From contig PDIP01000077.1 in NCBI GenBank assembly GCA_002811645.1, positions 97,086 to 161,085 of the forward strand: DNA of 64,000 nt. The letters are read 5' to 3'. This document shows, one piece after another, positions 1 through 64,000 of the stretch. Numbering within the stretch: position 1 is the first letter of the stretch; each line of letters opens with the position of its first letter. A program made the position numbers and the translations under genes. Below the pieces are notes generated by a model, which did not search any database, had not been told where the DNA came from, and worked only from the letters and a program-made list of their open reading frames with translations. Origin of the DNA: Corallochytrium limacisporum Hawaii. Its lineage: Eukaryota; Protista; Pluriformea.

Positions 1-1316
1 TTTGTACGACTACGATGTGTTCAATGTCAAGCCAAAGTCAAAATAGTCCTTTTTTGAGAGTAGCAGGGACTCTTCGTTTGAATCAGCTATTGAAATATTT
101 TTTTATGATTGTTAAAAAGAGCAAAATATAATGAAATAGAATGGAATCAATATAAGTTATTATACAATCAAGATTAAAAAAGATCCTCGGGAGTCAAGTT
201 TTTCGGAGTTTTGACCCTAACATACCAGACAGAGGGTGGTACACTCCACTACTTTTTCTGGGGACTGTAAATTCAATGGGCAATTTCCTCAAAACCCCGG
301 GCGCAATGGTAAGCTGCCAGTATCATCGACTGTCTCGCCAACAGTGCGCACCAGTTTAGTCCTTCGATCGGCGATGACAAACGACATGGCGCTACGACTC
401 CGGTGCCATTTGTGGCGCGGGTCTCTTGAACGACGAAAGGGCAAGGTGGAGCGCGAGCGGAACAAGGCCAATGTGATTCATTCAGGCCTGCGTTTGGTAC
501 CACCCAGCGAGAGAACGGCCCCACCCAGTGACCCATTTGTGGGATTCTCGCAGCGGCAGGAGAAAAAATCTTGGAGAGGAGGGCACCATTTCAAGTACCT
601 TTTGTACTCGAATCGGTGCCTTTGTGGGGAATGGGGGGGGGGTGTGTTGCGGGGCATGCGCCGAGGTATGGGAGCATACCCGATGGAAGCGGTTTGCCCC
701 CCCTTTTTTTTTTCTTTGCTTGCCCGGCTGACTGCTGAGAGATCGCTGGAGGTCCAGACGGCATCAGCGGTGGAGTTTAAGGTGGCAGATGACTGGCAAG
801 TCAGTTCACGGCATCTAGTTCTAGCACCTAAGAATTGTGCTCTTGGTTACACACTTCAAAGCTGAAGAGCAGCACCATAGCTGGGCCCAACGAAAAAGGT
901 CTTCTTTGGTAATAGCATCCGCACGCACATTTATGCTTTTCGTGCCCGGTTGTTCCGGCAAACCCTGGTAGTGCTGTCAGACTTGCGATGCCAGGGCTCC
1001 TTGGTCAAGGGAAAGGGGGCGAAAGGGAGCCCTTCAAATGGACATTGTTCAGTGTTCCGGATCGTGTTCTTTCGGTCGACGACAGATAGATCCATCTGCG
1101 TCTGAGGTGGTCTACCTGGTTCTTGGTGACGATGGAATACATGGATAAAGGAACAAGAAGTTGCGCTTAACCATGTTTTGTACTGGAAGATACTTAAAGT
1201 TAGTGTGTTCGGACGAAGAGGCAGGATCATTCACTTGGTACTCAAGCACTATTCTTAAAGAAGAGAGACGGATCTCTGGGGCCACTGCTTACACATTTAA
1301 AGAAAGAAAAAATCAG

Positions 1317-1940
1317 ATGATGCCTAAGTTTGAACAGCCCAACGGGCTCGAGGGTATTGTCGAGCGCTTGGGCATGGATCCTCATCCTGAGGGTGGATAT
1401 TACTTGGAGACCTACCGATCTACTGAACAGATCGATGAACGTGCACTACCTGGACGCTTCATGGGAGCCCGTGCATTTAGTACAGCTACCTACGTGTTTT
1501 TGCCTCAGGGCACTCCATTTATGCTTCACAAATTGCCATCCGATGAGATGTGGCACTTCTACGGTGGATCTCCGCTGACCATTGTCGAGATGCACGCAGC
1601 CACTGGTGTCAAGGTCACGGCTCTTGGAAGTGATCTACTCAATGGACAAAGCCCTCAGTACGTTGTGTCTGCTGGCACTTGGTTCGGGGCCATTGCTGAC
1701 GAAGGTGACGCACTTGTTGGCTGCACCATGAGCCCTGGCTTTGACCTCACGGACTACCAGACCGCGGATCGCGAGTATATGATGCAGTACATGAGCGCGC
1801 ACCCTGCTGCGCCTCGTTTCATCAAGCAACTAACATCTTCCTCCTGTGATGAATATTCATCGACCTCTGGATCACCAACCACGTCTGCATTGGACATGAC
1901 CTTCCAGTATGGACCTCCACGGGCATTTATGCGTGCCTGA
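1317..1940 (+). CDS. Cupin_5 / DUF985 family protein (yeast YML079W/Cff1-like), paralog 1
   Basis: Motifs LGMDPHPEGGYYLETYRS, HKLPSDEMWHFYGG, PQYVVSAGTWFGA and LVGCTMSPGFD are typical of DUF985 cupins. Start moved from the track's non-ATG start (1161) to the first in-frame ATG at 1317, which agrees with paralog 2. Confidence 0.9.
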   Translation: MMPKFEQPNGLEGIVERLGMDPHPEGGYYLETYRSTEQIDERALPGRFMGARAFSTATYVFLPQGTPFMLHKLPSDEMWHFYGGSPLTIVEMHAATGVKVTALGSDLLNGQSPQYVVSAGTWFGAIADEGDALVGCTMSPGFDLTDYQTADREYMMQYMSAHPAAPRFIKQLTSSSCDEYSSTSGSPTTSALDMTFQYGPPRAFMRA

Positions 1941-3544
1941 GCTAGGCACAAGAAAGTCACGACTAAAGAAGAATCCCTTGCTAGTTTAGTTAATAGTTCG
2001 TCAGAGTTTGCATTATCATCCGCCTTTCCTTCACTTTTCCAAATGTTCACTGACCTTCCACTTGAAGAGTTATGGGCACGCAGACATAGAACTTGACATC
2101 CGAACCGTCGTGTCAAGCGCAAACCCACCATTAAAGGTTGAACCGCCCTAACGTGCACAAGCCGATGGGCTATCCACAATTTAGGGGTCAGTTTTATCGC
2201 TTCGCACCAAGTCCCATCAACATGGCCTCATTAGTTCGCCCTTCCCGGTCCGCGCAGGTACATTGAGTATCGGAAACGGCCCGGCACGCGCTCCTTGCCT
2301 CCCCCACGGCCAGACCCAAGGGGCCAAGAAAAAGTTAAAAAATGGGTCCAAAAAAATAAAAGTTGCTTGGTATGGCAAGAAATTTGAAGGAAGCCAAGGA
2401 AAAAAAAATGGTCTGAATGTGGGGGTGTAGGGAAGTGGGGCACTTTGGTAACTGTGGCGCCTCCCTCTCAGTGGGCACAGCGCTTCGCTACTTAACCCCC
2501 CCCCAACCCCCCAACCCCCCTCTCCCTTCCGCCATCGCCTTTGTCTTCCCAGTACACACGGCCCTTGAACCAATAAATACACAGCCAAAAACACCGGACG
2601 AGCCCCCGGAACATAGTTGGTATTATCATTGGTACCACCACCGTTGGACTCGCACTCCATAGTGCCACAAAACGCCCGGGAGACTCGAGGAGAGACCAGT
2701 CGGTTGGCTGTTGGTGCGTTGGGTTTAAAACCAAGAAAAGGGAAGGAGGGTCTGGGCAAAGGGGGGGGGGGGGGGAAAATAAAAACTCCGGGGCGGGGGT
2801 CGTTGTGCGGAGGGTTTTAGGCCCCCNNNNNNNNNNNNNNNNNNNNNNNNNNNNNNNNNNNNNNNNNNNNNNNNNNNNNNNNNNNNNNNNNNNNNNNNNN
2901 NNNNNNNNNNNNNNNNNNNNNNNNNNNNNNNNNNNNNNNNNNNNNNNNNNNNNNNNNNNGGGGGGGGGGGGGGCAAAATAAAAACTCCGTGGCGGTGGTC
3001 GTTGTGCGGAGGGTTTTAGGCCCCCCTTCTCCGTGGCACTGGAGTTAATTCTCCCGGGTTGTCGTGTCTTGCCATTGTTTTGGCTTAGTGTTTGTGTTGC
3101 GTTCAAATCCCCCCCCCTTCACCGTGCTTCATGCGCAACCCACAGATACGAATGGCATCAGCATCGAATACTAATTTCTCAGTCACGAAGCAGACTTTGC
3201 TCGGACCTGGTTTCAGTGGCCATGGCCTTAAACATGTGTGTGGGTCATATCCAGAGTCCTGCAATGCAGGTGATTAATTGTTGTTCAAGTGTCGCAACCA
3301 GCTGGGGTCCCCCACTTCAGAGACATCACCGGAAAGGGCCGGCCGATTCTGCTTGTGGACAAATAAGAAATGTCGAGATCCCAGGGAAAAGTGACGACAT
3401 TAGGTAGAGGAGTGTCGGCCGTCCGTACGACACGTCACGGTGGAGTTTATGCATGAACACGTACATAAGGTTCAAATTTCCCCTTTTCCGGGAAGAATTC
3501 AAGGACCAAATGCGAAGACACAACGCGCAGAGGAGAAAACAACA

Positions 3545-4063
3545 ATGACAGACTTGAAGGACCTCATCACCCAGTTGGACCTCCAGCCGCATCCTGAAGG
3601 TGGATACTATCGGGAGACATACCGTGCAGGTGAAATCATCAGCAAGTCTGCTCTTCCTGATCGGTACAATGGAGACCGGACCCATTGCACTGCTATTTAC
3701 TTCTTCCTCCCCAAAGGTGCTGTGAGCCACCTGCACAAAATCGACTCCGATGAGCTTTGGCACTTCTACAGCGGATCACCGCTAACCATTGTGGAAATGG
3801 ACCCGGAGACTGGCGTGAAGACCACTACTCTGGGCCCGGAAGTCTCGGCGGGCCAGCATTTCCAGTACACAGTTCGCGAAGGCCTCTGGTTTGGTGCGAT
3901 TGCTGATGCAGGTGATGTCCTGGTGGGTTGCACCGTAGCTCCAGGTTTTGACTTCGCCGGCTTCGAACTTGGCGACCGAGACTTCATGCGCAAGCACATG
4001 GCCAATCATGCTGATGCGGAAAAGTTCATCGAAAGGCTGACCCATCCTCCCAAAAGTCAGTAA
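3545..4063 (+). CDS. Cupin_5 / DUF985 family protein, paralog 2
   Basis: Motifs LDLQPHPEGGYYRETYRA, SHLHKIDSDELWHFYSG and LVGCTVAPGFDFAGFEL. ATG at 3545 in an acaATG context. Confidence 0.92.
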   Translation: MTDLKDLITQLDLQPHPEGGYYRETYRAGEIISKSALPDRYNGDRTHCTAIYFFLPKGAVSHLHKIDSDELWHFYSGSPLTIVEMDPETGVKTTTLGPEVSAGQHFQYTVREGLWFGAIADAGDVLVGCTVAPGFDFAGFELGDRDFMRKHMANHADAEKFIERLTHPPKSQ

Positions 4064-4251
4064 ACGGTCTGTCCACCAACCATAGGGGCTATACACTAGT
4101 AGTAAAGAAATTGTAAGAAACACATATTCCAAGACCTGAATATCAACAAAATGGGTGTTAACTTTCATGGATCTCAGGATTGTCAGTTTTGCCCGAACGC
4201 AGTGTATTAGGTTTTGCCTTATCCTACATGCTCACGTTTCTCCGCAAGTCA

Positions 4252-6252
4252 TTACCACGCACTGCCACCGTAGGCAATCGGTGCGCTGATGCAGTTCTCC
4301 GGAATGGCCCAGCCATCGCAAATGATATCGGACACCGCTGCCACCGTAGCGCATTGCTGAATATAAACCTTGCGGATCTCCAAGACGTGCTTACGCCCGA
4401 AGTAGTTCTGCTCTAGGAACCAGGCACGGTTGATGTACAGCAGGTGCGTGGCATACAAGCGGAGAATTTTGCCGACAATCTTCTTGGCAGCCTTGTCGCG
4501 GCAGCGCTCAAGATCACGCACAAATGCCTGCAGGCACTGGTGCTGGACGTGTGTCATGCCGAGCAGGGAGACGTGGTCCATGCAGTCGTTCCATGCCTCA
4601 AGAGAATCCTGGGTGCCACCACCGGCGGCGGTCTTCTTGTACAGACGGCGGGCAAGGGTATACATCAGACGGTTCTCCATGTACTCCATTGCTGCGACGG
4701 CCATGTCTACAGTCACAGTACTGCTGCGAGGACGCAGGTTCGATGTAGTGATAGCATCACCCAGGGTCTGCATGAGAGCAGATAAACCAGCCATTACGCG
4801 CCACTTATTGGCCATGAGGTCCACGTATTGAGCGAGTAGGTCCTTAGCGACTTGTTGCAGGATGACATAGTTGTCACCCTCAAAGGTGCAGTAGACATCC
4901 GTATCGCACCGCAAACCGGAAATTCGGTTGACGGTCATGAAGCCTTGTCCACCGCAGCATTCACGGCACTCCTGCAGACCTTCCGCCATGGTCCAAGTGC
5001 TCAGGGACTTCAGCCCCGCTGCTAGGCTCTGGATGCTTCGATCACCGAACTCACGCTTGGCCATTGCACGATCGAGGCGGATGCCAAGCTCACGGATGGC
5101 ACAGGAAGTGGCGCAGACGGTGGCGACATAGGGCATCAAGCGCATCTGTTGGGACTGGTAGTCCAGGATGGGCGTCTCGAGGGCATTCGGATCGGAGGGA
5201 CCGAATTGGCGGCGGTGCCGAGAGTAGCGGATAGCAATGGTCAGACCTACCTTCAGTGCGGCGTTCGCAGCATGTACCAGAGCAACGCGAGTGCCAGTTA
5301 GAGCAGCAATGTGAATATTAAAGCGTTCGGAATCGCTGGTAATCTCAGATTCGTAGGTACCATCGGGGCGGACATTCGCGTACCGGTTGAGCAGGTTGCG
5401 GCGCGGAATGCGGACCTCCGTAAAGGTGATGACGCCGTTGTCGACACCATTTAGACCTTCCTTGTACCCCATGTCGACGACCTTGCGACCGGGGAGCAGT
5501 TCCTTAGTGTTCACGTCACGCATAGGCACCAGGAAGCAATGCGGGCCCTTGTCGTCACCATTTGCCAGGATCAGACGGGCAAAAACCACGGCATACTCGC
5601 CCATGGTGGAATTGCCAATGTAATATTTGCGAGCACCGTCGTTCGGAGTGTGGATGATAAACTCTTCGGAACGGGGATCGTAGCGGGCCTGCGTTTGCAG
5701 ACCTCGCACGTTGGAACCATGCTCTTCCTCTGTCATGCAGAACATGCCGGTGACCTCGCAGTTGGCAATAGACGGGAAGTATTCGGCACGGAGGTCATCA
5801 GATCCGAGAGCAGTGATGGCACCGCAGAACAGGAAGGTCATGACTCCCGTCTTAACATTGGTGCTGGGATCGCCCATAGCCAGTGTTTCTACAAGGCCCC
5901 AGCCCTTATCCAGGGTGCCAGGTTTCTCCTCCCCTTGTTCCTGGAGCAGTTGGGCGATGCCAGGCAAAGTGAGCACTTCTTTTGCACGCTGGTAGGTGAT
6001 CTGCCGCTGTTCATCGAGTGGCTTTTGGGCCAATTCTGTGATCGGATCCTGCCACGACTCTGCCGTGCGCAGGTACTGACGAACCTCCTCACGCAGTTCG
6101 TGATACTTGCCATCGAAGTGGAGGCGCAAGGCCATGCTCACCCGATCCGGACTGTTCTGGTGCTTCTTGCCCTTCTTGGAATCCACATGCTTAAGGATCA
6201 CTTTCAGGCGCTCAGCCGGCGGGGCGGCGGTGCTGGGTAGCTGCAGAGACAT
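4252..6252 (-). CDS. Peroxisomal acyl-CoA oxidase (ACOXL/ACX-like)
   Basis: Motifs GMFCMTEEEHGSNVRGLQT, YSRHRRQFGP, LQECRECCGGQGF and CTFEGDNYVILQQVA with the catalytic Glu. 666 aa single ORF with an N-terminal PTS2-like RLKVILKHV. Confidence 0.93.
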   Translation of the reverse strand: MSLQLPSTAAPPAERLKVILKHVDSKKGKKHQNSPDRVSMALRLHFDGKYHELREEVRQYLRTAESWQDPITELAQKPLDEQRQITYQRAKEVLTLPGIAQLLQEQGEEKPGTLDKGWGLVETLAMGDPSTNVKTGVMTFLFCGAITALGSDDLRAEYFPSIANCEVTGMFCMTEEEHGSNVRGLQTQARYDPRSEEFIIHTPNDGARKYYIGNSTMGEYAVVFARLILANGDDKGPHCFLVPMRDVNTKELLPGRKVVDMGYKEGLNGVDNGVITFTEVRIPRRNLLNRYANVRPDGTYESEITSDSERFNIHIAALTGTRVALVHAANAALKVGLTIAIRYSRHRRQFGPSDPNALETPILDYQSQQMRLMPYVATVCATSCAIRELGIRLDRAMAKREFGDRSIQSLAAGLKSLSTWTMAEGLQECRECCGGQGFMTVNRISGLRCDTDVYCTFEGDNYVILQQVAKDLLAQYVDLMANKWRVMAGLSALMQTLGDAITTSNLRPRSSTVTVDMAVAAMEYMENRLMYTLARRLYKKTAAGGGTQDSLEAWNDCMDHVSLLGMTHVQHQCLQAFVRDLERCRDKAAKKIVGKILRLYATHLLYINRAWFLEQNYFGRKHVLEIRKVYIQQCATVAAVSDIICDGWAIPENCISAPIAYGGSAW

Positions 6253-7580
6253 TTGGATATTAGCAAAGTTATGATTGGAACTTCAATGTGTCCCTCAAGA
6301 ACAGTGCTCAAAATACTGATCAAAAGGAATCCATCATGTAGGGGCGCATGTTTCCTCAATCCTCTTTATACCTTGTTCTGTCTCAATCCTAACACTTGCC
6401 ACATCCCTGCGCGCACCTGCGCGTCTGGACGGACCAGGCCTTTTTCTTAGCCCCCATTTGAGTCCATCCAATACGTCCATAGTCCGCAGCTACTGCACAG
6501 CATTCGCTCCAAATTGACTGTTCTTCGGGCCATTTGAGCAGCGCAGCCACACTAATTATCCTTGTGTGCCGGAAGTTTCTTTGCTGCGCCCCGAGCGAGG
6601 AGAGAAACCGCTGATCTCCACGGAGAGTAGCAAAGCTAAAATGGTGATGAAGGTACCAACCAGCAACAACGAGGAACCGTTCTATTCGCAAGTTCTCTCC
6701 GCACAGCTCGCGGGAGCAGCAGCCCCCTGGCGTGCGCGGGGCGCAGCGGTCCTGGTCCGCCATTGTCTAAATTTAGGGTCAGGCGCTCGGTAAGGTGGTA
6801 CCACCCTACCGAAAACCTCGCTGTCGTTCCTCCTGGCGTTTGGGTCGGGATCCCCCCCTCCCCGCTTCTGAAAAACTCCCCCTCCCCCCTTCTCTCACCC
6901 GCCTTTGGGGCGGGGGGGAAAGCAGTGATCGTAAAAAGCGCCAGTGAGCAGCGCTTGTTCTGAACTCAAGGGCGGGTAGTGTCGAAGGTCTGATCAGAAA
7001 AATTAGAATCACATATTTGATTTCAGCATTTAAATTCGTTCAAGGTCGGCAGCCAGCACTTTTGATTCGAAATCTGCTCCCTTTCTGTCTACGGTCTCTA
7101 TGTAATGATCATAATCCAGCACAGTATGAAAACCTGAAGCCACGGTAAAATCTATTTCAGAAATTAGCTTTGATTAGATTCCCTTGGGCTCGTCGCTGGC
7201 GGGAGCAGTTCGGGGCGTTCGGGCGCGGGTTAGGGCCGGAGTGAAGTAGTACCGGCGGGCGGCTTTGTTTACCAACGCACCAATTGCGCAATTGCAGGCG
7301 CTGAGGCAGTCGGCAGAGAAAGCAATGGATCACTGTAGCCAGGAGCTCGTGAATGTGCGGATTTTCTTTTCGTTTCCTTTCAACATCAATGAGACAACCG
7401 TAGGTGCCTCGATTAACTTTCCAGCTAGATGAGGCAAGTTCATCATTTCCGGATGAGTCTGCTAGATCTTGCAACTGACTTTGATCAATAGCAGTGAGAT
7501 TATATAGCGGGATATTGCTCTCAAGCATATAAGACAGCCCTAGATGTGACAAGAGAAAGGGAGAGGAAAAACAAAGGAAA

Positions 7581-8921
7581 ATGGCTACCACTGTGCGGCA
7601 ACGTAAACAGGTAGCAAGCAAAGCCGCGAGTGATCCACCGGCGGATGCCGATGACACTGGTGATAGTGTTGGGGGACTGTCTGTTGGTGGCATCGCATTA
7701 CGCGTGGGCTGCGGTGTAATCGTCGGCGTCTTGGCGGTGTCTGGTTTTGTACTAGCTCTCCTGGTTTTGCGCAATGGCGGACCTGGTGGCATAGACTTCC
7801 CGCTCTCAATCCCGGGAGAGCGTATGGACGCCAAGGAAGAGGGTGTCCTGAAATCGACTATGGAGATCTATGCCACACTGCAGGACTCACCACCAGGAAA
7901 CATTGCGGCGGCTGCAAACGGTCGTGTGTTCTACACCTATCACCCAGAGTTCGAGAGCAAAGCCCCCGCAAAAGTTGCGGAATGGATCGAAGAAGCCGGC
8001 CATTGGGTGCCATTTCCTGATGCAAAGTGGCAGACGGACAAGTTTGTGTCCGTTCTCTCGGTCCGAGTAGATCAGCAGAATCGACTGTGGTGTCTCGACT
8101 TTGCGCAGCATGGCATCCTGGGCACACCACACATTTACGCGTTCGACGTTAGTGGACCAGCGGGTAGTGGAGGAGAACTTGTGCACACGTACACTTTTCC
8201 GGCGACGGTGGCCTCCTTTGGCAGCATGCTCAATGATTTTGCTGTGGAACCCAAAGGGCGTTACATTTACATCGCGGACACATCGGTTGTTAGTGGAAAC
8301 CCTGCGATTGTGACATACGACACACACGAGAAACGCAGTTGGCGGTGCCTTGAAGGCCACCCATCAGTGCGGGCGGAGCTGTACCTGCCCAAGGTTAATG
8401 ACAGACCGGTCAAGTTGGATATTCTCGGAGACTTGATGCCGATTCGTCCCCATGTCGATTCAATCGTGTTGGACGCAAAGGGTGAATATCTTTACTATGG
8501 GCCGGTGGCGCATGAACGACTCTTTCGCATCCATGCAAGTAGCTTGCAGAACCAGGGGCACTGCTCCAGTAGGGAAGTTTCGTATGATATTGAAGACTAT
8601 GCAGCTAAGACCATCAGTGATGGTCTTAGCATAGATGATGCTAACAATATTTACGTGACATCATTCGAGCACGATCGGATCGATGTGATTTTGAGTAAGG
8701 ACCGTACCTTGCTCACTCTTGTTCGCGATCCTGAGTTAATCCGTTGGCCGGATGGCCTAAGCTTCGGCAAGGACGGCTGGTTGTACTTCACGTCAAGCTG
8801 CATTCACTTCAGTTTCTGGGGTGATGAAATTAGCACCAAGGGACCATTTCACATTCTACGAATCAAACCAGATGTTTTGAAAGCGAAGTATGGCCTCACC
8901 TCACGCCCTGCTGGCCAATAA
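7581..8921 (+). CDS. Yellow/major royal jelly protein (MRJP)-like six-bladed beta-propeller with N-terminal transmembrane anchor
   Basis: Motifs SVLSVRVDQQNRLWCLD, LNDFAVEPKGRYIYIAD, DGLSIDDANNIYVT and LIRWPDGLSFGKDGWLYFT. Hydrophobic segment at about aa 38-63. Confidence 0.8.
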   Translation: MATTVRQRKQVASKAASDPPADADDTGDSVGGLSVGGIALRVGCGVIVGVLAVSGFVLALLVLRNGGPGGIDFPLSIPGERMDAKEEGVLKSTMEIYATLQDSPPGNIAAAANGRVFYTYHPEFESKAPAKVAEWIEEAGHWVPFPDAKWQTDKFVSVLSVRVDQQNRLWCLDFAQHGILGTPHIYAFDVSGPAGSGGELVHTYTFPATVASFGSMLNDFAVEPKGRYIYIADTSVVSGNPAIVTYDTHEKRSWRCLEGHPSVRAELYLPKVNDRPVKLDILGDLMPIRPHVDSIVLDAKGEYLYYGPVAHERLFRIHASSLQNQGHCSSREVSYDIEDYAAKTISDGLSIDDANNIYVTSFEHDRIDVILSKDRTLLTLVRDPELIRWPDGLSFGKDGWLYFTSSCIHFSFWGDEISTKGPFHILRIKPDVLKAKYGLTSRPAGQ

Positions 8922-9117
8922 GTCAGCTGATAGAATTCCATTGCATCTTTCAATGGAAAGAAAACTTAAATCAACTCTATAGCTGGAGTTCTCTTTCATA
9001 GTGATAACCTTTTCATAGTGTAATTATTTCCTTTAACAAAAATTGGTGGTGTTTCGATCTTGTACTCTTCTTGAGGTCCATGAAATTTGGTTTCGTTGAC
9101 TTTGCAAGCATGGCGCT

Positions 9118-12100
9118 TCAATTGAACATATCATTGCGGGCCAAACCGTTTCCGGTACCGTCCACACTGCCGTTCATGTATGATGCCACAGAAGGAACCA
9201 CCGTGACATCGCCACCGGCTGCCGCATCGTCTCCATTAAACAGAGGGTTTGCGTATTCCTTGGTCGAAGTCTTGAACAGAGGGTTCTCATCTGCACGCCA
9301 GCGGGCATTGGCACGCTCTGCCTCAAACTTGGCCCACTCACGGCGGTCCATGATCACTCCGTAGACCTTGAAAGCAATGATGGCCAACAAACCGATGAGC
9401 AGGGTAATGCCACCAGCAATTACCGGAATCTGCACTTCGGGCTTCTCGATTACTCGCGTTGACGTTACGAGCTCAGGGCATTCGTCGGCGTTTTCAAATG
9501 TAGTGGCACAGAGACGAGGGGCATATTCGCGATAGCGACACACACCAGTACCGCACCACAGGCACTCATCATCATTTGTGCAATCCTCGCAATTATCATG
9601 GTCACCACAGCCGGAACCGGGGCAGTCTGGCAAACCATTAGCCTCAGCTATGTCCTGGTTGCAAATGCCGCAGTCGTCGCCTTCGTAGCCAAGATCGCAG
9701 TTGCAGGTGCCGTCACAGCCGCAGGTGCCCTTGCCAGAGCATTCCTCACCGTTTGTACCGATCGTACAGGTGGTGTCCACACAACTGCAGTCATTTACGG
9801 ACTTGTTCGGATCGGCTTTGAACCCTTCATCACACTCACACACAGAGCAGGTGCAGCTACCATTGCCGGAGCACTCTCGCGCAAGATTATCCTTCGGGCA
9901 GAGACCCTCCAGACAAGTGCAAGTAGTGGGGTCGGTATAGTAAGACTCAGTAATGGGTAGGTCGCATTCGCATTCACCGCAGCGGAAGGTATTGGTAGAG
10001 TCGTAGCCAATGATGCAGGTACCATTGTCGTAGGGGTGGCTGCCAGTGCAATTTCCAAGGTTGTTAATGCAGTTGCTCTCCGCAACGGCAATCTCACATC
10101 CACAGGCAGGGCCCGTAAATCCTTCGTCACACTCGCACGCACCACAGTCGCCGCTACATTCGCCTCTGCCGGAGCAAATAAGACCGTTGGAACCAATGGG
10201 ACAAGCACCAATACGGCATTCACAGGCATCGCCTGTGTAGCCGGGCGGGCACGTGCATGTTCCACACTCTCCAGGGGTGCTAGTGTTGCAGGAACCGACT
10301 CCTCCACACTCTTGATCAAAACTGTCCTTCGGGCACACGGTAGTGTCAGGGCAGGCGCAAGATGGAGCTAGGAAGCCCTCATCACAGGTGCACTCGCCAC
10401 AATTGCAACTACCATTGCCGGCGCAGTTGAAGGGGCAAGGGGCGGTGCTGCAGGAGCAGTCATCGCCAGTATAGTCCGCGTCGCAGATGCATTCGCCGCA
10501 GTCACATGTTCCGTTGTTGGAGCATTCTTCGTCAGCGTCATTCGTGGGGCACGCGCCATCTGCACCCGTGGGACAGCGGCAGTTGGGATCGGCGTCAAAG
10601 CCGTCCTTGGATGCATAGATACCCTGGCACTCACAGGTACCACAGTTGCAAACGCCACCGTTGTTCTCCTCATTGCAACCGCCATCACAGAAAAGGGCAC
10701 ACTCGCACGCATCACCTTCCCATCCAGCTTCACACTCGCAGAACGGCTCACAGATGTCAATGGAATCAACGGCATTATTGCATGTGCCGTGGCCGTTGCA
10801 TTCCACAGATTCGTGCATTGGGCAGTTGGCTGCCGGGCTATCGCTACAAAGACATTTAGATTCGCTGGTAAAGCCAGCGCTGCAGTTGCATTCGCCGCAC
10901 TCGCAGACACCGTTACCATTGCAGATGCCACCGTTATCATCGAGGCAGCCCTCAATGGTGGAACAAGCGCAGTTGTCGCCACCAACAATGTCAGTGTCTT
11001 TCTCCCAGCCAACGTCACATTCGCAGGCTCCGCATACGCATGTACCACGACCAGAACAGACCAAGCCATTGTCTGGATCGATACATTCGGAGTTGTCGCC
11101 TGATCCAGTGTTGCAGGCGCAGTCGACTCCTTCATATCCATCTTCACAGACGCACAGACCACAGTCTGAGTCAGTGCCAGAGCCGACGGTACCGTCATCA
11201 TCGCATGTGCGCAGAGACAGGCCAGCTCCCGCACAGTCACATGCATCCAGCAGACTTACATCGATGGTCACATCGCTGAAACCCAGGAAGGAAATCACGA
11301 TCGAACCATCAGTCTGAGGAGACTCATCGTTCCACTCAAGCACAATGTTCACAGTGCGACTTTCTCCGATGGGCACATTGTCGTAGCGACTGGGAGCAAT
11401 ATTGCTGATAAATCCAGCATAGTCACCATCCTGGACCTTGGGGACAATGGTTCCAGCGATTTCATTGTAGGCAGACTCAATAACAGCAAGAATGTTGGAA
11501 GAGTCCGTGGAAATCTCACCAACGGATCCGAAGGAGATGGTGTCAGCAAAATCCTGGTACTTGTCAGATGCGTCGGTTCCGACGGCAAAAATGGGGACAA
11601 TGTTTTGCTGGACAAGGGCTTCTGCTACCTGTCCGATGGATGGAGTGCGCTTGGTAAGGGAGGCAGAGTTGATCAGGTCACCCTCACCATTGGGTGCGTA
11701 ACAGGTGGCGGTACTGCGGTCGAAGATGGCATTTGCAGGATCGTCAGGTAGCTCCGCATCGTGACTGAGATGGAAGGTAGCATCGGTGGCCAACAGCAGA
11801 ATGTTGCGGCGATCGGCACCGCTCCAGCCACCACACATCACACCCTGCATGAGGGCTTCCAGTTGTGATTCGCTGACATCACCACCGTCACGCAGAGAAG
11901 CGTCAGATAGTGATCGAGCGAAGGCATCAGCATTCGTACTGAAGGTACCGTCCATGTGACGGGAGCCGGGACGGTAGACGTAGTCAAAGTCCCGACCGAA
12001 CGGTTCGATGGGTTTATCAACATGGGAAGCCAAGCTGAGGTAGGCGCACTCGCTACCACCGCCAGGCACATAAGTACCACCGCTGCAGAGTCCGTTTAAG

Positions 12101-12561
12101 AAATCAGTCAGATCGTTACCAAGGGCCACCACGGCGTCTTGATCATCACCCATACTATAACTCATGTCGAAGAGGTACAAGAAATTAATGGGCTTATGCG
12201 TGGGTGTGATAACGATAGGTACAGTCAAAGGCTCATCTTTCCGTAGCGATACCTGCACTGATGTGGGTGCGACGTCACCGTAAGTGGCCCCATCGGTGCT
12301 ACTGTCAATGCTACTGGAGGGATTATACCACTGATTGGAGGCGCACGTACCCTGGACGTCCTTGCAGGTGGTATCTCCCGCACACCAGCCGCACAAGTCA
12401 TCGCTTACGATGCACTCATCACAGGTCTGACGAGCTGCACAAATCTCGGCAGGGGTCTGGGCAGAGATCTGGCTACTGCTCAGGGTAAGCAGTGCAAGTA
12501 GACCGGCCAAACCAAGACTACCAAGTGTCTGCCAACCAAAATTTTGCTGTGACTTAGCCAT
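9118..12561 (-). CDS. Integrin beta subunit with an extended EGF stalk
   Basis: Signal peptide; PSI domain (C..RQTCDECI....CGWC); betaI/VWA domain with MIDAS FDMSYSMGDD, ESQLEALMQ, LLATDATFH and NIVPIFAV; about 12 Cys-rich integrin-EGF repeats; TM helix; tail KVYGVIMDRREWAKFEAERANARW..ENPLF..ANPLF. Confidence 0.96.
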   Translation of the reverse strand: MAKSQQNFGWQTLGSLGLAGLLALLTLSSSQISAQTPAEICAARQTCDECIVSDDLCGWCAGDTTCKDVQGTCASNQWYNPSSSIDSSTDGATYGDVAPTSVQVSLRKDEPLTVPIVITPTHKPINFLYLFDMSYSMGDDQDAVVALGNDLTDFLNGLCSGGTYVPGGGSECAYLSLASHVDKPIEPFGRDFDYVYRPGSRHMDGTFSTNADAFARSLSDASLRDGGDVSESQLEALMQGVMCGGWSGADRRNILLLATDATFHLSHDAELPDDPANAIFDRSTATCYAPNGEGDLINSASLTKRTPSIGQVAEALVQQNIVPIFAVGTDASDKYQDFADTISFGSVGEISTDSSNILAVIESAYNEIAGTIVPKVQDGDYAGFISNIAPSRYDNVPIGESRTVNIVLEWNDESPQTDGSIVISFLGFSDVTIDVSLLDACDCAGAGLSLRTCDDDGTVGSGTDSDCGLCVCEDGYEGVDCACNTGSGDNSECIDPDNGLVCSGRGTCVCGACECDVGWEKDTDIVGGDNCACSTIEGCLDDNGGICNGNGVCECGECNCSAGFTSESKCLCSDSPAANCPMHESVECNGHGTCNNAVDSIDICEPFCECEAGWEGDACECALFCDGGCNEENNGGVCNCGTCECQGIYASKDGFDADPNCRCPTGADGACPTNDADEECSNNGTCDCGECICDADYTGDDCSCSTAPCPFNCAGNGSCNCGECTCDEGFLAPSCACPDTTVCPKDSFDQECGGVGSCNTSTPGECGTCTCPPGYTGDACECRIGACPIGSNGLICSGRGECSGDCGACECDEGFTGPACGCEIAVAESNCINNLGNCTGSHPYDNGTCIIGYDSTNTFRCGECECDLPITESYYTDPTTCTCLEGLCPKDNLARECSGNGSCTCSVCECDEGFKADPNKSVNDCSCVDTTCTIGTNGEECSGKGTCGCDGTCNCDLGYEGDDCGICNQDIAEANGLPDCPGSGCGDHDNCEDCTNDDECLWCGTGVCRYREYAPRLCATTFENADECPELVTSTRVIEKPEVQIPVIAGGITLLIGLLAIIAFKVYGVIMDRREWAKFEAERANARWRADENPLFKTSTKEYANPLFNGDDAAAGGDVTVVPSVASYMNGSVDGTGNGLARNDMFN

Positions 12562-15500
12562 TGCGTTTGAATATTTATGTAGAAGAAGTCTGATTCTCTT
12601 TCTTCTTCTTCTCCGTTGCTGTCAATAAATTCTTTAAGATTGGTTCATAATGGGCAAGCCGAGCCCCAGTCAACACAGATCCCTTTGAATGCTAGATGTA
12701 AGCTATTGTGTGTAACGTACCAAATGTTCCGAGCAGATTCTGAGATTTGTACACTATAATACACGCACACTGTTGTATACAGACAAAACACTGTTGTGCT
12801 TGACACAATGCAAATATAAATTTCATGAATAGGATCAATGACATACCTGTTGATTCTCTCGTACCATTAGTGATCTCTGTATTGGCTCAGAGGATGACTG
12901 TTGGTGTCAAGGTATTGGTTACCATCTGGAACAATATAACAATCAACTTCAAGGCGAGTTCTCCACAGCCTAGTTGGAACCCACTCGGACGGTTCTTTCT
13001 CTTTCCTTTACACCCCCGCACATTGCAACACTCCTCTGCCCTGCTCCCTTGGCACGACGGCGTTGGGTACGTGCCGTGCCGTCCGTCAGTCAAAAGCGGA
13101 AAGTTATATCTCAAAACTTGGGAGTGCTGACAAGTTCGGGTCAAAAGCGATAAGCCAACTTGCTGGCGAAGACACTCCGTTTGGGACTGTGTCGTTGTAA
13201 GGGCTGCTGTCCATCCAATCGCAGCAAGGTACAGTTGGAATTGCTACACAAATTCTTTCCCCCATATCGTGCTCCCAACGTAACTGGCTGGCAGAAGTCT
13301 CTGGACTTTGATGGAAAGCAACGAAACTGCACTGTGTGCAGGCGGCCTCATTTTGACAATGTCTCGACTGCTGCAGTGCTATGAACTGCTTCGTGGGTAT
13401 CACAACACCATGGACCCTAATTTGATACCGAATGCGCCGCCATCCATCGATGTACCCTAGACTTCACCTCAGACACGTCAGGCGGAGAGACCACAAGATA
13501 GCTCACCCTAGCCTGCCACCTGGCAACACCAGAGTGCAGCTTTCAGTACAAAAAATACTTCAATAAAAATTCCAAAAATTTAGGAAAGCTGACGGCATGA
13601 TCTTTTCTTGCTGCTCCTGCACGAAAAGGAGGGTTCCCCCCGGGGGGGGGGGGGGAAGAGGGCCCGGTGGGAGAATTTTTTTTTCCCCTTTTTAACGAGT
13701 CTCAAATCCNNNNNNNNNNNNNNNNNNNNNNNNNNNNNNNNNNNNNNNNNNNNNNNNNNNNNNNNNNNNNNNNNNNNNNNNNNNNNNNNNNNNNNNNNNN
13801 NNNNNNNNNNNNNNNNGGAAGAGGGACCGGTGGGAGAATTTTTTTCTCCCCTTTTTAACGAGTCTCAAATCCCGGAGGGTTCTCCGTGAAGAGAGAGGGG
13901 GTTCTTCTATAGAGAGTTTAGGGCCCTCTTCGCCCGGGCGTGGTTGCCATGGGGGTCCACGGAGCGATGGCCTGAGAACTGCAAGTCACACCCCCTGCAG
14001 ACCCCAACGCGCACAGTCTCCAACATGTCCACACGGAAGATTCCGCACCCAAAACCTGCTTGTTAACAGTATTATAGTAGTTGAGTTGTTTTCAAATGTC
14101 GATCTGTTTGCTCACTTGTAAAGAATTCGTCCGTTATACAGTCGGAAGCGGAGGTCCATGATGACGCATTGGCACTGGGACATCAGACGCGGCGGAACAG
14201 AAGTGTGGGTTCTGTACAGTATGCTTTCTGCATCTCCATTGCGACCATCGTCACTTCAGCGTCGTCACAAAAATATACAACACCTTGTGGGATAGAGGAA
14301 ACTCGGACCATGGTCGTTAGATTAACACTTTATTGCTGTTGCTGGCGGAAAAGACAGATTGCTTATCATCTGCACCGCCACCATCCACCATAAAGAACCC
14401 TTTTCAACCCATGCACTCCTCACCAGTCTTTCAACTGCTGAAAATCTCAGGCACGGCCAACGGGTTGAGGCCCCCCTTCCGTGCCGCTCACTGATTGGCT
14501 GCACCGATGAAATTCTGGGAGGCCGGGAGTTCAGGGTTGACAGCGACCCAGTGAGTGAACCCGTGAAATTCGGCTTCGGTACGTGAACCATACCTTTTCT
14601 GTAAGAACAAATTGACGGAAATGCGCCATCCTCGACCATCTCTCCCCGCAATCCCACAGAGTGCACCGGACAAAGATAATGTAGACTTTGCGCAATCTGA
14701 ATGAAGACACTACAATGCTATGCGTCCAAGGAGCTCAACATCTTGCTGACTGTGTTGAAAATTTTCTTTTCATCACCACTATCAACCTCAAATCTCAGGC
14801 AATTCACATTCAGACTGCATCGACTGAAGATAGTATTTTGAGTATTGTGATATGCCTATCTGTGTCGGGCGTAACTATTGCTCCAAGACCATCCTGGAGC
14901 GGGCAATGACTTCATTCATTTTTTTCGTCCGTAGATGCTCGACCATGCCGTGTCGCAGGCGCTGCACTTCCGCTTGTTCGTCAATTCAGCAGTGGGCCCA
15001 CTATAAACTGTGGATGTAGTGCATGAACGCAGCACTCTTCAACCTTGGAACTGTGCGCTGCTGCGCAGTTCATGGGCGGACGAACAGATACACAGATCCA
15101 ACTCCACGCCAATCATAACACAGGGCCCAGCTTAAAGTGAGCCACTGAGCAGTATCAGAAGCAGGAAGCGTGGCTGTGACCGCCTTAAAGGTGCATTCTT
15201 TGGACAATTTTCACCAATTTCATTCAAGCCGCCTCGCTTGGTAAACTATCAACAGCGCGCAGCAAACCTCGCAAGAGCGGGTAGGGTAATGAATGAAAGA
15301 TTTTTCTTTCACGCCCCGAAGGCCTGGTTGCTACGGTGTTCCGCCGATATATTCAGTATGGATAATGGTTGCACTGCCAAAATTTGCGGTGGGCGAACGC
15401 GAAGGACAAAGAAACACACGGACGGAAGAATTTGATCATGGACTTGCTCCACCACAAACGGAATGAAGTTTTAACATCTTTCCTGGGTCAAGGACTCTGG

Positions 15501-16830
15501 GACTTAACTCTTTGCATGCCGAACAAAGATTAGGAAAATCTAATCATGTGCTCGTAGTCCGTTTGAGATAGGAGAGCACGCACCGTATTACACTACAAAT
15601 TTGGAGCGTCCGCGCTGCAATCAATGCCAAAATACCCGCTGTCCGCCAATGAACGGTATCATCATGCGAAACAGAGCACACCGCTGCCAAAGGACGATGG
15701 GTGCTCCTGATGATAATCGTCAGTTGCGAAATCGTGGCCAATATCGGCACCTCCCAATAGCTGATAATGCTTGATTGATAGTACAGGACCTCACATTTGT
15801 GTGCGCAGAGTGGGCATGGCCGGTATGGGCACTTATCATGCGAAGGTGGTCCCCGTTTTCCACCGCTCTTATTTCGCCGACCCAGCTCCTCTCTCTCTGC
15901 CCCCGCCCTCGCCCTGTGCAGGGAGGCTTCATCCCCCGCAGCCCCTACCCTCGTCTCTCGCCTTTGTTGCGGACCCCGCCCCTCCGCAGCACAGTCCTCC
16001 CTCCATGGAGACAAAGGCCACGAAGGTAAGGGGCTCCCGGCGAGGTCCCCCTCTCCGGCCCCCGCCCTTCCGCCGATGGAATGGTTAAGGAAAGAAGGGG
16101 GGGGAAAGCGGTCAAAATTTTTGACCAAGATGCTTGATTGCGAGTGGGTTTAGTGGAGGTTCTGCCGTGCACGATGACCTTGTGTTTCTGAAAAAGAACC
16201 AGTACAGCGGTAGTCAGTGCATGTCTTGCAGAATGCTTCTGTTGCATGTACAATAGCTTATTGGTTGGTGGGTTCATGCCGTGTTTAACGCACACCGTTG
16301 GTGGTACCGAGAAAGCGCTTCGGTATAGTGGGCTGCGAGGGTCAGGGGAACCAATCCGCTGTATGGACTGGTGTGTGGAGCAAGCCAAGATAACAGTATG
16401 ATGAACTTTGGAGAATTGCATCGGCCAATTTTTGCTGTCAGAACCATTGACTAAGAAAGATGAACAGAAAAGCACTTGCTATAGGGAATGTCTGTTCTGC
16501 TGTTGAGTGCGATACTTGTAATAGTGATCTGAAAAACTACATCAAAAGTCGGATCTACACTAAAACAGGTTGGTGGAACATTCTACTTATCATATGTGAG
16601 TAAAGGTGGTAAATACCTCAAAACTTGTGTGAATCAGGGACTGTCGATCGTGTACAGTAGTTTGCTCAAAAATTCATTTCGGGTCCTTGAACAAACGCAG
16701 ACGCATCTGCCTGAGCGTGACCAAAAGATTTCGGAATAAAGTGTGAAATATCCAGATCTTGAGCATAAGATTCTGGTCATAGAAGGGAAAGACTTTGTGG
16801 AACGGTTCGTTTCCAGCACAGCTCGCAAAA
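12562..16830. promoter_or_regulatory. Divergent intergenic region between the integrin beta and alpha start codons (candidate shared regulatory region)
   Basis: About 4.3 kb including one gap, with no credible ORF. Contains G/C-run patches near 13630-13920 and 15880-16110. Confidence 0.5.
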
Positions 16831-19800
16831 ATGCAGTACAGTACGAAGCAGTCTATTACATGGACGGCTCTGTTTCTGTTGGCCGGGAGTGCCGTTGATG
16901 CACAGTATCTTGCCACGAACAGTCTTCCCACCGGTACAATCCCCACAGGTGGTGACGTCAATGCAGACAGTGTGACTACTCTTGCAGGAGGATCTCAGGG
17001 TCTGAACAGTGCTACTCCTGGCTTCGGATACTCTGTCGAGCTTGCTCAGATCTGGGGCTCTTCCGCCGGTAGTCAAGACTTGATTGTTGGTGCTCCTTTC
17101 GAGACCGCCACAGTCAATACCGTAGATTACCAGCGCGGTTCTGTATTGTGGTACGGCAGTAATGGAGATGGCACTTTTGCCTCGGGTGTTGCTTTGAGTC
17201 CTAATTACACAAGGAAAACCTGCGAAACCTGTGAAGAAGAGCATACCCGCTTCGGTCTCAATTTTGCCGCTAACACGATTTCTGGTGACACCTACGGTTC
17301 CGTCTTCTATGGTTCTCAGTACTGCCCGTGTACTGTTATCCACAGCAGTAGCTCTGGTGGTGTAGATGCATCGCCAGACAACGACGAACACTTTGTTCAT
17401 GAGAACTGGTCCTTTGCAATTGGTGAAGTTCCCGTTTCTGGCTGGCGTGGTGAAGGTTTCCGCCACAATCATCTCTACAAAGAATTTTCCGCCGACAACA
17501 GTGTGTCCAGCTACGAGTTGAAGGCCCATGGCTCTACTGTGTATGCCGACCCCAGTCGAAGCTTCTGGATTGTTGGCGACCCTGAGGCTAGCGTTGATGG
17601 TCTGTCCTATGCGGGTTTGGTGTCCATTTTTAACTCAGTGCATTGGAGTACCAACTTCCCGACTCCTATCTGGACCGTGTCCGGTACTCAGTCCGGTGCC
17701 GATTTTGGCTATACTTTGTGCACAGCGGATGTTAATGGCGACGGCAATGATGACATTGTTGTCGGATCTCCCTTGTACTCTAGTTCCAGTGTGCGGAACG
17801 CTGGTCGCGTGGATATTTACCTCGCTGCCAGTTCCAGCTCCTGGTCTACTACTCCAGACTTCACCATAGTCGGCAACAACTCTGGTGATGAGTTCGGCCG
17901 TGCCATCGCTAACTTGGGCGATTTGAACGGTGATGGTGCTGAAGACCTTGCAATTGGTGCTCCGTTTGCTGGTGCTGGTGTAGTCCAAATCTACGCTGGT
18001 AATGACTCTGGCTCTGGAGATGTCGTCTCCCTGTGGCAGAGCATTGAAGGTCTCAACGATGGTGACCAATTCGGTTTCAGCATTAGTCGTGGTGGTTCTG
18101 TCGACAGTGGCTCCAGCGTAGACTGTGCGATTGGTGCACCTGGTGTCGGCTCTGGCGCTGGCAGTGTCTACGTACTTCGTAATGTTGCTGCAACTTCCAT
18201 CACCCTTCAGGCGAATTTGCAGAATCCTGATGGTGTTGACTCGAAGATTGTTGAGGAAGGCACGACCTTGGTTGCCCGCATGGTTGTGCAGAATGACGGT
18301 GTTGTTGACACTGGTGCCTTTGTGGTAAATGTTAGCGTACCTCGTGTCTCCAATGGCGTATGGAATGCTCCCACATCCACATCGGGTCTCTGTTCCCTTG
18401 TGGCCGCCACCAATGGCGCCTCCTGGTCGTGCTCCATCTCAAATGTTGCTGCCGGTGCCACTCTCAACATGGACTTTGTGTACACCTTTGATGCCACCAC
18501 ACGCTACAGTCCTGCTGTGAGCTTTGCCATTGAGCTGGATGCTACCACAGATGTTATTCTAGGATCTACAGATGACTCTTTGACTGTGACCTTGCAGCAG
18601 TCTGCCACGCTTCAGTATACAGGCACTCCTACTCCAGTCATATACAACGACAATGACGACTCAGAGACGGACATTACCATTGGTGAACTTCTAATTCTCA
18701 AGGATGTGCGCAATATTTTGAACTTGGGTATCAGCACTGCCTTTGACGTCAAGTTCGACATTGCGCTACCTGGTGGCTTGACCTTCCGTGAGGTACGCGG
18801 CACTGGTTCCGGTCCAAAACCTCTGTGTTCTGGTCTGACAAGCGTGACCTGCTCTCTGACCTCCCAGCTTGCCAAGGATCAGACCTACTCTGCCCACTCT
18901 GATTATGAATTGGTCTTCTCCACCACCCAGGTGACTTCTCCTACCCTGCAATTGGACATTCGTGCCTTTAGTAGTGGTACTGGCTCGATCACAGAGTCCA
19001 CCAACACCATCAACGTCGCTGTCAGCAGCTCCGAACTGTCTGTTGCCGAGACTGTAGTTGTCTCCAACAACCATCAGGCCGGTGTTTGCTCCGGTAACGA
19101 GCTGGTTGCTGGTTCCACCTTCTCAATGAGTTTCATTGTTGCCAACATTGGAAATGGTGACGCTGCGAATCCGGTATTCTCCCTGGATCTGAACCGTGCC
19201 AACGCTGCTCTGCCTCTTCCTTTCTCCCTTGTTAACGGTGCAATGCCTCGGGTCCGCCTGAGCGACGGAACTACTGTAAACTGTAGCCAGCCTGATGCTG
19301 TGGGGGAACCGTGGGAATTTGACTGTGATCTTAATGGATACACCATTACCGCTGCAACCTCCATTACTATTATGGTTGATGGATACACAGCCGATGACGC
19401 AACTGTTGGTAATCAGCTCACTTTCAGCCTTAGCATTGACGCTCTCGCTGGCGATGGAAGTGACGGCGATAAGATTCGCACTGATGCGGACTCTAATATC
19501 AACGGCAATGGAGTGACAAATGTGGTGACCTGCAAGTACTCTCGTATCCTTGCATCCCTAAGCAATTCGCCTGGAAGCTTGAAGTTCGACCAGCCTTTCA
19601 GTCAGACTTACCGCCTCTACAATCGCGGTCCTTCCACTGTGGATGCCGGAATTGACACGTACACCTTTGATGTGGATTCCACCGTGACCATGGAGGCGCA
19701 GACCGATAGTGAAGACAATTTTGACACCTCTGTCTGCAGCTTTGTAAACGCACAGCAAGTGTCTTGCAATCTGCCCGCTATGGAAGTGAATGAAGGCATC

Positions 19801-21627
19801 AGCTACAGCATTGAGAATATTAGGGCAAATGGTGCTCTGAACGATGGAGATACCGTGACCGTGGGTCTCAACGTTGATGAAGCCTCCCTTGCAACTAATG
19901 GAATTGACCAACTGGTGGACACCACTCGCTCCCTTAGCGTGCAGAAAGCCGTGGACCTGACGCTCTTCTTGACGGTCAACGATTTCGACCCTGTGACTGA
20001 TGCGTCTACTCTCTACGTGACTGCTCGTGTCAGCAATGGTGCGACCGCCATCCAAAGTGGTGATATCACCCTGGATCTGGTTGTTCCTGATGTCCTTAGC
20101 GTCCTTAGTTCCGATCCATTCTGCAATGATGCATACACTGTTGGCTCCAGCGCCAACACGCTTGAAGATACCTGCACCATTACCGGTGGACTTGCTCCCG
20201 GTGCCTACAAAGATTTTATCTGGTCCTACCGTGTCGATTTCCCTGCAGATCTTGACCGTCTGAGTGAGGTGCAGATCGTGCATTCCACTATCACGTCTGC
20301 GGATCCTCAGGGTTCCTCCGTCGAGCTCCGTACCTCAGCCGATGACTTCGAGTTTGAGACCGGCGCTGACCTTGAGGTGATTCTGAGCTCTGTGCCCACA
20401 GCAAACGCTGCCAACAACGAACCGTTCAGTATGTCGGTGCGTATTGGTAACGCTGGCACTGAACCGTGCGCTGATGTCAGTGTTGTCGTCGACCTCGACT
20501 TCGATGAGGGAGCGGTCTACGATACGCTGGTTGACTTCAACGGAGTTGTGGACACCCTTGGAGGTGCTATCACCACCACTCCCACCACTGGCGGAGCTAC
20601 TCTCGACACCATTACCATCACCATCCCATCTCTGGGTGGTGAACAATACGTCGTGGTTGAATTCAAATTTGACATTAGTGTGAACTTTGCCGACGCTGCA
20701 GAACAGGTTGTACTGGTTGCTAGTGCAGATGCTAGCATGACCACCCCTGACACTGACAACTCGAACAACGATGACCTGTTCAGTGTCACTGTTACCGAAT
20801 CCAAGTCTGTCATTGGTCTGTCTATCTCCAATTCCTTTGGACCTGAGCTACAGACCGGTAACACGGGCAACTTTACCATTGTCATGTCGAACTACGGCAT
20901 TGCCGCTGCTAACGATCCCAGCTTTATGGTGGAGGTGCCCGGTGTTGACTTCCCAATTGACTTAGCCGAGCTCCCTGAGAACTGCGGTACGCCGGTACAG
21001 ACCGATGGGCCGACAAGCACTCGTGGTCTGCAAAATCTGATTGATGCTGGAACCTATGATCTGCTGTCCCAGAGCGGCGAGCGCAATGGTACCGATAGTG
21101 ATGACTCCATTTACTACTATCACTTCACGTGCACTCTTGACCCGATTCTTACTGGCAACTCCCGATCCACCCTGATCCGTCTTGGAACCGACTCTCAGCG
21201 TATTGCTCCAGACAATTCCACAGTTGAGATTACTTCGTTTGTCTGGGTAGAGGCCAATGACTCTCGTGATGTCGGTTGGTTCGACGAAACCGGTTGGTCA
21301 GCGTCGGCAGGCGACTATGCCACCCGCATTGCTACCTATCCTGGCCAGAGTGACATTGACAAAGCCTACGATGTCTCCATCCGCTTGAAGCAGGCTGTCA
21401 GCGGTGAGTTTGGCGAGGAGACACAGAGCAAGAACACCCCTTGGTGGGTCCTGTTCCTCATTATCTTTTCTTGTGTCGTCTTCCTCGGTCTGTGCACTTG
21501 GGGACTGAAGAGGGCTGGCTTCTTCAAACGCAAGGCACCCCCGAAGGCTGGTGGTGAGGGTGGTAATGCGGTCGGTCCTGAACCGGTCCAGATGCCTGAG
21601 CCGACTGCTGATGATGATGACTTCTAA
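16831..21627 (+). CDS. Integrin alpha subunit with an extended Ig-like leg and no alphaI domain
   Basis: Signal peptide from the ATG at 16831; FG-GAP repeats (FGYSV..LIVGAP, FGYTL..DVNGDGNDDIVVGSP, FGRAI..DLNGDGAEDLAIGAP, FGFSI..CAIGAP) with Ca2+-binding loops; about 7 beta-sandwich repeats; TM helix; KRAGFFKR motif; acidic C-terminus. Confidence 0.95.
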   Translation: MQYSTKQSITWTALFLLAGSAVDAQYLATNSLPTGTIPTGGDVNADSVTTLAGGSQGLNSATPGFGYSVELAQIWGSSAGSQDLIVGAPFETATVNTVDYQRGSVLWYGSNGDGTFASGVALSPNYTRKTCETCEEEHTRFGLNFAANTISGDTYGSVFYGSQYCPCTVIHSSSSGGVDASPDNDEHFVHENWSFAIGEVPVSGWRGEGFRHNHLYKEFSADNSVSSYELKAHGSTVYADPSRSFWIVGDPEASVDGLSYAGLVSIFNSVHWSTNFPTPIWTVSGTQSGADFGYTLCTADVNGDGNDDIVVGSPLYSSSSVRNAGRVDIYLAASSSSWSTTPDFTIVGNNSGDEFGRAIANLGDLNGDGAEDLAIGAPFAGAGVVQIYAGNDSGSGDVVSLWQSIEGLNDGDQFGFSISRGGSVDSGSSVDCAIGAPGVGSGAGSVYVLRNVAATSITLQANLQNPDGVDSKIVEEGTTLVARMVVQNDGVVDTGAFVVNVSVPRVSNGVWNAPTSTSGLCSLVAATNGASWSCSISNVAAGATLNMDFVYTFDATTRYSPAVSFAIELDATTDVILGSTDDSLTVTLQQSATLQYTGTPTPVIYNDNDDSETDITIGELLILKDVRNILNLGISTAFDVKFDIALPGGLTFREVRGTGSGPKPLCSGLTSVTCSLTSQLAKDQTYSAHSDYELVFSTTQVTSPTLQLDIRAFSSGTGSITESTNTINVAVSSSELSVAETVVVSNNHQAGVCSGNELVAGSTFSMSFIVANIGNGDAANPVFSLDLNRANAALPLPFSLVNGAMPRVRLSDGTTVNCSQPDAVGEPWEFDCDLNGYTITAATSITIMVDGYTADDATVGNQLTFSLSIDALAGDGSDGDKIRTDADSNINGNGVTNVVTCKYSRILASLSNSPGSLKFDQPFSQTYRLYNRGPSTVDAGIDTYTFDVDSTVTMEAQTDSEDNFDTSVCSFVNAQQVSCNLPAMEVNEGISYSIENIRANGALNDGDTVTVGLNVDEASLATNGIDQLVDTTRSLSVQKAVDLTLFLTVNDFDPVTDASTLYVTARVSNGATAIQSGDITLDLVVPDVLSVLSSDPFCNDAYTVGSSANTLEDTCTITGGLAPGAYKDFIWSYRVDFPADLDRLSEVQIVHSTITSADPQGSSVELRTSADDFEFETGADLEVILSSVPTANAANNEPFSMSVRIGNAGTEPCADVSVVVDLDFDEGAVYDTLVDFNGVVDTLGGAITTTPTTGGATLDTITITIPSLGGEQYVVVEFKFDISVNFADAAEQVVLVASADASMTTPDTDNSNNDDLFSVTVTESKSVIGLSISNSFGPELQTGNTGNFTIVMSNYGIAAANDPSFMVEVPGVDFPIDLAELPENCGTPVQTDGPTSTRGLQNLIDAGTYDLLSQSGERNGTDSDDSIYYYHFTCTLDPILTGNSRSTLIRLGTDSQRIAPDNSTVEITSFVWVEANDSRDVGWFDETGWSASAGDYATRIATYPGQSDIDKAYDVSIRLKQAVSGEFGEETQSKNTPWWVLFLIIFSCVVFLGLCTWGLKRAGFFKRKAPPKAGGEGGNAVGPEPVQMPEPTADDDDF

Positions 21628-21740
21628 GTTACGTAATTTGCATGCCAGCCAGAAAGAATAGCGTCACACAACATATTCGATTGGTCTTTTATCATTAAAG
21701 AAATAAAGGAAATCATTTATATACGATACGATGGATTCAT

Positions 21741-22574
21741 TCACATCTTGGACTTGCTATTGAACCGGCTGATGCCCTCCATGAAGTGGGGCTGTGCCGC
21801 CAGATTCTCCTGAGTACGTGCCTCGAAATTCAGCTGCATTTCAAATTCATTGCGGTACGCGGAATCAACGAGTTCGCGAATGGTAGGAGTCGCAGTTGTG
21901 ACACCCTTGGCGAGCTTGTCCGCAAGCTCGCGTGCGTAACTGTCAAGACGATTGGACGGTAGACACTTGTAGGCAAAGCCATACTTCTCCGCCTCCGCAC
22001 CAGTAATGGGCTCACCAGTAATGATGTGACCCCAGGCCTTAGCACGGCCCATGCTACGCATCAGACCCCAGGTAGAACCCATGTCGGGAGCAATACCGAG
22101 ATTTTGCATAAAGACTAGCACAAAGCGGGCGTTCTCGCTCACGAGCAGGATATCCATGGAACCGGCAATGCCACAGCCACCGCCGGCACACATGCCATCG
22201 ATGACGCCGATGGTGGTCTTCTTGCAGCGGTAGATTTCACCAGAGCAACGGTTGTGGTGGGCATACATATTGTCTGCACAAACATGGCCAGTGTGACCGA
22301 CCTCCAGCGGCAGTTGAGTAGGGTCCGAGGCGTCACCGATGGTGAACCCTCCCTTCAGATCAGCTCCGGAGCAGAAACCACGGCCCTGGTGGGTGAACAA
22401 GATCACCTTTACACGGTCATCATTCTCCATACGACGCAATGCCGTGCGCATCTGCGTCATGAGCTGCACACTCAGAGCATTGAGAGTCTTTGGTTGGTTA
22501 AGGCTGATTTCTCCAACTCCATTGTCGTGGATTGTAGCAATGACCGCTGTGTAATCGGGATATACCTCAGGCAT
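21741..22574 (-). CDS. Enoyl-CoA hydratase/isomerase (crotonase family, PaaG-like) with PTS1 signal
   Basis: Motifs ISLNQPKTLNALS, GFCSGADL, IDGMCAGGGCGIA and LGIAPDMGSTW. C-terminal -SKM tripeptide. Confidence 0.92.
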   Translation of the reverse strand: MPEVYPDYTAVIATIHDNGVGEISLNQPKTLNALSVQLMTQMRTALRRMENDDRVKVILFTHQGRGFCSGADLKGGFTIGDASDPTQLPLEVGHTGHVCADNMYAHHNRCSGEIYRCKKTTIGVIDGMCAGGGCGIAGSMDILLVSENARFVLVFMQNLGIAPDMGSTWGLMRSMGRAKAWGHIITGEPITGAEAEKYGFAYKCLPSNRLDSYARELADKLAKGVTTATPTIRELVDSAYRNEFEMQLNFEARTQENLAAQPHFMEGISRFNSKSKM

Positions 22575-24084
22575 CTTTGCGTGGATTGAATGCTAATCTG
22601 TTCCAAAATTTTGAGTTTACGGCTCCTGGTGAGTCCCGAAATGGAGAAGCTACGCCCGGAAACTCGTGCCCTTTAGTACCAGTGCTGGCCTTCCACACGT
22701 CGAAACCACATCACCATGTCAAGCAAAAGGCCTGGACGCATGCTTGTTGGTATTTCATAAATCAACCATCTCCTGATGGCCAGCACCACAACCTGCCCTG
22801 GCTTACTGAACATGAGAGCGATCGGTCGACCTGTGAGTTTGCTCTCTGGTCGTGCGCGAGAACTGTGTAGGAAAGTTCGGGAGATCAAAGAAGGTTCAAG
22901 GGCGTGTGCCCAGCGCTCGAGTGACCATCCGCTGGTGAACTAAAAATAAACCATTGGATTGGCTATAGTAAATATGCGGTAATTCTGTAGCCTTCCAATC
23001 CACTTCTGCTTATTTTAGCCTTGCACATCCCCACCGGGCCTTCCCGCTTCCTGCGGTACCTGGAGGAAGGGGTGAAAAGGCCGAATAAAATGGAGGATAG
23101 TGACGCAACTTGAGCACTTCGTTCGCTCTCGCCAGTCGCACTCTCTCCCCCTGCGCGGTCCCCCGGTGTCCATTTTCTTTTTGTGGTCTCTCTCGGCGCA
23201 TTCTTTAGGTGTAAGTCCCTCGTCCATCTTCTCCTGTGACCTGTGCTCCTGGGGCCTGGCTGACGGTCGGGGGCCCTTTTCCAAGCCTGAGGAAGGCAAA
23301 TTAATGAAGGCTATCATGGAGACAAGGAAAATAGACTCCGAATACCGTATGCCGCTAGCAATCGAGGAGAGGCGCCCCCCCCTTGCAACCGCGCCCCAAG
23401 GGGGGGGGGGGAGAAGGGTGGGAATCCTGAACGGAGTNNNNNNNNNNNNNCCCCCCCCTTGCAACCCCGCCCCAAGGGGGGGGGGGGGAGAAGGGTGGGA
23501 ATCCTGAACGGAGTACTCGGGTACGCTGTTGTTCAGTACTGAATGTTTGGGGTAGGAGGGGGGGGGGCGATCAAGCGAATGCGGACTCCGTTATACCGTT
23601 TGTACCGCTCGATTTTCCCATTCAGATTTGCGTTCCTATATACCTAGGTATATCGCTATGGAAATAATACGGAGACTAAGAAATCCTATGAAAGACATAG
23701 CAAAGTGGCAAGGATATTGATATACTTGTTTGTTGAAATCATCTCTGTGGACGTTTGCTATTCGCGTGGCCCATTGTTTTTGCGCAGTGTTACTGGTTCG
23801 CCACTGGCTGGCGCTTGGGGGGACCGAACAGGGACGGACGGGGGGCTCCGGGTCTATCCGGTCAAATCGGGTAAACAGTGGGTATATCCGTATTTTCCCG
23901 GGGTGCTGGCGCCATTGAATTGCAGTCTATTGGTTTGCTCGTTTTGTTTCCATGATCGTGATGCTTAGGTATTGTCGACAAAGACTGTATTTACGAGCAC
24001 GGGGTTGGTATGTCAGGACAGATGCAATATGCTGAGTATCGAATAGACGGTAGTTTGCAGGAAAGTCGTCAGCGACGAGACTAC

Positions 24085-26247
24085 ATGGCACTGAGAATTC
24101 TTGCCCGGTCTCTGATTTCTGTCAATCCAATTGGACTATCATACCATAGTCGCATTGTTAGCTCTTTTGCTGTGCGAAACTTTCACTTACGAAACAACAT
24201 GGCACCTTCTGTCACCCCCGCGGCGTCCCTCAGCCAGTTCAAGCTGAGCTGGCCGAAGACTCCCGAAGAGGTGGATGACCGTACTGAAAAGCTGATGAAG
24301 GAAGTACGTGCAGTGTATGATCAGGTTGCTGAAGTGAGCAAGGAGCCAGAGCGTGCGGACTGGGACAATACCATGGGATTGCTGGCCTCTGTGTACCGGA
24401 GGTGGTCCACTGGTTCCAGCTCTCTAGAATTCCCCGCGCATGTGAGCACCGATGCCAAACTGCGCGAGGCATCCAATGAATCAGACAAAAAGATGAGTGC
24501 CTTTGCTGTGGAAATGAGCATGCGTAGGGATGTTTACCAGGCACTTAAGGCTTATAAGGATCGCCTCGACGCGAACGACCCCAATGTGACCAAGCCCGCT
24601 GATCCGGAAAGTGAGCGTTTGTTGGCTAAGACAATGAAGGACATGGAACGCAATGGTCTGCACCTGGATGAGGAGACGAGTAGGAAGGTTCAGGAAATCA
24701 AGCAGAAGATGAGTCAGATGAGTATCACTTTCTCCAACAACCTGAACGAGGAGAACACCAAACTGGACTTTAGTATTGAGGAGCTCAAGGGCTGCCATGA
24801 CGATTTCCTCACAAGCCTGCAGAAGAACGATGACGGGCGGTTGGTGGTGACCTTGAAATACCCTCACTACTTCCCTATCATGAAGAGCTGCTCAGTTGCT
24901 TCTACCCGACAGAAAATAGAGCAGCACTTCAATAGCCGTTGCAAAGGACCCAACACGGAAATTTTGGAAACGTTGGTGAAGCTCCGCCATGAAGTGGCCA
25001 ATTTGCTTGGATACGAAACGCACGCGGCGTACATCATTGCGGATCGCATGGCCAAGTCCCCAGAAGCAGTGAGCAACTTTCTTCAGGACCTCAATCAGAA
25101 GCTAGCCGTTCGCGGCCAGGAAGAACTTGACGACCTGAAGCAGCTCAAGTCCAAGGAATGCGAAGCCACAGGTACCTCGTACGACGGCGTGATCAACGCT
25201 TGGGACTTCCGGTACTATATGACCATGCTTATGAAGGAACGCTACGATATCGACCACAATGCTATCCAGCAATACTTCCCTCTGCAGCATGTCACCGACG
25301 AGATGCTGAAGATCTACCAGGAACTGTTGTCCCTGGAATTCCACAAGGTGGAGAATCCAGGTGAGGTTGCCTACAACCCCGAGGTTCCCGTTTTCGCGGT
25401 GTACGACTCTGCCAGTGGTGATTTTATGGGCCACTTCTACTTGGACTTGCATCCTCGTGAGGGCAAGTACGGTCATGCCGCATGCTTTGGACTACAACCT
25501 GGTTGTGAGATTGAGGGCGACGGTGGCCGCCAGAGCTCCGTAGCCGGAATGGTTGCCAATTTCACCAAGCCCACAGAGGGAAAGCCTTCGCTGCTAACCC
25601 ACGATGAGGTCGTGACTTACTTCCATGAGTTTGGCCATGTCATGCATCAGATCTGCAGCAAGGCTAAGTATGCCAAGTTTGCTGGTACCTCCGTGGAGCG
25701 TGACTTCGTTGAATTACCGTCACAGATGCTCGAAAACTGGTGCTGGGAGTCCGATGCTCTGCAGCGCATGAGCTCTCACTGGGAGAGTAAGGAACCTCTG
25801 CCTAATGATACTATCAGCAAGTTGATCAAGGCAAAGAATGCAAATGCTGCTCTGCTCACAAAGCGTCAGATCGTTCTGGCCACTTTCGACCAGACGATCC
25901 ACCGCAAACCGGAGGCTGAGACTGCGGCAATCTTGGCTCAACTGAATCTGGATATCCTCGGTGTCCCCATGACACCCGACACCAACATGGCTGCCAGTTT
26001 CGGCCATCTTGCAGGGGGCTACGATGCCCAATACTACGGTTACCTGTGGTCCGAAGTCTTTGCTGACGACGTGTATTTCACTTGCTTCAAGACTAAGGGC
26101 ATCTTTAACAAGGACCAGGGTATGGGCTATCGTACCGAAATTCTGAGTCGCGGTGGATCTCGCGATGGCATGGATATGCTGCGCACGTTCCTGGGCCGCG
26201 ATCCAAACAACGAAGCCTTCCTCCGCAGTAAGGGTTTGATCGACTGA
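24085..26247 (+). CDS. M3A metallo-oligopeptidase (thimet oligopeptidase/neurolysin/saccharolysin-like)
   Basis: Zinc motif YFHEFGHVMH plus FYLDLHPREGKYGHAA, DFVELPSQMLENW and FGHLAGGYDAQYYGYLWSE. Start is uncertain: in-frame ATGs include 24010, 24085 and 24199. Confidence 0.95.
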   Translation: MALRILARSLISVNPIGLSYHSRIVSSFAVRNFHLRNNMAPSVTPAASLSQFKLSWPKTPEEVDDRTEKLMKEVRAVYDQVAEVSKEPERADWDNTMGLLASVYRRWSTGSSSLEFPAHVSTDAKLREASNESDKKMSAFAVEMSMRRDVYQALKAYKDRLDANDPNVTKPADPESERLLAKTMKDMERNGLHLDEETSRKVQEIKQKMSQMSITFSNNLNEENTKLDFSIEELKGCHDDFLTSLQKNDDGRLVVTLKYPHYFPIMKSCSVASTRQKIEQHFNSRCKGPNTEILETLVKLRHEVANLLGYETHAAYIIADRMAKSPEAVSNFLQDLNQKLAVRGQEELDDLKQLKSKECEATGTSYDGVINAWDFRYYMTMLMKERYDIDHNAIQQYFPLQHVTDEMLKIYQELLSLEFHKVENPGEVAYNPEVPVFAVYDSASGDFMGHFYLDLHPREGKYGHAACFGLQPGCEIEGDGGRQSSVAGMVANFTKPTEGKPSLLTHDEVVTYFHEFGHVMHQICSKAKYAKFAGTSVERDFVELPSQMLENWCWESDALQRMSSHWESKEPLPNDTISKLIKAKNANAALLTKRQIVLATFDQTIHRKPEAETAAILAQLNLDILGVPMTPDTNMAASFGHLAGGYDAQYYGYLWSEVFADDVYFTCFKTKGIFNKDQGMGYRTEILSRGGSRDGMDMLRTFLGRDPNNEAFLRSKGLID

Positions 26248-26322
26248 ATAGACACTTATAGATATGCGTTCTAGTGTGTTATTAAAGGCAAGGTTGGTTT
26301 GAGTTGACTAAGAGGAATCTAT

Positions 26323-27150
<828 letters not shown>

Positions 27151-27470
27151 TTACGGGAGTAAATACCTTTCAATCCTAACACGTATACCCCTTCTTTCTC
27201 AAGGGAATCCACCGACATAGGTCGTATTAGCCATGCTTTCAGATGATCAATCCACAAATGTCCGACGCACAAAAGAGAACAACAGTACTCGTGGACAGTA
27301 ATCCGACACAAAGAATTTGACCTTGTTTTCGTAAGTTACGCTTATGAATAGCGAAGGCAATCCCCATGCTATGTGATTTTCCTGCTGTCCGATCCCTAAC
27401 TCGTTATACTCGTGAATCCGACATGTTAGCACAACATTCATTGGCGAACAAAGCTGCACCGGACCGAATA

Positions 27471-28001
27471 TTGGGTTGGGCTGTATGTTGAGAGAAACTC
27501 ATTAACAGGCCATTTGTTGTTCACATGTTCGAGGACCACAGGACCAACACCCACATACATACACGCACACACAAACGCAACCCCAGGATAAAACAACACG
27601 GAAAATGATCCAGCCAGAAAGCGGCACGGCAGGGATGGGCCCTCGCTAGGGAAATCCCTTTACCACCACGAGAAATTTCCAAAACATTTGCAACTTCTTG
27701 GCCCCCACCCCACCCCCCAAGCCTCGTTGATTTTACACCGGTGTTGGATATGTCGTCTCTTCGCCCTGGTCCCCTCCCCCCCCCNNNNNNNNNNNNNNNN
27801 NNNNNNNNNNNNNNNNNNNNNNNNNNNNNNNNNNNNNNNNNNNNNNNNNNNNNNNNNNNNNNNNNNNNNNNNNNNNNNNNNNNNNNNNNNNNNNNNNNNN
27901 NNNNNNNNNNNNNNNNNNNNNNNNNNNNNNNNNNNNNNNNNNNNNNNNNNNNNNNNNNNNNNCCTGTTAATGAGTTTCTCTCAACATACAGCCCAACCCA
28001 A
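27471..28001. repeat. 39-bp perfect inverted repeat (arms 27471-27509 and 27963-28001)
   Basis: ttgggttgggctgtatgttgagagaaactcattaacagg and its exact reverse complement, which begins immediately after gap 27785-27962. Confidence 0.85.
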
Positions 28002-29238
28002 ACACACACACTGAGCCGCGGGGCAAAACAGGCGGAAAGAGGAGATTGCTCTGCGGCACATGCGTGCGCACTGAACGGAACGGTGCGGCAAAGCAAGGCC
28101 AGCCAGCTCGGGGCCTTATGCTCTGGGATTGGTGGCACTCTGGCGACCGTGATGAAACCGGCCGGAGGGGCGGGTTGACGATGAAGAAGGAGGACGACAA
28201 CGATTGAGCGGTAAAGACGACACCCAACGACGAGAGGATGATCATCGACACACACAATGATGCTCAGACATTCCGATCACACACAGCGGCAGGAACATCA
28301 AGAGGCCCATCTCGACGAGACTTTGCGCATATTCAAATCGGAAGCGGACAACATTTTGTGCGATGTAATTTGCTACAGATTCGATCGTGGTTGACCGGCG
28401 TGTTGTCTGGATGCTCGTGTCCCGCCATTGAGTATGACAAAAAACCCTACGGTTTGGCCGGGGTGACGGCGAAGGTTGTCTGGTTTTGTTTACCTTTTTA
28501 AAATAGGACCCTGTCCAGCTGCCGCGCGGTGCATTCAATGTACGGGGAAGGGCCAGCTGCTGGGACGGCGGTATGCGAAATCCGTATGGGGCAGGAAGTG
28601 GGCCAGTATACATTATGACCGGGGTGAGAATCTCACGGAGCGGAAACGGTGTGAGGGAAGGAGTGACGTAGAGTCAATCCATATAGATATATTATAAGGT
28701 GTACAGTTATTTTGAGGACACCCCCCCCCCCTTCCTTTTTTTTTGGTGGGGTGGCAAGTCCAGGAGGAGAAACTTTTTTCAGGTTCCCCCCCTCGCTCTC
28801 CCCCTCTGTCCTTCGGCCATCCACTTCTCTCCCCGTGCCTTGTGGTTCTCGACGAGGACCCTCGAGAAATATGCCTGTGCCATAGTGAATGTATGGGAGT
28901 AACCGGATCCATTTGTAGTCCTGGCACAAACGTGGTCTAGATATGTGTTGTGAAGAATTCGATTGGTGGTGCTTTTGACTGAGCGACCCAATTGTATTCT
29001 CAGTAGTGTACATATCGAACGAGAAAAAACTTGTAACTCTCTGCCCGGGAGCTGTTACTCGGGAATGGTTTAGATGAATGTCAGTGTGAGTTTAATGATT
29101 GAGAGTTGAGTGCTGTCGTTGGTGTCATGGTTATGTTTACGTTGTGTTTCAGTGTCGTTGACAAACAACTTTATATCATGCTGATATGATGCACAGTGCA
29201 TGCGCTCAAGAAAATCTAAAGGAACAATGAAGTCACGC

Positions 29239-29913
29239 TTACGAACTTCCGTTAGCCTTGGCCTTCTTTGTTCCGGTTTTCCGTGGTGCACCAGCCTTTC
29301 CTTTACGAATTGATGCCAAGTCCTCCAGAATTTCTGCCTCCTTCAAACCGTAGACAATAAGAGGTCCCGTAATGCTCTGATTTTTCTTCTTCTTCTTTTC
29401 GGGGTTTTCAGCGTCCTTATTCCGACCGGACCGTCGCTTGTTACCCTTGCCGGTGTCGTCACTTATTGAGCTGATGTCCATAACAGTCTTTTCCTCCTCA
29501 AGCTTCTGTCGTTTTTCTTGCAAAATCTTTAGCAGAGTATGGTAGTGTTCCTGCTTTGATTCTTGGAAACTACTCTCTGCTTCTCGCTTGTCGAAGAGGT
29601 ATTGAGCATTAATATTTTCGATTTGATACCTACGGTAAAGTTCCGCAGCTTTGATTCGTTCTGTCCGCTTCTGATCGAGGACCTGAATGTAGTATAGGAG
29701 GTCAAGGTGCATACCATTCTTCAGTTGGTCCATTTCTTCTTCCAGTTCTACCAATTTCTCTTTATACAGACGATCCTTTAGCGCCGAAAATTCTTCTTCA
29801 ATGGCTTGCATTGACTCCATGGTTTCGCGCCACTTGCGCTCACCGCCTTGCCCCTCGTCCATTTCGTCATAGTCGTCACCGACAACTGACCGGTCTTCAG
29901 GAGACGCACTCAT
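29239..29913 (-). CDS. Sds3-like (SUDS3/BRMS1 family) Sin3-HDAC complex subunit
   Basis: Coiled-coil segment IEEEFSALKDRLYKEKL..LKNGMH, C-terminal GPLIVYGLKEAEILEDL, and basic NLS-like runs. Confidence 0.85.
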   Translation of the reverse strand: MSASPEDRSVVGDDYDEMDEGQGGERKWRETMESMQAIEEEFSALKDRLYKEKLVELEEEMDQLKNGMHLDLLYYIQVLDQKRTERIKAAELYRRYQIENINAQYLFDKREAESSFQESKQEHYHTLLKILQEKRQKLEEEKTVMDISSISDDTGKGNKRRSGRNKDAENPEKKKKKNQSITGPLIVYGLKEAEILEDLASIRKGKAGAPRKTGTKKAKANGSS

Positions 29914-30795
29914 CTTTGTTCAATGACCACAATGTAATGTTTCTGTATCTTTCTGTTACGATGTCTCTTTTCCTTGGTCGCTCTCATGCATTAATTTTGA
30001 GTTTACATGAATATCTTGAGATTCAGCCATGTTTCAAATAACTGTTGTTTCTCACAACTGAAAGTGGGTAGAAATAATTACAAGTGGAAGCCTTATGTTT
30101 CTATTGCAACCGAAAGTTCTTGCTCATGGCCAGGTTTGTGTAGAATAAATGCAGAACGTTAAACCCAACTACGAGTGGTTCTTGTGAAACGAATTTAACT
30201 GCCTAGAGCTGCGCGATTGGAAACACTTTTCTCAAAGCCTGGGCCCCTTCCTGGGGCACCTCCACCCTGTGCTCCCGCCCAATGTTTTTCAGTCACATTC
30301 CCTGTTCCGGTACTGAATGTACCAAGGGTCCTAAAATATGTGCAAGTGGCATAATCAGCGACAGCCTTTAACCAGATACACAGGGGCCCATCCCCACCCC
30401 TTTTATCTCGACTGCCTACTACTGAGCCCGCGCCTTTCTTCCGGTACATTTTGTAGTGACCCAAACGGCGGCTTTGCTGCTCAGTAGTTGAAACCGCCGT
30501 GCCATGTGATTTCCCGTCCTCCTAGTGCTGACCCTGCGTACCTCGGTTAGAGCTTTTGTACCAGCCTCTGTGGGACCCGAAGCCACTAAGAACGAGGTGG
30601 AGTCCGTGACGATATGGTTGCACAGGGGACCGCTTCGGACGAAAGTTTCTAAGCAGAATGTGAGTCTGCATACAGGGATTAAAGGGAAAACATGATGAAC
30701 TGTGGGTATTTGAAAGTCGGCTTTTTAACATGTTATCATGGTGGCTTGTCGAATGTAGATCACACTTTATGTACAATCTCAGCTAAACTGCAACG

Positions 30796-31701
30796 ATGAC
30801 GGTGGCTCTATTGGAGACCGATCTTCCCGATCTGAAGCTTTTGCACAAGGGAAAGGTTCGGGATGTATATGATGTCGATGAAAAGAGCCTACTATTTGTG
30901 GCCACTGATCGCCTCAGTGCATTTGATGTGGTCATGAAGAACGGTATTCCACACAAGGGCAAGGTTCTCACCCAGCTCTCCATGTACTGGTTTAAGATGC
31001 TGGATGAGGCCGGACTTGCTCACCACGTGATCACTGCAAACATTGATGAAATGCCAGAGAAGGTGCGCAAATACAAGGTTCAACTGGAAGGCCGAACAAT
31101 GTTAGTAAAGAAGCTCGAGATGCTGCCCATCGAGGCCATAGTTCGGGGATACATCACAGGTAGCGGGTGGAAGGACTACCTCAAAACTGGAGCCTTGTGT
31201 GGCATCACTCTGCCAGTTGGCCTGAAGGAATGCGAGCGTCTGGTTGAGCCCATCCTGACACCTTCAACTAAAGCTGAAGTTGGTGGCCACGATGAGAACA
31301 TCACTTCCGAAAAGGCAGCTGAGCTCGTTGGAGGTAAGGAACTGTACGAGCGCATGGAAAGTATGGCATTGAAGGTCTACAGCATGGCCCGAGACTACGC
31401 TGGTGCCCGTGGAGTACTGATCGCTGATACGAAGTTTGAATTTGGTTTGGATGAGAGTGGCCACCTCGTCTTCGGCGATGAAGTGCTCACCCCAGACTCT
31501 AGTCGATTCTGGCCCGCTGACAAGTACGTCGTTGGGCAGACTCAGGAGTCTCTGGACAAGCAATACATCCGCAACTATCTTGAGGAAATCAATTTCGATA
31601 AGACGAATCCCATCGAAATTCCGGCCGACATCATCAGCAAGGCCGCCATGAAGTACTTCGAGCTCTACACTGCGATCACCGGTAGCCAGATCCACCTTTG
31701 A
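30796..31701 (+). CDS. ADE1: SAICAR synthetase (monofunctional, Ade1/PurC type)
   Basis: Motifs GKVRDVY, VATDRLSAFD, EAIVRGYITGSGWK, TPSTKAE..HDENI, ADTKFEFG and DEVLTPDSSRFW. Confidence 0.97.
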   Translation: MTVALLETDLPDLKLLHKGKVRDVYDVDEKSLLFVATDRLSAFDVVMKNGIPHKGKVLTQLSMYWFKMLDEAGLAHHVITANIDEMPEKVRKYKVQLEGRTMLVKKLEMLPIEAIVRGYITGSGWKDYLKTGALCGITLPVGLKECERLVEPILTPSTKAEVGGHDENITSEKAAELVGGKELYERMESMALKVYSMARDYAGARGVLIADTKFEFGLDESGHLVFGDEVLTPDSSRFWPADKYVVGQTQESLDKQYIRNYLEEINFDKTNPIEIPADIISKAAMKYFELYTAITGSQIHL

Positions 31702-32230
31702 AGAGCAAGTATGTGGACTCCAGCCTGGGATGTGTCCCGAAAACCACACACCCCAACCCGTAACCCCTTTCCCCAGGCGGGGAGGCGGGAGGGTCCATCA
31801 ATATCTACCAACGTATACATTATGTACAACATGCATACAGTCAGTACAGCAATATTTGGCTTAAGATTGTGGGTTATTTCACTATAGTGACCTCTCCCTT
31901 TGTGACGCTCTCCCCTGTGGTTATTTCCCATTGTTTTGGTAGTGGCCCGTTACCCACCTGAGTCAAGGATGTACCTGACACATATACTCCACCTGAGAGT
32001 ATTTTTTTCTACCAAGGCTATTTTGGCTTTCGTTGCATCTCCGTTGTTGTACCGTCTGGACTAGACGGGAAGTCTCACGGAATCCGGGGAGTCTCAACCA
32101 GCTACTTGGACCGTGACTGAAGCATGCTGGAACACACCTCTCTACATCCTTAGCGTTCGTCATACCCGTCAGATAACCAAAAAATTGCAATGGCAATGGT
32201 GAGCGGATAGAAAGGCATACCTTATCAACA

Positions 32231-34279
32231 ATGCCAGGTAGACACATCACATACGAGGAGTGCATCCATGACCGACCGGGATTCCGGGAGGCGGTCATTG
32301 CGTGCGAAGCTGATGTGAAGGCCTTTGGAAAGTATCTGCAGAATGTGCAAGACAAGAGTATCAAGGCACGGGCGGCTCTGGCTGCATACCACAAATCTAT
32401 GAATGACCTGTCGGATACAATTCAAGGAGTGTCTGAGCTTGGCATCTATGCAGGCGAAAAGGAAGCAGCGTCAGTAGGACGTGCATTTGCGGTCTATGTC
32501 AATGATTGCAACATGCATTCGGAAATGCTAAGTACGCAGATGAACTTCACCTTGGAGCAGTTCCTCAGTCAGCTGCAGCACAATGTAGTTACAGGTGGGA
32601 AGCAGCTGAGGAAAGACTACCATCATGCCCTTGACGCATATGACAATGCCCTTGCCAAGATGAATGGTATTAGTGCCGCGAAGGGAAAACCACAAGACTT
32701 TGAACAAGCCCAGGCTAATCTTGAGGGTGCCAGATTTGTCCATCGTCACAGTGCTATCGACTATGTCGATTTTCTCAATATGACCCGGGATCTTATAAGG
32801 TACGAGGCACAGCAACAAATTCTGGATTATCTCGGTTCTGAACAGATTTATCACAGTGCATGCATCGAGAGTTGTCGACAATTGGCAAAAACGCAGGAGC
32901 GACTTTCCTTAGTTATTGCGGCAGCGAAGGAAAAGGCAACTGCGGGACTGAAAGATCGGGAGAATCGCCACCAGTGGCTGGATGAAAACTACCTTGCGGA
33001 ACACAGCGCCCCACCCAAAGACTGGGCCATGCGTGTTCATGATGCACAATTCGGTGGTCATTTGTTTCGTCGCAAGACCCCATCCTCATCCAGCTGGACC
33101 AAAGGATTTTATATTGTCAAGGATGGTCGCATGTTCCAACTAGTCGGTGGACAATTCGACGACGAACAAAGCTGGGAAGTTGTGGCCGATGAAGTGGCAG
33201 ACCTCAGGCTCTGTACAGTAAAGCCATCACAGGCTGATAGGCGGTGCTGCTTTGATCTCATCACTACCCACTCTGCCATCACATTCCAGGCCGCGTCGCA
33301 GGAAGAGGTGAATGACTGGATGTCAGCTCTGAATGCAGGAATTGCGAATGCACTCAATTCCGGTGTCGCGGACGTGGCACAGGTAGACGACGCCAGCAAC
33401 GCATTCGGTCAGGATATGCGCGATGCTCATAAGTACACCAATGTTGCGTACAACATCAGACAATACTATCCGGAAGCTGGGGATTTGATTGGTGGAGAAG
33501 CTGCCCTCCAACGTGTATCTGAAGTCGACGGAAATAAGAAGTGCATAGATTGTGGTGCTGAGGATCCGGAATGGGTTTCCATCAACATGGGATGTCTGGT
33601 TTGTTTGGAGTGCAGTGGTGTGCATCGCAGCCTGGGAGTGCATGTCAGCAAGGTCCGCTCTCTCCGGTTGGACCAGTGGGAGCCTGAACTAGTAGACATG
33701 CTGTGCCGTTTGGGTAATGCAAGCCTGAATGAATTGCTTGATCCCGGCTGCAATGGCTTCCCTGATGTTGACCGTCCAGTGCCCACAAGTCCTCGAACGG
33801 AACGTGAACGCTACATCAAAGCCAAGTACATCAATCAGCTTGGAGTACCGGACAGCGATCTTGGAGACAGTGACAAGATTGCCGCCTTGATGGAAACGGC
33901 CATTGAGAAGGATGACCTGGTGCAGTGTTTGAAGGCCATGCTACTCGGATGCAGTCCTCAAGGGCACACTGTCAAAGATCATGAACCGTACATCAACGAG
34001 GCAGTACGCACAGGCAGCCCAGAGCTGATTGAGCTGCTGTACCAGGGTGGTGCTGATGTGAATGCTGCTGATGAGAAGGGGCACAATGCACTGATGGAAT
34101 GCGTCGTCGACCACAAGGTCCAGCATGCTTGCGTGTTGCTGAAGAAGGGTGCTGATAGCACTAAGAGGAATCAAGAAGGCGAAGACGCGCTCGACCTAGC
34201 CCTCCGTGAGGAACAGGTCGACATTGTCACCCTCATCAAGCTCTCCCGCCTGGCAACTGAGGCTGCCGCCGATGCCTGA
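32231..34279 (+). CDS. ACAP/centaurin-beta-type ArfGAP (BAR-PH-ArfGAP-ankyrin)
   Basis: N-terminus ITYEECIHDRPGFRE followed by a helical BAR region; PH domain (DLRLCTVK..DRRCCFDL..FQAAS..WM); ArfGAP zinc finger CIDC..CLECSGVHRSLGVHVSKVRSL; C-terminal ankyrin repeats. Confidence 0.93.
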   Translation: MPGRHITYEECIHDRPGFREAVIACEADVKAFGKYLQNVQDKSIKARAALAAYHKSMNDLSDTIQGVSELGIYAGEKEAASVGRAFAVYVNDCNMHSEMLSTQMNFTLEQFLSQLQHNVVTGGKQLRKDYHHALDAYDNALAKMNGISAAKGKPQDFEQAQANLEGARFVHRHSAIDYVDFLNMTRDLIRYEAQQQILDYLGSEQIYHSACIESCRQLAKTQERLSLVIAAAKEKATAGLKDRENRHQWLDENYLAEHSAPPKDWAMRVHDAQFGGHLFRRKTPSSSSWTKGFYIVKDGRMFQLVGGQFDDEQSWEVVADEVADLRLCTVKPSQADRRCCFDLITTHSAITFQAASQEEVNDWMSALNAGIANALNSGVADVAQVDDASNAFGQDMRDAHKYTNVAYNIRQYYPEAGDLIGGEAALQRVSEVDGNKKCIDCGAEDPEWVSINMGCLVCLECSGVHRSLGVHVSKVRSLRLDQWEPELVDMLCRLGNASLNELLDPGCNGFPDVDRPVPTSPRTERERYIKAKYINQLGVPDSDLGDSDKIAALMETAIEKDDLVQCLKAMLLGCSPQGHTVKDHEPYINEAVRTGSPELIELLYQGGADVNAADEKGHNALMECVVDHKVQHACVLLKKGADSTKRNQEGEDALDLALREEQVDIVTLIKLSRLATEAAADA

Positions 34280-35991
34280 ATTCCTAGCCATGGAATAGTA
34301 GAAGGATAAAAAAAAAGCCAGCTCATATGGCTTGTCATCTGGTCATCTAGTAAAATTGCCCAGTGAGGTATTGAACTGTATGCATACGCTGTCTCTTTCA
34401 GTGACATCCACACTTCAAGCGAAGTCTCCCATGTTTCCACTCACCCTCTTTCTCCTCTGTTCTGGGGTGTCTCTTAATCCCAAATGTCGACGACATACCA
34501 GGCTAGAAACTGAACAATTACCCCCAGCCCTTACATCTTGTGCGTGTGTGAGTGAGATATGGGAACACATCCTTGTGTCATGCCTAACTTTTTCTGTTGC
34601 TCTGCGCTACGTTTCTTGTTGCTGGTTCCTCACTGTCCCCTGAGAGATTCCATACGGAATCTGCAGTGTCACCCAACCCCCGGCCTGCTGCCCCTTCCCT
34701 CCCTAGCGACTGGGGTATCCAAGAGCACACACCCGTACATTTTCTACGAACTTTTTGCCTATCCTCCCGCTTCATTTGCAAGGGGGGAGGGGGTAGTAAG
34801 CGGGGGAAAGAGAGGGAGGGGCCGGTCGCTGGTTGGTCCAGCTCCTGCCGGAGCAGCCCTTCGGGACCTTAGGGACCCGAAAGCATGTTCCCACCCAAGA
34901 ATTAACCCACCTTGGAAGTCAGGCTGGTACACAATGTACCGTAGTTTCTTCGCTGAGAAACCAAAGGGGTCATAATTTGCTCCCCCTTTGCCGTCCGCAG
35001 GTGCGCTTACGCTGTCGGTCGATCGAAGGAAAGAAGAAGGGTTTTGTATCTTTTTTGGGCCCTGCATTGGCTATGGTATGCCGGCGCAAGCGTGGGTTGG
35101 GGGACGACTCCCCCCAGGGAAGGGGAGGAGGGGGGGGGAAGGTGTTCACCTGCTTCTCTTCTTCGTACGTCCTTTGGTTGCCATTCATCTCTACCATCTC
35201 CCAAACATCACAAGCTGGAACGACATCAGGAAGACTGCAGGATTGCCTGTGCTGAGTTAGATGCACAGGCAGTGGATAGAGATCACGTAGGCTTATATGG
35301 AGTATGTGTGTGCGAAAGCAAAGCGGAGGTAGAGAAATGGCTGTACTCAAGAGGTCGGGAAGTGGCATGGAGAGGAAAGTCGGCTGCCAGATACAAGGGA
35401 TTGATGTGTACCATCTTGCAGAAATTTCGTCAGCATCCCGCAGTTGACATGCAGTCTTGCAGCTCTGCCTTTCTGCTGCGGTCGCTACCCGCAAGACGAC
35501 AAACAAGCAGGACAAAAGTACAGCTGGCAAGCTGAACAGGTGAAGTTTTCCTGCACCCACGGGAAACGAAGCGAGCGAATGGGGAGAAGGGGGGGGGGTT
35601 GGGCAGGTGTCTTGGGTATAGAACGTGTGCCGGCACTGCGCACGGATCCAGCCGTGTAGGAACTCCATTTCATTTTTTTTTCTTTTCGCTGCTCGCTCGC
35701 GGGGCACGGCTGGAGAGATACGCAAGGGAAGAGCGGCAAGGGAAGAGAAGGTAACCCCATTTTGGGATTGCGGTAGTTCGCTACGAACCGCTTTGTGCTT
35801 GATCGTCTTCTCAGGTAAGGGCTCATCATTTAGTCGATGTACTCTCCACTTGGCTTTAGCCGAAGACAAGAAGCTACTTGACCCAATCACCTGGTAAAGA
35901 ACATCAAGAGAACTGATGCCACAATATTGTATCATTCTGCGGGTCTTTGCACGGGTTCAGGAATCCTTTTGTGTTGAGGGCGTAGACATAA

Positions 35992-36047
35992 AGTGTGAGA
36001 GTGAGAGAGAGTGAGAGAGAGTGAGAGTGAGTGTGTGTGTGTGTGTG
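35992..36047. repeat. Compound (GA)/(GT) microsatellite upstream of the CTL gene
   Basis: Directly visible. Confidence 0.85.
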
Positions 36048-36060
36048 CTCTTGCTCCGAG

Positions 36061-36067
36061 TATAAAA
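36061..36067 (+). promoter_or_regulatory. Possible TATA box upstream of the CTL gene
   Basis: TATAAAA about 97 bp before the ATG, just after a (GA)/(GT) microsatellite. Confidence 0.3.
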
Positions 36068-36157
36068 TACTCTACGTGTGAATTACCCGGACCTTCTGAA
36101 GCAACAGGGACCTTAGCAAACGAATCCCCTTGCGGGAAACAGATTGATTCGACAACC

Positions 36158-38218
36158 ATGGCCAAGAAAAAGAACGTCGTGGGACAGGAAACCCGGCAGT
36201 CGATGGGTGCTGCTTCTGATAAATTAGACCCTATGTATATGCAGCATAAAGGAGACGACTATCCCGATCCCCCTGGTATCAAGGAGAAGCGTGGGTGCAC
36301 TGATGTCGCCTTCTTTTTGCTACTGATTGGCTTCTGGGTTGGTGTCTTCTATGTCTCCAGTGTCGGTTTCAAAGAGGGTAATCCTGAACGCCTCTTGAAG
36401 GGTTTGGACTCGTTTGGTAACATCTGCAACGCTGAGAACACCCTATCTGAAACTTATATTGCTGATAACTCTGCTGCGGCGGTTAATGGTGTGCTTAATC
36501 TGGTGGGTCGGGACGTCGTTCTCTTCTACGACTACACTACTACGGAGGGCATGGAGATCTGCGCCAGTTCGTGCCCAGACACCACAACTGACAGCTATAC
36601 CGCTGAGCAGGCCAAAAATTGGCAGATCTGCGACTACGACTTTGATTACGATTCCGCCATTGCAGATGCAGCCCTGCTGACTGCTGCCATTGCCAGTGGC
36701 AAGTGCCCGTCACAGGTCTATGAGTCCACTGCAGTCCTGAACCGCTGCTCACCGGTGGATCCCGACGTGATCGGGGATGCATTTGCCGATATTTTTTCTT
36801 CTGGTGAGGCTGACAAGATTTTCAGCGATGTTGCCAATTCCTGGAAAGTCATCCTTGTGACTTGCGTGATTGCTATTTTCATTGCCCTGTTGATTATTCT
36901 GTCGCTTCGTTTCTTCGCCGGTATCATGGTCTGGGGATCTACTCTGATTTTCCTCGTTGGCATGGGCGCTGCCACCTATGTGTTCAATGACCAGTACAAG
37001 AAAGCTGACAATGAGATCACTGACTTGGAAAACGCTGGACAGCCAGTAGATGACAATCTGAAGGACAATCGTCTGACTTTCCAGATCCTGTTTTACATTT
37101 TCATCGTACTGACAGTTATTTTCTTCATCCTCATCGTCGCTCTGCGCAATCGCATCCGATTGTGTGTCCAGATCTTTAAGGAATCCGCCAAGTGCGTCGC
37201 TCACATGCCAACTATGCTGTTCCTGCCCTTCATTGCAGCCATTGTTGTCATTGGTTTTGCCGCCTTCTTCGTCGCTGGCATGTTGTATCTGTCAACTGCA
37301 GACGAAGTTGAGTATTTGACCACTAGCACTCCTTCCGGCTTTGCCCAGTTTAACACCCCTCAAGACATTGCCTTCATGCAGTGGTATGCCTTCTTTGGTT
37401 TCCTCTGGATGAGTCAATTCGTCGTTGCCTGCAATCAAATGACCATTGCTGGTGCTGTCGGTGAGTGGTACTGGACCTTCCACAAGAGCAACATGAGCAG
37501 GGTACCTGTGTGGCGTTCCTTCACCCGTTTGATCCGCTACCATCTGGGTACTGCCGCTCTTGGATCCCTGATCATTGCCATCATTCAGCTGCTGCGTGCC
37601 TTGGTGAATGTGGCCAAGCGCCGTGCTCAGACTGAAGGTAACAAGGTTGCTGAGTACATTGCGAAGTGCTGCGCCTGCTGTCTGTGGTGCCTGGAGAAGT
37701 TTATGAAATTCGTGAACCGCAACGCCTACGTCATGACTGCCGTCAAAGGCTACAACTTCTGCGGTGCTGCCAAACGGGCGTTTGAGCTGCTTCTGCGCAA
37801 TGTGCTGCGCGTTGCTGTCATCAACTCTGTTGGTGACTTTGTTCTCTTCCTGTGTAAGGTGGCCACTACTGTATTCAGTGTGCTAATTTGCTTAGCCTTC
37901 ATTGAGAATGACATCCTGCTCGAAGACCCCAGTGACATGAACTACGAGGCAGTTCCGGCGATACTGGTCGGTATCTTTGCCTTTTTCATTGCACATGTCT
38001 TCTTGAGTGTCTTTGAGATGTGCATTGACACCATCCTGCTCAGCTTCTGTGAGGATTCGGAGGTGAACGACGGTAGCCAAGAGAAGCCTTACTTCATGAG
38101 CGACTCTTTGCTCAAGTATGTCAAGAATTCTTCCAAGGCCCTGAGCAAGAAGCAGCGCAAGAAACTCATGGAAAAGCAGGCTGCTGAGCTGCCTAATACT
38201 CCCATGGTTCAGGCTTAA
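36158..38218 (+). CDS. Choline transporter-like protein (CTL/SLC44 family)
   Basis: Motifs RGCTD, GNPERL..DSFGNIC, YHLGTAALGSLII, CCLWCLEKFMKFVNRNAY and DTILLSFCED; multiple TM helices. ATG at 36158 in an accATGg context. Confidence 0.95.
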   Translation: MAKKKNVVGQETRQSMGAASDKLDPMYMQHKGDDYPDPPGIKEKRGCTDVAFFLLLIGFWVGVFYVSSVGFKEGNPERLLKGLDSFGNICNAENTLSETYIADNSAAAVNGVLNLVGRDVVLFYDYTTTEGMEICASSCPDTTTDSYTAEQAKNWQICDYDFDYDSAIADAALLTAAIASGKCPSQVYESTAVLNRCSPVDPDVIGDAFADIFSSGEADKIFSDVANSWKVILVTCVIAIFIALLIILSLRFFAGIMVWGSTLIFLVGMGAATYVFNDQYKKADNEITDLENAGQPVDDNLKDNRLTFQILFYIFIVLTVIFFILIVALRNRIRLCVQIFKESAKCVAHMPTMLFLPFIAAIVVIGFAAFFVAGMLYLSTADEVEYLTTSTPSGFAQFNTPQDIAFMQWYAFFGFLWMSQFVVACNQMTIAGAVGEWYWTFHKSNMSRVPVWRSFTRLIRYHLGTAALGSLIIAIIQLLRALVNVAKRRAQTEGNKVAEYIAKCCACCLWCLEKFMKFVNRNAYVMTAVKGYNFCGAAKRAFELLLRNVLRVAVINSVGDFVLFLCKVATTVFSVLICLAFIENDILLEDPSDMNYEAVPAILVGIFAFFIAHVFLSVFEMCIDTILLSFCEDSEVNDGSQEKPYFMSDSLLKYVKNSSKALSKKQRKKLMEKQAAELPNTPMVQA

Positions 38219-38433
38219 TATTTTCCAAGCACGGAACAATACTTAAACTACTACAAACAATAAAGGAAAGGAGAGACAAAGAGATCCTTTCTCAGTGCAT
38301 ATGTATGAAGTACTGTTCATTATTTACTTCTACATTTGGTTCATCTCACACCAGTTTACTTCCCATCCCTCGTCTTTCTCACCCCCCCCCCCACGCGAAC
38401 GTTGGTTCTCATTCCACCTCTTTAACGGTCGCC

Positions 38434-38434
<1 letters not shown>

Positions 38435-38469
<35 letters not shown>

Positions 38470-38541
38470 CGCTGTCTCTCTCTCTCTCNNNNNNNNNNNN
38501 NNNNNNNNNNNNNNNNNNNNNNNNNNNNNNNNNNNNNNNNN

Positions 38542-38598
<57 letters not shown>
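38435..38598. repeat. (CT)n microsatellite spanning an assembly gap
   Basis: Directly visible on both sides of the N-run 38489-38541. Confidence 0.95.
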
Positions 38599-38602
<4 letters not shown>

Positions 38603-41600
38603 ATCTTCCTCGCCCAGGCGAAAACACACAGCAGCCTCGGTGACGTTCCAAAGGGGGGAGGCCCTGCCCGATTAAAATCCATGTACATATTTTTTGTATT
38701 ATTTGATTCATATTATATTTTTAGGAGATTCCAATGAGAGAACTCATCGGCTAGCTGAGGGGACTAAGAATTCCATTGTCCACACACAACACACCGAGGG
38801 ACTAATTCTATTTTCCACCGAGAACAGACTCCCCATCGCTGTGTTCGCCGCAGCAACTACATATAAAGAAAACGGACAACGCCCTTTATACACACTGATT
38901 GCATGTTTGAAATTGTGATAGTGAAAAGGTCCAGAGACGATTTATCACATCATTTGTCCTCGGTGCCTGTCCACATTGCCATAGCGTAGCTAAAAAATGC
39001 ACTGATGGTGTGGGCTTCGCGACCGCACAACTTTTCCCTTGTGCGCACGCACGACACACACGACCGAAAACGAATGGAAAAAGAAAAAGATAGCCAGAGA
39101 GGGAACAACAACACCGAACAAAGGCGGAAGGCGAAGGCCGGAGCGCGCTGTTTGTATCAGTCAATTCTTAGTCGTGTTGCATATACCGCGTGCTTCGAAT
39201 GCGTGCCATTGATCAACATCCATCAATTGGGTTCCTATTACCCCCTTCCTCGCAATAGGCCGCCTCGCCTACCACCTACCGTCTTCACACTCCGGGTGGC
39301 TCTCGCGGCACCCAAAACCAAAATCTCTCTCTCTCTCCCCTCCCCAAAAACTGCCTTGCCCCGGGAAGGAGGATTTACGGCCATTTGAGAAAAATGAAAC
39401 TCTTAGTGTTCGGGGNNNNNNNNNNNNNNNNNNNNNNNNNNNNNNNNNNNNNNNNNNNNNNNNNNNNNNNNNNNNNNNNNNNNNNNNNNNNNNNNNNNNN
39501 NNNNNNNNNNNNNNNNNNNNNNNNNNNNNNNNNNNNNNNNNNNNNNNNNNNNNNNNNNNNNNNNNNNNNNNNNNNNNNNNNNNNNNNGGGGAGGAGGGCG
39601 GGCGGGCGGCGAAGAGAGTGCGTTTTGTGCTATCAAAAAAATGAAAATAAGTGAGAGGTGTGCGCGCGACACAGAGGGTTGAACGAAAGCACATGTATTG
39701 GGCTGGTCCTGTCCGCAGTGGGCGATGGTGTTATGTGGGTGTTTGCTGCCGGCTTAGAACATGATATTGAATTGTATCCTATTGATAACGCGCCGCAGCC
39801 ATCTAATCCAGAATCAAACACTGATGTTTACAGGTATGGCACAAACCCGTCCGCGCGAGCGCCGAGACACTCCTCGACTGATGGGCGTGCCTGAGTCTTG
39901 CATGGCCATAATGTGATGGTTGCCCTGCAGTGGAGATATACTGGTACAGTAGTAATACTTTAATTATTGTTATCTCTCGCACAACAAACTAATCCATCAC
40001 CCATCTGCCCGGTTAGATGAAATGTTGTAGCCCGGTTTGACCTGCACGCGTTCGCTCGTTCCATCTAGGCCAAACACTATGGACAAACCCAGAAATACGC
40101 GTAAGAATGTCCACTTTGTTATATACCTCTTTTTGGTTTTTCGTCGTCGTATCCCCCCGCACATCTCCAGAAGAACGTGTCTCCGAATCCGAATACTTGT
40201 GTTTGACAACGGTTTGTGCCAGAATTGCCAGCCCGCGAGAAGGTTTGTTACACCCACCGCTCTACCAACGGTCCACATCAATTCATATCAAACGGAGATC
40301 AATACATTGAGTACCAAGATGGAACATTGATCATTCTCCATATTGCAAAAACTACGTCGGAGAAGTGTTCGGTCCACGTTTTCATTTAAATTCCGAAAGA
40401 GGGAGGCAGACACTGGGCACTGATACTATCGATATTTTGGGTTTGATTCCAATATACCAGCGGGGGACAACTTTGGAGATCTACGTGTTTGGAGTTTCTT
40501 CACTCTGTAAGTTTTTTGACAACGTCTGTTCCAGTTTCACAGTTTGAGTTCGGACATGGAAAATACACTGTAATAGCATACAGATCCCAGCAAGGTTTGC
40601 GCCGCATGTGAAACAGCCAGATGACGATGTACAGATATGTAGATGGCAGTACGTAACACATCTGTACAATACCCCGCACGGGGCTATGTAGTCAGTCAGC
40701 TGACGGCCCCTGCGTGAAATTTATCTCAAGCCAGAAACAATCTGACTCGTATGGGTTTTTGTTGCCTGAAGTTCACCTTGAGATGAAATGGTCGTGACGG
40801 CTAGGCAGTCATACTATCTGTGAAATACAGAGTCCGGTTTGGTCTTTAAAGGCAAAGCCCCCGCCCTTATCCCCAGTTTTGTGACATAGGTATATGCGTT
40901 TCGTGGCTATGAATGCCACACCGTGTCCATCCCATCGATGTTGTGCAACAGTTTGATAATTTGATACTTGGGAGGGGGGGGGGTGGGCGGGAGGAGACAA
41001 AAATCACTGTTGCCCAGCGGTGCCAGACCCAAGTTCTATCAGTTTTCGCTCAGCCCACATCTACCATACGCCCGATAAAGCTACGAGATGTCACATACTC
41101 TTCACTATAGCAGCCATCCTGGCATTTGGGTCGCGGGGCTAGGCTTGTATGTCCCAAAGGCACGACAAATTGTACCATTACATTACTACGACAAAGTACA
41201 GTATTTGGTTAACTGTGGTCTGTTGATAAATAGCTGAAATGCCCAATCGACAACGGAAACGGAAGGGAAAATTGGTTGCATGGTGTATATTCAAAGGACA
41301 CATATCCGCGGCGATGGAGGACAGACCCGGGAGGTAATACCCACTTTTCGCCATTGGGGAGTCCACGTCAGTAAGGTAATTGTCTTTGTGGGCCCAGAAA
41401 CGATTGCCTTTTTGTGTTTCTTAAAGGACCGCCCCGTTGTCATTCTTGCCCAATAGCAGTATTGTGGTTACTGTGTGAGGTGATAGAGTGCAGAGATGGC
41501 ATACCAAAACGGTGCGAAGAGATTGATAGCTGTCGCGTAGCGAAGACGAGCTTGTAACACCTGCCGTGCACAAGCGCTCAAGTAGATTAATATCAGGTTG

Positions 41601-44600
41601 GTCGTACTCTTCATATGCTAGTACTCCTATCACAGGTTACATAGATGGCACCTCACTGTATGAGATAGGTGTGGTAAAAGTGAGAGGGCGGAAGTTGAGT
41701 GACTGGATACGCTGCTAGGTCCACAATTTTTGTTCACGTTTTGGCGTCTGCGACCATGACTCATTGGCCCCGTTTTTCGGTGGTGCTCGGCCCATGCACA
41801 TCTCCGAGCATACAAAATTCATGTGCGGCCAGTGATGAAAATTTCCGACACCCCAAAATCAACCAATGTGTACACTTTCAGAATACCTCGGTAGGGTTGC
41901 TATTTTCGTGCTACACCTCCGAAACAGAAAATTCGTGGTGATTTCCTACATGGGTTTCATATTCGCTATCAGGACAACAAGTTTCCGGTTCCGAAGTGCA
42001 AAGTAAAATTGGACATCTCGCAGCCCACTCTGGGCGGGCTTTCCTTACCGGAAGAAAAAAAAATGTATCAGTTCTGTAAATCCGTGGGCTGGTGGGAGAC
42101 TGAGCACATTGGGAGGGGAGATGTACCAGTCCGCAGCCCACATTCTCTCCCCCTTCTCACCCAAAAAAAGGAACGAGAAACGAGATCCAACAAACCGTGG
42201 GCCAGTTCGAGGCTCCAGTTTTTGTTCAAGGGAAACACTAATTTTCTCGTCGTTTCGTAATATCAACTCCCCCACAAATTCGACAATTATCCATTCGACA
42301 CTACTACAGTGGATCTAATGAAAAATTTTCAAAAACATGCTAAGGAAAAGATGTCGTGTGTATGTGTGCACCCGTTCCATTGCTTGGGTGGGGAAGTATG
42401 GACGCAGACCACAGTAGCCTTATAGGCCAGGCCAACCCCCGGACGCACATGATCTGCCACAATCCGGCAATCCCGTGTGCAAGAGCAGATGGGTGCATTC
42501 ACAGTCCACGCTGTGGCCGCATAGCTTCAGTCCAGGGTTGCGACCATCATCTAATTGCTGTACATCCGCCCAAGTCTTGGCTTTGGGAATGTATTGAGGC
42601 TGTGTGAGTTCCTAGGTGTCTCGGACTGAACGTCACCTCAGGACCGGAAACGAAGGGGGCTTAAGTTGAACTTCGGGGCGCAAACTGCCACTGCTCAGAT
42701 ACCAACCAGGTGCCCCCTCCTTTCGTAACGAAACAAAAAGGAAACTCCACCACCCTCCAACACACATTTGTTGGGGGAGGTAAGAAGTCCCTGCACCCTG
42801 CACGAACGTAGAAATTGCGGTGTGCGATGAGTAAAGCTACCAATTGAGAAGAATTGGTGGGTCGGGGCAGTGTATTGGTGTCTATATATAAACCATGTAT
42901 TCCCCCCCCCCTCCCCCTTTTCGACGTTCACTAAATTCTATTTGCTGGGCCCCCTGGCCTCGCGGCCGATTGATCAACCAGAGATACACAGGAAAACAGT
43001 CCAGAGATCGACCGAATAAATACACACAAACATAAACTTAATCTCTGAGGATTTCGATTTGCGCCCGTTCATTTAGCGCATCATCGAAACCACCTGGTCC
43101 TGTCACTTCTTGGTTTCTCGTCTCCGGGTTGTGTCTTGTCATATTTGCAATAACCTCCGACACCCGCGTGCAGTGGACAGTACGCATTCAGTTCAAATTC
43201 TATTGCTTAAGCTATCATGGTCCGCTCGCAATAGGCTTTTGTACTTAGAGATGTAAATACATCAGTTGTCCGGACATGTCAATTACATCAAAGAAAATCG
43301 CATGTTCCAACTTTGATGTGGCTCGCGCTCTCGTTGCGTTTGTCCCCGGAAGAAACGTCAGGACACGCTCTGAATGCCCTCCTCATGCTCAGCAACTATT
43401 GCGCTAAATGACGTTCAGCAATTCTAAATGATTGAGCTAAGTTGTGCATAAGACTCCTGCCAGAGCGAGAGGCACAGCATTCAGGAACCCCGGCCCATCC
43501 CCAATGATTTCAAGCGTCAAACCTTCCCTGGGAATTCCATAGCTAAGCAATAACGTTGCGCGGCCCCCGGACCCGCCTTCGGGTAGTCTCTTGGAGAGCA
43601 ACCGATGGGGACCTGCATGAAAAGACCATACGAGACCAAAAGTAGGAAAGAGTAGGACTGCGCGGCAGTGGAGTCGTCCTGAACCATCAGAAAAAGAGAC
43701 AAAACAAACTGTTCGTACACACAGTTTTCGTAAGAGATGAATTGTTACGATAGATGTTGACGATGTATGACACAGCAGCCATTGAATGATGCCCTTTTAC
43801 GGGGTTCGCGAGAGCACCGACTCCGAACGTGGACACTCGAAGACGATGTTTGTGTGAGGGAGTGTGGAATTTGGTAGCTCACCGGTCCCATATTTCCAGT
43901 AGCGACAGTGGGATCTGCGTGCACCTCAGCACCGGGGCAGCTCCAGCCAACCACAAACCTGTTTCGCGTCAACCGCGATGAAATTGGTCGTGTTGACTAA
44001 GTGACGATTTACGCAGTACATTGAATATAGACATTTATTGCCTCAACCAATCCCGGCTTCCGATATTTTGTAGTTTTCGCTACTTGGACAAAAAAAGAGA
44101 GATGAGGTCAAAGTGGCCTTGAGCTATCCCGAAGACCATATAGGGGAATAATGGCCGATAATATTGAGGATTCGTTCTCCATTGACGCATTTTCCTTAGG
44201 TTTGGATCCACGAATCTTCACTGATACCTCTCTGTAGATGTGGTATGTATACCTGGGAGTACCATGGGCCCAACTACCAGGGCCGCTCCACGCCGGAAAT
44301 CGCCGCATACCTCTGGGTCTAAGGGGTTAGCGGCGGACGGACCGATTTCTATGGTTAACGTACTGCTAATACCTTACATATCCATAAGAACTCTAGTGGA
44401 CACTACACATATCGGTCTGTGAATTCGTTCGGTAAGAATTCTCCTGAGATTGAGAGGGGAATGTTGATTCAGGTACCGACGGTTAATCCAAGTGGAGATG
44501 GAAAAATGTCTACTTGCAAACATACACACCGCCCAGCGATATGTCGCCCCCATTTTAGGATATTGTTCGAAAGTGGGATTTCATTGTCCAACAGAGTATT

Positions 44601-47600
44601 CGTACGTCCTCTCTCTCGTTGCCTTTTCTCAAGGAGTGTGTAAATGAGAGTTTCTTGCTCAGGTGCAGGTAACGTATGAGTCCCAAACTGGTGAGGCATA
44701 GTACATGCATGGAGCACGGTACAAGAGTTTCATAATGAGCCGCACGAGCCTACCACCAGATTCGACCGACAAACACACAGGTCTCGATTAGTGTACCCGG
44801 CAAAGTATGAGAGAAATGTGAAGCGACATCCAATTATGCATGGACGGAGGAGAGGAAAGAGGACGAGGAAAGAGGAAACAATGAGTGCGTACCTACACAG
44901 CATGGCCTGCAGAGAGATGAGAGGGACGGAGGCAGACAGGAAAAGAGAACAATTGGATGAGAGCGAGCACCTACTTAGTAGCGATTTATTCAATACAATC
45001 TCTTCATAAAGAAATTGAAACGCAGAGCCGACACGGTCGTGCCAGAGTGTGCGTGCGTGCGTACTCGGTATGTACGCTGTATAGTTTGCTTACCGGAACG
45101 ACTGAAACGCAGCAACTAGTCATCGAATCGATTACCTTTCATGGTTCGGGGTTATTTGCTTGGCATGTGGAGGTTGCAGAATTTGACCCGACTCGTCATG
45201 CAAAGCGAGCATCCAAGGGACTCTAGAAGCGCACTCTAGTAACACATTTGAACTCCCAAGCAGCGCCCACATCGTGTACTATAAGCCATTAATAGACAGA
45301 AGATTCCAAACAAACACCCATCGGTAGAAATCTCAAAGGACGTTTACTCCCCACAACCCTATACTGAGAGTCGGGGCCTGTTTTGGCCAGAAATTCAGAT
45401 TTCCAACAGCTTTCACAAAGGTTCGGCCATGGGAGATCTACTCAATGGCAAACGATGTTCAGGCTCACTGACATGGACTCTACCGAACATGAACGGTTTT
45501 CATACCAGGTCTGAAGACAATGTATTCCAGTACAAATTTTCTTACGACCCAGCGAGTAGTAAGTAGGATCGCAGATCAAGCATATGCTCCCTTTGTCAAG
45601 TCTATAGTGAACGGAGCACGGACATTCCTAGACTACAAATGTTCTTCAACTCGTGCACATTACCCGAACTCAACCCTTGCAGTACTATATGCTGAGTTCG
45701 CGTATCCGAATGTCTTAGTCTCGGCCTGTCGTCGCCTAGTTTCGCGCACCACTCTGGTGCGGACAATCGCGACAAAGCGGATGTGAACCAAATGGCGGTA
45801 GTAAAGCGTGATCTACACTTGGGGGAGACCCGCTTGTTGAGGAACATGAAAATATTTCGACGGTCTCGACGTGTTGATCGAAGACAAAATCTCTGGGAAG
45901 CCCTTGGTATACCGAGCACAGTCGCTGTAGCCCGACAACGACCGCTTCGACACCAGGGGTCGCATGCCCGGAAAATGGCCCCAGGTAGCGAAATAAACAT
46001 TCTCGATGCAACCTTTAATGGAACCCAGTACATTCACAACAAGGACAATCCGGGGTTGGTTGAACGGCAACGAAATAAGAAAATTTACGGTCGCCATTTG
46101 TTTTGTATGTGCATCTAAAAGCTACACATGTGCAGAGGCTGCATCGTAAGTCATAAACAATATAGCTTATACAGTCAAATCGGGAACTACACATGTGCTT
46201 GTTTACATTCTCGGCAATTCTTTGATGTGAAGAAATTCAATAGCGAATACCAAAGACCAATCCTAGTGCTAATATAAACACTTGCACGCACCTGCCACAA
46301 AAAGAATGCAAGTGGCTTTAGCCCAGAAGAAATAGTATACCTACAGTTCTTTAGCTGTCAACAGCCATTCCAAAACGCAAGAGGACAGTAAGTGTCTTGG
46401 GACAATATTCCGCACTCGTGGACTGAATATTCACAAGCACATACACTCAATATAGAAAGTAAGGCCCGTATAGCCAACAGAGACGAAAGCGGCCGGGCTG
46501 TACAATTCCCACCCCCACTCACGCGTGATGAGGGGATCGAATTCGCTCTTCATAGCAGGATCTAAGGGGTGGAAGCGATCGAGCTCTCGGTGTATAGTAG
46601 ACACGGCCAGAGAAGCATCCAAAAGGAGCACGTAAACATAACAATTGCAAGCCATTAGTGTGTTTGTACTATACATTCTCTCGCCGTCGAGGCATTTTTC
46701 ACGATTAAAAAGTTGCAATGGCGTGCTTTTAGTTGCGTGCCATCTTTTCGTTTGTGCGTGGAGTGCGCGCGGTTTCATACTAGACGTAGTTTGAATGATC
46801 CACGCTGTTGATTCCAAGACTGAAAGTGTGTCTGTGTAGATGCAACTCCCTACTAGCTTGCCCTGGGCCGCGGTACTTTCTCTTGTGCCCGCGAGAGAAA
46901 TGCATAATATGTACAGGTACCAACACAGAAAGCACTCTAGGAACAACAAGCTCATCAAGGCACGTCTCGATTTGGACAAAATGGCGACCGACATCTAGGA
47001 CGTTGATTTTCCTGCAAAAGATATCCATATGTTTACTATGGGGAAATGTAATCTAAATGTTCGTTTCGAATATTTCGCGGAACTTATCGAGTCCAATATA
47101 ATTCGAGCACGTCGAGTGAATCGGGCCTGGCAACCAAAATAATTTGAGACCCGCTTTGCCATTGTTTGGTGCAAGTTGCTTGTCCGCCGTCTACATAAAA
47201 GCAGATGGACATGCATCTTTGATATGCACCATGTAATTTACTCGTCGATCACAGCTAAGTCCTATGAAGAAGCCGAGAAATACCCATTGAGAAGGAGTCC
47301 AGACCCTTAGATAGCTAAGTTTCAAACGACCATCTAAAGTATTCGTTCTATATTGGACGATGTCCCGTCTCGGTCCAAAATGGATGGCTGGTACCGGCAA
47401 ACAGCAACGTTGGTTGAAGGCATGATCGAGCCCTGCCTGAAGATTTTAGGTCACGCAGATCCACGCGCCCACAGGTCCATGTCCCTCCCTCCCCAGTTTT
47501 TTCTAAAACAGATTCGAGCTGGGCGCAGGCGCCCAACTCGAAGGGTTAAGCCTTGTGCACTTGGGAAGCCGTGTGCGGCAGGGTAAAGCGCACACGCTCT

Positions 47601-49986
47601 CGCACACGAAGCGATCTTGATCCCTTGCGGAGTGGGCCAGAGGCCCGCCCCGCGAGGGGGGAGAGGGGTGGGTGGAGAGGCGACGAGAGAGTGGGGGGAG
47701 GGAGAGTGGAGNNNNNNNNNNNNNNNNNNNNNNNNNNNNNNNNNNNNNNNNNNNNNNNNNNNNNNNNNNNNNNNNNNNNNNNNNNNNNNNNNNNNNNNNN
47801 NNNNNNNNNNNNNNNNNNNNNNNNNNNNNNNNNNNNNNNNNNNNNNNNNNNNNNNNNNNNNNNNNNNNNNNNNNNNNNNNNNNNNNNNNNNNNNNNNNNN
47901 NNNNNNNNNNNNGGGGGGGGGGGAATGATGGGGGAAAGTCTGGAAAATGATGGACAACAACAAATTAGGTACACAGATATGAAACGCCAGACCATTGGTG
48001 TAGTGGGATGGAAAAGGTTGCCTCTCAGGACTGTGCATTTGAGCTACAGAGACCAATAAGCCAGGAGAGTTTTATCGACCTTGGTCTGCTCCCGTTCTTG
48101 ATGCCGAACAGAAGCCTGACATATCATGGCCAGAGGATACTCAGGTGCTGGAGCATGGCAATGGATGATGCACTTGGAAACAAATGGACTCGTTACGTAA
48201 GTTGGAAACATCAGAGGGTGCACCATAAACATGAACCTCAGCATGCAAGGAAGAGAATAGTGAAGCACGAAGAGGAACTATAGCGGAATAGAGAATGAAT
48301 AGTAGTTCATTGTGATGCGTTGTGACGACCTGTGTTTTGTTCTACCATCCTTTTTGTCTTCGGTATCGGACTTTCACCTTGAATGGGCACAGATGATCTA
48401 CTGTAAATGCTGAAGCCTAGGATTGTAAAGGGACTGCCGCTGCTCTCGAATTGAAGCAAAAGAACATATTGGAAGGTTAGGTGCAACGTACAGGATGGAT
48501 ATCTTGTGTGGGGTGTGCCACACAACAACTTTTTCACATGCTTAGGTTTTTCTGCGCCTCATGCAATACTGATCTTGGACCAACAAGCTTACCCATTTGG
48601 CCACGATGGGACGGCGTTGGGGGAGAGCCAGGAGACATAGGCCATACCCTTCGGATTTGAAAACTGATCAGCTATGCGCCAGGCCGTGTTGTACCATGCG
48701 GTTTAATTGACCTATCCCTTTGCGTTCTCATCCACATTTGGCTTGAAAACCTAAGGAAACTCCGCAGCCCATCGCTTTCCCCCCCCCTCTTCTTCGCTTT
48801 TCCCCTAGGAGAATTTTGAAACCCCGCTGAAATCCTCCGGTTTTATGACAACGCGCAAGGCGTGTCTTTCTGGGGCAAATATTGCATTTGGCCATACTCA
48901 CTATTCCCCCCCCCTCTCCCTTGCCCTTTTACCCCGCACACCCGCTTCCCAACATCTACAGATGAGTCGAGCACGAAAATCGGCAGCATGGATACAAGAG
49001 AAGGGGTTGCCTGTACCTCCTGTACCCTATGAGGTCAAAACTAATTGAGCATCCATAGTGTGGACCGGAAGCAAGGTACCATCACTGGCCATGTGATGTC
49101 AATATGGACAGTGCAAGCAGATCAATTGGGATGGTTGGAGAGCGAGAGGGAAGAAACCAGGACGAAACACTTGCCCAGGCCGGGAATGCACAAGCGCAAA
49201 TTCCATCAGCTCGCCATAGTAAATAAATGTCGAGTGTTGCGAGCTGAATTTGTCTCTGGTAATTCCCCCACATTCTGACCATTGGAAAGGACTTAGCATG
49301 AGGACACCATGGGATTCCCTTGTCTAAGTTTGGACGTCGCAATTTCTGCTCTCCAGGTGAGACGTTGGCGCTATGCGCCCTTCTGTTCCTGATGTGCACT
49401 ATCAAATATGATCCAACTTGGTCCCATTGCTGTGATCGTAGGAACGCGGGGAGAATTTTGGCTGAGGGGATACCCATCCCTTTCCCCGCCCCGCGGGAAG
49501 CGAGTGAGGGGGAGGGGGGAGGGGGAGAGGGAGAGGGAACCCCCGGAGGGGGGGGAGAGAGAGAGAGGGGAAAAGGTGCGGACTTCTTAGACCTGATGAC
49601 CAAGAGGGTACGGTAGGGCGGAGGTGGGAATGGGGAAAAGGGGCCAAATGAAGCGGAAGAGGGGAAAGGGGGAAAAGGGGGGGGGGGAAGAGGCAGGAGA
49701 TTACATAGAGTACTGCAGGCTTGGTGCCCCAATGGAGGGGAAACAGGGTAGAAACCAAGATTGTTCGGGTTCGCGTATAGCTCTGGCTAAATCCTTAGGG
49801 GACACAGAGGGGGAATGGCAAGGGCCAGTACTTGTCACCACTGACAAGAGTGCATTTGGTGAATGTGGTTTCTGGTATTTAAGTGGAGTCCTTCTCAGTG
49901 ATCCATATGAATGATCAAGGTATGTTAGCTAACCAACAACTTAGTACTCTAGTACAATACCCTATAACACACAACAATAGTACAGT

Positions 49987-50889
49987 ATGTCGCAAGCCAT
50001 GACCATGAGTTTTGACAACGACAGCCAGCAGCTGAACATGCTCCACATGCAGCAACGTGAGAAGCTTGATTCTATGCGCAAGCAGATCCACCTCCAGCAG
50101 ATGCACTTGCAGTCTCTGGACCTCCCTGAGTTCGCCGAGCCTCTGATGAATGACAACATGTTCTCCTCCTCCACTGCCCGCACCAGCACTGCTTCTGCTG
50201 TGTCGTCCAAGGACATGGAGGCCGGTTCTCCCGGTTCTGACCGTGGCAACATGTGCGCTGCCTTCATTCACACTCTGTGGTCTATCGTGAATGACCCCAG
50301 CCTGCAGGACATTGTTCAGTGGTCCGTCGAGGGTACCTTTGTGGTTGTTCTGGATAAGGATGCCTTTGCTGAGCGCATCCTTGCCCGTTTCTTCAAGCAC
50401 TGCAAGGTCTCCTCTTTCGTCCGCCAGCTCAACATGTACGAGTTCCACAAGATGAGCTCCACCGAGATCCTGGCCCACATTCAGGATGGTCTCCTGTCCT
50501 ACGAACTGAAGGGTGACATGAAGCGTGCCGAGATTAAGGCTCTGCTCAAGAACGTCATGGCCTTCTCTCATCCTCAGTTCCAACGCGAGAAGTCTGAGCT
50601 CCTGCCCACCATCAAGCGCCGTCGCTGCAACCCCAGCAAGCGCGCCCAGCAGGCCAAGCGCGCTGACTCCATCGACTCCTTTGGCTTCATGCCCCAGCAG
50701 ATGGACCTCAACCCTGGCTTCTCTGGTAACGTCTTTGGCAATGGCATCAGCCCTTCTCTTTTCCCGTTCGACCTGAACCCTCGCCACTCTGCTCCTGCTG
50801 CCTTCGGAGTCAACCTCTTGGAAGAGCCCATGAAGCCCCTGACCGGTTTCGACAACCTCTTCGAGATGTTCGACGACATCAAGGCATGA
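49987..50889 (+). CDS. HSF-type DNA-binding domain transcription factor (atypical)
   Basis: AFIHTLWSIVNDP..IVQWSVEGTFVV..FAERILARFFKHCKVSSFVRQLNMYEFHK..FSHPQFQR..LLPTIKRR matches the HSF winged-helix domain. Codon usage is strongly C/T-ending like the other genes. Confidence 0.9.
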   Translation: MSQAMTMSFDNDSQQLNMLHMQQREKLDSMRKQIHLQQMHLQSLDLPEFAEPLMNDNMFSSSTARTSTASAVSSKDMEAGSPGSDRGNMCAAFIHTLWSIVNDPSLQDIVQWSVEGTFVVVLDKDAFAERILARFFKHCKVSSFVRQLNMYEFHKMSSTEILAHIQDGLLSYELKGDMKRAEIKALLKNVMAFSHPQFQREKSELLPTIKRRRCNPSKRAQQAKRADSIDSFGFMPQQMDLNPGFSGNVFGNGISPSLFPFDLNPRHSAPAAFGVNLLEEPMKPLTGFDNLFEMFDDIKA

Positions 50890-52444
50890 GCACTTGTTCG
50901 AGTCGTATAAAAAAAAGGTCCAACATATAGGGTCCGTTCATAGTCGGCTTTAGCCCGGGATCCATAGCATACATTTTCATCGCATAGCATAAAAATTAAA
51001 GTTTTTCATAGTGAAACAATATACATACACACCACAGCGTACTATTTGTTTCAACGGGGAAGGTGCGGTGCCCCTTTTACTAGAGGGCCCCTACCAATTT
51101 CAAGGGGGCGGAGTACTGCCGGCCGCACATCCGCGTACGAATCTGCTGACCAAGAAGCATAGCATAATGGCACGGGAGACCCTCAGAAACAGTGAGAAAA
51201 TAGACTCCTACAGATTGCACTTGACGGTCCGCCGCAGGAGAAATCATGGTTGGAGCGGGACCCAGCGAATGCAGCAGCTTTGGCATGTCTCATCAGCATG
51301 TCCCGCATCAGAAATCTCGTACTATTCAGATCAGAAGATCGCAGCCCCAGAAGGGGCCAGTCCATCCGCCATGGCAGGGTATAGTTACAAGGTATGCATC
51401 ATGAGCAGCGAGAACAACTACCACGGTTATACACAGTCTTCTCCTAGACTCGGAGTAGACATCGATTCCATTTCACCACTTTAAGTCGGGCGGCGTCATA
51501 GGGGCCCCGGACCCTGTTCAATAGCGCAGCAAAGGAGAGGGGGCTGGAATCGCGCCCTGCCCCTCTTTTGCCAGTGCGACAGGGCAATGAGACTCCGAGA
51601 CCTCCCACCGCCCCCCTTTTTCCTGAGAGAAGGCAACAGTGAGTCCCACACTCTGTCTTGCGCAGCTGAGAACCCTTTAGGATTTTTTAGTGAATTTTGG
51701 CAAGAAGTAGTTCCAGTTTCTGCTTTTGCCCTTTTGTTGCTAGCAGTAGACATTTTGTCATATACATATCATTTAGAATCTCTTTGTACATGGCTAATTC
51801 GTGTTTTCCTCAAGAGGACCTAGCCTCGAAATTCGCCGACGTGTTGTGATTAAGCGTCGGTTGGATGATAATTCAAGCAATTGACCCAGTCTATCACCAT
51901 GAACAAGTGATGAGATAGAAAAAATTGGATGAGGAGCTTAAGGGACGTAAACCCGAAGAAACGGGTTACCTACCCAAAGTGGACCTAGGTTCGGAAAAAA
52001 CAAGCGGGTGAGGGGGGGGGGGGTTCGGGTGGATCTGTTTCGCTGTATACCATACAAAACATCGGCCTTCCCCTCTCTCACATTCCTCTCTCTGTCGCTC
52101 TCCCTCGTCTGCCGCCCAAAACCGACCAAAACACTCATACTTCGAACACCGGAGCGATCTGCAATGCTCGTGCTTGACTTACCGGAAGCGCGCACCTGCT
52201 GTAGATTTTGTATGAACGGGCGTACGACCAGAGCCACGTTGTCATTATCCCCGACGAGCATACACTTTGCGAACTCGGGAATGTGCTGACCCCAGTTGCC
52301 TCAGCTCGCTGCAAAGCAACCAAAGCGGTTTACTGGACTTTCCGCAGCTGGTTGTATGTGCTGATTAGTGCGGGTGAGTGCAAGAACGGATGCAGTGCCG
52401 AGTGGTATGCATTGCTGAGAAGAGGGTTGTCTGTCGTTCGGTGA

Positions 52445-55400
52445 GATGTCCCTAGTTCGCAGTTGATCCGATGACGGCTACGTATGCAGGTCAAGCTCGA
52501 GGGTGGCGGAACCCCCCCTCTCAAAGGGACCAGATCTGTCTTGGCGTGATGGATTTTTGGAGAGCTTCATCTACAACCACCCGGGAGAGTGTTGTACAGC
52601 AGAGCTACGCACGGGCTTGGGCTTTGATGATCAGTTGGAGTGGGCACAGACGGCTGCGATGCGAACACTGGTCGAAATCCTACTCCGGTGCACTGCGGGG
52701 CAATAGGGGGCCGGACACTTACATCCAGCCCCTGTGACAGTCGTATACAGAACACAAGAGCGGGAACTAATATTCTTTCCTACTGTACAATAATTCGCCG
52801 CCACCAAATCCATAGGCACTGTACCAAACTCATATTGGCATTTGACACATGAGAACGAGAAGGAGAGGAATCAGTGATGATCACATCGATCCAGACAAAC
52901 CGCGTGCCACCCTGGTCACTCCACGAAACAGGTACCAATACGTGCAAGGAGTTTTATACCACGGATGCATCTTGTCTGCTCGCATACCTTCTCGCACTAC
53001 GAACTAGATCTGCTACCTACGAATGATTTCTGTTCTGGAACCAGTTTGCTTCAGATTGATTCTCGATTTCGAAAAAGTAAACTTCGAAGATGTAAACATA
53101 CACATCAACAATGACAAATGATAACCCTGCTTTGTATATCGGCCACCCACGTTTGACAACAGACCAGGATATCCAAAAAAATAAGGGAAGCACAACAACA
53201 CATGCGAAGGAGGCAACAGAACTGTATGTTCAAGAAGAAAAGAAAATTGTAAGGTTTGTCTTTGTGAATGACAGTGGCAGGAATGTTTCGCACTGCGGCG
53301 ATATATATGGTCGTGGACAAGTGTCTGTGGGAGTGAGAAAGTGTTGTACCAGCTCAGCACCAACTGTCTCACTGTAGCACACGTAGCCCTGCCCTATCAG
53401 GGAATCCATCCTCCCCCTCTCCCTATTTTTATCCTGAAGGGGTTATACGAATCCGTTCGCGTGGAGAAATCTTCGGGTCCTCAATTTTCCACACCCAGCG
53501 CGCACACGGCAACCGGAAATATCAAGACCCCGGGGGTGAGGAGGACATTGTCTTGCAATAAAGCACCTCCCTCACGGTATCCACCCCACCCTGGCAATCT
53601 CCGACCCCCATCAAAATCATCGCTTTCAATATGGTCCAAAGGAAAACAGACGTCAAGAGGGATCTATCACAACTGCTACTTCCACGTTGTACTATAAATG
53701 CGGGACACTCGCAAAAAGTAAAAATCTGGACGTGTTTGAATGTGCCGCAACAAGAGGAAAAAACAAAGTGATCAAGAGACAGTTAAAGCGGGCGCACCAT
53801 GGCGGGAAGAACTGTATCGTGCCTCATCCTCTCACAGCGTCACACAGGTGGGAGTCTATATCCATTTCGGTTAACGCCAACGGGAAAAAAACGCCCCCTC
53901 CCCCACCCTTCCCGGGTGAGCGGCCAAGCGACCGTACCCAAAGGGAGTCTGCTTGGCTGTATAGTACAACAGCGCTATGGTACAATCTGATCCATGTGGA
54001 TCAATAAATAAAGCTCAAGGGTGAAGGATCCACCAAATTGCCCCGTTTAGAACTACTTGCGCACGTCTGCGGCCGGCCGCTATGTACCACTGTCTCCCCA
54101 ACATCACCGCGGCGCCAGTGCTTAGTGTGAGAGAAGTTTTATGGCGCTTCAATTTCGTATATCTGGCACCAATCTTGTTGACCTTTACTGGTGAGCATTC
54201 TGAATGTGGTACATCAATGAAGTTCCTCAACGGTATGTCTGCGGCCTCATTGTGCGAACCCATAGCGCCCTATCTTATATCAGCAAATTGAGTGAGACCT
54301 GTTTTGACAGCGGGCAATACCCCTCTGGGGCCCCGGTTTGGGGCGCGATGTACCGTTAGGTATTGGCTGATAGGAAATACCGATGTCTGGTCCAGATGGA
54401 TACTTGCATTGAGGATTCGATTGAGGATGGTAGCGGATGTATTTAAACTCTATCAGGTGTATCCTCTCGTGCAGTGCAAGATCTAATGCAATGTCATAAT
54501 GACAGGTAATATTGCGTTTAGAAGTGCTCCCCTATCGACATCCAAATTCCTCGCGCTCGTAAAGTGACCAGTCAAAACCCACCTGTTTGTCCTCACCGGG
54601 TATTTTACTTTGTGATTGTGATGATGATCATGATCATGGACTGGGTGTCCAGACTCTGTAAGAGCCGATATTGAAGGCGCCCAGACATGTACAATAACTA
54701 TAACTCAGATTCTAGAACCTTTACTCTGCGTGAAAGTTGTACAGGGCAAGACAAACCATCTCACTTTACATTCACCAATAGCTCGTGAGGCTGGCCAGGG
54801 TACGGCCCTGCACATGACGATAAGTAGGAATGCACACAACACACAGAGTGAATGTAATCATTGGATCATCATTGTCCATCGGCATCCCCAGCCACCCTTT
54901 CACAGTGGCCGGTCGTCGTTCGCGATGTGTGCGCTCCCCTGCCTCTCTGTGCGCGCTCTTTGCTGTGGATATACCGGTTACGCCTTGGATGCGATGGTGG
55001 AAGGGAGCTTCTCAAAAAGCTATCGAGATATTCTTGATGTCCAAACCAAATGAACCCAATAGGCCGCCCCCACAATACCTTTCTTGGGTCGGCCGATGTC
55101 TCATTCTAACCGGCTACGGCCATACCCTTGAGTATTGGGTAATGGGAGTTGGGAGTCTCGCTTCGATGAAAGTGAGATTATCTGGAAACGGTGCGGAGAG
55201 GAACACCACAGTCCAGACGGTCCGTGAGCGAGCGCCTATACAGACATAGTATCAATATCTTTCCAACGCGAGAGGTTTTACATGGGCGGCAGCGAGGAGC
55301 CTCGATGGACAAGCTGCGCGCACAGTGGCCGTGCCCGTTCACGTTGATCGACGCGAACACCTTCATCATGATGAACATTGGACAGCAAAAGACAGGAAAG

Positions 55401-56095
55401 CCGGAGCTTTCCTCAGCCGATTCGTAATGATCTGGAAACTCGTACGCATCACACAAGCACACACACAGACAGGCCATGGACAAACCCTCATGTCAGCAAG
55501 CGCAACGAGATCTTCACTTTTCGTGTTCAATATTCCTATACGGCAGGCTACACAATCGTTCCTGGAGGCGCACTACATAATTCTCGCCGTAAACATAGAA
55601 GCAGGCGCATAGCGCACAGAACGCCCACTGTAGGAAAGTTTCGTAATGACCGTTCGTGAATATCAAACCTCGACAGTGGAACACCACTTGCAGACCATCA
55701 AAAAGACCGCAGTATTTCTTTCTTGGTTCGTATAGTAAGCGCATTAGAATTCCTAGACCGTGCCAGCACGGAAGACTCTGGGCTTTACTGGCCGTGAGCT
55801 TACTCACCATATTGAGAACTGCAAGAGTATACCCCAAACACTCGCGGACATCCATAGTATTCGCACGACCGTCAAGAACAAGCTGGAAGGCACATTCACT
55901 GATAGCAGGACGAAGATGATTCCTCTAAAGTCGTGCAACTGACGCATCGACGGCGGTAACTATACAGACATTCTGACGGGAATACTTTAGCAGTCCACGA
56001 AGTATTGTTTGTAGGGTTGCCAATGGTTTAACATGCTAGTATATATCGCGGTTGACCCTGTTGTTGTTTCTAAATGATGTCCCTAGTTCGCAGTT
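52445..56095 (+). repeat. Dispersed 20-bp exact direct repeat gatgtccctagttcgcagtt (52445-52464 and 56076-56095)
   Basis: Both copies read directly from the sequence. Confidence 0.8.
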
Positions 56096-59000
56096 TCGTC
56101 GTCGCAAGACAATATGTTCCCAACCTAAATGGATCTTGAAGACCCGTCATTACGATTGTGATCGGATCGAGGTTTGAGAGTGTCATAGGTCTGTCATGGA
56201 TACGATAGACTCAAATGAGCGTGGGTGGTAGTGTGTGTACCGTGCGGTGGCTGCTAGCAGGTGGGAAACGTACCAGAAGTGCAAGAGCCGCACTGCACAC
56301 CGTCAAACGAATTTTTCCTGCGTGATCCACGAACGATATGCCAAATCGGCTTTCATCCATACAAATCCAATAGCCCACCTCCGAGTTTGTTGGCGAATAA
56401 ATTGCTAAATTCTGGAATTAAGCCTTGGAAATGAACGCGGTCAAACCACGTCAGGTATGGGTGATCTTAGAAAGACTTCGACTGGTTATCTCTGTCCAAG
56501 TACAAGAAATGTTGTAGAAACACTACCCCCAGACACTATCCCCAACCGGTCATAAATGTTAGAAACAGAGAGCGTCCTGTGTCTTAGCAGTGTTACCGTA
56601 CGCACGCCGGGCCTTTTCGGCACATATAGGTGGGAATGTCTCGGCCGGGTACACGGTTTGGGCTATATTATACTCTCGTCAGTTCAGAAATTCCGCACCA
56701 TTGGTGGTTTCAAAACTTTATGCATAAGAAACCTCGACCAATTTTCATGGTTGTGGACCGGGCAGGCAAGACACGACTTGATGGATAGGTAGATGGATCT
56801 CATTGCTGCGATCAAGAGGACGGTCAGCGAAGCAAGTAAGCTGTATGTCATACACATTCCAGAATCGGATGGCGCCATTTCCCTCGCCTTTCGCGTGAGT
56901 ATCAACAGACTTAGGGATGTGATGAGGTAGAGGGGGTTGTCGATGTCGGGATGTGTTCCTGTTACCTCTATTCATATCACACGCAAACTGGCAAAACCTG
57001 CCAATGCCTGTACCTAAGTCAATAATGCGACAGTGTACAACCTGAGTTTCGGTGCAACAGTGGGTGATCTCATGGTTACTACAAACGTAAAATGCCCCGC
57101 CAGCATAAGCGGACTAACATGGGTTCGCACGGGTCCCGTGAATACGCTTTGCGCATGATAAAGTCTTGTCGTGCTCCCTGTATGCTGGATGACTTGCGTT
57201 GTGTGTGTGTGTGTACGTGTGGAAATTTATGGTCGCAGTCACCGTGAAACATCGCCCAGCAATTTGCTCGAAAACTGCACTGCCATCATGGCATGTCGAC
57301 CATTTGAAAGGCAACAGGGTCATTTGCTGATGGTTGTATGAGGGTCTCTGCGAAATATTTTCAGACATCATCGCAGTTACCCGCACCGTCCTTTGGCCCA
57401 GGTAGTCAAAATTCCAGACCAGCTGCCACCCAGAGTATCACAGCAACCAATAACAAGAGGTGGTAGTGGGTCATAGTAGCGCAGATACACACCCATAGAT
57501 ATAATATCACTTTTCTCCTGGACAATACTTTCGCGAGGGAAATCAGCGGGGGGTATGTCTCTAATTTATAATGCAGGCAGACCATTGTAGGGTCGCCATA
57601 CAGTAGCGAATGAAAACCCTTTAAACACAAATTCTAGCGCCCTGTTGTACAATGACCCAGTTTGGCTCTGTGTATTCACTATGCCAACTGGCACACTTGC
57701 CGTCCCCCCTGGCTCGTTGGGGATTCCGCTGGCCATCGACTGGCTCCCACACGTGTTGAGCTCTTGTTTTACAGCACACGTGTGTCGAACAGCTACATTT
57801 TACATACAAAGTACATTCATTGTGAGGTGGATGACTAATTGACCGGGTGGAGAAATATTACGGTGTATGACCTAACGTTGCAAAATGGTAACAATCACAC
57901 TATTTCGCTCGCTAAGGCAAGCACTGTGTGCTTGCTGAATTATCCCACTAGAAATCTTGTCCAAGGTGTCGAGGAGATGGCCCAGCCACACGAAATAACC
58001 GCAGATCTTGTCCGTATTAATTTGTGTAATTTGACCGGAAATACCACAGCAAAAATAAGAAAGTGATGAAATCCATACCAAATGAACTGTGTAAATTGCA
58101 GACCCCCCCTCCTGAGCCTCTCGTCCCAACCCCCCTGCGAGGTGCCTCGTTTGTGGTCTGTCCAAGGGCAGCCCAGCCACCGGGGCGTCCCGGGGAAAAT
58201 GGGACAGCGACGGGGGTAGGCTGCCAGGGAAAGACTCGCTCCACCGGAGGGGGTTTGAGCGCCCATGACGCAGAATTGACGCGGTGGCTATGGTGAAAGT
58301 AGGACCTGTCTCTTTTTTTTAATTGCACAGCGGGGGGGAGGGGGGGGGGCCAAGAAGGGGAGCGCTCTAAGTGAAGAAGAGAGAGAGAGAGAGAGATGAG
58401 AAAACAAAAAGAAAAAGCAAAAGGGAGAAAAACCAAATATAAAAAAAGGAAAGAGAAAAAAAAAACAAGGACGGATGGATGGTCGTGGGTTGCGGGGGGA
58501 GGGGGCCGTAGGAAGGGCAGAGGAATTGGGGGATTGCCGATTTGGCCTCTCTGTCTGCGTGTGTGTGTGTGTGTGTACGGACGAGTGGGATCCTCCTCCT
58601 CACACCCTCCCCTCCAATCCCTCAGACTTTTGTATTAACGGAAAAATTTGTCCTGCCTTTTTTTTTTCTTTTTCTTCTCTCCTAGGGATTTTAACAGACT
58701 CCCGGTGGTGCAGTCCTGTTTAGATACTGAATACAGGGCCACGTCGTCAATCGGACAACGTCGTTGAAAACAGCGGTGCAAGGGGAGTGTCATGAAAAAT
58801 GAACAAAAGCTATGCGATAATCAATCTCAAAGACTTTGGGTATGGTTGTTGTACTGCAAAGCTCGTTTCATCCCAAAAGTCCAAGCCCTCGGCTTTAAAC
58901 GTGATTTCTTGTTGTACCATCTCGTTCTACGATGTTTTATCGAAACGTCCCTCTCCCTTTTTCATTGCGTGCGGTGCACTGATCACTTGACCAATGTGTG

Positions 59001-60086
59001 TATATCTGCAACTGCGGTTTCAGGGCACGGGCTGGCCCGGCAGTGTGCGCGGTTCAAAATTACGGGCCGTGCTTACATTGAGATTGGGATAGTCCATACT
59101 GAAAAGCCCGGCTTTGCTTGTCAAAGACTGGGCTGGGCTGCCCAAAATAGATATCCGAGAGCAAGCGCGAGTGCAGGAAGGGCCTGCCCGCCTCTGTGTG
59201 TGTGTGTGTGCGTGTGTGCGCAACCGGCGGAGGTGTGTTGCACTTGGGAAGGTTACTTGACAGCACGATTTTCGGGCCTCATTTATCACCCACACATTTA
59301 CGTGCCACCCTCGCGCACATACGTTGCATCGATTGTGCCAGGGGGCACGAACCCATTTACAATCAAAAGAGGTCAAAAGAGTATGTGCTGGTACGTTGTT
59401 CGGGGATCGCTTCTTACTGCCTGAGCACAACAAACTAACAACGTTTTGTGTGGGTTGCAAGTTGGACAGCAGAACTCTTTAAGGTTATGTCTTGGGCGCT
59501 CCGAGAGGATGACAAATGAAGACAGGCACAGTGAGTTATACAAGAATATTTGAATGACCCACGTCGAATGAAACTTTGCTTGTCTTTTTCTGGACCTTGG
59601 CGATAGGTTAAGGTCTGAAATTCGCAATAGGTGCGTTTTCTATTGTCTCGCTGGTCTGGACGCCTAGCGCGTTCTTCGTCACGCACATGCAGACAATGTG
59701 CAGTGCGCAAGGAGCAGAATGTGTGTGTATGGGCGGGTACGAAACATCTACCGGACATCCAAAACGGCTAACAAAAGAAATAGTATGTAGCCCTGCAAAG
59801 ACGGGCTATGAATGAACCCGGTGCAGAGGCGGGTCGTGGGTTGCTATTCAATCAGCTTTATTGCGCTCGCGTATTCTCTAGCTGCCTACAGTGAACCCCC
59901 ACTTAGGCCCCGGTCAGGGGCAGTCGGAGCCCTCACTTGGTACAGATAGAGGAGTGTGTTGGCGTAAAGATATGTTTCGTCTTTGCGTGGGTTGTTGGAC
60001 GAAGGCTTGCAGATGGCATTGTGTATCTATGAAGTAAATCGGCTGACATTGCACCTCTCCGCGACCTATCACCACCCACTTGTGTC

Positions 60087-60122
60087 CTCTCTCTCTCTCA
60101 TTCATCTCATCTCATCTCTCTC

Positions 60123-60189
<67 letters not shown>

Positions 60190-60201
60190 TCTCTCTCTCT
60201 C
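60087..60201. repeat. (CT)n microsatellite
   Basis: Directly visible imperfect CT run of about 115 bp. Confidence 0.95.
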
Positions 60202-63200
60202 AGCTCCACCATCTCTGGGCGGCAGTCGCTCGATCGTCCATTAAGCTCGCGCCCATCTTCCATGGCGACGAAAGTGCGCAAAAGTGTTCTGAAAGGAATG
60301 GAAAGAAAGCGAAGCAGCTTCATTCTCCCCGTTTCGAATTGTTCGTTAGGGAGTTTGAAACCCCGTCCGGGTCTGGCCCAAGTTTCATCTTTGAGGTCCC
60401 CGGGCTCGTAGACTCACTACTACTACCCCGTACCATCCTCTGCATGGCAGCGAGGTCAAATAAAAAGAAAAGACCCGGGTCCGGCATGAAGAAAAACTCT
60501 TCAGAGAACCGTTCCAATATTTTTTCTTGCCTGCCTGCGGAACCAATGTTCTCTCAGAATCACGCTGAAAAACTTCCCAGGGCACTGTCTCCGGTATTTT
60601 TCCCATACTTTTCTATACGATCGTCTCGGATCTGTGCCACCTGGGCCAAACGGAGGCGTGGATCCCAAACGCCCTCGTTCATCTATCGCGCCTGGCACGG
60701 AATTAATTTCTTAGTATTCCAGAATCCACACAGCCGAAAGCTTGAGTGCTTCTTTCACTATACGGTTCAGTCACCGATCGGGTGATATAAGAAGTAAATG
60801 TCGACCTTGACTTTTTTTGTCTTTTTTTTCTTGCTTTCTATTTTCTTGTGACTTTTGATGTTGTTGACTTTTCGGCACCCGGTGGACCTTTCCAGACATA
60901 CTGCGTCCCTTCACGGTAACCCTGTCCATTGTACACGTTGACAGCTCGTTATTGCCGCAGACACAAGTTCAATTCATAATGTATTGCACGCCCCACCAAT
61001 GTCTAGAGTTGCTGATCGGGGATTCCATCGAAAATAGTCCAGCAATAGATACAGTGGTGAACCAACTGCGCAAATAATGAGAGACCAAAAAATTGTTAGG
61101 CGAGAATAGATCAATGCGCCAAAGGAAAAAAAAAGATATGGAAAAACGGGGAAAAAACTGTAACGATGGTACGCGGTATATAGCTGGTAGGTGAGGTGCT
61201 TTTTCTTTGGTGTTTTCCGTGTTTGAAGTTAGTGTGCTCTGTGTCCATGAAGAAAGGATGTGCCCCCGAACCTCGTCTTTGTGGTATAGTATGCTTAGAC
61301 CCACACACACAAAACTAGCCGCCCCCCTCCACAATTTTGCAACTCTGGTCTGTTACCACGCAATACGTCTCTGTCGGATGTTGTTCTGCCCCATGGGCAC
61401 ATGATAGAGCAATACATTTATTATGAAAAATTCACACCCCGGCAAGCCTTTCCGGCCCGCTGCACTAATACTACAAGTTCCACGGCGAAGGAAAAAAATA
61501 TCTTTCGTTTCTGTCCGCTTTCGGAAGGCTTCAGGTCCAAAACGGCAGTCAAGACGAAATATTTGAAAAAATCCTCTCTTTGGTACCCAGACTATACCCT
61601 ACGTTTTTTTCTTAACCAAAAAGTTTGTTTCAACCTTCCATTCCATTTCGATTCTAGATTGCGTTCCCGGCCGTTCCATTGCATTCCTCCTTGTTCACAA
61701 TACATCACAGTGTGCCCAAACCATCCCTAGGTCGAGGCCCACATAAGCTTGAGAGAAACGATATCAAATGCTTAAGACAAAATCTCCGAATTTTCTTGAA
61801 GTTTGGACTGTTCCTTTTAAATTGGAAGTATGCTAAACACTTTCTCCACTTTTGACTCCCCCTCTCTCCCTCTATACTCTCTCTCGCTCTCTATACTCTC
61901 TGTCTCCGGCAGTGCCAATCGTTGTCCGGTGGCCAATATTGCAACAACATGTGACAGTAGCAGTCTACGGTTTTCCGAGTAACTGCCGCGAGAGTGTGGG
62001 CGTTGGGTAGACCACACGACCCTACGGATAACGAAGGTTCGCAGTGTGGACTCTGCAAAGAAAACAACTGTCCGGGTAAAACGGATAACGAAGGGACGAG
62101 GTAAAGGAGGAAGCGGAAAGTGGGGAGGAGGAGGGAGGGGAGGGGGGAGTGTTGGGGGGCAAGGGTGATCGATGGCTGTTGGTTCTACCGTGTTTCATAC
62201 CTGACCGGACCTGAAATTGCACAAGACATTCAAACCCTCAGTGCCAAAGCGACACAACGTGTTATTGGGTCATACAGCCATCCTGTTGCCCCTGGTCTTA
62301 CCACCACTCGACGGTAATGATCTCACAGAAGACAGTCGTGTACGCACACTCTCTCTCTCATTGACTGGTTCTCACTCTCCTATGTCGCCATCCTCTGCTA
62401 GTATCTGTGTGTTTCATGCACAATCTTGTGGTGGGACACACCTCTCTTCTCATTAAAGACGCATTGTCTGCTACAGATCCGCAATCAACCACACGGCTAC
62501 GTCTAGATCGCTGCTCGGTATCGCAACACAGACAAATCTCACGATAAACTGATGGATACTGCAGGAAGACATAAACTACTAAGCATGTCCGGTATTCGTG
62601 GGGCTTGGACGTTAGAGTCAATTTTCCGGTCCGGGTGTAGTAGCGCCACTGAACCAATAGCTGTGAACATGCACGGAAGACCCGCCCCTGCCGTCATCAA
62701 TCGCCGTTCATTTATCATCGTAAGTTCATCATCATGCACGCGCATCCGTGTAGCACATCGTCCATAGACAGAGCTATTGCAGGCTGAATGCTGCAACATG
62801 CAGAACACGGAGTGTGCACGCAACTCTGAGGTAGGCGCTGCTGCTGTGTCAGCGTGTGGCTGTGTGACGATGGAATGATAAAATTGTCAAAATTCAGTTC
62901 ACATCGATGTTTATGTTTGCGTACCTGAAGAATTGCGATCTGTCACGGCTAGGTGCAGATAGACGGGGACGACCCCACATGCTGGTATTGGTGGAAGTGA
63001 AGAACGAGGTTGTGCAGTGGTTGGTGGTGGTGGTGGTGATGGTAATGGGCGCAATATACGTGTATTAGATGCTGCCTTACCCGGTTTTCAAGACATACAA
63101 ACAGTATCGAGGTTTTGGATGAGTAATTGAAAATTTTCCTAGCACCATATAATTTGTTCCTTGCTTTTCCTACAATCCCCTCTCATCTCCTTTCCAAATC

Positions 63201-64000
63201 TATGCGACTCTTGCGGAATGTCCGTTCAACGCCGATGCGCAGGTCCTTGCGTTAATCTTGAAACAGCCACTCACCGTGCAGCCATACTCAATATACCACA
63301 AGATGTGGGCCTCTGGTTCAGAAAAGCCACTCTTCAGCCCAACCCCTAAACACCCCCCCCTTCCCCTTTCGAGTTACATCGGTCCATCCATCCAAGGCTC
63401 TTTTTATAGTACTTTCACCATACCGCAGTGCAGGCGTGCCAAGATACCATGGAAGAATTGCGCTACGACCGGCCCTGTCGGCTCGTGGCAGTGACATGGC
63501 CAAGGTGTTGGCCCCTGTCCCCAAGACCTCCCTACATTTACTATTGACCGCTGAAATCCTGGCCTTAATGATCGGTGGGCGTTGATTGGTGGGGCCAACG
63601 GAGCGAATGGGTCGGGTGCCTGGTAGGGTCGCCCCATTCGCCGAGCGCCGCATTTCCTTTCTTTCTAATTGTTCTTTCAGTCTTTTCTGTTCCTGCGTTT
63701 TTCCTTCCGCCTTTCCTTTGTTTCCTTGGTCTGTTTCTCCTTTAGCAGCCCTTCAAAATTCTCGCTCATTCTTGACAGCTGGTTCATCAACAGTGTTGTT
63801 CTGTTGGGTGGTGGAAACAAATCTTATCCAGGCCTCACGGAGGGACACACTTTCTGTACTGCCAGTGGCCCAGTACTCACCCACCGCCCTGGAACTTGCA
63901 CAGCTCGGCTCTCCGTCTCTCTTTCAGCTCGACGCATTTCCTTTTTCTCACTCAGACCTTTCCTTTTGGTCACTTTCGTCTGTCTGCTGCATCTCTTTTT

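Follow-up and report, generated by a model that had tools for sequence, protein, structure and literature searches.

A head-to-head integrin alpha/beta gene pair with a long silent spacer, the probable single integrin receptor locus of Corallochytrium limacisporum

The window studied here is a stretch of 64,000 nt from Corallochytrium limacisporum Hawaii (assembly GCA_002811645.1, contig PDIP01000077.1, positions 97,086–161,085 of the forward strand). All positions given below are counted within it. Two integrin genes lie next to each other in this window and point away from each other. The integrin beta gene is found on the minus strand in positions 9118–12561 and codes for a protein of 1147 aa; the integrin alpha gene is found on the plus strand in positions 16831–21627 and codes for a protein of 1598 aa. 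Each one is a single open reading frame (stop codon included in the coordinates) and has no intron. A previous reading of the letters alone, which we will call the sequence-only reading, had described them as complete divergent neighbours with one frame each, and the Pfam matches, motifs and translations confirm this description. It also placed 4.3 kb between the start codons: the exact distance is 16831 − 12561 − 1 = 4269 nt.

The beta protein starts with a signal peptide which ends near residue 35, followed by a PSI-like cysteine motif (12412–12441, minus strand), both of them read from the translation. The betaI (VWA) domain covers residues 122–370, in positions 11452–12198 of the minus strand, and matches the Pfam Integrin_beta family with an E-value of 2.6e-31. 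An alignment with human beta7 locates the MIDAS motif D-x-S-x-S in positions 12154–12168 (minus strand), with the D-D of the ADMIDAS just after it; the D-x-S-x-S-x-x-D-D, S-E and T-D blocks are all conserved. The stalk is very long and rich in cysteine, with Pfam matches to EGF_2, EGF_integrin and I-EGF_1. At the C-terminal end the transmembrane (TM) helix and the cytoplasmic tail occupy positions 9232–9429 of the minus strand (Integrin_b_cyt, 1.2e-17). In the translation the helix is found in positions 9349–9429, and the tail has two NPLF motifs in positions 9268–9285 and 9232–9249. A phmmer search of PDB sequences aligns residues 39–631 with the ectodomains of beta1, beta2 and beta3; the best match is beta1 (1.9e-52). 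All the features which define an integrin beta subunit are thus found in one protein: the metal sites of the betaI domain, the succession of signal peptide, PSI, hybrid and I-EGF stalk, and a single TM helix with an NPx[Y/F] tail. Its nearest relative in a HMMER search which gave 600 relatives is CAOG_05058 of Capsaspora, with 41% identity (1e-54).

The alpha gene requires a comment on its start. The list of open reading frames begins it at the TTG in position 16795, following a bacterial start rule. The first ATG is found in position 16831, where a typical signal peptide begins (16831–16905, plus strand, from the translation), and this is the start which we have used. The N-terminal third of the protein is an FG-GAP propeller and the remainder is a long leg. 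The best-scoring FG-GAP repeats are found in positions 17704–17946 of the plus strand (Pfam FG-GAP, 1.3e-17). The translation of this region contains two calcium loops with the pattern D-x-N-x-D-G-x-x-D, in positions 17728–17754 and 17920–17946. When it was compared with PDB sequences, the region of residues 278–470, approximately, matched the propeller blades of human alpha5, alpha4, alphaIIb and alphaV, with 1.6e-22 for alpha5. In the leg Pfam gives no match to Integrin_alpha2, which corresponds to the thigh and calf domains; it gives only a weak CARDB match (4.7e-4) which is under the cut-off. The C-terminal region, read from the translation, has a TM helix (21442–21507), then the residues K-R-A and the membrane-proximal motif GFFKR (21517–21531), so that helix and motif together extend over 21442–21531 of the plus strand. 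The motif lies 36 residues before the end of the protein. The propeller with calcium loops and the single TM helix followed by GFFKR identify this protein as an integrin alpha subunit.

The animal heterodimers alpha5beta1, alphaIIbbeta3 and alpha4beta7 share with these two proteins the order of domains, the MIDAS and ADMIDAS sites, the FG-GAP calcium loops, the GFFKR motif and the NPx[F/Y] motifs. There are also differences. The legs are much longer in Corallochytrium, the alpha leg gives no match to Pfam Integrin_alpha2, and both motifs of the beta tail are NPLF instead of NPxY. As far as we know, the alpha and beta genes of animals are scattered and do not form such pairs.

We have searched the whole assembly (24,109,830 bp in 286 contigs) for other integrin genes. 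It contains one Integrin_beta domain, that of the beta gene described here, and a single Integrin_b_cyt tail. The alpha propeller, when used as a query against the genome, matches only itself. A search with a degenerate GFFKR pattern gives 10 sites, which is not above the 14–19 sites obtained with a control pattern; only in the alpha protein of the window is the motif found directly after a TM helix and near the C-terminus. Other proteins with FG-GAP repeats were considered as additional alphas and rejected: they are an ITFG1-like protein, an ITFG2-like protein and an ephrin-receptor-like repeat protein of 1751 aa, none of them with a TM helix plus GFFKR. An open frame of 1281 aa on C15 has a match to FG-GAP_3 and also lacks this combination. 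The proposal that this is a one-receptor locus is therefore supported by the presence in the genome of a single Integrin_beta domain, a single beta tail and a single alpha with TM helix and GFFKR. Since the genome has no other candidates, alpha and beta are mutual partners by elimination, provided that the receptor is heterodimeric like that of animals. The two products would form the only integrin heterodimer of the cell. A prediction of the complex of alpha residues 20–490 with beta residues 95–445 gave a score of 0.00 in two runs, a result which counts neither for nor against the pairing.

At their 3' ends both integrin genes have close neighbours: 196 nt separate the beta stop codon from the end of a gene of the MRJP family, and 113 nt separate the alpha stop codon from the end of an enoyl-CoA hydratase gene. 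The remaining divergent pairs of open frames in the window are 0.2–1.9 kb apart. It is in comparison with these distances that the long 5' spacer of the integrin pair stands out. The spacer contains a GC-rich (59%) and pyrimidine-rich block in positions 15700–16000, approximately. We also considered that the spacer could be a transposon or a repeat, an idea which was rejected: it has no copies elsewhere in the genome and no notable internal repeats.

The limits of the transcribed regions can be estimated from sequencing runs. In two runs with RNA-like coverage, X3 and X4, the contigs cover the beta gene up to positions 12789 and 12799, respectively, and the alpha gene from positions 16600 and 16571; there is nothing in between. 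The DNA runs cover the whole region. Since the coverage of X3 and X4 is confined here to the two genes and their leaders, whereas the DNA runs cover everything, we conclude that X3 and X4 truly represent RNA. The RNA-like contigs which span the two 5' regions show no joints. According to these limits the 5' leader of beta extends over 12562–12799 (minus strand), with one upstream ATG inside it, and the 5' leader of alpha over 16571–16830 (plus strand), with an ATG-TGA start-stop in position 16594. The leaders are thus about 230–260 nt long, and about 3.8 kb between them are silent; the contig ends used here are only proxies for the transcription start sites. This silent spacer, in positions 12800–16570, is single-copy, has zero coverage in both RNA-like runs and is non-coding by all the tests which we have applied.

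The spacer is unusually long for a genome with an average of about 3.2 kb per gene, and it might be asked whether a third gene or a non-coding RNA lies hidden in it, expressed only in conditions that were not sampled; the integrin genes would then not be truly adjacent. Only two RNA-like runs are available for this purpose, in the form of contigs, which lose rare transcripts. However, the evidence from the spacer itself goes in the opposite direction. Its seven largest open frames (99–194 aa) have codon-usage scores between −0.28 and −0.02 per codon, similar to out-of-frame sequence, while held-out genes of the window, used as a reference, score between +0.12 and +0.46 per codon. Five of the open frames were compared with Pfam and none has a match; the spacer has no Rfam match up to E = 1 and no tRNA. 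The lack of coverage occurs in both runs while the flanking genes are covered, and no repeat or transposon copies of the spacer exist elsewhere in the genome. A hidden gene is therefore very improbable, and the claim that no gene lies in between agrees with the Pfam, Rfam and tRNA searches, the codon usage and the absence of RNA-like coverage. The two genes are adjacent, divergent and have no gene between them, which is the definition of head-to-head alpha/beta microsynteny in holozoans.

The spacer is interrupted in the assembly by a gap, in positions 13710–13816, which is filled with N. The sequence-only reading had noted that it might be a misjoin. If the gap had joined two unrelated contigs, the adjacency of the genes would be an artefact of the assembly; the gap is indeed placed between the two genes and no contig spans it. 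The sequences at both sides tell a different story. The same 56-mer is found immediately to the left (13654–13709) and to the right (13817–13872) of the gap, so that gap and flanks occupy 13654–13872. The two copies are identical in 54 of their 56 positions, and this 56-mer is found nowhere else in the 24 Mb genome. A run of poly-G, in positions 13642–13655 approximately, precedes the left copy, and this homopolymer by the gap is a place where several very short contigs accumulate. A DNA contig of run X1, which begins in position 13817, has 12 loose G ahead of it, in agreement with the poly-G to the left of the gap. A genome-unique 56-mer shared by both sides together with a poly-G run is the signature of one locus which has been broken at a homopolymer. 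Most likely there is no misjoin and the gap is a collapsed contig overlap, in which a spurious gap has been inserted; a true tandem duplication of the 56-mer is a possible alternative. If the gap corresponds to an overlap, the true spacer would be about 160 nt shorter than in the scaffold. The DNA runs may be the source of the assembly itself, so this evidence is supportive and does not have the value of an independent long-read proof. A published analysis of the same species also describes a head-to-head pair, although probably from the same assembly. Altogether we consider an artefactual adjacency extremely unlikely. Since the gap falls within the non-coding spacer, no reading frame is affected and neither gene is touched.

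The sequence-only reading had left open whether the linkage of the two genes had already been reported. It had: Grau-Bové et al. 2017 (eLife 6:e26036, PMC5560861) described head-to-head integrin alpha/beta pairs, one in Corallochytrium and four in Capsaspora, and found that the Capsaspora pairs are co-expressed. The same paper gives for C. limacisporum a genome size of 24.1 Mb and 7535 genes, and describes repeats and introns as scarce. Our pair is very probably the one that they published, in which case the linkage is already known. Their description of the Corallochytrium pair takes one sentence and says nothing about the spacer of 4.3 kb, about where the transcripts end or about the gap.

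We have checked three of the four pairs reported in Capsaspora (CAOG_05058, CAOG_01283 and the beta3 locus). Each of the three beta genes has the gene of a large FG-GAP protein as its divergent upstream neighbour, in the arrangement alpha(−)/beta(+), with spacers of 1104, 1368 and 1164 nt from ATG to ATG. Capsaspora resembles Corallochytrium in the divergent orientation, in the absence of a gene between alpha and beta, in having the same beta tail domain and EGF stalk, and in the long legs of the subunits (1717–1922 aa for the alphas and 1056–1192 aa for the betas of Capsaspora). It differs in having four pairs instead of one and introns in its integrin genes, which are absent here, and its spacers of 1104–1368 nt are to be compared with 4269 nt in Corallochytrium, three to four times longer.

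A further case has been found in a Logan contig of 6.4 kb from run SRR33270664 (L015). It contains an intronless beta gene of 1078 aa which is colinear with the beta of the window, with 30% identity over 1141 columns. At a distance of 623 nt, across a spacer with 74% GC, there is a divergent gene, truncated by the end of the contig, which starts with a signal peptide and a first FG-GAP repeat. A tree built on the betaI-plus-hybrid region joins this beta with a Pigoraptor sequence as its sister (support 97/92), inside a clade with CAOG_01283 of Capsaspora (99/99), and in a tblastn search its divergent neighbour matches the alpha which adjoins CAOG_01283 (1e-14). The position in the tree and the match of the neighbour show that the arrangement is also present in a second filasterean-like lineage. 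The comparison of alpha/beta synteny with filastereans has given head-to-head pairs in Capsaspora (L012–L014) and on the Pigoraptor-like contig. It bears out the suggestion that the arrangement might be ancestral: the same topology in three Capsaspora pairs and in the Pigoraptor-like pair indicates that it is old. In the same tree the beta of the window pairs with CAOG_05058 (93/87). Such a grouping would imply that more than one beta lineage existed before the split of Corallochytrium and filastereans, but little weight can be given to it in a tree with long branches and weakly supported deep nodes.

Is the arrangement related to the regulation of the two genes? Both of them are present in both RNA-like assemblies, which consist of contigs and do not give expression levels. 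Between the ends of their transcript contigs there are about 3.8 kb, a distance which falls to about 3.6 kb when the gap and the duplicated 56-mer are discounted. Bidirectional promoters are defined by start sites less than about 1 kb apart, and the contig ends, used as proxies for start sites, lie well beyond this distance. For this reason it is unlikely that the two genes share a compact bidirectional promoter. Collagen IV pairs of animals (PMC5395295) offer a useful comparison: there also two subunits of one complex related to the extracellular matrix are divergent at one locus. They share a short promoter, however, while in Corallochytrium the transcript ends are about 3.6–3.8 kb apart. 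The two genes may share distal elements, or each may have its own promoter in an arrangement which has been inherited.

The second of these possibilities leads to the view that adjacency has been inherited and no longer has a function: each gene would have its own promoter, and the pair would persist because it has not been rearranged in a small genome. The distance of about 3.8 kb between transcript ends is in its favour when compared with 0.6–1.4 kb in the filasterean pairs and 0.2–1.9 kb in the other divergent pairs of open frames in the window. Conservation of synteny among holozoans is rare in general (Grau-Bové et al. 2017, PMC5560861). This rarity may also be turned around: the topology has been kept in at least three paralogous Capsaspora pairs, in the Pigoraptor-like contig and in Corallochytrium, despite an almost total loss of synteny. 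The reported co-expression of the Capsaspora pairs (PMC5560861) and the presence of both Corallochytrium genes in both RNA-like runs also argue against a loss of function. We consider such a loss rather unlikely.

Our preferred interpretation, which we regard with good confidence as probable, is a single integrin receptor locus formed by an inherited head-to-head pair with shared cis-regulation through the spacer. A unicellular holozoan with a compact genome poor in introns would have its sole integrin receptor encoded here, by two genes whose products would pair with each other if the receptor, like those of animals, is heterodimeric. The head-to-head order has presumably been inherited, given that filastereans have the same topology. 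The pairing would most plausibly be kept by cis-regulatory DNA of the spacer which is common to both genes and balances their expression.

Integrins are a textbook case of adhesion machinery of animals which is older than animals themselves. A single alpha/beta pair in one locus, in a relative of animals which can be transfected and is almost free of introns, represents a minimal system. With it one could study how the cell maintains the balance between alpha and beta, and which role an integrin plays in a unicellular organism. As the linkage has been in the literature since 2017, the value of our analysis lies in its confirmation and in details of practical use: alpha and beta are both intact and have no second copy in the genome, the gap does no harm, and the transcript ends delimit about 3.8 kb of silent spacer. 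The spacing of the transcript ends, the Pigoraptor-like pair and the bacterial fusions described below are new with respect to the 2017 report. Further attention should go to the spacer and to the bacterial fusions.

A separate observation concerns Bacteria. The betaI domain of the window gives better scores with a set of bacterial proteins (1e-34 to 1e-27) than with the betas of animals. We have surveyed 80 bacterial loci with a betaI-like domain, using an ad hoc HMM and a Pfam check on five of the fusions described here. In 17 of the 80 loci, mostly from Alphaproteobacteria, an N-terminal FG-GAP propeller and a betaI-like domain are found in one open frame; these 17 fusions may come from a single event. 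An incomplete search of the literature gave no reports of bacterial fusions of FG-GAP and betaI. They provide a separate lead on the origin of the integrin head. In the betaI-plus-hybrid tree the bacterial domains form their own clade (100/99). The direction of transfer between bacteria and eukaryotes cannot be read from a tree of this form, with three separate clusters and no outgroup.

It could be imagined that the partnership of propeller and betaI domain at one locus is older than eukaryotic integrins, that the linkage in holozoans is a remnant of such a single locus, and that the unusually long spacer of Corallochytrium is an elaboration, specific to its lineage, of regulatory DNA common to both genes. 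We consider this quite improbable. If it were true, both head domains could, for example, have been acquired or have descended as one unit. The bacterial proteins, which are of the RTX type, resemble integrins in that both head domains occur together; they differ from them in being secreted and in having no TM helix, tail or EGF stalk. In the fusions RTX repeats are found both between the propeller and the betaI-like domain and after them. In two more of the 80 loci the FG-GAP propeller is found in an adjacent or overlapping open frame.

In an exhaustive HMMER search the betaI region of the window's integrin beta (residues 95–440 of the ORF at 9118–12561, minus strand) matches bacterial betaI-like domains at 1e-34 to 1e-27. 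The matches to animal integrin beta are weaker, 1e-24 or worse; Capsaspora is the only source which outscores the bacterial domains. We surveyed 80 loci in bacterial genome contigs (L028–L107), chosen by the presence of an Integrin_beta-type (betaI-like) domain. In 17 of them the betaI-like open frame also contains RTX repeats and an N-terminal propeller of seven FG-GAP repeats, the repeat of integrin alpha. Examples are found in L074 (6644–11677), L082 (7154–11839), L086 (7106–11464), L101 (6659–11221) and L087 (45–4391). Most hosts of these fusions are Alphaproteobacteria, together with Nitrosovibrio and one Pseudobdellovibrionaceae MAG. A different organization is found in L016/L028: a separate FG-GAP protein gene lies immediately downstream of the betaI-like gene, on the same strand. 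These loci are Rosetta-stone-type evidence that both integrin head domains may act jointly in bacteria as well.

The Capsaspora locus of integrin beta 3 (L014, 10001–22539, KE346362.1) has a divergent alpha with fn2 and PA14 domains; a reverse-transcriptase gene is found just past it. The gene model CAOG_009484 (2354 aa) runs from integrin beta 3, for which other records give 1189–1192 aa, into an LRR/tropomodulin-like part downstream of it, and is therefore probably a merged annotation. An additional head-to-head pair of integrin beta and alpha-like genes is present in a Logan contig from run SRR33270664 (L015, 2–5544): its spacer has 623 nt with 74% GC, its beta gene has no introns and the sister of this beta is a Pigoraptor sequence.

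The genome of Corallochytrium has other FG-GAP proteins, one ITFG2-like (KICSTOR-type; L011, 2165–4216, contig C261), about 9 kb past the end of the window, and one ITFG1-like (L010, 1184–3313). Neither of the two is an integrin alpha.

Over about 2.1 kb of the window (11800–12799 and 16571–17700) the RNA-like contig set X3 differs from the assembly in only one letter and X4 in nine positions: it seems that different strains of the same organism were the source of these transcriptomes. The 5' leader of alpha has a start-stop element, an ATG directly followed by TGA (16594–16599), and the beta leader, too, has one upstream ATG. Besides the gap at 13710–13816 the window has six assembly gaps, in positions 2827–2959, 23438–23450, 27785–27962, 38489–38541, 39416–39587 and 47712–47912; several of these six fall at ORF-poor stretches past 38 kb.
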